The notes under the pieces were generated by a model. That model did no database searches and was not told the DNA's origin. It worked only from the letters and a program-made list of their open reading frames with translations. From assembly GCA_003354005.1 (NCBI GenBank), contig PIWD01000003.1, forward strand, positions 1 to 60,873: 60,873 nucleotides of DNA, given 5' to 3'. Below are positions 1 through 60,873 of the stretch, piece after piece. The stretch is from Gammaproteobacteria bacterium (lineage in GTDB: Bacteria > Pseudomonadota > Gammaproteobacteria > PIWD01). Numbering within the stretch: the first letter of the stretch is position 1; the number at the start of each line of letters is the position of its first letter. Both the position numbers and the translations under genes were made by a program.

Positions 1-32
1 TTAAAAAACAGCAAATGAATAGTGAGCTTCCT

Positions 33-176
33 GTTTGGGAGCAATTTTATGCACTCGCTGGATAATTGTATCCAGAATACAAGCATCCTTTGATCCAATA
101 AAACTTTGCAACACAACCAATAGGCTGGGCGAGCCACAGCAGCTTCAAGAACAAGTGCGTAAAATTGCTCCCAAAC
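33..176. repeat. 23-bp inverted repeat pair (33-55 and 154-176, 1 mismatch) around a 98-bp spacer, MITE-like or long hairpin
   Basis: gtttgggagcaattttatgcact at 33-55 is the reverse complement of agtgcgtaaaattgctcccaaac at 154-176. No convincing ORF in 1-258. Confidence 0.5.
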
Positions 177-258
177 CCCGTCCTTAAGACATGTGGAGCA
201 TCAGATGGAAGCACTAATTGATGTTTCCTGCAAATATAGTGCTGAATATTGGATAGAA

Positions 259-1173
259 CTATTTTAGAGCTGGATCAGCTATATCATCTGATGCAACAAG
301 CTGTTCTGCAAGTGACAAACCAATACTGCCCGCTTTTGATGAGTGCCCTGATGCCTGATTCCGTACGATGCTCTGGCCATCATCACTAGCCACCATTGCA
401 CGTAAATGTAGTATTTGACCAACCTCTAGGCACGCATATGCCGCAATAGGCAAATGACAACCACCACCAAAGTAATTGTTAACAGCACGTTCCGCCAATA
501 CGCATTGGCGCGTGGGTTTGTGATCAAGATGGCGCAACAGTTTTAATAAGGCACTGTCATCTGAGCGACATTCAACTGCAATTACACCCTGTCCAGCCGC
601 TGGAAGCATATCATCCATACTAAAGCAGTGGCCAAGGCTAATGGGATGCCCAAGACGTTGTACACCGATAGCAGCCAATATAATCGCATCGTAGTTACCA
701 GCATAGAGCTTATTCAAACGTGTGCCAACATTCCCTCTCAACATTTTGATTTGGAGATCAGGACGTAAGGCCTTCAATTGCGCCTGCCGACGTAAACTGC
801 TCGTGCCAATTACTGCTTGCTTGGGAAGTTCATGTAATGGCAAGCGATCAGGGTTGATCAATAGGTCGCGTGGGTCATCACGTTCCAACATACACGCAAT
901 GGTCAGCCCATCAGGCAGATACGCAGGCAAATCTTTCATTGAATGAACCGCTAAATCAGCCTCATTGTTTTGTATAGCTCCTTCCAATGCTGTAACAAAA
1001 AGACCTTTACCACCGATTGTAGCCAAAGGTTGCTTGAGAAAACGATCCCCTTCTGTCACAATTTTAACCAATTCAACATCGATGCGCGCATCAATCTTCT
1101 GCAATAAAGTCTGCACATGTCGAGTTTGCCAAAGTGCCAGGGGGCTTTTACGCGTCGCGATACGTATCTTCAA
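259..1173 (-). CDS. hemC: porphobilinogen deaminase (hydroxymethylbilane synthase)
   Basis: Translation KIRIATRKSPLALWQTRHV...HSMKDLP...LRGNVGTRL is typical HemC. The track ORF extends to 1242, but the conserved N-terminus starts at a TTG at 1173. Confidence 0.9.
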   Translation of the reverse strand: MKIRIATRKSPLALWQTRHVQTLLQKIDARIDVELVKIVTEGDRFLKQPLATIGGKGLFVTALEGAIQNNEADLAVHSMKDLPAYLPDGLTIACMLERDDPRDLLINPDRLPLHELPKQAVIGTSSLRRQAQLKALRPDLQIKMLRGNVGTRLNKLYAGNYDAIILAAIGVQRLGHPISLGHCFSMDDMLPAAGQGVIAVECRSDDSALLKLLRHLDHKPTRQCVLAERAVNNYFGGGCHLPIAAYACLEVGQILHLRAMVASDDGQSIVRNQASGHSSKAGSIGLSLAEQLVASDDIADPALK

Positions 1174-2029
1174 TACATTGATCCTTTTTCTGCCAACGCT
1201 CCGCAAACCATCGATTAAGATCACGACGAGCACTTCGATCACTCGCGCCTAATTTACGCAAGCGGTCATCAACGGGAATAGCATCATAGTAAACTGTTGT
1301 TTTTTTTATACGCCCACATAAATAATCCCACAGGCTAATATGTTTAGGGTAGATAATCGTGACATCAACAATCGTTTGAAGTTGATCCCCTAACCCTTGC
1401 AGAGCCAAAGCTAGCCCGCCACTTTTAGGCTTTAGTAAGTGCTTGTACGGCGATTGCTGCCGTTGTTTTTTCTCATAGGTATAACGTGTTCCTTCAATAA
1501 AGCAAGCTAATACACTGGGTCTCGTACGACAAACTGCACAAGCTTTTCTAATAATGTCCATATCAGCATGCTTATTAACCCTCGTCTTCTTCAAATCACT
1601 TTTTTGATAACGTGATAAAAATGGAAATCCTAATGCACGACAAGCAAGCCCTCCCAGTGGCAACCATAGTAGTTCCTGCTTCATGAAAAAACGCAACGCA
1701 GGCAATCTACGATGAAAGACACGTAATAAAATAAGAATATCAACCCAACTGCGATGGTTGCTGAATAGAAATGTCCAACTGTTTGGTAGCAAAACACCCG
1801 TTCCATGAAGATCGATGTGTACATCCCACACTAGTACATTGTTTACATCTACAAACCAACCAAACAAGGCAAAGCCAAGCCCTTGCCACCACGCCCGCAA
1901 TGAAGGAAATGGCATCAAAAGCCCAATCAATGTACAAATTATAATGAGCAAGGCAAACATCATCATGCTCGATAAGCACAGAACACCCACGATCGTACCA
2001 CGCAAAGGTAGCAAGTAATGTCGCAACAT
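1148..2029 (-). CDS. membrane acyltransferase (PlsC/LPLAT family)
   Basis: N-terminal TM segments, an HX4D motif (NHRSWVD) and an FIEGTR motif. Confidence 0.75.
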   Translation of the reverse strand: MLRHYLLPLRGTIVGVLCLSSMMMFALLIIICTLIGLLMPFPSLRAWWQGLGFALFGWFVDVNNVLVWDVHIDLHGTGVLLPNSWTFLFSNHRSWVDILILLRVFHRRLPALRFFMKQELLWLPLGGLACRALGFPFLSRYQKSDLKKTRVNKHADMDIIRKACAVCRTRPSVLACFIEGTRYTYEKKQRQQSPYKHLLKPKSGGLALALQGLGDQLQTIVDVTIIYPKHISLWDYLCGRIKKTTVYYDAIPVDDRLRKLGASDRSARRDLNRWFAERWQKKDQCIEDTYRDA

Positions 2030-2734
2030 CTAGCGAGCCGTTGTCGTTAAAATGGAAGTCTGTACATATGCCATAACAGCATCATACAATTTTGGCAATT
2101 GACCGTGGAAAAAGTGCCCCACATTTGGTATAGCGACAAGCTGAGGTGATGGCTGTACGCGCTCTGCCCACTGCACCATTTGATCAGATGGTACAACTTC
2201 ATCTTGCAAGCCAAGCACAACAAGCCAAGGCACCTTTTGTGTTAACTGCATTTGAAAATCCAAACGATCAACAGGAGGTGCAATACAGATTAAGCCAGCT
2301 AAATCTGGACAACTCTGTGCTGCTTGAAAAGCAATATAGCTCCCAAATGAAAAACCAACCAGTAAAAACCCTCTGGGCGTTAAACTATCTATTGCCCAAT
2401 GCAAGACAGCTTGTATATCAGCTAATGCTCCCTGCACACCATCGTGTTCACCTGTACTACCTCCAACACCGCGAAAGTTAAACCGTATACTAGCAATATT
2501 TAAGTCACACAAGACGCGAGCAACAGATGTCACAACTTTATTATTCATCGTGCCACCTTGTTGCGGATTGGGATGACAGATAATCGCAAGCGGAGTCGTG
2601 TGCTGCTCAGGCAATTCCATCGGGGTGTGTGTATGAATCGCCCGCAAGATTCCTGCTGGCCCCTTTATGTCCAACTCAGACACCCGCCCCTTTAACATAA
2701 AGAGTGCCCCTCCATGCGTAAAGGCACTGTCCAA
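2030..2734 (-). CDS. alpha/beta-fold hydrolase
   Basis: Nucleophile elbow GFSFGS, a C-terminal GHFF motif, about 230 aa. Confidence 0.7.
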   Translation of the reverse strand: MDSAFTHGGALFMLKGRVSELDIKGPAGILRAIHTHTPMELPEQHTTPLAIICHPNPQQGGTMNNKVVTSVARVLCDLNIASIRFNFRGVGGSTGEHDGVQGALADIQAVLHWAIDSLTPRGFLLVGFSFGSYIAFQAAQSCPDLAGLICIAPPVDRLDFQMQLTQKVPWLVVLGLQDEVVPSDQMVQWAERVQPSPQLVAIPNVGHFFHGQLPKLYDAVMAYVQTSILTTTAR

Positions 2735-2756
2735 AATCGCGTTATTATCGACTTCA

Positions 2757-2921
2757 TCATGCTTCTAGCATTTCAAAATCATGTTTTGTGGAGCCACAAG
2801 TAGGGCAGCACCAGTGATCAGGGACATCCTTCCACTTTGTGCCAGGCGCAATAGCATCACCTTCCCACCCATATTCTTCCTCATACATAAAGCCACAAAC
2901 TAAACAAATATATCGATTCAT
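2757..2921 (-). CDS. rubredoxin (54 aa, below the ORF-track cutoff)
   Basis: Hand translation gives MNRYICLVCGFMYEEEYGWEGDAIAPGTKWKDVPDHWCCPTCGSTKHDFEMLEA, with CxxC...CPxCG iron-binding knuckles and the WxCPxC signature. Confidence 0.85.
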   Translation of the reverse strand: MNRYICLVCGFMYEEEYGWEGDAIAPGTKWKDVPDHWCCPTCGSTKHDFEMLEA

Positions 2922-2958
2922 ACAGCTTCCTCTAATTACAAATTATAGCGAATTGACA

Positions 2959-3050
2959 CCCTCCCTAAAGAAAGGGGAGTCCTATTACTAAGCTGGTTGT
3001 TGGTCAACCATTGCCAGAGTTTCCTGCTTCATCGAATCAGCTAATGCCAT
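2959..3050 (+). repeat. dispersed repeat family R1, copy A
   Basis: About 80% identical over about 92 bp to the reverse complement of 41381-41474 (ccctccctaaagaaagg...ctaagctggttgttggtc.acc...ctgcttcatcgaatc). Confidence 0.8.
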
Positions 3051-3116
3051 CTCTCCACAGGCCAACATGGCATGCCCTGCCACTAAAATGAATGTAACAG
3101 CTTAGTGTGGAATAGT

Positions 3117-3214
3117 CAACAAAATACTGAAGATCACAAGAGACGCTTGACTAGCAGGAAGCCCTACATCCTCCCTCCAAACGAGGAGGTCTTACGGTGA
3201 GCTTGAATAAAAAG
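3117..3214 (+). repeat. dispersed repeat family R2, copy A (contiguous with R1-A, together a roughly 256-bp composite element)
   Basis: The head acaaaatactga..acaagagacgcttgactagca matches 4967-5005. The tail tcctccctccaaacgaggaggtcttacggtgagcttgaataaaaag matches the reverse complement of 58681-58726. Confidence 0.75.
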
Positions 3215-3218
3215 GGCT

Positions 3219-3779
3219 TTACCTTCCGAATTTTTTTACGATTGTAGCAATATGAATATTCTGTAAATGCTGCTGATCTTGTTTTGCTGCCCCCAAATTT
3301 GGGTATGGCCCAATGATAATTTGATTTTGATGGTTCTTCTTAGTCGCCACTTTTACTTCAAACCCCAGCAAAGATAAACGTGCTTTATACTGTTGGACAG
3401 CTCGGTCATCAAGCCATCGCTTCAACCATAGCTGATAACCTGCATTGATCTCTCTAAAAGCAGGACTAGGCGGTGCTGTTGGCTTAGCCTTGGGTAGTTC
3501 CGTATAAAAATCAAACTGTAAGGAAGGTTCTTCTTTTTTCTTTTCTTTTATTTGTGGAATAGCCTTTTTTTCTTTCTTTTCTTGATGGGCAAGCGTCGTA
3601 GGCTTAATAGACTCAGTTGGTTTAATAGCCTGTAGTATATGCCTCTGATATACAAAGCTAATAATAAGACCCGCGAGTAGCCCCAAGCAAAAACACAGCA
3701 GGTACTTATGCCATTTAATTCGATTCCGATAGCCTTGGTGGCGATAACGTCGTCTATCATGTCTATATCGCTTAGACAC
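3219..3779 (-). CDS. SPOR-domain cell-division/peptidoglycan-binding protein
   Basis: Basic N-terminus, one TM, a K/E-rich linker, and a C-terminal SPOR-like fold (GYQLWL...RLSLLGFEVKV...IIIGPYPNLGAAK). Confidence 0.7.
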   Translation of the reverse strand: MSKRYRHDRRRYRHQGYRNRIKWHKYLLCFCLGLLAGLIISFVYQRHILQAIKPTESIKPTTLAHQEKKEKKAIPQIKEKKKEEPSLQFDFYTELPKAKPTAPPSPAFREINAGYQLWLKRWLDDRAVQQYKARLSLLGFEVKVATKKNHQNQIIIGPYPNLGAAKQDQQHLQNIHIATIVKKFGR

Positions 3780-4488
3780 GGCTTATATACTCCACACCTA
3801 CATCACCAGCAAGCAATAGTAAATCAGCACGGCGACTGACAAAAAGACCGTGCGTCACAACACCAGCAAGTTGATTTAAAGCTGTTTCCCAATTATCAAG
3901 ATCCCGCAATGGCAAACCGTAAACATCCAAGATAACATTTCCATAATCCGTTACAGTGCCTTGTCGATAGACTGGTGTACCACCTAAAGCAACCAGTTTT
4001 CTGGCAACAAAACTCCTGGCCATCGGAATAACTTCAATAGGAAGTGATGTTACTTTACCCAATTGTTCAACATATTTACTTTTATCAGCAATACAAATAA
4101 ACCGTTGTGCAACCTGGGCAACAATTTTTTCCCCAGTCAATGCGGCACCATGGCCTTTGATCATGGCCAAATGTCGGTTAATCTCATCTGTACCATCGAT
4201 GTAAACGGGCAATTCCGTTATATCATTTAAGGAAACAACAGGTATCTTAGCCTGCTGTAGCTGATGTGCTGTCATCTTGGAACTGGCAACCGCAGCTTTT
4301 ATAGGAATAGCTGATTCAGCCAATGCCTCTATAAAACACTGCACCGTACTTCCTGTGCCCACCCCAATGACACTATTTTCATCAACATAGGCTAATGCTG
4401 CCTTTGCCACAACACGCTTCAGATCAAGCTGATTGTTCGGTGCTTTGTTTTTCAAAATAACCCGCCTGGATGCATTGACACCCCCCAT
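3772..4488 (-). CDS. rpiA: ribose-5-phosphate isomerase A
   Basis: GVGTGSTV, IDGTDEI and KGHGAALTGEK motifs, about 230 aa. Confidence 0.9.
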   Translation of the reverse strand: MGGVNASRRVILKNKAPNNQLDLKRVVAKAALAYVDENSVIGVGTGSTVQCFIEALAESAIPIKAAVASSKMTAHQLQQAKIPVVSLNDITELPVYIDGTDEINRHLAMIKGHGAALTGEKIVAQVAQRFICIADKSKYVEQLGKVTSLPIEVIPMARSFVARKLVALGGTPVYRQGTVTDYGNVILDVYGLPLRDLDNWETALNQLAGVVTHGLFVSRRADLLLLAGDVGVEYISRV

Positions 4489-4578
4489 AATCTTAAGGTA
4501 AAAAGAGTGCCACTCGAGACACTAGCATACTTTATCGTGTTTTGTCAAAACTGGGGTTAGTATGGTATAACACAGTAG

Positions 4579-4767
4579 TTAAAAACCTTCCCATATGACA
4601 GGCCGCAATGCGGGGCTTTGCACTCTAGTAGTGCGGTCTCGTTTTTCAAAGATGGATTGGTGCTTTTTAATTTCAGCCTGCTGAGAAAGTGAAAGCGGGG
4701 TAGAGCGATCAAATCCTTGTAGAAAGAGATCAATATCACTAACATACCGATGCTGTTTGCGAATCAT
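4579..4767 (-). CDS. small hypothetical protein (62 aa from the internal Met)
   Basis: The track ORF 4579-4908 has its N-terminal third encoded by a tandem DNA repeat. A plausible start is MIRKQHRYVSDIDLFLQGF. Confidence 0.3.
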   Translation of the reverse strand: MIRKQHRYVSDIDLFLQGFDRSTPLSLSQQAEIKKHQSIFEKRDRTTRVQSPALRPVIWEGF

Positions 4768-4860
4768 AATGTATACCCTCATGAGTGAATAAGCGATGTT
4801 ATATAACACGTTTTTATACTCTGGCTTAACATCCTCGCCTGAAGTATACTGTTGCTCTAT

Positions 4861-4906
4861 TGGAATGTAAAGGTGGAATGTAAAGGGGAATGTAAAGGGG
4901 AATGCC
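4861..4906. repeat. tandem repeat, 12-13 bp unit (t/g)ggaatgtaaagg x3.6
   Basis: Read directly: tggaatgtaaagg tggaatgtaaagg ggaatgtaaagg ggaatgcc. Confidence 0.9.
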
Positions 4907-4966
4907 AAGAAATATTAGAACGGGCGGGCACTATTCGTTTAACATGCGCGTATATTTGGCCTTTGT

Positions 4967-5073
4967 TACAAAATACTGAGTAACACAAGAGACACTTGAC
5001 TAGCACTAGCAGTGTGCCTTATACCTGAGGGGAAGGGGTTTTACCAATAATGTGCTGAGTCTTATGAAATAAA
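4967..5073 (+). repeat. dispersed repeat family R2, copy C (diverged full-length copy)
   Basis: tacaaaatactgagtaacacaagagacacttgactagca, then a diverged tail (..ggggttttacc..tgctgagtcttatgaaataaa). It ends 10 bp before the start codon at 5083. Confidence 0.65.
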
Positions 5074-5082
5074 CAATAAAAT

Positions 5083-8000
5083 ATGAATAAACCAGATCAA
5101 CTACACATGCGAAATGGGTTTAGTTTCGAGGAATTGCAGACACCTGCTGGGTTGCAGCGCCTTGACCAGTCATTTTTAGATTTTTTGGCGAGACAGCATA
5201 CAGCCGTATATCAAACTATATTGCGGCATCGTAGCCAAACCTTTAGCAAACAGGAGGTGAGTGAATTTATCCTTGCATGTGCACCCTTGCTCGAGGCGTT
5301 TATTGTAGACTTATACAATCTTCATCAACCCGTTGCTGCATTAAAAGCAATGTGTTTAGCACATGACTCCATTTTCTTATTTAAAAAGCATTATGTATTG
5401 CAAGAGGCGTGTCGTAAAATACGCCAGAAGATAGTGATCACGTCTAATTTTAAGCAACAACAGCATTGGCTAGAAACTGCCCTGCAAGAAAATGGCTCGC
5501 TTGAACACGATCGTGAACTGGCTGTCGCGAACCTAGGCCAATTTTATCTGTCAAAACCAAAGCAATACGCTGGTCAAATTGATAAATTAATTGACTGGTG
5601 TGTCATGGTGATGTGCGATGAAGTGGGGAAAAAGCAGGTTATTGGCTGGTCCAGTTTCAAGCTTCCAGAAAGACGTGATAATATGGAGTTGGTGTCAACT
5701 GTTAGGGTTAAAGATGACCTTTTCCAGCGTCTGAGCATACCAAACGATCAGCGTCATCATCGTGAAGGGTTTGCTTTGACCGACAAACGTTTCAACCTTC
5801 GTCAGATTTACGACCAACTGCATTACTGCGTCTACTGCCATGCGCGTGATAGTGATTTTTGTTCAAGTGGATTTCCCGTAAAAAAAGGAAAGCCTGAATT
5901 AGGGTTACGACAGCATCCGCTGGGCGACATCATGATGGGCTGCCCCTTGGATGAAAAAATATCTGAAATGCAGTACCTTAAGAAACAAGGCGATGCCATT
6001 GCTGCACTAGCAACCATTATTATCGATAACCCACTTTGTCCATTGACAGGACACCGCATTTGCAATGATTGTATGAAATCCTGCATCTATCAGAAACAAG
6101 CCCCCGTTGATACCCCTCAGATTGAAACACGTGTACTAACTGATGTCTTGCATTTACCTTGGGGTGTCGAGATTTATGATCTATTGGTACGCTGGAATCC
6201 ACTGCGCCAACGTCAGTGGTGCGCCAAGGCTAATAATGGACACCGTGTACTAATTATGGGGATGGGGCCCGCTGGGATCACACTGGCTCATCATTTATTA
6301 ATGGAAGGCTGTACTGTCGTTGGGATGGACGGCCTTAAGATCGAACATTTGCCAACAGACTTATTACAAGGCCCTGTGCATCGTTATGCTGATTGGCTAG
6401 AACCCTTGGACAATCGTCAGATTTTAGGATTTGGTGGTGTCGCTGAATATGGCATCACTTCACGTTGGGATAAAAATTTTTTAAAACTTGTGTACCTGAC
6501 ACTTACTAGGCGACAGCATTTTCAACTCATCGATAACGTACGGTTTGGTGGCAACTTAACAGTTGAGCGTGCTCAGCAACTTGGTTTTGAGCACCTAGCT
6601 ATTGCAGTGGGGGCTGGATTACCACGAGAACTAATGATTCCCAATAGCTTGGCACCAGGCATGTATCATGCCAGTGATTTTTTAATGCGCCTACAGTTAA
6701 CTGGCCTTAACCAAAAAAAAGAACCCCCGACCTTCACCGTTCAATTGCCAGCAGTTATCATTGGCGGTGGTCTGACGGCGGTTGACACAGCTACAGAAGT
6801 ACAGGCTTATTACCTAACACAGATTGAAAAACGTCTATGCTACTATGAAAACTGGGAGCGACAGGGATATGTTGACGAAAAATTAGCGCAGCTTAGCCCC
6901 CTAGAGCAAGCCTGCTTACAAGAACAAATAACACATGCAAAACAATTGCGCCAATTACGTCAGTCCTATCAAAATAGCAGCGAACCATTACCCGTAAACG
7001 ACCTGATACGTCAATGGGGGGGGGTGACCTTAGCCTATAGGCGGTCGATATTGGAATCTCCAGCTTACCGACAAAACCACGATGAACTAGCTAGCGCACT
7101 GCAAGAAGGGATTTATTATGCCGAACACCTACAACCACTCGCTGTACAGCTTGATCAGCAGGGGCATGTAAGTGGATTGCGCTGTTATCGGCAGCAAGAC
7201 AATCAGCCTGGTGAAATAGTACTGCCAGCACGCACAATTTTTGTTGCAACTGGTGCTAAACCAAATATAGCCTACGAATATGAACATCGTGGAACCTTTG
7301 AACGTGATTTAAATTCATATTCCATGTACACCCTGCAAAATAGTAGCATGTTACCGATCCCCACACGAACAGACCAGCATTGTAAGCAGCCATCAATTGG
7401 CATGTTCACCAGCTACTGTCGTGGTACATTTCGTATAAGCTTTCTAGGTGATATTCACCCCGTTTTTCACGGCAGTCTTGCCAAAGCAATGGCCTCTGGC
7501 AAAGCTGCCTATCCTAAAATCATGCAGGCACTACAACAAACTGCCCAGCCGAAGCTAACCCATCTACACAACCGATCATGGTTAAACCACCTGAAAGAAC
7601 AGTTCTCAGCATCCGTCATCAGTAACCAAGTGTGCCATCCCGATTGGCAGCGAGTTGTGCTAAAAGCCCCGATTGCAGCTGATGCTTACCAGCCAGGGCA
7701 ATTCTATCGGCTGCAACGCTATATGGTGCATACGCCAGGCAAATGCCATAGTGTGCCCCGTATCGTGTTGCCTGTAGCAGTAGATGCCAGCTTGGGACAG
7801 CTGGAATTTTTGATACGCTTACAGCCATCAGATGGACAGAGCCTGCAAGACCTGCAAATTGGGGAGAAAATTGCCCTAATGGGACCAACAGGAGCCTATA
7901 TAAAACTACCAAAAAAATCGAATGGCAAAGTACTTATCATTGGTGACCAGCAAGGCATGATTGCTACACCTGTTTTGGCTAAAGCCATGGCAGCGCAAGG

Positions 8001-8544
8001 CTATCAAGTATTTTACATTAGCTGCCTTCCATCGAAAGACACATTAATAGACCAAAAGCAAATAGAAAATAGCTTCGATGCTGTGTATTGGATCGTACAA
8101 CAAGGACAGACCATCACGAAACAACGCATACAAGATCGCAGTGTTGTATGTAAGGATTTATCGGGTATGGCTGGACTATTCATCGCATTACAAAAATCCC
8201 ACAGATGGCCGGCATTGGGTGGTATAAAGGACTGTGACCGTATCCAAGTATTCGGAGACGTTAGCTTATTAGCCCTCGTCCGTAAAATCTATCAGGAAAA
8301 CTGGAAGCCTAAGACGCATCATGCAAACGTGATCGGAGGCGTCCATGGCCCCATGCAATGCATGTTAAAAGGCATATGCGCCCAATGTTTGCAGTGGCAG
8401 ATAGATGAAACTGGGCAGCGCACCAAGGCTGTCTTTGCCTGCTCCTGGCAAGACCAGCCCCTAACCTTAATTGACCTTGAACATCTTGCAATACGTCGTC
8501 AGCCCGAACGACTGGCACAGCTATTCTCCAAACGCAACACTTGA
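5083..8544 (+). CDS. large multidomain Fe-S flavoprotein oxidoreductase (GltD-like FAD/NAD(P)H module fused to a PyrK-like ferredoxin-reductase module)
   Basis: Cys clusters (YCVYCH..C, CNDCMKSC), two Rossmann motifs (GMGPAGITLA, IIGGGLTAVDTA), and a C-terminal 2Fe-2S-type motif CMLKGICAQC...AC. Confidence 0.7.
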   Translation: MNKPDQLHMRNGFSFEELQTPAGLQRLDQSFLDFLARQHTAVYQTILRHRSQTFSKQEVSEFILACAPLLEAFIVDLYNLHQPVAALKAMCLAHDSIFLFKKHYVLQEACRKIRQKIVITSNFKQQQHWLETALQENGSLEHDRELAVANLGQFYLSKPKQYAGQIDKLIDWCVMVMCDEVGKKQVIGWSSFKLPERRDNMELVSTVRVKDDLFQRLSIPNDQRHHREGFALTDKRFNLRQIYDQLHYCVYCHARDSDFCSSGFPVKKGKPELGLRQHPLGDIMMGCPLDEKISEMQYLKKQGDAIAALATIIIDNPLCPLTGHRICNDCMKSCIYQKQAPVDTPQIETRVLTDVLHLPWGVEIYDLLVRWNPLRQRQWCAKANNGHRVLIMGMGPAGITLAHHLLMEGCTVVGMDGLKIEHLPTDLLQGPVHRYADWLEPLDNRQILGFGGVAEYGITSRWDKNFLKLVYLTLTRRQHFQLIDNVRFGGNLTVERAQQLGFEHLAIAVGAGLPRELMIPNSLAPGMYHASDFLMRLQLTGLNQKKEPPTFTVQLPAVIIGGGLTAVDTATEVQAYYLTQIEKRLCYYENWERQGYVDEKLAQLSPLEQACLQEQITHAKQLRQLRQSYQNSSEPLPVNDLIRQWGGVTLAYRRSILESPAYRQNHDELASALQEGIYYAEHLQPLAVQLDQQGHVSGLRCYRQQDNQPGEIVLPARTIFVATGAKPNIAYEYEHRGTFERDLNSYSMYTLQNSSMLPIPTRTDQHCKQPSIGMFTSYCRGTFRISFLGDIHPVFHGSLAKAMASGKAAYPKIMQALQQTAQPKLTHLHNRSWLNHLKEQFSASVISNQVCHPDWQRVVLKAPIAADAYQPGQFYRLQRYMVHTPGKCHSVPRIVLPVAVDASLGQLEFLIRLQPSDGQSLQDLQIGEKIALMGPTGAYIKLPKKSNGKVLIIGDQQGMIATPVLAKAMAAQGYQVFYISCLPSKDTLIDQKQIENSFDAVYWIVQQGQTITKQRIQDRSVVCKDLSGMAGLFIALQKSHRWPALGGIKDCDRIQVFGDVSLLALVRKIYQENWKPKTHHANVIGGVHGPMQCMLKGICAQCLQWQIDETGQRTKAVFACSWQDQPLTLIDLEHLAIRRQPERLAQLFSKRNT

Positions 8545-8628
8545 TATATGCCTCATTTTGTGATACAATTGATATACCAACGATGGAGTCGATAGTGGGC
8601 GTTTTTGCAAATGAGGGGGTAGGTTATT

Positions 8629-10218
8629 ATGCTTGAGGAAAATCATAGTAAACAATTAAAAGGAATAGACAAGCATTTCACTAATAACTTGGCTCACACC
8701 ATAAGAGATGTCTCTGGTCATAGTTTTTCACTTTTTACTAGGGAAGGTTTAGCCACATGTTTTTATTACATAAACCATGGTTTACTGATAGCTCTTTTGT
8801 TGCTATGTATATGGGTCAGTGCTGTGCTGATAATTAGTATTAGTATAGCCAGCGGTATCTTATTTGCTGGCACTCTGTTGGCAAGTGCTGTCTCGGGCTA
8901 TTTAATTTTTTCTACGAAGAAAGATAAGAGAGATCATCCGTTTGAGAGCAGCAAGGGTAAATATAGCATGATCTTAGCTGTACTACTTGTCATATTGGGT
9001 CTAATTTCAGGTGGTGTACCAACAGTTACCGCGCTTGCATTAGCAAAAATTTTTTGGTACTTACCGTTCATCTCTGTTCTGGCACCTATACTGCCCTATA
9101 TACTGCTTGCAGCCCCATTTGTATCGCTAATTGCCTGTATGCTATTTTCCCGCTCTCGAATCCTGCTAGAAGATAGTACAAACCACGACATTGGCTTATC
9201 ATTACAATCTTTCTTATTTCATTTGGGATGTGTCTGCACACTCGCTGTTGGAAGCTATTGTTTATTCAACTTGCTGGGCACAGTAATGTTTCTGTCTCTT
9301 TTGGGGGTTATCTTATTAGCTGTTGCACTTGTTGTTGTAGTCTCAATTGATGGATATAAAATTTATCGTGACGAGATGGAGGCTAAGAAGATTGATCGTT
9401 TTGGGTACTTCCCAAATATCATCAAAAGTTTCGTTAACTGGATCAAAGAAAACAGTTTTGTTAAATTGATCAGAGATAGTTCCTGCTTTAAAAGAATTAG
9501 CAACATATTTTCCGATCGCGTTTTGTTCAATTGTGTACTGCTCGTATTGTTTTCGGCATTTCTACTCTGTCATAGCGTCCCATTTTTTTACATGTCCTTT
9601 TTCTTCATACTCCCAGTATTTTTAGTCCCGTGGCTTCTAGGCATAAAGGGCAAAGTTAAGACCACTATGATGAAAGGAATGATGTTAATCATGCCGCTAT
9701 ATGGATTAAGCAAAGTAGCATCATGGGTGCTGACCTTAGCTTTGTTACAAAACTTCCTTATACTCGGAGTTGTATTCGGTTTACCACTATTATATTGCTA
9801 CGCAATTGTCCGAAAAGTTGATCCGAGGAGCTTTGATCTTGCATCGGTTATCACACTTGTAGCTGCTTTAGTGGTTGTTTTAATCGGTGGACTGCCACTG
9901 CCTATTTTTTTAGGCATGTGTTTTAGTATTGTGGTGGCGGTGCTCCAACTGGGTTACAGCTATTTCAAGAGTGGAGATGAGCAGTTGACCAATACAACCC
10001 ACTGTCCAGATGGCAGGAATAAGTTTTTGTATGCTATCACAAAAATGTTGTACTTTACTAAAAATAAATCTGCACATAATGCCTCCAATTTGTGTGCTGA
10101 TGCTGTCACAACAGTGGCATTTACTGGAACTAATTTTCATTCCTCCAGAAAGATATCATTGAATGAAAATGATTCGGCTTCTCTCCACAAAAAACAGTAT
10201 CCCATCAAAATACATTAA
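8629..10218 (+). CDS. polytopic membrane protein of unknown function (529 aa, at least 12 predicted TM segments)
   Basis: Strong SD (gagggggtagg) 6 nt upstream of the ATG. Long hydrophobic runs throughout and a hydrophilic C-terminal tail of about 80 aa. No recognisable family. Confidence 0.7.
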   Translation: MLEENHSKQLKGIDKHFTNNLAHTIRDVSGHSFSLFTREGLATCFYYINHGLLIALLLLCIWVSAVLIISISIASGILFAGTLLASAVSGYLIFSTKKDKRDHPFESSKGKYSMILAVLLVILGLISGGVPTVTALALAKIFWYLPFISVLAPILPYILLAAPFVSLIACMLFSRSRILLEDSTNHDIGLSLQSFLFHLGCVCTLAVGSYCLFNLLGTVMFLSLLGVILLAVALVVVVSIDGYKIYRDEMEAKKIDRFGYFPNIIKSFVNWIKENSFVKLIRDSSCFKRISNIFSDRVLFNCVLLVLFSAFLLCHSVPFFYMSFFFILPVFLVPWLLGIKGKVKTTMMKGMMLIMPLYGLSKVASWVLTLALLQNFLILGVVFGLPLLYCYAIVRKVDPRSFDLASVITLVAALVVVLIGGLPLPIFLGMCFSIVVAVLQLGYSYFKSGDEQLTNTTHCPDGRNKFLYAITKMLYFTKNKSAHNASNLCADAVTTVAFTGTNFHSSRKISLNENDSASLHKKQYPIKIH

Positions 10219-10433
10219 TCACATTACTATTTTTTCGATTATCCAGGATGATCTCTTACTTCTTTTTGAGCCACTTCTATCAAGCAATCAAACCTCTCCT
10301 TTTCTTTTGATAGGGATATTCTTGCAGCTAAGAATATCAAAACGTTTGCTATTGCTGATGCGATTGGGCAAAGTGTTTGTGTAAAGTAGTTCCCAAACAA
10401 CCTTATGTGCAGCGAGCCTGTTATTGTTATATC

Positions 10434-10526
10434 GAAAGGTAGTTGTAATCAGACATCTACGGGTCGCAAGAAGCCACCGCTAAAACAGTTAGCGACTGTT
10501 TAGTCGGTGGGAGCATGTCACAATTG
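10434..10526 (+). repeat. palindromic extragenic repeat family R3, copy F1
   Basis: Shares gaaagg..gtaa.c..acatct.cgggtcgcaa.aagcc.ccgc and the hairpin ccaccgCTAAAACAGttagcgaCTGTTTAGtcggtgg (10474-10510) with 36404-36519. The tail gggagcatgtcacaattg is shared with 35447-35490. Confidence 0.8.
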
Positions 10527-10606
10527 TTATAGTGTTCTATAATTTGTTTACAACAGTAACATAAATGTTTATGATTTTCACAAGTTATTGAGGAAGGATA
10601 TATGCC

Positions 10607-13600
10607 ATGCCTATCATGCCACGCAGTAAAAAAGTACTGCTCGAACAAATTGTAGAACACGCTAAGCTACAATTAACACCTGATCAAGTACCACACATTG
10701 AAACATTTGTTCAGGGTTATTTTGATAATATTGATATTGCAGATCTGAAAGGTCATAAGCTCGATTACTTATTACAAATTGTTCTAAGGCATTTCAATTT
10801 GATGTATTGCCGGAATCCACAAGACATTACAATTGAAATACTCCATTTTAAAGTGGACACCACAATACGACCAATCCCCTTTACATCCATCATGATCGTT
10901 CATCCTGATATGCCGTTTTTAATTGATTCAGTGCGCATAGCCATTAATCGGCATGGTTATATGTCACATTGGGTCATTGATCTAGGTGGCATGGTTATTG
11001 AGCGCGATAGCAAAGGTATAATGCGTAGAATACTTGATCGACACGCAGTAGGCAACAATGTGTATAAGGATGCACCTATTTATATTGCACTCAATCATTG
11101 CTTATCAAAGCAGCAAAGTGACACACTGCAAGCAGATTTAAAAAAAATCTTGAAAGATGTGCACAGCTCTGTTAGTGATTGGCGCAAAATGCGAAAGTGT
11201 TTGGAGGTTGTGAGTAATCGCCTAGAGAAAAGCTTAACCCATACACAGTCCGTTGATGGTCAGGAGTCCATCGCTTTTTTAAAGTGGTTGCCTAGACACT
11301 TCATTTTTCTCGGTTGCCGATATTATCAGTTAAATAAAATAAACGGTGATTATGAGTTGTGTATAAAAGCACGCTCTGGCTTAGGAGTATTGAGACGTTC
11401 CTGTGAGACCGTGACTAAACGTTATTCACAGTTGCCGTTTGAAGTACGTGATTTTGTACAATCACCACGTGTCTTAATTTTTTCTAAGACTAAAAGTCGT
11501 TCTACGGTACACCGTGCTAGCTACACAGATTTTATAGGTGTTAAAGATTTTGATGAAAAGGGGGAATTAATCGGGGAGTATCATTTTATTGGTTTATACA
11601 TGGCACTAGCCTACAGTGAAGACCCAACCAATATTCCACTTTTAAGGGACAAGATTCAGCATATTATTAAACGTGCTAATTTTTCTGATAGTAGTTATGC
11701 TGGGTATAAGCTCATCTATATTCTCAAAAATTTACCCCGTAATGACTTATTGCAAGCTAATGTTGATGAATTATTTGAGCTGACAATGTCAATTTTACGT
11801 TTGGAGCGACAGGAAAGAAGAAAAACAAGCCTTTTTATACGTAAAGACCCCTATAACCGTTTCTTCTCCTGTTTTGTTTACATGCCTAGAGATTATTTTG
11901 CTAGTCATTTACTCCATCAAATCGATCGTATACTAAAGAGAAAATTAAAGGGCATTGATGTCGAATTTTCAACATATTTCCCCGACTCACCACTAATGCG
12001 GATTCATTACATCATACATGTTCACCCCAAGCATGTGCCTATTTATGATAAGGAGGCTTTAGAAAAAGAATTGATGCAAATTGCTTATCCTTGGAAAGAT
12101 GCATTATCAGATAAACTGTCGGAACGATTTGGCTGTGAATTGGGTGTCACATTATTTAGTCGTTACAAAACAGCGTTCCAACATGGTTATCAGGAAATTT
12201 TTACTGCAAAGCAGGCAGTCGATGATATCGGTTATCTTGAAATTCTAAGTTCTAACCAGCCGTTACAAAGTGTATTTTACATACCAAAGCAACCTCAGGC
12301 AAATGTATCACAACGCCTCAAACTATTTCATTTAACACATGACGTACCATTATCAAATGTGTTGCCCATGTTAGAAAACATGGGCATACATGTAATGGAT
12401 GAATGTACATACTGGGTTAAGCGATCGGATAGTACACTGGTTTGGATTAGTGATCTTGGATTAGTGCCCCAAGCAAGTCAGTTACTCGACAATGAAAAAA
12501 AACTGACACTATTTAAAGAGGCATTTCATAAAATTTATTTAGGCAAAGCAGAGGACGATGGATTTAATCGCCTTATCTTACAAACTGGTCTGTCGTGGCG
12601 TGCAATACGTGTGTTGCGAGCTTATGCAAGCTACTTTCGTCAGATACGGTTTCCATTCAGTTTTGAATATATTCAATCTGCTTTATTGGCGAATATTGAT
12701 ATAACAACATTGTTGATGACCTATTTTTCATCTCGGTTCAGCCTCGATCAGGAAAAAACTCAAAATATTAAGCAACTCGAAAAACGCTTTGTTAAGGCCG
12801 TAGAAGGTGTCAAGAACCCAGATGAAGATCGTATTTTGTGTTACTACTTCTCAGCCATCAAAGCAACACTGCGTACAAACTATCATCAACATGATGCAGA
12901 AGGCCGTAATAAATCTTACCTATCCTTCAAAATTGCACCACGGCAGTTAGCCAATATACCACGACCCGTTCCTTGGCGAGAGATATTTGTTTATGGCAAA
13001 ACCTTTGAAGGCACACATTTACGGACAGCGAGTGTCGCACGTGGTGGTATTCGTTGGTCAGATCGTCGTGAAGACTTCCGCACAGAAGTCCTAGGTCTTG
13101 CCAAGGCACAGCACGTCAAAAATGCCATTATTGTCCCTGCTGGAGCCAAGGGTGGCTTTATCGCTAAACAACTACCGATTGGAGATGGTCGTGCGGCGAT
13201 ACAGCGTGAAGGTCTACATTGTTACCAGCTATTTATTCATGGCTTGCTCGACTTGGTCGATAATTATGTAAAAAATAAGCTAGTAAAACCGCTTCGTACC
13301 ACCTGTTACGATGAGGATGACACATATTTAGTCGTTGCAGCAGACAAAGGAACAGCGAGCTTTTCTGATGTTGCCAATAAGATAGCGATGGAATCCTACA
13401 ATTATTGGTTAGGCAATGCATTTGCTTCTGGTGGATGTACAGGCTATGACCACAAAGCTATGGGGATTACAGCACGGGGGGCTTGGGAATCCGTCTTGCA
13501 TCACTTCCATACTCTAGGCATTGATAGTGTAGAGAAACCGTTTACTGTCATTGGCATTGGTGATATGAGCGGTGATGTATTTGGTAATGGCATGTTGCTT

Positions 13601-15439
13601 TCAAAGCAAATTAAGTTAATTGCAGCGTTTAACCACCAGCATATTTTTGTTGACCCAAACCCAGATCCTAAGATTAGTTATAAGGAGCGGAACCGATTGT
13701 TTAAATTGCCTGTCTCAACTTGGATGGATTATTCTGAAGACTGTTTATCGAAGGGAGGGCGTATTTTTTCGCGCAAAGCAAAACTGCTGTCCCTAACTCC
13801 TCAAATTAAGCAATATTTGAAAATCACCAAAAGTGCAGTTACACCACAGCAACTGATTCGTTGTCTTCTGCAAGCTGAGGTCGATTTACTGTGGAATGGT
13901 GGTATTGGCACCTATGTAAAAGCACGCTCTGAATCGCATGATGCTGTGAGAGATCGCTCAAACGATACCGTCCGTGTTGATGGACATCAATTACGTTGCC
14001 GTGTTGTTGCAGAAGGAGGTAACCTAGGGTTTACACAATTGAGTCGTGTTGAATATGAACTCAGTGGTGGTCGCATTAATACAGATTTTATTGATAATTC
14101 AGCTGGTGTTGATTGCTCAGATCATGAAGTTAACATCAAGATTTTATTGAATGACGTTGTTGATGCAGGGCAGCTTGATGTAAAGAAACGTAATGTCCTC
14201 TTAACACAATTACAAAATGAAGTTGCTTGTTTGGTTCTGCGTCATAATGTACAACAAAATATCGCCATTAGCTTAGCCACGTCTCAGACTCCTGCTTATC
14301 TTGATCTGTACGACCGCTATATAACAGAGCAACAGCAGAAAGGTCATCTTGATCGTGATTTAGCCTGTCTACCAAGTAGCGATACACTATGTGAAAGAAA
14401 GATCTTAAAACAAGGGCTAATGCGCCCTGAGATTGCGACTTTGCTGACGCATGCTAAAATTTCTCTCAAACAAGAAATTGTACACTCTAAGCTTCCCGAT
14501 ACACCTTATTTCGCAGTGTACATGAAAGATGCATTTCCTGCGCGATTAAGTCAGCATTACCCCGATGCTATGAACAGCCATCCACTACGACGCGAAATCA
14601 TAGCAACACAACTAAGTAATAATATTGTCAATGACATGGGAATCGTCTTTGTACATCAAATGCGTGATGAAATGAATGCTGATACTGAGAAAATTGTCTC
14701 TGCTTATATAATTGCCAACGAAATTTTTCAAGGCAACGTATTGATTGAAGCCAGTAATAAGCTGCTGGGTAAAATTGATGCGAACACACATATTAATATG
14801 ATATCAATTATCAACGGTTTGATTCGACGTGGTGCACGCTGGTTGCTACGTAACCGTTATCACCAATTAGATGTTAGACAAACTATCGAATACTTCAAGG
14901 ATAAAGTGGCTCTAATCACTGAATCATTTTTAAGTCATTTTATTGGCACGGGTCGAGAATCTTATCTCACACGTAAACAAGCCTTAATTACATCAGATGT
15001 GCCGACTAAACTAGCTGTTTGCATCGCCTCAATGCCAAAATTGCATGTCGCATTTGATCTGATCATTGCAAGTGAAGCCGTTGGGGATGGGGTTGGAACT
15101 GTCGTACAAATTTATTCACCCATGGTGGAGCACCTAGAATTAATTTGGTTGCGTAGTTGCATTAATGCTTATCCACTTGATAATCACTGGACCGTATTGG
15201 CCAGAGCAGCTTTAAAAAATGACTTAGACCGATGTATCCAGGAATTACTGATACTTGTACTGCGCTCTGGCAAAAAGAACTCCTCTCCAGGACAACATCT
15301 AGAACAATGGATAAAAGACAACCATAGCTTTGTTTATCGTTGGAAGCAGATGTTAGATAAATTCAAAGCCTCATCTGGTATTGATTTTGTCATGCTCAAT
15401 GTTGCTGTTCGAGAGCTGTCAGAGTACCTCCGCAGTTAG
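10607..15439 (+). CDS. gdhB: NAD-specific glutamate dehydrogenase, large (about 180 kDa) class
   Basis: 1610 aa. The catalytic core GGIRWSDRREDFRTEVLGLAKAQHVKNAIIVPAGAKGGF is typical of the large NAD-GDH family. Confidence 0.9.
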   Translation: MPIMPRSKKVLLEQIVEHAKLQLTPDQVPHIETFVQGYFDNIDIADLKGHKLDYLLQIVLRHFNLMYCRNPQDITIEILHFKVDTTIRPIPFTSIMIVHPDMPFLIDSVRIAINRHGYMSHWVIDLGGMVIERDSKGIMRRILDRHAVGNNVYKDAPIYIALNHCLSKQQSDTLQADLKKILKDVHSSVSDWRKMRKCLEVVSNRLEKSLTHTQSVDGQESIAFLKWLPRHFIFLGCRYYQLNKINGDYELCIKARSGLGVLRRSCETVTKRYSQLPFEVRDFVQSPRVLIFSKTKSRSTVHRASYTDFIGVKDFDEKGELIGEYHFIGLYMALAYSEDPTNIPLLRDKIQHIIKRANFSDSSYAGYKLIYILKNLPRNDLLQANVDELFELTMSILRLERQERRKTSLFIRKDPYNRFFSCFVYMPRDYFASHLLHQIDRILKRKLKGIDVEFSTYFPDSPLMRIHYIIHVHPKHVPIYDKEALEKELMQIAYPWKDALSDKLSERFGCELGVTLFSRYKTAFQHGYQEIFTAKQAVDDIGYLEILSSNQPLQSVFYIPKQPQANVSQRLKLFHLTHDVPLSNVLPMLENMGIHVMDECTYWVKRSDSTLVWISDLGLVPQASQLLDNEKKLTLFKEAFHKIYLGKAEDDGFNRLILQTGLSWRAIRVLRAYASYFRQIRFPFSFEYIQSALLANIDITTLLMTYFSSRFSLDQEKTQNIKQLEKRFVKAVEGVKNPDEDRILCYYFSAIKATLRTNYHQHDAEGRNKSYLSFKIAPRQLANIPRPVPWREIFVYGKTFEGTHLRTASVARGGIRWSDRREDFRTEVLGLAKAQHVKNAIIVPAGAKGGFIAKQLPIGDGRAAIQREGLHCYQLFIHGLLDLVDNYVKNKLVKPLRTTCYDEDDTYLVVAADKGTASFSDVANKIAMESYNYWLGNAFASGGCTGYDHKAMGITARGAWESVLHHFHTLGIDSVEKPFTVIGIGDMSGDVFGNGMLLSKQIKLIAAFNHQHIFVDPNPDPKISYKERNRLFKLPVSTWMDYSEDCLSKGGRIFSRKAKLLSLTPQIKQYLKITKSAVTPQQLIRCLLQAEVDLLWNGGIGTYVKARSESHDAVRDRSNDTVRVDGHQLRCRVVAEGGNLGFTQLSRVEYELSGGRINTDFIDNSAGVDCSDHEVNIKILLNDVVDAGQLDVKKRNVLLTQLQNEVACLVLRHNVQQNIAISLATSQTPAYLDLYDRYITEQQQKGHLDRDLACLPSSDTLCERKILKQGLMRPEIATLLTHAKISLKQEIVHSKLPDTPYFAVYMKDAFPARLSQHYPDAMNSHPLRREIIATQLSNNIVNDMGIVFVHQMRDEMNADTEKIVSAYIIANEIFQGNVLIEASNKLLGKIDANTHINMISIINGLIRRGARWLLRNRYHQLDVRQTIEYFKDKVALITESFLSHFIGTGRESYLTRKQALITSDVPTKLAVCIASMPKLHVAFDLIIASEAVGDGVGTVVQIYSPMVEHLELIWLRSCINAYPLDNHWTVLARAALKNDLDRCIQELLILVLRSGKKNSSPGQHLEQWIKDNHSFVYRWKQMLDKFKASSGIDFVMLNVAVRELSEYLRS

Positions 15440-15479
15440 TGCTGGCTATTCGTATTTTTTCCTAGCAACCGCAGCCTCA

Positions 15480-16412
15480 CTATCTAAAATAATCAAAAAA
15501 TTGGCTGCAAATTGATAAATCTTTTTCATATTCAAGCTGGCGGATACCCGTTGGACTAGTGATATTGATTTCCGTTAAATAATCACCGATCACATCGAGT
15601 CCGATTAAACCCAGGCCACGATTGGCTAGTTTTTTTGAGATACTCTGGCAGATTTTACGGTCATCTTGTGTCAATTGTGCAACATGTGCTGAGCCACCAA
15701 CAGCCAGATTAGCACGAACTTCACCTAATTTGGGGACACGCACTAAAGCATATGGCACAGGTTCTCCATGTACCAGTAAAATACGTTTATCACCTTTTAG
15801 CACATCAGGTATAAAGCGTTGAGCCATAATAGCCAGCTTTCCATAATGGCTGATGAGTTCCCACATTGACTTTAGGTTTGGATCCCCGTTTTCAACATAC
15901 AAGATGCCGTGCCCACCCATAAAATTAAGTGGTTTGAGTACAACCTTTCCCTGCTCAGTGACAAACTCATTTAATAGTGTGTAATTGGCTGTCACGAGTG
16001 TAGGTGGGCAGTAGTCGCTAAACTCAAGAATGCTAATCTTTTCATGAATATCACGTAGTGTATTAGGCTTATTCACCACACGGAGACCCTGTTTTTCCGC
16101 AAGCTCTAACATATAAATCATATGCCAAAATGCTTCATTTACAGGGGGGTTTTTTCGCATCAACAATAGATCGAGTTGATGCAGTGGGATAATCGATGGT
16201 ACGTCAAGCTGATAATAGTCATCAGGGCGATCGATAACCTTCAGTTGTTTCATTTGGGCATAGGCAGTAGATCCACGTAGAAACAGATCATGTAATTGCA
16301 TATAATGGATCTGGTAGTCGCGTTTCTGTGCCTCCAATAGTAATGCAAAGCTGGTATCACTGCGTACGTTAATTGATGCTATATCATCCATTATGATGCC
16401 GAGTCGTTTCAT
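15480..16412 (-). CDS. gshB: glutathione synthetase
   Basis: N-terminus MKRLGIIMDDIASINVRSDTSFALLLEAQKR and an ATP-grasp C-terminus (IGLDVIGDYLTEINITSPTG). Confidence 0.9.
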   Translation of the reverse strand: MKRLGIIMDDIASINVRSDTSFALLLEAQKRDYQIHYMQLHDLFLRGSTAYAQMKQLKVIDRPDDYYQLDVPSIIPLHQLDLLLMRKNPPVNEAFWHMIYMLELAEKQGLRVVNKPNTLRDIHEKISILEFSDYCPPTLVTANYTLLNEFVTEQGKVVLKPLNFMGGHGILYVENGDPNLKSMWELISHYGKLAIMAQRFIPDVLKGDKRILLVHGEPVPYALVRVPKLGEVRANLAVGGSAHVAQLTQDDRKICQSISKKLANRGLGLIGLDVIGDYLTEINITSPTGIRQLEYEKDLSICSQFFDYFR

Positions 16413-16427
16413 CCTAAATCTTTCTCC

Positions 16428-17705
16428 TCATCTTTGGGCAAGTATTTCTTTTGCTTCCAGGGATGCTGCTAATTGAGCAAGCCTCGCAACAACTGTATAA
16501 GGGTAAAAATGATCCATTAACGGGTGCTCATTTTGCTTACGCATCTCTAGAGGTACAAAATACATTCCAGGTTTATTTAAATTTTTATCGATACCACCTT
16601 TAGGATGTGCACGATAAAAGGCTCCTATTACTCGTTCGCCGATGAGGTAAATAACCATCTCTGCGATATCCTCTTGTGCCTCATTGTGCCAACGATCTAT
16701 TGTTGGAATACCTTCTTGAATAATTACTTGGCTAACAGCACGTCCACCTTTAATTGCTGCCATACGTGCACGTCGCTTGCGGTTCAGTTGAATAATTTCC
16801 TCAGGTGTTCTGATCATTATCACTGCCATTCCATAGGTGCCTTGATCAGCTTTAATGACCATAAACGGTGCAGGGTCAAGATGATACTGCTGGTATTTTT
16901 GTGCTAAAATCTGTGACAATAAATTAGAGTTTCGCAACAAACAACGCTCTCCTTCACGCTTGAGGAAATTAACATCCCCGCAATGACGAAAGAGTGGCAT
17001 AATTTGCCATGGATCGAGTGAGAATTGTTGCGCAAATGTTTGGACAATTCTCTCATAATGTAGGAAATGTAGTGACTTTAAGCGTGACGACCAACCTAAG
17101 CCTAAAGATGGTATAATAGGCTGTTCGATAGCTTGTAATAAATCTGGTATACCAGATGAGAAGTCATTGTTTGAGATAATAATCTCAGGGATAAAATGCT
17201 CAACTGTGATGAGGTCTTGCTGTCGCACAATAGGGTTAAGTGTTATATGTCGACCAGATGGCAGTGGTATTACAGCTCTCTCTTTTAGGTCAGGCAGCAA
17301 TGAACCGACTTGAACGATAAAGCCAGCTTGCTCGATTAGCTCACACAGACAGGAAATGTTTTCTAAATAGTGCTTATTTCTCGTATGGTTCTCTGGGATC
17401 AACAAGATATGGCGTGCTTCAGGCATTATACGGCTTAAGGTATGATATATTGCATCTGCAGCTAAAGGGTATACACTGCGATGTAGATTATTAAAACCAG
17501 CAGGAAATAAATTGGTGTCCACTGGCGCTAACTTAAAGCCAGCATGCCGTACGTCGATTGAACCATAAAACGGTGGAGTAGTTTTTCTCCACTGCGATAT
17601 AAACCATTGTTCGATCGATGCGCGTTGATCGAGCAGACATTGATCTATTGCAGATAATGGCGTATCATGCTGTGGGAAGGATTGTGCTGTGGGTGAGTAA
17701 TTCAT
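16428..17705 (-). CDS. gshA: glutamate--cysteine ligase (short proteobacterial type)
   Basis: 425 aa and immediately upstream of gshB on the same strand. The family call rests on context and general similarity. Confidence 0.65.
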   Translation of the reverse strand: MNYSPTAQSFPQHDTPLSAIDQCLLDQRASIEQWFISQWRKTTPPFYGSIDVRHAGFKLAPVDTNLFPAGFNNLHRSVYPLAADAIYHTLSRIMPEARHILLIPENHTRNKHYLENISCLCELIEQAGFIVQVGSLLPDLKERAVIPLPSGRHITLNPIVRQQDLITVEHFIPEIIISNNDFSSGIPDLLQAIEQPIIPSLGLGWSSRLKSLHFLHYERIVQTFAQQFSLDPWQIMPLFRHCGDVNFLKREGERCLLRNSNLLSQILAQKYQQYHLDPAPFMVIKADQGTYGMAVIMIRTPEEIIQLNRKRRARMAAIKGGRAVSQVIIQEGIPTIDRWHNEAQEDIAEMVIYLIGERVIGAFYRAHPKGGIDKNLNKPGMYFVPLEMRKQNEHPLMDHFYPYTVVARLAQLAASLEAKEILAQR

Positions 17706-17855
17706 TAGGTAATCTTCACATTGTCATACGAGGATCATTATACAGTTGATAAGACAAATATTATACTGGCTTAACCATGATAAAAAAGGTAGCACGATAC
17801 AGAGGATTGCACTATTTATTCATCATATCGTACATTTAATAAATCACCCAATCAC

Positions 17856-18683
17856 ATGAGTATATGGGGCAAAGTAATCTTTGCTATGATCGGCTCTTTT
17901 CTATTCGGGCCTGTTGGGTTTTTGTTGGGTCTGTGGTTGGGGCATTCATTTGATAAACGCCTTAATAGGCGTATCGCCTTTTTTAATTTCGCACCCCATG
18001 CATCTTCTGGAAATTTAACCGATGTACAAGCCATCTTCTTTGAAAGCACCTTTCAAGTTATGGGGCATATTGCTAAATCAGATGGCCGTGTCTCAGAGAG
18101 TGAAATTCATGCAGCCCAGTCTATTATGCGAGAGCTAAACCTAGACACCAACTTTAGACGTGAAGCCATAGAAGCATTTGATATCGGTAAAATGCCAGGA
18201 TTTGACCTTAACCAGGCTTTAGATAAACTAAATGAAGCCTGCCATCACTACCAGCAACTATTAATGATATTTCTTGAACTACAGCAACAAGCGGCGCGTG
18301 CTGATGGCTATATTACAGCTCACAAACAACGTTTATTGCAGCATATAGCTAAAAAATTGGGTGTAACAAGCCATAGTTTCTTTCACAGCCGAACCCATGA
18401 CTTCCACAGGCAATATAATCAGCAGCGACGCACAACTTACCGCCAAACATCGCGCCATTCACCACATGACCTACAAGCTGCCTGTGAACTGCTCGGTGTG
18501 ACAACCAATACTAATGAAGTTCAATTAAAAAAAGCATACCGTAAACTGATGAGTCAAAACCATCCAGACAAATTAGTCTCTAAAGGATTGCCTGAAGAAA
18601 TGATTAAACTGGCTAATCAGAAAACACACGAAATAAAAAAAGCATATGATCTAGTCCGAAAAGCAAAAGGATTTCAGGACTAG
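17856..18683 (+). CDS. djlA: co-chaperone DjlA (membrane-anchored J-domain protein)
   Basis: N-terminal TM, a TerB-like middle domain, and a C-terminal J domain with the HPD motif (YRKLMSQNHPDKL). Confidence 0.85.
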   Translation: MSIWGKVIFAMIGSFLFGPVGFLLGLWLGHSFDKRLNRRIAFFNFAPHASSGNLTDVQAIFFESTFQVMGHIAKSDGRVSESEIHAAQSIMRELNLDTNFRREAIEAFDIGKMPGFDLNQALDKLNEACHHYQQLLMIFLELQQQAARADGYITAHKQRLLQHIAKKLGVTSHSFFHSRTHDFHRQYNQQRRTTYRQTSRHSPHDLQAACELLGVTTNTNEVQLKKAYRKLMSQNHPDKLVSKGLPEEMIKLANQKTHEIKKAYDLVRKAKGFQD

Positions 18684-18709
18684 CCACACAGAAACAGGAT
18701 GAGGAATCC

Positions 18710-19369
18710 ATGAAACAATCATTACAAATTGCAGCCTCTATTTTATCAGCTAACTTTTCCGAGCTCAAAAAAGATACAGCTAATGCCTTACATGCTGGTG
18801 CTGATCTCATCCATTTTGATGTGATGGACAATCATTTTGTACCACATTTGACCATTGGCCCTTTAGTTTGTCAGTCTTTGCGTAATAATGGTATTGATGC
18901 AGCAATTGACGTGCACCTGATGACAGAGCGTCCAGACTCGCTGATTGAACCCTTTACACATGCTGGTGCCACACAAATAAGCTTCCATGTTGAAACAAAA
19001 AATGTCCAAATTGAACATACTCTACAACACATTCATCAGTGTAACTGCCAGGCTGGTCTAGCACTTAACCCCGAAACACCACCTGAACAGATAAAACCCT
19101 ACCTAATGCAAATCGATAATATTCTTATTATGTCAGTACAACCTGGCTGTGGTGGACAAACATTTATACCCGAAACCCTAGAGAAAATACGCACTATCAG
19201 TATATGGGTTAAAGAGCATCAAGCCAATTGTAACATCACAGTCGATGGTGGTGTTAACATTGATAATATCGCACAGATTGCAGAAGCTGGTGCTAACGTG
19301 TGCGTCACAGGCTCCGCACTATTTAACAGCCAAGACTACAGGGCGACTATCAATGCGATGCGTATTTAA
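18710..19369 (+). CDS. rpe: ribulose-phosphate 3-epimerase
   Basis: IAASILSANF...HFDVMDNHFVP...MSVQPGCGGQ.F motifs. Confidence 0.9.
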   Translation: MKQSLQIAASILSANFSELKKDTANALHAGADLIHFDVMDNHFVPHLTIGPLVCQSLRNNGIDAAIDVHLMTERPDSLIEPFTHAGATQISFHVETKNVQIEHTLQHIHQCNCQAGLALNPETPPEQIKPYLMQIDNILIMSVQPGCGGQTFIPETLEKIRTISIWVKEHQANCNITVDGGVNIDNIAQIAEAGANVCVTGSALFNSQDYRATINAMRI

Positions 19370-19376
19370 CAAAATA

Positions 19377-40256: not shown

Positions 40257-41201
40257 TCATTGTTTTTTGTACCCGATTTGATCGGGGATGCCTGTATGTT
40301 GCTGCCCAATGTGAGTTACTTTTGCCCAATTGATGTTAGTGCTAGCGTGATCTTTGATATGATGCGCAACGGCCAATCGTTTTAGATCGCTCTTGCCGAA
40401 TTGCTCCAATGTTTCTTGTAAAGGTTCATGTGCTTCCAAATAAATCCTATTATTTATCCAGCCGACCTTGTAGGGTTGGTTAATAATGGCAACACGTGTG
40501 TTGGAACGTACCATCGAGAAAAGTTGTTCTATGTCTTCTGGGTACATACGTATGCAGCCAGCACTGCTGCGCCGTCCGACACCAGAGGGTGTGTTAGTTC
40601 CATGAATGAGGTAATGTGGCATAGACAGCATTATCACGTATTTGCCCAGGGGATTTTCAGGCCCAGGAGACATCTTAAGTGGTAGTGTGATACCCTCTAA
40701 GGCACTTGCTTCACGCACTGATTTGGGGACATACCACCAAGGATTTTTAATTTTTTTAGTGATCTTCATCAAACCAGTGGGGGTTTCCCAGCTTTGGCGA
40801 CCAATACCAACTGGGTAAGTATAGACGGTCTTACTGTGTTCTGGAAAATAATATAACCGCATTTCGGCTGAATTAATGATAATGCCGTGATAAAGTGGAT
40901 TTTTTTGACGAATATAGGGCAAAATGTAGTGGCTTGGAATAATAAGCATCGTGCCTACTTTAGGCTCTAGTGGGGCAATGCCAGGATTGGCCTCGACTAG
41001 TTCATAAAAACCAACATCATAGTGCTGCGCGATTGAAGACAAGGTGCCGCCTGACCGTATCTGTGTAAACTGTACAGCCCCGATCGTATCATTATTTTTA
41101 TAGAGGGCATACAATTTAGCTAGACAGACCTGACTGTGTAGCAGCATTAAACTTGATAACAACAGAAGCATTTTATAACACATGGCCTGAACTGTACGCA
41201 T
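40257..41201 (-). CDS. L,D-transpeptidase with LysM domain
   Basis: Signal peptide, LysM (LSSIAQHYDVGFYELVEANPG), and the YkuD catalytic motif HGTN...SAGCIRM. Confidence 0.85.
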   Translation of the reverse strand: MRTVQAMCYKMLLLLSSLMLLHSQVCLAKLYALYKNNDTIGAVQFTQIRSGGTLSSIAQHYDVGFYELVEANPGIAPLEPKVGTMLIIPSHYILPYIRQKNPLYHGIIINSAEMRLYYFPEHSKTVYTYPVGIGRQSWETPTGLMKITKKIKNPWWYVPKSVREASALEGITLPLKMSPGPENPLGKYVIMLSMPHYLIHGTNTPSGVGRRSSAGCIRMYPEDIEQLFSMVRSNTRVAIINQPYKVGWINNRIYLEAHEPLQETLEQFGKSDLKRLAVAHHIKDHASTNINWAKVTHIGQQHTGIPDQIGYKKQ

Positions 41202-41380
41202 TTACCTATTGAAATAAACTAAACTTAGACGACCACCCCATATTCCAACATGGAAACAAACGCCACTCACACAAGCCGATTATGCAATATTAATATGCTA
41301 TGATCAATTATCAGGCCAATAATTATCAAGTTTGCCACAAAAAATATGCAACATGGTGTGCCGTGTTAGTTTATAGAAAG

Positions 41381-41474
41381 ATGGGCATTATCCGATTCGA
41401 TTAAGCAGAAACCTCTGGGAGAGGTCGACCAACAACCAGCTTAGTAGTAAGCAACCACTTTCTTTAGGGAGAGG
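41381..41474 (-). repeat. dispersed repeat family R1, copy B
   Basis: Its reverse complement aligns to 2959-3050 (see R1-A). Confidence 0.8.
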
Positions 41475-41486
41475 AAGATGTCCAAA

Positions 41487-42410
41487 CTAAAAATGTGTTG
41501 TTCCTAAATAACCAAATGTGTACAATTTTTCAACCGCCCTCATTTCCTCTAGCAATTGGGTATAACTTGCTTCATAGTACTGTTTATGATTTTGATTCAC
41601 ATGTGACTCTAACTCTGCGCAAGCTTCTTTCAGGCGTCGCATCCCACAATAAGAAGCTGATCCTTTTAATCCATGTGCAATAAATTTTACGTTTTCCCAA
41701 TTGCCTTTACGGTGTGCACCTTGTAATAATTTCTCTTTTTGCTGAAACTCAGTGACGAAATCACTCAACCACCTTTCAGATCGTTCTTCGTGAATGTCTG
41801 AATGTATTTTTTCATGTGTCTTACGGAAGGTTGATAAATACTGGTTATCCCATAGTGGCATGATAAGATCCATGAGGTTACGGATGTCATTATCAGATAA
41901 TGGCTTGACAATAATGTGATCAATTCCTACATCCAAGCATTGTTGCCTAACTTCCTGTTCTTGATAAGCTGTTAACGCAACGATATGAAATTGTTTTTTT
42001 TGCTTCCCTGCCAAACGATGCATTTTTTCAGCAACTTCTAAACCATCCATATCTGGCAAACTAAGATCGAGCAGCACAACGTCATACGTTTGTTTGGATA
42101 CCTGTTCAAGAGCGATTCTTCCAGAATCAACGATATCAACTGAACAACCATGTTTTGCCATCATAGATGATGCAACACAAGCCGCCAATGGTTGATCTTC
42201 AACCAATAAGACATGTGTTTTTTTCTGTGGCGTGACGAGATCCTGAAATTCTTGAAATTTTTCATGATAAGCTTGCTGGCATTCCATAAGCTGATCAACA
42301 TATTTCTTTACTTTTTTTGACTTAGTGACATGCTTTTCCTTTTCAATACATTGAATAAGGCGTTGCTTTTCTTGCAATAAAGAACTCAATTCTTTTAATA
42401 ACGACTTCAC
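41487..42410 (-). CDS. response-regulator receiver plus HPt phosphotransfer protein with an N-terminal coiled coil
   Basis: REC domain (VLLVEDQPL...VLLDLSLPDMDGLEV...ALTA) and HPt domain (IAHGLKGSASYCGMRRLKEACAELE). GTG start. Confidence 0.75.
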   Translation of the reverse strand: MKSLLKELSSLLQEKQRLIQCIEKEKHVTKSKKVKKYVDQLMECQQAYHEKFQEFQDLVTPQKKTHVLLVEDQPLAACVASSMMAKHGCSVDIVDSGRIALEQVSKQTYDVVLLDLSLPDMDGLEVAEKMHRLAGKQKKQFHIVALTAYQEQEVRQQCLDVGIDHIIVKPLSDNDIRNLMDLIMPLWDNQYLSTFRKTHEKIHSDIHEERSERWLSDFVTEFQQKEKLLQGAHRKGNWENVKFIAHGLKGSASYCGMRRLKEACAELESHVNQNHKQYYEASYTQLLEEMRAVEKLYTFGYLGTTHF

Positions 42411-42809
42411 CTGTTTTATCCTCTTGTAGTGCTCTGTACCTTAATTCTAGGACAAATTTAGAAAAAATCTTGAATTTTAACTTATTTTGTTCGCTAGTAG
42501 ATGAGTTGCTACCACAATTGTGTTTTTGTGGTGTGTTTTTAGTTAATTGGAACGTTGTTTCCATTAGCAGTAGTGGTAATACTAGTGTTGAGATAACTAA
42601 CACATAGAAAATACATAACATTTATTTTCCCCTAGGCTATCAACTTGAATGCCCTGCAAAAATGCATTAACATCTGACCTGTTATGGCGTGTTACAAGCT
42701 TATACAACATTTTGATCAAATACGTCACTTTGACTTTAGTGCAGTAGCTTGGTGTCAGCATTTTGTTGATATCATGTTATTACTGCCATTTGTCTATTGG
42801 TTATAACCG

Positions 42810-45011
42810 ATGCTCCTACAAGTTGCAGTTCCTGTTCCAATGCGGATGACCTTTGTTTACAATCCGCCATCTGGTTGTATTCCAAACCTTAACCTCGTTG
42901 GTGTACGCGTACGTGTGCCATTTGGTCGTCGTAATGTAGTTGGCATTGTATGGGGCTGTACTGAAGAAAGCAATATATTGCCAAAACAAATTAAAACTGC
43001 AGCATGTGTGCTTGATACACATCCCATAGTAACCGCCCCTATTCAAAAGCTCTGTCAATTGGTGAGTGAGTATTATCATTACCCAATTGGTGAAGTCATC
43101 AGTTGTGCCCTGCCACGATTGCTGAGATCTGGGAAGTCAACGGAGTTAATCGGTGATAAGGGGGTTAAAATGACCGTGCAGGCTAAAAATGCAGATCTTT
43201 GTGTTATATCACGTCGTGCACCACGACAGGCAGCCTTATTAGAGTACCTGGAGGCTGTTGGTGGTTGGGCTTCACAACAGCAACTTGCAAAAGCTGGTTT
43301 TTCCTCAGGGTTACGTAAGGCACTACTTGAGAAGAAGTACTTAGAGATCTCCCCAGCACTGAATACATCCGTTAAACCAGACTTAGATGTTAAGTCGCCT
43401 TTAGACCTAAGTAAATCGCAAGCCGATGCCGTGCAAGCTGTTAGTAACTGTAATGCTTTCAAATCCTTTCTACTAGATGGTGTGACAGGCAGTGGTAAAA
43501 CAGAAGTTTACCTGCGTTTGATAGCACAAGTTATACAGCAAGGGAGGCAGGGGCTTCTACTAGTGCCAGAAATTGGCTTAACTCCACAAATGGTGCAGCG
43601 TGTGCAATCTCGATTCCTTGGTCGTCGCGTAATTGTCTTACACTCAGCCTTAACCGATCGTGAACGTCATGATAGCTGGTTACGTGCTTGGCGTGGAGAG
43701 GTTGATATTGTCATAGGCACCAGATCGGCTATCTTTGTGCCCTTACAAGCCTTAGGTATTATCATCATCGATGAGGAACATGATGGTGCCTACAGTCAAC
43801 TCAGTGGCTGTCGTTATTCGGCGCGTGATGTCGCGGTGATGCGTGCTAAAATAGAAAATATTCCAATTGTATTGGGATCAGCGACCCCATCATTGGAAAG
43901 TTGGCATAATATAAAACAAAAGCGTTATCAGCATTTACGATTGCCGCAACGTGCTGGTAGTGCACAATTGCCAACATTTCATACCATTGACCTACGTGGC
44001 CGTAAACTGCTGCATGGTTTATCTACGGAATTGCTACAAGCCATCGACAAGCATTTGTCGGCAGGACAGCAGATTTTATTATTTTTAAATCGTCGTGGAT
44101 TTGCCCCAGTATTACTGTGCAACAACTGTGGTTGGCAGGCGAAGTGTCAATATTGCGATGCACGTATGACCCTGCATTGTCAGCCAGAACGCTTATACTG
44201 CCATCACTGTGGTGCTGCACAATGTGTTCCAAAGCAATGTCCAGCCTGTAGTGAAATGCAATTACAACAAGTTGGTGTGGGCACCGAACGATTAGAGCAA
44301 ACCTTACGTCAGCACTACCCAGATGTTCCCATAACTCGCATTGATCGAGATACTGTGCGTGGTTCTGGGAGGAAATTTTCTGAATTGCTAAAAAATATCC
44401 ATCAAAATAACAGCCACATATTGTGTGGCACACAAATGTTAGCAAAAGGACATCATTTTCCGCATGTGACAATGGTTGGTATTCTGGACGTTGATTATGG
44501 ATTATGTAGTTCTGATTTTCGGGCACTGGAGCACATGAGCCAGTTAATACTACAAGTTGCTGGTCGTGCTGGTCGTGGCGAGCAATCTGGAGAGGTATAC
44601 CTACAAACGCGTTACATCGATCACCCTATGCTACAAGCACTTTTACGTAGTGGATACCATACACTAATGGATCATCTATTGGTTGAGCGCAAACAGGCAC
44701 AACTACCACCACTAGCTTATTTGGCAGTTTGGCATATTGAGTCCAAGGTTAAACAAAAATCGGAAGCTGCAGCGGAAGTATTAGCACAGCATATCGCACA
44801 GTACACAAACAAACAGGTAAACTGTATCGGACCAATACCTGCCGTTATGATGAAACGTGCTAATTATTACCGTATGCAACTCTGGTTATGTAGTACACAA
44901 CGTAGTAATCTGCATCAACTTTTAAATCAGGTCTTAAACAACTGGCCTAAACTCAATTTGCCATCTTCGGTTCACTGTACATTGGATGTTGACCCCGTAA
45001 CTTGTAATTGA
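42810..45011 (+). CDS. priA: primosomal protein N' (replication restart helicase)
   Basis: MLLQVAVPVPMRMTFVY, Walker A GVTGSGKTEVY, DEEHD, and Cys-rich zinc motifs (CNNCGW..C.YCD...CHHCG). Confidence 0.95.
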   Translation: MLLQVAVPVPMRMTFVYNPPSGCIPNLNLVGVRVRVPFGRRNVVGIVWGCTEESNILPKQIKTAACVLDTHPIVTAPIQKLCQLVSEYYHYPIGEVISCALPRLLRSGKSTELIGDKGVKMTVQAKNADLCVISRRAPRQAALLEYLEAVGGWASQQQLAKAGFSSGLRKALLEKKYLEISPALNTSVKPDLDVKSPLDLSKSQADAVQAVSNCNAFKSFLLDGVTGSGKTEVYLRLIAQVIQQGRQGLLLVPEIGLTPQMVQRVQSRFLGRRVIVLHSALTDRERHDSWLRAWRGEVDIVIGTRSAIFVPLQALGIIIIDEEHDGAYSQLSGCRYSARDVAVMRAKIENIPIVLGSATPSLESWHNIKQKRYQHLRLPQRAGSAQLPTFHTIDLRGRKLLHGLSTELLQAIDKHLSAGQQILLFLNRRGFAPVLLCNNCGWQAKCQYCDARMTLHCQPERLYCHHCGAAQCVPKQCPACSEMQLQQVGVGTERLEQTLRQHYPDVPITRIDRDTVRGSGRKFSELLKNIHQNNSHILCGTQMLAKGHHFPHVTMVGILDVDYGLCSSDFRALEHMSQLILQVAGRAGRGEQSGEVYLQTRYIDHPMLQALLRSGYHTLMDHLLVERKQAQLPPLAYLAVWHIESKVKQKSEAAAEVLAQHIAQYTNKQVNCIGPIPAVMMKRANYYRMQLWLCSTQRSNLHQLLNQVLNNWPKLNLPSSVHCTLDVDPVTCN

Positions 45012-45112
45012 TACTAGCTAAAAGCGTACACACTAAACGCGACAAAGTTTTGACAAAAACAAACTGAGGTGATAGCATCATCCCATGTACTTAATTCTCA
45101 CAGTAGCAAGCT

Positions 45113-45298
45113 ATGGCACAATTAGACGATAAACCGTGCACTGCAAAGCATTACAATGTCACATCAGCAGATCTCCCGTTGTCGTGTCCAACTGCTGGCA
45201 TCCCACTTTGGAATTTTCATCCACGTGTTTTCTTGCCCATCGAAAAAACAGGGCACGAAAAGTGCCCATATTGTGGAACCGAGTATTTTATGAATTGA
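45113..45298 (+). CDS. small zinc-finger (CHCC-type) protein
   Basis: 61 aa with C...H...CPYCG spacing. Confidence 0.6.
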   Translation: MAQLDDKPCTAKHYNVTSADLPLSCPTAGIPLWNFHPRVFLPIEKTGHEKCPYCGTEYFMN

Positions 45299-45344
45299 CA
45301 TCCTCCACCTGAGCGAGTAAGTCTTATGGCGAGCTGGATAAAAT

Positions 45345-46394
45345 ATGAACCCAAGCAACGAGGATAAAATTTTAATCATCTCACCTGGATGGGTTGGTGA
45401 TCTAATTATGGCGCAAGCTTTATTCAAGTTACTTAAACGACAGCAGCCTGCTTGTATTATTGATGTTCTAGCCCCACGCTGGGCACACCCTTTACTTATG
45501 CGTATGCCAGAGATTAATGAGCATATTGTTGCTGAGTTTCAACATGGAGAACTGAAGTTGCGCAAGCGTTTTCAATGCGCAAAGCAATTACAATCTCGTA
45601 ATTATAGTCGGTCTATTATTTTGCCAAATTCATTTAAGTCTGCACTCATCCCTTGGTTGGCAAAGATTAAGCATCGTACTGGTTGGCTTGGGGAACAACG
45701 ATGGGGCATCATTAACGACCGACAAAAATCAAATAAAAAAGACATGCCACTTATGGTGAGTCATTATCTAGCTCTAGCTCAGACAAATAATCAAAGCCTC
45801 TTAACAACACCTATAGAATCCGTATTATTGCCCTCGTTGAGTGTTAATATAGATAAACAGCATCTATTACTTAAAACACTCAATTTAAGACTTGATAAAC
45901 CAGTGCTTGCTTTATGTCCTGGAGCTAAATATGGGTCATCTAAACAATGGCCAAGTAACTACTTTTCAGTATTAGCACGACATATGCTGCGACAAGATTG
46001 GCAAGTTTGGATATTCGGAAGCCCAGAAGATAGCCCTATTGCCAAAAAAATTCATCAGTCATGTTCTTCCGACTACTACTTTAATTTGTGTGGAAAAACA
46101 AAACTAAACGATGCAATCGATTTACTGTCCCTCGCCCGTATTGTGGTCAGCAATGATTCAGGTTTAATGCATATGGCCAGTGCTCTAAAACGTCCACTTG
46201 TTGTATTATATGGAGCAACAACACCAAAATTTGCACCTCCACTTACAAAAAAGCATGTAATTTTGTACCGTAATTTAAGTTGTCAGCCTTGCCTTAAGCG
46301 ACTCTGTCCCTTAAAACATTTTAAGTGTATGCGCGAATTGCCACCACAAAAAGTTATACACGCCATGCAACAGTTGGATGCATCTGTACTATGA
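45345..46394 (+). CDS. waaF: ADP-heptose--LPS heptosyltransferase II
   Basis: KILIISPGWVGDLIMAQ...IDVLAPRW..PLL.RMPEINE...ILPNSFKSALIPW...HRTGW closely parallels E. coli WaaF. Confidence 0.9.
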   Translation: MNPSNEDKILIISPGWVGDLIMAQALFKLLKRQQPACIIDVLAPRWAHPLLMRMPEINEHIVAEFQHGELKLRKRFQCAKQLQSRNYSRSIILPNSFKSALIPWLAKIKHRTGWLGEQRWGIINDRQKSNKKDMPLMVSHYLALAQTNNQSLLTTPIESVLLPSLSVNIDKQHLLLKTLNLRLDKPVLALCPGAKYGSSKQWPSNYFSVLARHMLRQDWQVWIFGSPEDSPIAKKIHQSCSSDYYFNLCGKTKLNDAIDLLSLARIVVSNDSGLMHMASALKRPLVVLYGATTPKFAPPLTKKHVILYRNLSCQPCLKRLCPLKHFKCMRELPPQKVIHAMQQLDASVL

Positions 46395-47395
46395 AAAAAG
46401 TTCTTATCCTAAAAACATCATCTATGGGGGATCTAATCCACACTCTTCCTGCCTTAAGTGATTCAGCAAGCCAAATACCAAATATTAAATTCACCTGGGT
46501 AACAGAAGAAGCATTTCAAGACATACCATCCTGGCATCCAGCAGTGCATAGGATTATTCCAATTGCTCTACGTCGTCTGAAAAAAAAAGCACTATACCTA
46601 TCTAGTTGGCAAGCCTTACGTACCTTCAAGACACAGCTCATCGATACAACTTATCACCACGTAATCGATGCACAGGGATTATTGAAAAGTGCAATACCAA
46701 CATACCTAAGTAATGGACCCAACTGGGGGTACGATAGACACAGTGCCCGCGATCCCATCGCCAGTTTATTTTACCAACATCATGTATCAGTACATAAAGA
46801 CCTACATGCTATAACACGCACACGCCAGCTATTTAGTCTAGCACTTGGGTATCCCATGTCCATCACTGAAAACACACCCAACTATGGCATTAACACAAAG
46901 AATCTGCCTGCAACACCAAAAGATTTCAAACTACCCACAACACCTGATCGATGTCTTATTTCTATTCACATGACAAGCAAAACCACGAAATGCTGGCCAA
47001 TAACTTTTTGGATTAAACTACTACACCAAGCAACAGACAATGGCTACCACATCTTATATCCATGGGGGAATGAAGAGGAAAAAAAGCGAGCACAGTACAT
47101 TGCAGCAAAACATGCTCACGCACATGTTTTACCAGCTCTAACACTTGGTCAATTTGCTAGTCTCTACAATCAAATATCTGGAGCCGTGGGTTTAGACACT
47201 GGGCTTAGCCACCTCGCAGCGGCCTTATCGCTGCCTATGGTATCTCTGTATGGACCTACACTAGCAGAACGTATTGGAGCATTTGGTCGTCATCAGATTC
47301 ACTTACAAGAAAACAGATTGGATAAAATCCCACCTGAAAAAGTATGGAAACAGCTTCAGTCTTTGCTACAAAAAGTTAAACATGAATCACCTTGA
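46391..47395 (+). CDS. waaC: ADP-heptose--LPS heptosyltransferase I
   Basis: MKKVLILKTSSMGDLIHTLPAL...IKFTWVTEEAFQDIPSWHPAV..IIPIALRR...VIDAQGLLKSA parallels E. coli WaaC. ATGA overlap with waaF. Confidence 0.9.
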   Translation: MKKVLILKTSSMGDLIHTLPALSDSASQIPNIKFTWVTEEAFQDIPSWHPAVHRIIPIALRRLKKKALYLSSWQALRTFKTQLIDTTYHHVIDAQGLLKSAIPTYLSNGPNWGYDRHSARDPIASLFYQHHVSVHKDLHAITRTRQLFSLALGYPMSITENTPNYGINTKNLPATPKDFKLPTTPDRCLISIHMTSKTTKCWPITFWIKLLHQATDNGYHILYPWGNEEEKKRAQYIAAKHAHAHVLPALTLGQFASLYNQISGAVGLDTGLSHLAAALSLPMVSLYGPTLAERIGAFGRHQIHLQENRLDKIPPEKVWKQLQSLLQKVKHESP

Positions 47396-48452
47396 ACAGA
47401 AACATTATATCATAAGTCGTATTGATAATATCGGAGACGTAGTTCTAACACTACCTTTGATCGAGCAATTAAAAAAATATGACCCATCTTGTCGTATCAC
47501 TTTTTTAGCTAGATATTATACCCACCCAGTACTCAAATGCTGCCCTGCCATCAATCAATATCTTGATTGGGAAAAATTAAAAACAAAAAGTGATGCAGAG
47601 ATCATCAAGCAGCTTCAAGCACAAAATGCACATGTTATAATACATCTACTACCAGCACCACGGTTGTCTGTACTTGCACGAAAAGCAAAGATTCCCATGC
47701 GAATTGGAACAGCTCGGCGTTGGTATCACTGGTTAAACTGCACACATTGTGTCAAGATAACTGCGAACGACAAACGCAAGTATCATGAATATGAATTGAA
47801 CATTAAGTTGCTAGATCCACTTGGCATTAAAGCTCACTTAAATAATGCCTCGCACGTTTTACTGCCAGAACTCGATATTAATCGGTTGCCAACATCAGAG
47901 CATATTAAAATTGACCGAATCCTACCACCTTCAAATCGTTTTCAGATAATAATTCATCCTGGATCGCTCGGACACGGTCGTGAATGGAATCCCTCATTAT
48001 TCGTCAAACTTATTCACAGCTTACCGCAGGATCGTTACCATATTTTATTGTGTGGTTCATCCAGGGAGTCTGTACGCTTCAAAGGTGTGCTAGCAGACTT
48101 ATGCCCAAAAGCAACTAATTTAATGGAAAAACTTTCACTAGATGCTTATATTATACTGATCGCACGCAGCAACGGGTTTATTGCATCGGGCACAGGGCCT
48201 CTGCATATCGCGGCTGCCTTGGGCATTCCAACTCTCGGTCTATTTCCAGCTAAACAAAATATCGGCTCTACAAGATGGCGACCGATCGGTCGAAAAGCAC
48301 AATACCTTGTATCAAATAACTGCCAAGAGTGCCAAAGTGCTTCCGATTGCGATTGCATGACTCAAATCACAGTTGAACAAGTTCAAAACGTAATTCTACA
48401 ATGGTTCGAATCTACGTCCAAGTGTCAATCCAATAATACAAAGGAAACGTGA
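47382..48452 (+). CDS. glycosyltransferase family 9 (third heptosyltransferase-like enzyme)
   Basis: RIDNIGDVVLTLPL and the C-terminal GT9 motif SGTGPLHIAAALG.PT..LF. Confidence 0.8.
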   Translation: MNHLEQKHYIISRIDNIGDVVLTLPLIEQLKKYDPSCRITFLARYYTHPVLKCCPAINQYLDWEKLKTKSDAEIIKQLQAQNAHVIIHLLPAPRLSVLARKAKIPMRIGTARRWYHWLNCTHCVKITANDKRKYHEYELNIKLLDPLGIKAHLNNASHVLLPELDINRLPTSEHIKIDRILPPSNRFQIIIHPGSLGHGREWNPSLFVKLIHSLPQDRYHILLCGSSRESVRFKGVLADLCPKATNLMEKLSLDAYIILIARSNGFIASGTGPLHIAAALGIPTLGLFPAKQNIGSTRWRPIGRKAQYLVSNNCQECQSASDCDCMTQITVEQVQNVILQWFESTSKCQSNNTKET

Positions 48453-49672
48453 AAATGCTAACAGCCACAAATGATGCCATACAGCGACCAACTCCTTGGC
48501 AAAACAGATGTCTTAAATTGAGTCAGTGGAGTGCGATTGGAGTGGGTTTCTCACTACCATTTTCGACCAGTGCAACTGATATTCTGTTTATTAGTGCTGT
48601 GCTTGCTTATCTAGCCTCAAATACATTAAAGCAGCTTTACAACGACCAATTTGGATCAAATCGTAACACAATTGCATTGATTCTTATGGGAGCCTTTACA
48701 TTTATGCTACTGGGTGTAAGTTATACACAAGCACCGATAAACGATATCATCCATAGCCTGCATAAATATCAAAAACTAGCCATAGCAGCAATATTGTTCC
48801 CTGTATTCAGTGATGTGCTAACAAAAAAACGGTCTTTACTGGCCTTACTTGTATCATTATTTATTTTTATGTTAATCACCTACATTGCTTACTATCACGT
48901 ACTTCCTATATCAGGTTATAGAAATGACCCACAACAACAGGCTGCTATTTTCAAAAACCATATTGCCAGCAATTTCTTAATGGCATTATTCAGCTACTTT
49001 TTAGCTTATTTGATGATATACAATCGACCATATCGCTGGTTGTTCACAATCTTGTGGTGCGCAAGCACTTACAACGTGCTGTATCTAAGTTCTGGACGTT
49101 CTGGGTATATTATTTTCATTGTATTGATGCTGTTATTGGCATGGCAGCGATGGCGTTTAAAAGGGATAGCTTCTGTAAGCCTCCTGTTGCTATTTCTTTT
49201 ACTTATAACCTACCAACATGCACCTACCTTTAGAAAACGGCTTCAGCAGGCAGTAACGGCCGTTGTACGGCATGATATACATGCGTCTACAGGTGAGAGA
49301 ATAGCATATGCAAAAAATAGCTTGCGATTAATAAAAGAGAGTCCTGTAATTGGCTTTGGAACGGGCAGCTTTGCTCATCAATATAAACGCATCAGCGGAT
49401 GGGCAAACTATAACCCACACAATGAATATTTGCATATCGGCGTTCAATTTGGTGTATTTGGCATCCTCTTATTGATTGCCATGATGTTACACCAATGGTG
49501 GACTAGTTTCAGCTTATCACAACCATACAAAGCATTTGCTCAAGCCATAATATGCACAATGCTTATAGGATTTTGTATTAACAGTTGGTTAATGGACACG
49601 ACACAAGGACACATATACGTGTATATGCTTGCAATATGCTTCTCCAGGACAACACCAAAAATAGAACGATAA
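48449..49672 (+). CDS. O-antigen ligase family membrane protein (WaaL-like)
   Basis: About 10 TM segments and a periplasmic loop with GSFA...YNPHNEYLHIGVQFGVFG (Wzy_C-type motif). Confidence 0.75.
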   Translation: MKMLTATNDAIQRPTPWQNRCLKLSQWSAIGVGFSLPFSTSATDILFISAVLAYLASNTLKQLYNDQFGSNRNTIALILMGAFTFMLLGVSYTQAPINDIIHSLHKYQKLAIAAILFPVFSDVLTKKRSLLALLVSLFIFMLITYIAYYHVLPISGYRNDPQQQAAIFKNHIASNFLMALFSYFLAYLMIYNRPYRWLFTILWCASTYNVLYLSSGRSGYIIFIVLMLLLAWQRWRLKGIASVSLLLLFLLLITYQHAPTFRKRLQQAVTAVVRHDIHASTGERIAYAKNSLRLIKESPVIGFGTGSFAHQYKRISGWANYNPHNEYLHIGVQFGVFGILLLIAMMLHQWWTSFSLSQPYKAFAQAIICTMLIGFCINSWLMDTTQGHIYVYMLAICFSRTTPKIER

Positions 49673-49702
49673 ACTAACTTAACTGTTTTGCCGAAACAAA
49701 AG

Positions 49703-49930
49703 TTATCCACAGCCTTAATATATATAGTAAGTATATATATATATAAGTTATAGTAGTTATTACTGCTGTGGATAAGTGTCCAAATTGACCGCAACCCACT
49801 GTCAACTGTTGGATTGCTCGACTGGATAAGCTGTTAGTAACTTGTGGATAAGCTGTGGACAATATCTGGATAACTTTAAAAAAATAAATTATCCACAGCT
49901 TATCCACAAGTTACTAACAGCTTATCCACA
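49703..49930. promoter_or_regulatory. DnaA-box cluster with adjacent TA-rich tract: candidate oriC (or datA-like DnaA-binding locus)
   Basis: Perfect TTATCCACA at 49703-49711(+), 49767-49775(rc), 49843-49851(rc), 49889-49897(+), 49900-49908(+) and 49922-49930(+). Near-boxes at 49822-49830, 49854-49862 and 49865-49873. A highly AT-rich tract with a (TA)n run lies at 49712-49766. A 41-bp inverted repeat pairs 49822-49862 with 49889-49930. Confidence 0.7.
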
Positions 49931-50089
49931 GGCTGTTAATATTCTTAACCTTTTGGAATTCTCCGCACAGACTAGCATTGAGTAACTTTGGTGGGTTATG
50001 TTGCAAAAATGAGTGGTATACAAGAAAATATCTATTTAATTAAGTATTAAAGGTAAAATTAATGGTCAAGTTTTCAGGCAGACATTTTT

Positions 50090-50218
50090 CTAAGGATTAA
50101 GGTAACTATAATCAAATTCATCAACTCCATCATCAATCGCCTTCTCGATTTCATCTCTATTAGTGTTATTACAAGCAAGTGTCTTATCAGATATACCATC
50201 AAGGTACATATATTTCAT
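50090..50218 (-). CDS. possible 42-aa acidic ORF (last gene of the orphan operon)
   Basis: Hand translation MKYMYLDGISDKTLACNNTNRDEIEKAIDDGVDEFDYSYLNP. It lies 19 nt downstream of the stop at 50238 on the same strand. No homology support. Confidence 0.2.
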   Translation of the reverse strand: MKYMYLDGISDKTLACNNTNRDEIEKAIDDGVDEFDYSYLNP

Positions 50219-50237
50219 CTCGATTCTTAGACTTTTT

Positions 50238-50801
50238 TTAAACCATTCCAATGGCAGTATTAAGATATTTTTTCTTTCTTAAATACCGTGCCTGTAGTAA
50301 AACATTTTCTGAAATTTTACTGGATGAGACCCCTGTAAAGGGCTCATTCTCAAACATCTTCAAAAGAGGGGTCACTTCAACAATAAATTTAACAGATTGC
50401 CCATTAGGACAGCTTGGTACATCTGGCGCATCACTTATATCTATTGCAGAACTAGCATTTGTTTCCAAATTATATCCTCGTTCAAAATCCTCCAATCTAT
50501 TGATTATGTGGCGTTTGATATTATCTTCATTATCTTCTTCACAACAAGTACCATTCTCTATTTCTTTCCACAACAAACAAACTGTATCCACTAGAAGTGT
50601 AACTTCAAAAGTTTTCATGAGAACACTTTTAATAATTTCATTATCTTTAACTTCTTCAGCAAATTTTAAAATATTTTCTTTTATTTTATCACAATCGTAG
50701 TTACTATATTTCACCTTCAAGCGTGAAAGACGCCCGAAGGACGAGCACTCATAGCGGTTAATTTTTAAGTCAGGGGATGTCGTGTGGTGAATAATATTCA
50801 C
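50238..50801 (-). CDS. hypothetical protein (187 aa), AT-rich orphan
   Basis: Long ORF in an AT-rich region. The antisense ORF is S/L-rich junk. No recognisable domain. Confidence 0.5.
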   Translation of the reverse strand: MNIIHHTTSPDLKINRYECSSFGRLSRLKVKYSNYDCDKIKENILKFAEEVKDNEIIKSVLMKTFEVTLLVDTVCLLWKEIENGTCCEEDNEDNIKRHIINRLEDFERGYNLETNASSAIDISDAPDVPSCPNGQSVKFIVEVTPLLKMFENEPFTGVSSSKISENVLLQARYLRKKKYLNTAIGMV

Positions 50802-51210
50802 TTATATCAAACATAAACGCAAAAATACAATAGATTTCTTTACAAATAAAATAACTCGAACCAACTGTAGGTATTCCTAAAGCTACTGCCCCTATCCGAA
50901 ATAAACGAGAATGTTCAAATATCCACATACGCATAACAGTCCACCAAACTTTATGCTGGGTTATTATCCTAACAAGAAAGCCGTCGATCCACCCACTGAT
51001 TATAGCTATACACAGACCAAAACAAAGCACTAAAAATGAAAGAATTGGCAATAAAACAAGATATTTTAAAGCACTTAAAATTCTGCCACGTAATAATTCT
51101 TCGAGCCATGTAAACATGCTAAGCACAACTGCTAATGCAATTGGTATAAGACCAAACAAAATAGCAAGGATCGATCCAAAAATTTTGTTAAATACCATAA
51201 TTAGCACCAA
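50770..51210 (-). CDS. hypothetical membrane protein (146 aa, about 4 TM)
   Basis: Hydrophobic segments FGSILAILFGLIPIALAVVL, LVLLPILSFLVLCFGLCIAII and IGAVALGIPTVG. It overlaps the next ORF by 32 nt. Confidence 0.5.
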   Translation of the reverse strand: MVLIMVFNKIFGSILAILFGLIPIALAVVLSMFTWLEELLRGRILSALKYLVLLPILSFLVLCFGLCIAIISGWIDGFLVRIITQHKVWWTVMRMWIFEHSRLFRIGAVALGIPTVGSSYFICKEIYCIFAFMFDISEYYSPHDIP

Positions 51211-51252
51211 GTTGTTACGCTGAGACTGGTTGTGTTGAAAAGTTTTATTGGT

Positions 51253-51552
51253 TCAAAGGATGCGTGTATTCTGTTCAAGCAAGGATTCCTGCTGGTTAGA
51301 TTGCGCTTGCTGAGTTTGAGAGGCAGGAGCAAAAAACTGTGGTGAGCCTATCCTTGGGATGTTGCTAGTAGCAAAAGCAGGCCTAAGTATTACTTGGGCA
51401 TTTCTACAACAGGAAGAGTCATCGTCTGGAAATATGTTATTGATATCTTTTTGCTCTTCTGGCTCTTTCACCATCGCTCCCCAAGCTAACAATTCATCTA
51501 CAAGAACTCTTGCCTCCTCCTCAGCTACAATAGATATTTTCTTATATGCCAC
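51253..51552 (-). CDS. hypothetical protein (99 aa), acidic N-terminal helix and Q-rich tail
   Basis: First ORF of the minus-strand orphan cluster. No recognisable domain. Confidence 0.45.
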   Translation of the reverse strand: MAYKKISIVAEEEARVLVDELLAWGAMVKEPEEQKDINNIFPDDDSSCCRNAQVILRPAFATSNIPRIGSPQFFAPASQTQQAQSNQQESLLEQNTRIL

Positions 51553-51678
51553 TCATTTTTGAACACAACCGATCACTAATCACTATCTGGTCTAATACGT
51601 GTGCAATATTAAAAGTAAATACGTATCATAGTACTATGTGCCGATCAATCTTAATTAACATAACTCAGAACTTTCATC

Positions 51679-52869
51679 ATGCCACGCTATGATAATAGAA
51701 AATTATTTCGTTATGATCCTTACTTAGGGATTACAATTATAAGCCTGTTACTCGTTGGATTGTTGATGGTGGCATCGGCCTCAATGGTGATATCGGATCA
51801 CCGTTTTCACCATCCGTTCCATTTTATTATGCGTCAGTGCAGTTATGCTATAACTGGTCTACTATTCGGTTGGATTATTACACGTATACCTTTGTACGTC
51901 TGGGAAAAGGCTTCTAAATTGATGCTATTAAGTGGCTTGCTACTTCTCTTGCTTGTATTGATCCCTGGCATTGGTCATTTGGTTAATGGTAGTCGACGTT
52001 GGTTATTTATTGGGTCTTTTGGTTTACAACCTTCGGAGTGGATGAAATTTTCTATGATCGTATATCTAGCAGATTTTTTAGTTCGTCATAACGATGAAGT
52101 GCGTAGGCGGATCTGGGGATTTTTAAAGCCTATGTCCTTACTGTGTATCGTAGCTATTTTATTATTGTTAGAGCCTGATTTTGGTACTACTGCTGTTTTA
52201 ACTATAGTCACGTTAGGGATGATGTTTTGGGCTGGTGTGCCCTGGCATCGTTTTCTTTTACTCTTGTTACTAGCAGGTTCTGCCTTGACAGCTTTAGTAA
52301 TTTCGTCACCATATCGTCTGACGCGCCTTACTAGTTTTTTACATCCATGGCAACATCCTTTTCATTCTGGTTATCAGTTAACCCAATCTTTAATCGCATT
52401 TGGTCGTGGTGGTGTGTGGGGGATGGGGCTAGGCAATGGTATTCAGAAATTATTTTATTTGCCAGAGGCACATACTGACTTCCTATTTGCAGTAATTGCT
52501 GAAGAATTTGGTTTGTTGGGTTCATTTGCTTTAGTAATAGGATTTAGCTTCCTCGTTGGTCGTGGGTTATATTGGGCTTGGCAAGCATCTAAATATGAAG
52601 AAGGATTTGCGGCATATGTTGCCTACGGTATTAGCTTGTGGTTTGCTTTACAGGCAGCCATTAATATAGGGGTTAATTTAGGGCTCTTGCCGACAAAAGG
52701 CTTGACCTTGCCACTTATAAGTTATGGTGGAAGTAGTTTATTGATAAGTTGTATTGCCATGGGGTTATTGCTGCGTGTTGGTCATGAAATGACTGTACTT
52801 AAACGTCAAAAACCTATTGCATCTAAAAATCGATCACCTAGAAGTGCTGTTAAAAGGAGAGTATATTGA
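51679..52869 (+). CDS. ftsW: peptidoglycan glycosyltransferase FtsW (SEDS family)
   Basis: 10-TM SEDS pattern: QPSEWMKF, PDFGT, LPEAHTDFLFAVIAEEFG and PLISYGGSS. Followed by murG. Confidence 0.9.
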   Translation: MPRYDNRKLFRYDPYLGITIISLLLVGLLMVASASMVISDHRFHHPFHFIMRQCSYAITGLLFGWIITRIPLYVWEKASKLMLLSGLLLLLLVLIPGIGHLVNGSRRWLFIGSFGLQPSEWMKFSMIVYLADFLVRHNDEVRRRIWGFLKPMSLLCIVAILLLLEPDFGTTAVLTIVTLGMMFWAGVPWHRFLLLLLLAGSALTALVISSPYRLTRLTSFLHPWQHPFHSGYQLTQSLIAFGRGGVWGMGLGNGIQKLFYLPEAHTDFLFAVIAEEFGLLGSFALVIGFSFLVGRGLYWAWQASKYEEGFAAYVAYGISLWFALQAAINIGVNLGLLPTKGLTLPLISYGGSSLLISCIAMGLLLRVGHEMTVLKRQKPIASKNRSPRSAVKRRVY

Positions 52870-53999
52870 AATTTTGCATACTAGCTGGTGTAACTGGTGG
52901 GCATATTATGCCAGCACTTGAATTAAGTCGAGTATTACGAGCACATGGACATGATATCCATTGGTTGGGAGCGAGTGGCGGGCAAGAAGTTGTTTTGGCA
53001 GAGCGTGCTGGTTTTCAGGTGCATGTTATCAAACTAAAACGCTTGCGTAGTACGGGTCGTTGGCATTGGTTATTTGTACCTTGGAGACTACTGTTTGCTT
53101 GTATAAAGGCTTGGCGTATACTGCGTCACTTGTCGGTAGATAGAGTAATTGGATTTGGTGGAATGCTTACAGCCCCAGGCGGTGTTGCTGCGTATTTGCT
53201 GAACAAACCACTTATTTTGCATGAACAGAATGCGGTGATTGGCCTGACCAACCGTTGTTTATCTTATTTTGCATCTGGCATCATTACTGCTTTTCCAAAA
53301 TCTGCTTATCACAATTCTAGGATACGTTCTCCCCTGCATTATTTAGGTTGCCCTATACGCCAAGCATTGATAGAAGTTGGTAAGAGGCGTAAAGAACAGG
53401 CTTATAGTGGTCATATGTCAACATCTTGTAAAAAGCAACCTGAAAAAGCTGGAACTGATCAATTTAGATTACTCATCTTAGGCGGAAGCTTGGGAGCACT
53501 TGCTTTAAACCGCTTCTTGCCAGAAGTCATACAAGCCTTACTTAAGGCTAATGTACCATTATTAGTGCACCATCAATGTGGTCAAAGGCATATTCTTACA
53601 CTCCAAACCCATTATAAACAACTTTCTCTGCCTGATGACGTGATAAACATCACACCCTTTATTGAAAGTATCGAAAAAGCTTATGCTTGGGCTGATCTTG
53701 TCATCGCTAGAGCTGGTGGCATGACCATAAGCGAATTGTCAGCAACAGCATCTGCCAGCATCTTGATACCCTATCCACACGCAGCAGATCAGCACCAACA
53801 TGCCAACGCAGATTACTACGTAGCCCAGCATGCAAGTATCATACAGACGGAAGCAACTTTACAAATTGAGCCATTTGCCAACTTATTAATGAATTTAATC
53901 AACAACACCAAAAAATTAATCGAGATGCGTCGTGCTGCGCATGCCTTAGCAAAGCCACGCGCCAGCGAGCAGATGCTAAAAATTCTACAGCAATTTTAA
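52866..53999 (+). CDS. murG: UDP-N-acetylglucosamine--N-acetylmuramyl-(pentapeptide) pyrophosphoryl-undecaprenol GlcNAc transferase
   Basis: AGVTGGHIMPALEL, LHEQNAV.G..N and ARAGGMTISEL motifs. TTG start overlapping the ftsW stop. Confidence 0.9.
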   Translation: MKFCILAGVTGGHIMPALELSRVLRAHGHDIHWLGASGGQEVVLAERAGFQVHVIKLKRLRSTGRWHWLFVPWRLLFACIKAWRILRHLSVDRVIGFGGMLTAPGGVAAYLLNKPLILHEQNAVIGLTNRCLSYFASGIITAFPKSAYHNSRIRSPLHYLGCPIRQALIEVGKRRKEQAYSGHMSTSCKKQPEKAGTDQFRLLILGGSLGALALNRFLPEVIQALLKANVPLLVHHQCGQRHILTLQTHYKQLSLPDDVINITPFIESIEKAYAWADLVIARAGGMTISELSATASASILIPYPHAADQHQHANADYYVAQHASIIQTEATLQIEPFANLLMNLINNTKKLIEMRRAAHALAKPRASEQMLKILQQF

Positions 54000-54097
54000 A
54001 CTTCTCAAAAGAATATACTGCTTTTGATGTGGCTAGCTCTTGTGCGTACCGTTTGAGCCAGACAATACTGCCCTTGCTAGTGAATGCAATGGCTGTC

Positions 54098-54173
54098 TGG
54101 TAGGCCGTGGGCGACTCGAACGCCCGACCAATGGATTAAAAGTCCACTGCTCTACCAACTGAGCTAACGGCCC
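54098..54173 (-). tRNA. tRNA-Lys (anticodon UUU), CCA encoded
   Basis: The reverse complement folds by hand as GGGCCGT TA GCTC AGTTGGTA GAGC A GTGGA CTTTTAA TCCAT TGGTC GGGCG TTCGAGT CGCCC ACGGCCT A CCA. It is 76 nt with a G1:U72 wobble. Confidence 0.95.
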
Positions 54174-54461
54174 TAAATAGAAAAAATACTTTGCACAACG
54201 GCTGCATTGGTCGATACATTGACCCAACTGTCAACAGCCTTGACCTGTTCTACGAGAGAACATGCCAAATGCTCGAGGGCACATAATACCAGAAAAAATA
54301 ACATGACGCAAACGCTAGCCTAGTGTATGTAGTTCGCAAATTAATTCACAAGCATAGTTAAAAATTAAGGAGACAATATCCACAAAATATGATTGTGAAC
54401 TGGCTTGGCTAACATGGTTCAGTATGCTACTATTGAGATCAAGCGAGACTGATTTCAAGTG

Positions 54462-54881
54462 ATGATCAATATCTACAAAAAAATTTACTGCCATGCTTCA
54501 AATAAGCAGCTCTGGAGCTATTTTGCAGTTTCTGGAACAGGTTTTTCAATAGACTTAGTACTATTTTTCTTTCTTACAAGTGCAAATGTTCACGTATTCA
54601 ACAGCAATATGATTAGTAGTTTTGTTGCCGTTAGCTTCATGTATATGCTATCGGTGCGCTACACCTTCACGCATGCTCGCTACTCATTCAAACGATTTGT
54701 GTTGTTTATCTGCTATTACGGCCTGTCTATTATTGTCTTTTCAACTCTTATTACATGGCTTGTCCTTCATCTTTTGATTGCACCCATGCTCGCCAAGGTA
54801 CTGGTTGTGCCACTCTCATTTCTTACGAATTATGTCTTTGCTTCCCGCATCATTTGTACAGGAAAGCGTTACAATTTTTGA
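54462..54881 (+). CDS. GtrA-family membrane protein
   Basis: About 139 aa, four TM segments, and an N-terminal F.VSG..GF.IDL pattern. Confidence 0.65.
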   Translation: MINIYKKIYCHASNKQLWSYFAVSGTGFSIDLVLFFFLTSANVHVFNSNMISSFVAVSFMYMLSVRYTFTHARYSFKRFVLFICYYGLSIIVFSTLITWLVLHLLIAPMLAKVLVVPLSFLTNYVFASRIICTGKRYNF

Positions 54882-55006
54882 TGAGCAAGATGAGCAATAT
54901 CAATTGAAAAAAACTTCACAAAACACGCGAAGCAATTGCAATGTTATATAAAATAAAGTAGCATGGTAAGCTATCTTTTATCCAAACAACTAGAAAGGTT
55001 TACATT

Positions 55007-55765
55007 ATGGTAGTTATTCGTCTAGCAAGGGCTGGTGCAAAGAAGCACCCTTTTTATCACATTGTCGTTGCAAATAAAAGCAGCCCTCGTGATGGCAATT
55101 TTATTGCTAAGTTAGGGTTTCACAATCCGGTCGCACGTGGCAAGGAGCAGATATTAGCCTTGGATCTCAAGGCAGTCGAACATTGGGTTAAACGTGGCGC
55201 ACAGCCTTCCAACAGTGTAAAAAAACTGATAAAACGTGCAAGAAAACTGGCTGCAAATGACAAAGATCAAGAGACTATGACAGCAGAAGAAGTTGTACAA
55301 GAAAAAGAAGGCCAATCAGCAAAAAAACCTAGTTCTCCGAAAAAAATCACAAGCAAAACTAAAGCCACAACCGAAAATAAAAAGGAAAAAGATATAGCTA
55401 ACGCTGAAAGTGCACCCAAAACAAAACCCGCCGAGAAAGTTAAGATATCTCAAACAGCCGAAGTAAGCAGCAAGCCAACTGGAATAGCTGCACCTGAAGA
55501 GGAAAAAGTGAGTAAAGTAGTCCCACCTAAAGCTACCTCTAAAATGGAAACAAAGGCAATCAAAAAACCAAGTGAGACGACTTCGCCTAAGGTTGCATCC
55601 AAAACAAAAACAAATAAAACATCTGCCAAAAAAGAACCCGTAGTGGAAAAAGATACGGCAGCAAAAATAACCAGGCCTAAGGCAAAACAGCACAAATCCA
55701 CAGTTAAGTCGGAATCAGTGACGGAAATAACAAAAGCTAAATCAAAAAAAAATAAGAAGACCTAG
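55007..55765 (+). CDS. rpsP: 30S ribosomal protein S16 with a roughly 170-aa Lys/Thr/Ala/Pro/Glu-rich C-terminal extension
   Basis: The N-terminal 80 aa [41 protein letters not shown]...[10 protein letters not shown] is canonical S16. The same ORF continues for 170 more codons. It is followed by rimM-trmD-rplS. Confidence 0.9.
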
Positions 55766-55797
55766 AAGATCGTTATAAATTTGATTGGTTAACACTA

Positions 55798-56337
55798 GTG
55801 TCAAATCATTCTCAATATATAGTTGTTGGTAGATTTGGTAGACCAAAAGGTTTGGCTGGCTTGTTGTATGTTGATTCTTATACTGACCCTCCGTCTAATT
55901 TATTTGACTATCAACCCTGGCAAGTGCGCGATCTTAAGAAAACAGGTGAGCAACTAAAAGCCTGTCACATAGTCAAAAAGAATTTAACAGGAAATCGAGC
56001 ACTTGTGAGCATAGACGGCTGCCAGACGTGTGAGCAAGCACAGTTTTACACTAATAAGTCAATTCATGTACATCGCTCTCAACTTCCAGAACCACCACCT
56101 GGTTCTTATTACTATGCTGATCTTGAAGGATTCACAGTATATAACCAGAACAGCAAACAATTAGGTATCGTTGACCATATATTTAGCAATGGTGCACAAG
56201 ATATTATTGCTATCGCCTCACCAACACATCGTAAAAAATTTCTACTTATTCCTTTCCTAAAACAAAGTATTGTTCAAATAGATGCCATACAGAAAAAAAT
56301 CTTAGTTGACTGGCATACTGATGATGCATCCACCTAA
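55798..56337 (+). CDS. rimM: 16S rRNA processing protein RimM
   Basis: IVVGRFGRPKGLAGLL, a PRC-barrel C-terminus, and conserved operon position. GTG start. Confidence 0.9.
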   Translation: MSNHSQYIVVGRFGRPKGLAGLLYVDSYTDPPSNLFDYQPWQVRDLKKTGEQLKACHIVKKNLTGNRALVSIDGCQTCEQAQFYTNKSIHVHRSQLPEPPPGSYYYADLEGFTVYNQNSKQLGIVDHIFSNGAQDIIAIASPTHRKKFLLIPFLKQSIVQIDAIQKKILVDWHTDDAST

Positions 56338-56344
56338 GTCATGC

Positions 56345-57100
56345 ATGATGCGTATTGATATTATTACTCTATTTCCAAGTATGTTTTCAGCCATTGACAA
56401 AGGGGTTATTGGACGCGCTATCCAGCGTGGACAATTAAACATCCATCTATGGAATCCACGTGATTACACACACAACAAACATCGTAGCGTCGATAAACGC
56501 CCTTATGGTGGTGGTCCCGGAATGGTTATGTGTGCACAACCGCTTAAGCTGGCAATTGATGCAACAAAAAATGCTAGTGAGGTGCCTTCACCTGTGATAC
56601 ATCTCTCACCTCAAGGGCACCTATTAACACAGGCTGCCTTGCAACGTTTTTCAAAACAAGAGCGTTTAATTTTACTTGCTGGTCGCTATGAGGGCGTTGA
56701 TCAGCGTTTAATCGATTATGCTGTCGATGAGCAATGGTCACTTGGTGATTATGTGCTTAGTGGTGGAGAGCTACCAGCTATGGTAATAATTGATGGCATA
56801 ACACGGTTGTTGCCTGGTGCACTTCATAACCCTGATTCAATAAGGCAAGATTCGTTTAGTAACGGGTTGCTGGATTGCCCGCACTATACAAGGCCTGAAA
56901 AATTTAGTAATATGACCGTTCCCACAGTGTTAAAAAGTGGGAATCATGACGCAATCGCGCGCTGGAGACTTAAACAGTCGCTTGGGCAGACCTGGTTAAA
57001 GCGGTTCGATCTATTAGCCAAACGTCCACTAAGCAGAGAAGAACAGCAATTGCTTGATGAATTTATAATTGAATATAGAAATGAGGCAGACAAGCTATGA
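56345..57100 (+). CDS. trmD: tRNA (guanine37-N1)-methyltransferase
   Basis: [36 protein letters not shown] and [14 protein letters not shown] motifs. Confidence 0.95.
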
Positions 57101-57459
57101 TGCAAGTTATTGAACAAATAAATGCCGAGCAAATTGCTGGGCAAGTTAAAGAACGGTCAATTCCTAATTTTTACCCTGGCGATACAATTGTCGTAAAGAG
57201 GCGTATCAAAGAAGGTGTACGGGAACGTTTACAGGCATTTGAAGGAGTCGTAATTGCCCGAAACCGTGGAACACAATTTAATGCGACATTTACCGTACGT
57301 AAAACAGCATATGGTGTAAGTGTAGAATATACGCTACCACTTTATAGCCCACTTACTGAAAGTATCACCGTTAAGCGACGTGGGAAAGTAAGGCGAAGCA
57401 AATTATTTTATTTACGTGCCTTAAGTGGACGGAAAGCACGTATTGCCGAAAAAATTTAG
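57097..57459 (+). CDS. rplS: 50S ribosomal protein L19
   Basis: [36 protein letters not shown]... and conserved operon position. Confidence 0.95.
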
Positions 57460-57481
57460 TTAACTCACTCGCTACCCTATT

Positions 57482-58630
57482 ATGCACTTTAAGAACCTTC
57501 CATCTGAACAGTGCCCTAAAGTCTACTTGGTTGGCGGTGCTGTGCGCGATAAACAGTGCGGACAACCTGTTGCTGAACGAGATTGGGTTGTGGTCAATGC
57601 AACTCCACAAATTATGCTGGATGCTGGTTTTAAAACTATTGGCAAGGATTTTCCTGTTTTCCTGCATCCAGAAACAAAAGAAGAATATGCTTTAGCACGT
57701 ACTGAACGAAAAACTGGGCGTGGGCATACAGGTTTTACTTGTAAAACAAATCCTAATGTAACATTAGAAGACGACCTTAGGCGACGTGACCTCACAATAA
57801 ATGCTATGGCAGAAACCTTGTCAGGGAAACTAATTGACCCCTACGGTGGTCTGGATGATCTGAGACAAGGAATACTACGCCATGTGTCACCTGCTTTCAC
57901 AGAAGACCCATTACGAATTTTGCGAACAGCTCGCTTTGCTGCAATGTTACATAAATTCCAAGTACATCCCCATACATGCCAATTAATGAAAAATATGGTT
58001 GCTCATGGTGAATTAAGTGATATAGCAACTGAACGGGTGATAACTGAATTAACAAAAGCCTTGCGCCACCCAAATTACCATCGTTTTTTTCAGGTGCTTG
58101 AAGATTGCCAAGCATTGGCATATTTATTTCCAAAACTTACTCTCAACTCAACCATACGTAAAGCCCTACAACCCATCAACCTGCTAATCAAAAAATACCA
58201 CCCCAAAGAACAAAGCATACTTCGCTTTTCAGTTATTTTTCATACATTAATAGACGAGCAGCGTAAAAAACTCTATCAACATTATTCTATTTCTCAAACT
58301 AATCGTGCCCTCACTGAACTTTTGGTGAAATATAAGCATAAACTTGCGTCCCTGCTCGATCTATCGGCTGGTAAACAGCTAGAACTGCTCTACGATACAG
58401 ATGCATTAAGACGTCCAGAGCGATTTACCCAACTGATCACACTCGTACAAGGCTTAGAATCTACCGCCCCCTCTTCTCTACAATACGAATCAAATAAATT
58501 AATCCAACTCGTACAAAAAGTTGATAAAACCCAACTGATTAATAAACAACTAACAGGAAAAGCATTCAAAAAAGCACTGATCAAACTGCAACAGCAAGCA
58601 CTTGAAGACCTCTATTCTGGGGAAATATAA
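57482..58630 (+). CDS. cca: CCA-adding tRNA nucleotidyltransferase
   Basis: [18 protein letters not shown] and [10 protein letters not shown] motifs. 382 aa. Confidence 0.85.
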
Positions 58631-58680
58631 TGATACTTTCTATGAAATGCTATAGTCCCATTTGAGAAATAGATAAAGTA

Positions 58681-58726
58681 ACTTTTTATCAAGCTCGCCG
58701 TAAGACCTGCTCATTTAGGTGGAGGA
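58681..58726 (-). repeat. dispersed repeat family R2, partial copy D (tail module)
   Basis: ctttttatcaagctcgccgtaagacctgctcatttaggtggagga is the reverse complement of the A2 tail at 3169-3214, with a few mismatches. Confidence 0.7.
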
Positions 58727-58728
58727 TA

Positions 58729-59775
58729 TCAAGTTTCAAGTGTAACTATCTTCCAGTGTAGAGATTGCCCTGCCATCAATGGCACAACATGGCCTTTCCC
58801 ATAATCAAGTCGTTCTGGTATCTGTTGGTTTTTTTTGACTAATGTTATCTTTGTCTTATTCTCTGGTAGCTGATAAAATGCTGCTCCAAATTTACTAGCA
58901 AACCCCTGGAGCTTATCTAATGCGTTGACTTGTTCAAATACGGTTACATAGAGTTCTATTGCCACATTCATGTTATAAATACCAGCACAACCACATGATG
59001 TTTCTTTTTTGGCTTGATCATGGGGAGCACTGTCGGTTCCTAGGAAAAATTTAGGATTGCCAGAAGTGGCTGCTTTGATCAGTGCGTGTTGATCTTCCTT
59101 ACGTTTTAAAATGGGTAAACAGTAATAGTGTGGGCGAATACCGTTGGCCAACAAATGATTGCGATTGTAAAGTAAATGATGTGGTGTAATTGTCGCAGCA
59201 ATTGTTTTAGGGGCTTGCTGGACAAACTGTACAGCAACCTTTGTTGAAATATGTTCTAGCACAATACGTAATTTGGGAAATTGCTTAATTAAATTCAGCA
59301 AATAATGTTTGATGAAATATGCCTCACGATCAAAAATATCGACATAACCTTCTGCTGTTTCGCCATGAATAAGCAGTGGTATATCGTACGTCTGCATGGC
59401 TTCAAAAACTGGATATAGTGTCGTTAAATCCTTAACACCATATCCAGCATTTGTCGTTGCGCCAACAAAGTATAGTTTACAGGCATGGACACAGACACTG
59501 TTTAGAATGTCAGCAATATTTGTAACAGTTGTCTGCTCCGTCAAATAAAGTGCAATTAAAGGGGAAAAATCAAGGCACTCTTTTGGCACCCATTTTTTAA
59601 TGCGTTGGTAGTATCGCTCTGCCTGTGCTACGTTGCAAATCGGAGGTGTTAAATTAGGCATTGCCATTACACGTGAAAACTGACGTGCAGCATCAGGTAC
59701 AGTCCGTTCTAGTATTGCCTCATCACGCAAGTGCACATGCCAATCATCAGGTTTAATAATGGTTAATTCATCCAT
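58729..59775 (-). CDS. pyrC: dihydroorotase (class II, homodimeric type)
   Basis: MDELTIIKPDDWHVHLRD, GTDSAPH and a length of about 348 aa. The track ORF extends to 59832. Confidence 0.9.
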   Translation of the reverse strand: MDELTIIKPDDWHVHLRDEAILERTVPDAARQFSRVMAMPNLTPPICNVAQAERYYQRIKKWVPKECLDFSPLIALYLTEQTTVTNIADILNSVCVHACKLYFVGATTNAGYGVKDLTTLYPVFEAMQTYDIPLLIHGETAEGYVDIFDREAYFIKHYLLNLIKQFPKLRIVLEHISTKVAVQFVQQAPKTIAATITPHHLLYNRNHLLANGIRPHYYCLPILKRKEDQHALIKAATSGNPKFFLGTDSAPHDQAKKETSCGCAGIYNMNVAIELYVTVFEQVNALDKLQGFASKFGAAFYQLPENKTKITLVKKNQQIPERLDYGKGHVVPLMAGQSLHWKIVTLET

Positions 59776-59803
59776 ATCCAGCCCAGGCAAATATAGCGCA
59801 CTA

Positions 59804-60409
59804 CTAAGCCATTTCAAACTGATGGGCAACAAACGCCCAATTGACTAAACTCCAAAAATTACTGATATACTTTGACCTGTCATTTTTTGTATCTAAGTAG
59901 TAAGCATGCTCCCAGACATCACAGGTTAGTAGAGGAGTATGTCCAGCACTCATTGGATTGGCAGCATTGCTTGTGCTAAGAACTTCCAATTTACCATTCT
60001 TATTTTTTATAAGCCAGACCCAACCTGAGCCAAACGTGCTCATTGCTTTTTGAGAAAATTGATCTTTAAATGCTTCAAATGAGCCAAATATTTCGATAAT
60101 TGCATCAGCAAGCTTGCCACTTGGTTCGTTGGCATCTTCATTACTAGGAGGTGTTAAGCATTCCCAATAAAAGCTATGATTCCAAACTTGAGCCGCATTA
60201 TTAAAAATAGCCCCGCCGACTTCGGCATATTGCCGAATAATATCTGTCAGTTTTTTTTCTTTGAGTGAGTCGTCTTTTGCAACTAAGTTGTTTAAATTAT
60301 TAACGTAAGCTCGGTGATGCTTGCCGTAGTGATATTCAATCGTCTTTTCTGAAATAAAAGGTTCAAGTGTATGCTTGGCATAGGGTAGCTTTAGTAATTC
60401 AAATGACAT
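59804..60409 (-). CDS. sodB: superoxide dismutase [Fe]
   Basis: MSFELLKLPYAKHTLEPFISEKTIEYHYGKHH...AAQVWNHSFYW...DVWEHAYYLD parallels E. coli SodB. Confidence 0.95.
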   Translation of the reverse strand: MSFELLKLPYAKHTLEPFISEKTIEYHYGKHHRAYVNNLNNLVAKDDSLKEKKLTDIIRQYAEVGGAIFNNAAQVWNHSFYWECLTPPSNEDANEPSGKLADAIIEIFGSFEAFKDQFSQKAMSTFGSGWVWLIKNKNGKLEVLSTSNAANPMSAGHTPLLTCDVWEHAYYLDTKNDRSKYISNFWSLVNWAFVAHQFEMA

Positions 60410-60742
60410 TGTTAATCTCCTTATGATCAAGTTCCTCTAAAAGGAACAATCTTATGATTATATCATAGCAAACCACTCCACTTAAACAAGGAAGTTGGAA
60501 CAGCTGCGCTCACTAATGTAACTCATGTGTTGCGAAAAATAAAATTAGCGTACCTCTTTATCCCTTACTTAACAAGGGTAAATTTATTCATCGGGAACTG
60601 CTGATTCTTCGATAACTCACTTGATTAATCATCCATTTTCCACTACTTTCAATCCACATATCCCAAAAAGGACATTGAAGCTCTGCCTAATGATGATATC
60701 ATGACCGTGAAAGAACGCACCGATTACCTCAAGATCATGTAG

Positions 60743-60760
60743 AAAACGGCAAGCCGTTTT
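60743..60760. terminator. perfect 8-bp hairpin aaaacggc-aa-gccgtttt (terminator-like)
   Basis: Read directly. It follows a short excisionase-like ORF remnant. Confidence 0.3.
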
Positions 60761-60873
60761 ACATCTAAAGGCAAGGCTTCAAGGTAAGCAGTGCATAGCA
60801 GTTTAGGAAGAGTGAACAAGAGAAAAACAGCTAGGATAAGTAATGGTTGATAAAAAAAAAGAACAAGAGCGTG

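Follow-up and report, generated by a model that had tools for sequence, protein, structure and literature searches.

Gene neighbourhood of the DnaA-box cluster

The contig analysed here, 60,873 bp long, makes up the whole window, and all counts and skew fits are confined to it. A cluster of DnaA boxes occupies some 230 bp of non-coding DNA, in a tail-to-tail gap between waaL and a group of minus-strand ORFs (Table 1). Pfam scans of the ORFs found many housekeeping genes on the contig: hemC, rpiA, gshA/B, metK, ahcY, argG/H, glyQS, pyrF, dut, priA, ftsW, murG, rpsP-rimM-trmD-rplS, cca, pyrC and sodB. We consider the contig chromosomal because it carries priA, glyQS, ftsW, murG, rpsP-rimM-trmD-rplS and icmW. 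The closest named relatives of its FtsW come from uncultured Gammaproteobacteria, one of them a 'Coxiella sp.' MAG with about 56% identity, and the nearest known relative of the organism (locus L002) shares only 70% FtsW identity. Taken with the IcmW gene, these relatives point to an uncultured Legionellales/Coxiellales-like bacterium with a Dot/Icm system.

On the right the cluster is bordered by three orphan ORFs of lower GC content, for which neither Pfam nor PHROGs gave a match; for a 187-aa orphan ORF there is no homologue among 1.84 billion representative proteins. Beyond them ftsW-murG runs on the plus strand, followed by a tRNA-Lys gene 4 kb from the site. On the left the priA-waaL genes are oriented head-on toward the site, as the earlier note had described, and we count this orientation against an origin.

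DnaA, DnaN and RpmH have no match anywhere in the 60.9-kb contig (tblastn with E. coli queries) and GIDA/MnmG is absent from the window ORFs in Pfam scans, in agreement with the same note. Within these 60.9 kb, the site is therefore not adjacent to any of the oriC indicator genes dnaA, dnaN, rpmH and gidA. Such adjacency is usual for oriC, not obligatory.

Table 1 Features of the box cluster and its surroundings, in window coordinates
Feature	Position	Strand	Remarks
IcmW gene	21272-21721	-	Pfam scan
waaL	ends 49672	+	left neighbour of the cluster
Perfect DnaA box	49703-49711	+	left side of the AT tract; 3' end (ACA) toward the tract
Candidate DNA-unwinding element	49712-49766		55 bp, 80% A+T, (TA)n run
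TT[A/G]T(T)-type motifs	49748-49751 and 49757-49761		beside TAGTAG
TAGTAG	49751-49756	+	two DnaA-trio units of consensus sequence (3'-GAT-5'); R1-like box 10 nt downstream
R1-like perfect DnaA box	49767-49775	-	TGTGGATAA on the + strand; abuts the AT tract, oriented to it as E. coli R1
Gap	49776-49820		45 bp, R1-like box to left array
Candidate IHF site	49803-49815	-	AATCCAACAGTTG; 8/9 specified positions match
Left array	49821-49873	-	five sites, exact 11-bp period
2-mismatch box	49821	-	TTATCCAGT; box-density scan
3-mismatch sites	49832, 49911	-, +	matched to TTACTAACA; in phase with the arrays
Perfect DnaA box	49843	-	TTATCCACA match, left array
1-mismatch box	49854	-	TTGTCCACA; mismatch search
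1-mismatch box	49865	-	TTATCCAGA; mismatch search
A-rich spacer	49874-49888		CTTTAAAAAAATAAA; 15 bp, between the opposed arrays
Right array	49889-49930	+	four sites, 11-bp period
Perfect DnaA boxes	49889, 49900, 49922	+	TTATCCACA matches, right array
Inverted repeat	arms 49823-49863 and 49888-49928		41 nt, 98% complementary, one mismatch, 24 nt between arms
Three orphan ORFs	50238-51552	-	right neighbours of the cluster; boundary ~50090 if a small ORF is real

Two opposed arrays of phased DnaA boxes

The six perfect copies of TTATCCACA present in the 60,873-bp window all lie within 228 bp (49703-49930). The whole window would be expected to hold 0.75 copies, and none of 100 dinucleotide-preserving shuffles reached six; the earlier note's count of six perfect boxes, for a 9-mer expected less than once in 61 kb, is thereby confirmed. 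The three near-perfect boxes that it added do exist as sites, two of them with one mismatch and the third with two. Over 500-bp stretches of the whole window, the box-density score is 22.5 at the cluster and at most 5.5 elsewhere, the cluster's immediate flank aside. Box density is thus about fourfold above that of any other place in the window, and the cluster stands far above chance, as one would ask of an oriC.

With an exact period of 11 bp, the boxes of the left, minus-strand array start at 49821, 49832, 49843, 49854 and 49865, and those of the right, plus-strand array at 49889, 49900, 49911 and 49922. Most of both arrays is held in a 41-nt inverted repeat. A 41-bp repeat carrying boxes had been noticed before, with three mismatches; the repeat and its boxes stand, and the mismatches come down to one. 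As single-stranded DNA, the stretch 49823-49928 has a predicted fold of -41.8 kcal/mol (z = -14). The near-perfect pairing of the arms suggests that the structure is evolutionarily young. Rfam gave only miRNA-hairpin matches on the region, all of them sub-threshold; we treat these as artefacts because a long inverted repeat produces them, and dropped the reading as an RNA gene.

An unstable tract between inward-facing boxes

Measured by nearest-neighbour free energy, the least stable 30-mer and the least stable 50-mer of the 60.9-kb window both lie inside the AT tract (49714-49763). The 50-mer has -44.3 kcal/mol; 50-mers of the window average -64.1 (sd 4.1), and the one ranked second reaches -49.9. 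On computed stability, the site thus has what is looked for in an oriC, an unwinding element flanking a box whose 3' end is turned toward it. Both bordering boxes point their 3' ends into the tract, and both are included in an 18-nt inverted repeat (49703-49720 and 49758-49775, 89% complementary). The earlier description of the first two boxes as opposed across a 55-bp AT-rich tract with a (TA)n run is accurate.

The right end of the tract reads ...TAGTAGTTATTACTGC, followed by TGTGGATAA at 49767. The DnaA-trio rule asks for at least three NAN units, with consensus 3'-GAT-5', within 16 bp of a box (PMC8287927). Here the in-frame run is TAT AAG TTA TAG TAG with just two TAG units, and it therefore falls short of that rule.

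For gammaproteobacterial origins, a preprint reports an IHF site WATCARNNNNTTR with a conserved C that follows R1 at 21 bp (10.1101/2025.08.05.668638). At the window site there is no IHF match in the conserved position: the only match outside the boxes, with one mismatch, is on the opposite strand at 49803-49815. A top-strand TGTCAA in the gap places its C 27 bp from the box, versus the conserved 21 bp. No GATC occurs in 49000-50500, though the window has 220, so the GATC 13-mers and SeqA clusters of a dam-clade oriC are missing. A lack of GATC is expected outside the dam clade.

A different use of such a cluster would be as a DnaA-controlled promoter, which the earlier note also raised, or as an operator; it could also terminate or block transcription of the operons on either side. 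Other bacteria use DnaA as a transcription factor at clusters of boxes, P. aeruginosa oriCII-gidA being one case (PMC13438810), and one terminator-like hairpin is found here at 49915-49938. The gene geometry speaks against this use: the cluster lies tail-to-tail between waaL and the minus-strand ORFs with no gene start there, and control of a promoter is unlikely because the flanking genes are convergent. Promoter-like sites number 2 versus 5.3 expected, and nine to eleven phased sites with an unwinding element far exceed what an operator uses. On gene geometry and the promoter scan we rejected the promoter reading, and we consider a regulatory role of any of these kinds highly improbable.

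Strand composition and the possibility of a titration locus

GC skew at third codon positions (GC3) was fitted with gene orientation as a covariate and single change points. It shows no significant change at 49.5-51.5 kb (chi-square-like gain 1.2-2.7, with the sign as expected), in a test whose power is low because only 11 kb of the contig lie to the right of the site. Gene-to-gene scatter of the skew is large. The best change point falls at 30-32 kb, with a gain of 16.8, or 25.2 when 45.3-51.6 kb is left out. Within the contig, neither GC3 nor TA3 nor keto3, each taken with and without the 45.3-51.6 kb block, gives a visible switch at the site. KOPS and Chi motifs on the contig are too few for use.

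These results bear on a second alternative, that of a locus for DnaA titration or nucleotide cycling, similar to datA, DARS or the B. subtilis clusters, with the true oriC elsewhere, e.g. beside dnaA. With six perfect boxes, the high-affinity cluster is stronger than that of E. coli oriC, which has two; no skew switch shows up at the site within the contig, and the contig bears no origin indicator genes. On Legionella and Coxiella origins, our literature search turned up no more than a convention by which L. pneumophila genomes begin at dnaA, taken as the origin (PMC5042515), which also fits an oriC located elsewhere. A titration locus should have strong boxes with no unwinding element, and here a strong candidate element lies between the boxes: the least stable DNA of the contig is enclosed by two R1-oriented boxes, with TAGTAG beside one of them. 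The succession of R1-type box, gap, array and array is moreover that of working origins. Neither an unwinding element nor the geometry of an R1-type box set against one is known from datA, DARS or the DnaA-box clusters of B. subtilis. The datA/DARS-like locus suggested in the earlier note is thus disfavoured, and we hold a titration or cycling role to be unlikely.

Related arrays in metagenomes, viruses and relatives

We took the pattern of the right arm, 27 specified bases in the order box, 2 bp, box, 13 bp, box, and scanned metagenomes for it. The scan yielded at least 120 exact matches, where by our own estimate chance would give far below one. Among the matches listed, the contigs range from 27 to 73% G+C, and six of the 120 loci adjoin dnaA and/or dnaN (L014, L016, L073, L116, L021 and L043). 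Locus L073, between dnaA and dnaN, consists of an AT-rich tract, TAGTAGTAGTAG, a 13-nt spacer, TGTGGATAA and a 44-bp gap, past which come three minus-strand boxes, a 16-bp A-rich spacer and five plus-strand boxes. Its layout is the same as that of the window site, element for element, and we also count L014 and L016, beside dnaA, as matching. L044 has the same layout with a (TA)n run, and L051 is its mirror image. Where the window has TAGTAG, L073 and L044 have (TAG)3-4; the A-rich spacer between the arrays is similar in both.

Among the 120 matches listed, minus-then-plus is the order of the arrays in 22 loci and plus-then-minus in 3. Of the 44 listed metagenome loci that are 4 kb or longer, 18 have their least stable 50-mer at most 100 bp from the box cluster, versus 2.6 expected. 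Arrays with an adjacent unstable tract thus recur and are of origin type, which makes the window site a typical example. Beyond the boxes themselves, the region has no sequence homology to the 120 listed loci.

The same spacing of boxes (2 bp, then 13 bp) is found in 106 IMG/VR viral contigs. Of 100 viral loci that are 4 kb or longer, 35 have their least stable 50-mer next to the array, versus 5.1 expected. The module of (TAG)3 or more, spacer and box occurs in none of the 106 viral arrays; the window has it in part. Two apparently circular contigs of 4-5 kb, L011 and L050, carry phased box arrays, and a complete oriC-like module lies beside 196-aa tyrosine recombinases in L044, L055 and L110. 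Cassettes resembling oriC are thus found next to small tyrosine recombinases, and phased arrays lacking trios on small circular and viral contigs.

In the relatives, the matching places are without boxes. L002 has none in the 5.7 kb upstream of ftsW, where its genes also differ. L004 and L005, which hold the closest WaaL (51% identity), have none downstream of waaL; after waaL come a tRNA gene and an ORF without annotation, which by eye may be aroE-like. The more distant WaaL contexts (L006-L009) have no boxes either.

These distributions raise the alternative of a secondary, cryptic or recently captured origin: either a second oriC-like locus, or a module brought in with the orphan genes by a mobile element or phage, which may not fire in vivo. 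The recurrence of the phased pattern in viral contigs, often with an adjoining unstable 50-mer, is consistent with it. So are the arrays on small circular contigs, the complete modules beside recombinases, the absence of the cluster from matching places in relatives, the young look of the inverted repeat, and the neighbouring ORFs at 50238-51552, low in GC and without homologues. The skew is off-centre relative to the site, and dual origins have been predicted in other Gammaproteobacteria (bioRxiv 10.1101/2025.08.05.668638). Capture is opposed by the surroundings: near the site there are no genes for integrases, replication initiators, partition or phage functions, a PHROGs search had no match, no flanking direct (att-like) repeats were found, and the tRNA-Lys gene is 4 kb off, past ftsW-murG. 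The viral arrays, all lacking the (TAG)3-or-more module, also argue against such a source. An origin derived from a mobile element or phage is thus not favoured, the orphan ORFs having no Pfam or PHROGs match and the site no flanking repeats. Altogether, we regard a secondary or captured origin as distinctly unlikely.

A proposed replication origin

We propose that the site is a DnaA-dependent origin module, which we consider very probable. That it is, more specifically, the chromosomal oriC of this uncultured Legionellales/Coxiellales-like gammaproteobacterium appears probable from the sequence, and is the most likely form of that origin. The candidate unwinding tract, R1-type box, gap and opposed phased arrays together have, as far as their sequence tells, the layout of E. 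coli oriC and of the metagenomic dnaA-dnaN origins. The origin-type reading of the earlier note is thus strengthened by the orientation of the R1-like box, the 45-bp gap, the opposed 11-bp arrays and the unwinding element. Such an origin would be of a well-known kind, set in an unusual, lineage-specific gene neighbourhood. What distinguishes the site are the six perfect boxes, the near-perfect 41-nt inverted repeat and a candidate unwinding element with boxes on both sides.

The sequence, read in the light of the E. coli and B. subtilis models, suggests a course of initiation. DnaA would first take the high-affinity boxes. ATP-DnaA would then occupy the weaker sites in 11-bp phase, giving two opposed oligomers, one over 49821-49873 on the minus strand and one over 49889-49930 on the plus strand. 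DnaA at the R1-like box at 49767, possibly aided by a bend in the 45-bp gap, would engage the adjoining TAGTAG/TTATT single strand; the unstable AT tract (49712-49766) would open and the helicase be loaded. The box at 49703, which has the same relative orientation from the other side of the tract, may hold a further DnaA to the opposite strand.

A variant of this proposal is a recent installation, in which a self-contained 'oriC cassette' of unwinding element, trios, R1-type box and opposed phased arrays was captured or relocated, with the orphan genes, to its lineage-specific place between the LPS-core genes and ftsW-murG. Such an event would account for the near-perfect pairing of the repeat arms, for relatives lacking the cluster at either flank and for the GC3-skew transition about 19 kb off the site; we nevertheless consider it improbable. 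If true, a mobile DnaA-dependent origin would have brought about origin turnover here, which would bear on how origins move and make the site more informative for replication biology.

Should the site be oriC, as we favour, it would show where replication starts in an uncultured Legionellales-like bacterium with Dot/Icm, and help to orient its future genome and to estimate growth rate from metagenome coverage. It would also be a clear example of a canonical origin module away from dnaA, dnaN, gidA and rpmH. For replication biology at large the gain would be small, because the architecture is textbook.

Comparison with known systems

With the E. coli MG1655 oriC sequence as the reference layout, the window site has an unwinding element followed by TGTGGATAA (R1) in the identical orientation. 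The gap after the R1-type box measures 45 bp here and 46 bp in E. coli (R1 to R5M). Past R5M, E. coli oriC has sites in the R1 orientation and then R2 and R4 opposed to them, and the same logic is seen here. Opposed arrays with sites 2 bp apart (an 11-bp period) and strong and weak sites interleaved are an architecture shared with E. coli (PMC5716108). From the R1-type box to the start of the last box there are 155 bp here versus 180 bp in E. coli. The two also differ in several respects: the window site has six perfect boxes where E. coli oriC has two, no GATC-containing 13-mers, an additional box on the far side of the unwinding element, arrays that form a near-perfect 41-nt inverted repeat, and an IHF-like site off the conserved position. 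Its neighbours are waaL, orphan genes and ftsW, whereas those of E. coli oriC are gidA and mioC.

The basal unwinding system of the B. subtilis incC type comprises an AT tract, trios, a spacer and a box with its 3' end toward the tract (PMC8287927). The window site resembles such origins in its AT-rich tract, TAG repeats, short spacer, tract-facing box and further box arrays. It differs from them in having two TAG units instead of the three or more of the rule and a trio-to-box spacer of 10 nt instead of the commonest 13 nt, and in its position away from dnaA/dnaN, in which it also departs from L073. With datA, DARS1-2 and the B. subtilis DnaA-box clusters it shares strong boxes away from dnaA and possibly an IHF site; unlike them, it has the least stable DNA of its contig bracketed by boxes.

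Phage or mobile-element genes, or Pfam-less ORFs, surround the arrays of viral contigs and of small circular ones as well as part of the metagenomic arrays, whereas the window site has a housekeeping, chromosomal context. Finally, a prediction study proposes dual origins, oriC1 and oriC2, in Pseudomonadaceae and Halomonadaceae, judged by an R1-type box, trios and IHF (bioRxiv 10.1101/2025.08.05.668638). Those origins lie at rpmH-dnaA and gidA with the conserved C of the IHF site 21 bp from R1, unlike here; the likeness is that an oriC-like module need not be the sole one of its chromosome.

DnaA-box arrays in other contigs

The phased triple of perfect DnaA boxes (box, 2 bp, box, 13 bp, box) recurs in metagenome loci. 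In three JGI metagenome contigs of 3-4 kb (L044, L055 and L110), a complete oriC-like module adjoins a 196-aa tyrosine recombinase. The module comprises a TA-rich tract, (TAG)3-4, a 13-nt spacer, a box, a gap, and phased arrays in opposed orientation that hold as many as 11 perfect boxes. L055 and L110 also encode a DUF6266 protein. These loci may belong to a DnaA-dependent replicon that is mobile or plasmid-like; alternatively, they may be the origin of an unrecognised lineage.

Three metagenome contigs of low G+C content carry perfect boxes in opposed arrays, which adjoin nusA (L051, L037) and/or a gene for uracil-DNA glycosylase (L051, L019). L051 carries them between these two genes, together with a mirrored module of DnaA-trios and unwinding element. 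This is probably the chromosomal origin of a lineage whose oriC lies away from dnaA.

Two further contigs, L011 (4037 bp) and L050 (4854 bp), end in terminal overlaps of identical sequence, 62 bp and 127 bp long respectively, and are therefore probably small circular replicons. In both, DnaA boxes are arrayed in direct orientation; L011 has six perfect ones, L050 five perfect and one with a single mismatch. A Pfam search of their ORFs returned zero matches.

Finally, the phased triple is present in 106 predicted viral contigs from IMG/VR (L131-L236), in clusters with a median of six boxes each. The least stable 50-mer of the locus adjoins the array in 35 of the 100 viral loci that are at least 4 kb long; a trio module with (TAG)3 or more was found in none of the 106. 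These observations suggest that DnaA-dependent origins, or DnaA sinks, are widespread in phages.

Gene content and composition of the contig

Features of the contig outside the box cluster (window coordinates).
Feature	Position	Strand	Remarks
IcmW gene	within 19377-21721	-	Pfam PF23130, E = 2e-48
419-aa and 207-aa ORFs	within 19377-21721	-	after IcmW gene; no Pfam match
argG, argH, amino-acid ABC transporter	24.5-29.7 kb		two permease-like ORFs on opposite strands
Possible 42-aa ORF	50090-50218	-	directly adjoins box cluster
Three ORFan genes (187, 146 and 99 aa)	50238-51552	-	directly adjoin box cluster
ftsW-murG	51679-53999	+	murD absent upstream, murC absent downstream
rpsP (ribosomal protein S16)	55007-55765	+	product 252 aa

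Among the ORFans beside the box cluster, the 187- and 146-aa genes have a G+C content of ~34% and the 99-aa ORF one of 43%; the 187-aa protein has zero homologues among 1.84 billion representatives. In the window the ftsW-murG pair is isolated; in L002, the metagenome locus of the closest FtsW relative, the genes ahead of ftsW (DoxX, BufA1, HvfC) are also unrelated, and they are divergent. This lineage seems to have a split dcw cluster. The S16 protein usually measures ~82 aa; the far longer product here bears a C-terminal extension of ~170 residues, rich in Lys, Ala, Pro, Ser and Thr.

Across the contig, GC3 skew has its strongest change point at ~29.7-32 kb, near the divergent intergenic region between argH and the 30033-ORF, where DnaA boxes are absent. 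Plus-strand skew is ~-0.15 to the left of this point and ~0 to slightly positive to the right of it. The arginine and transporter genes lie in a block of lower G+C (~34-36%).

Judging from the IcmW gene and its neighbouring ORFs, the organism is a Legionellales-like bacterium with Dot/Icm (type IVB) secretion: the 419-aa ORF occupies the position expected for icmX by the gene order of Legionella and Coxiella.
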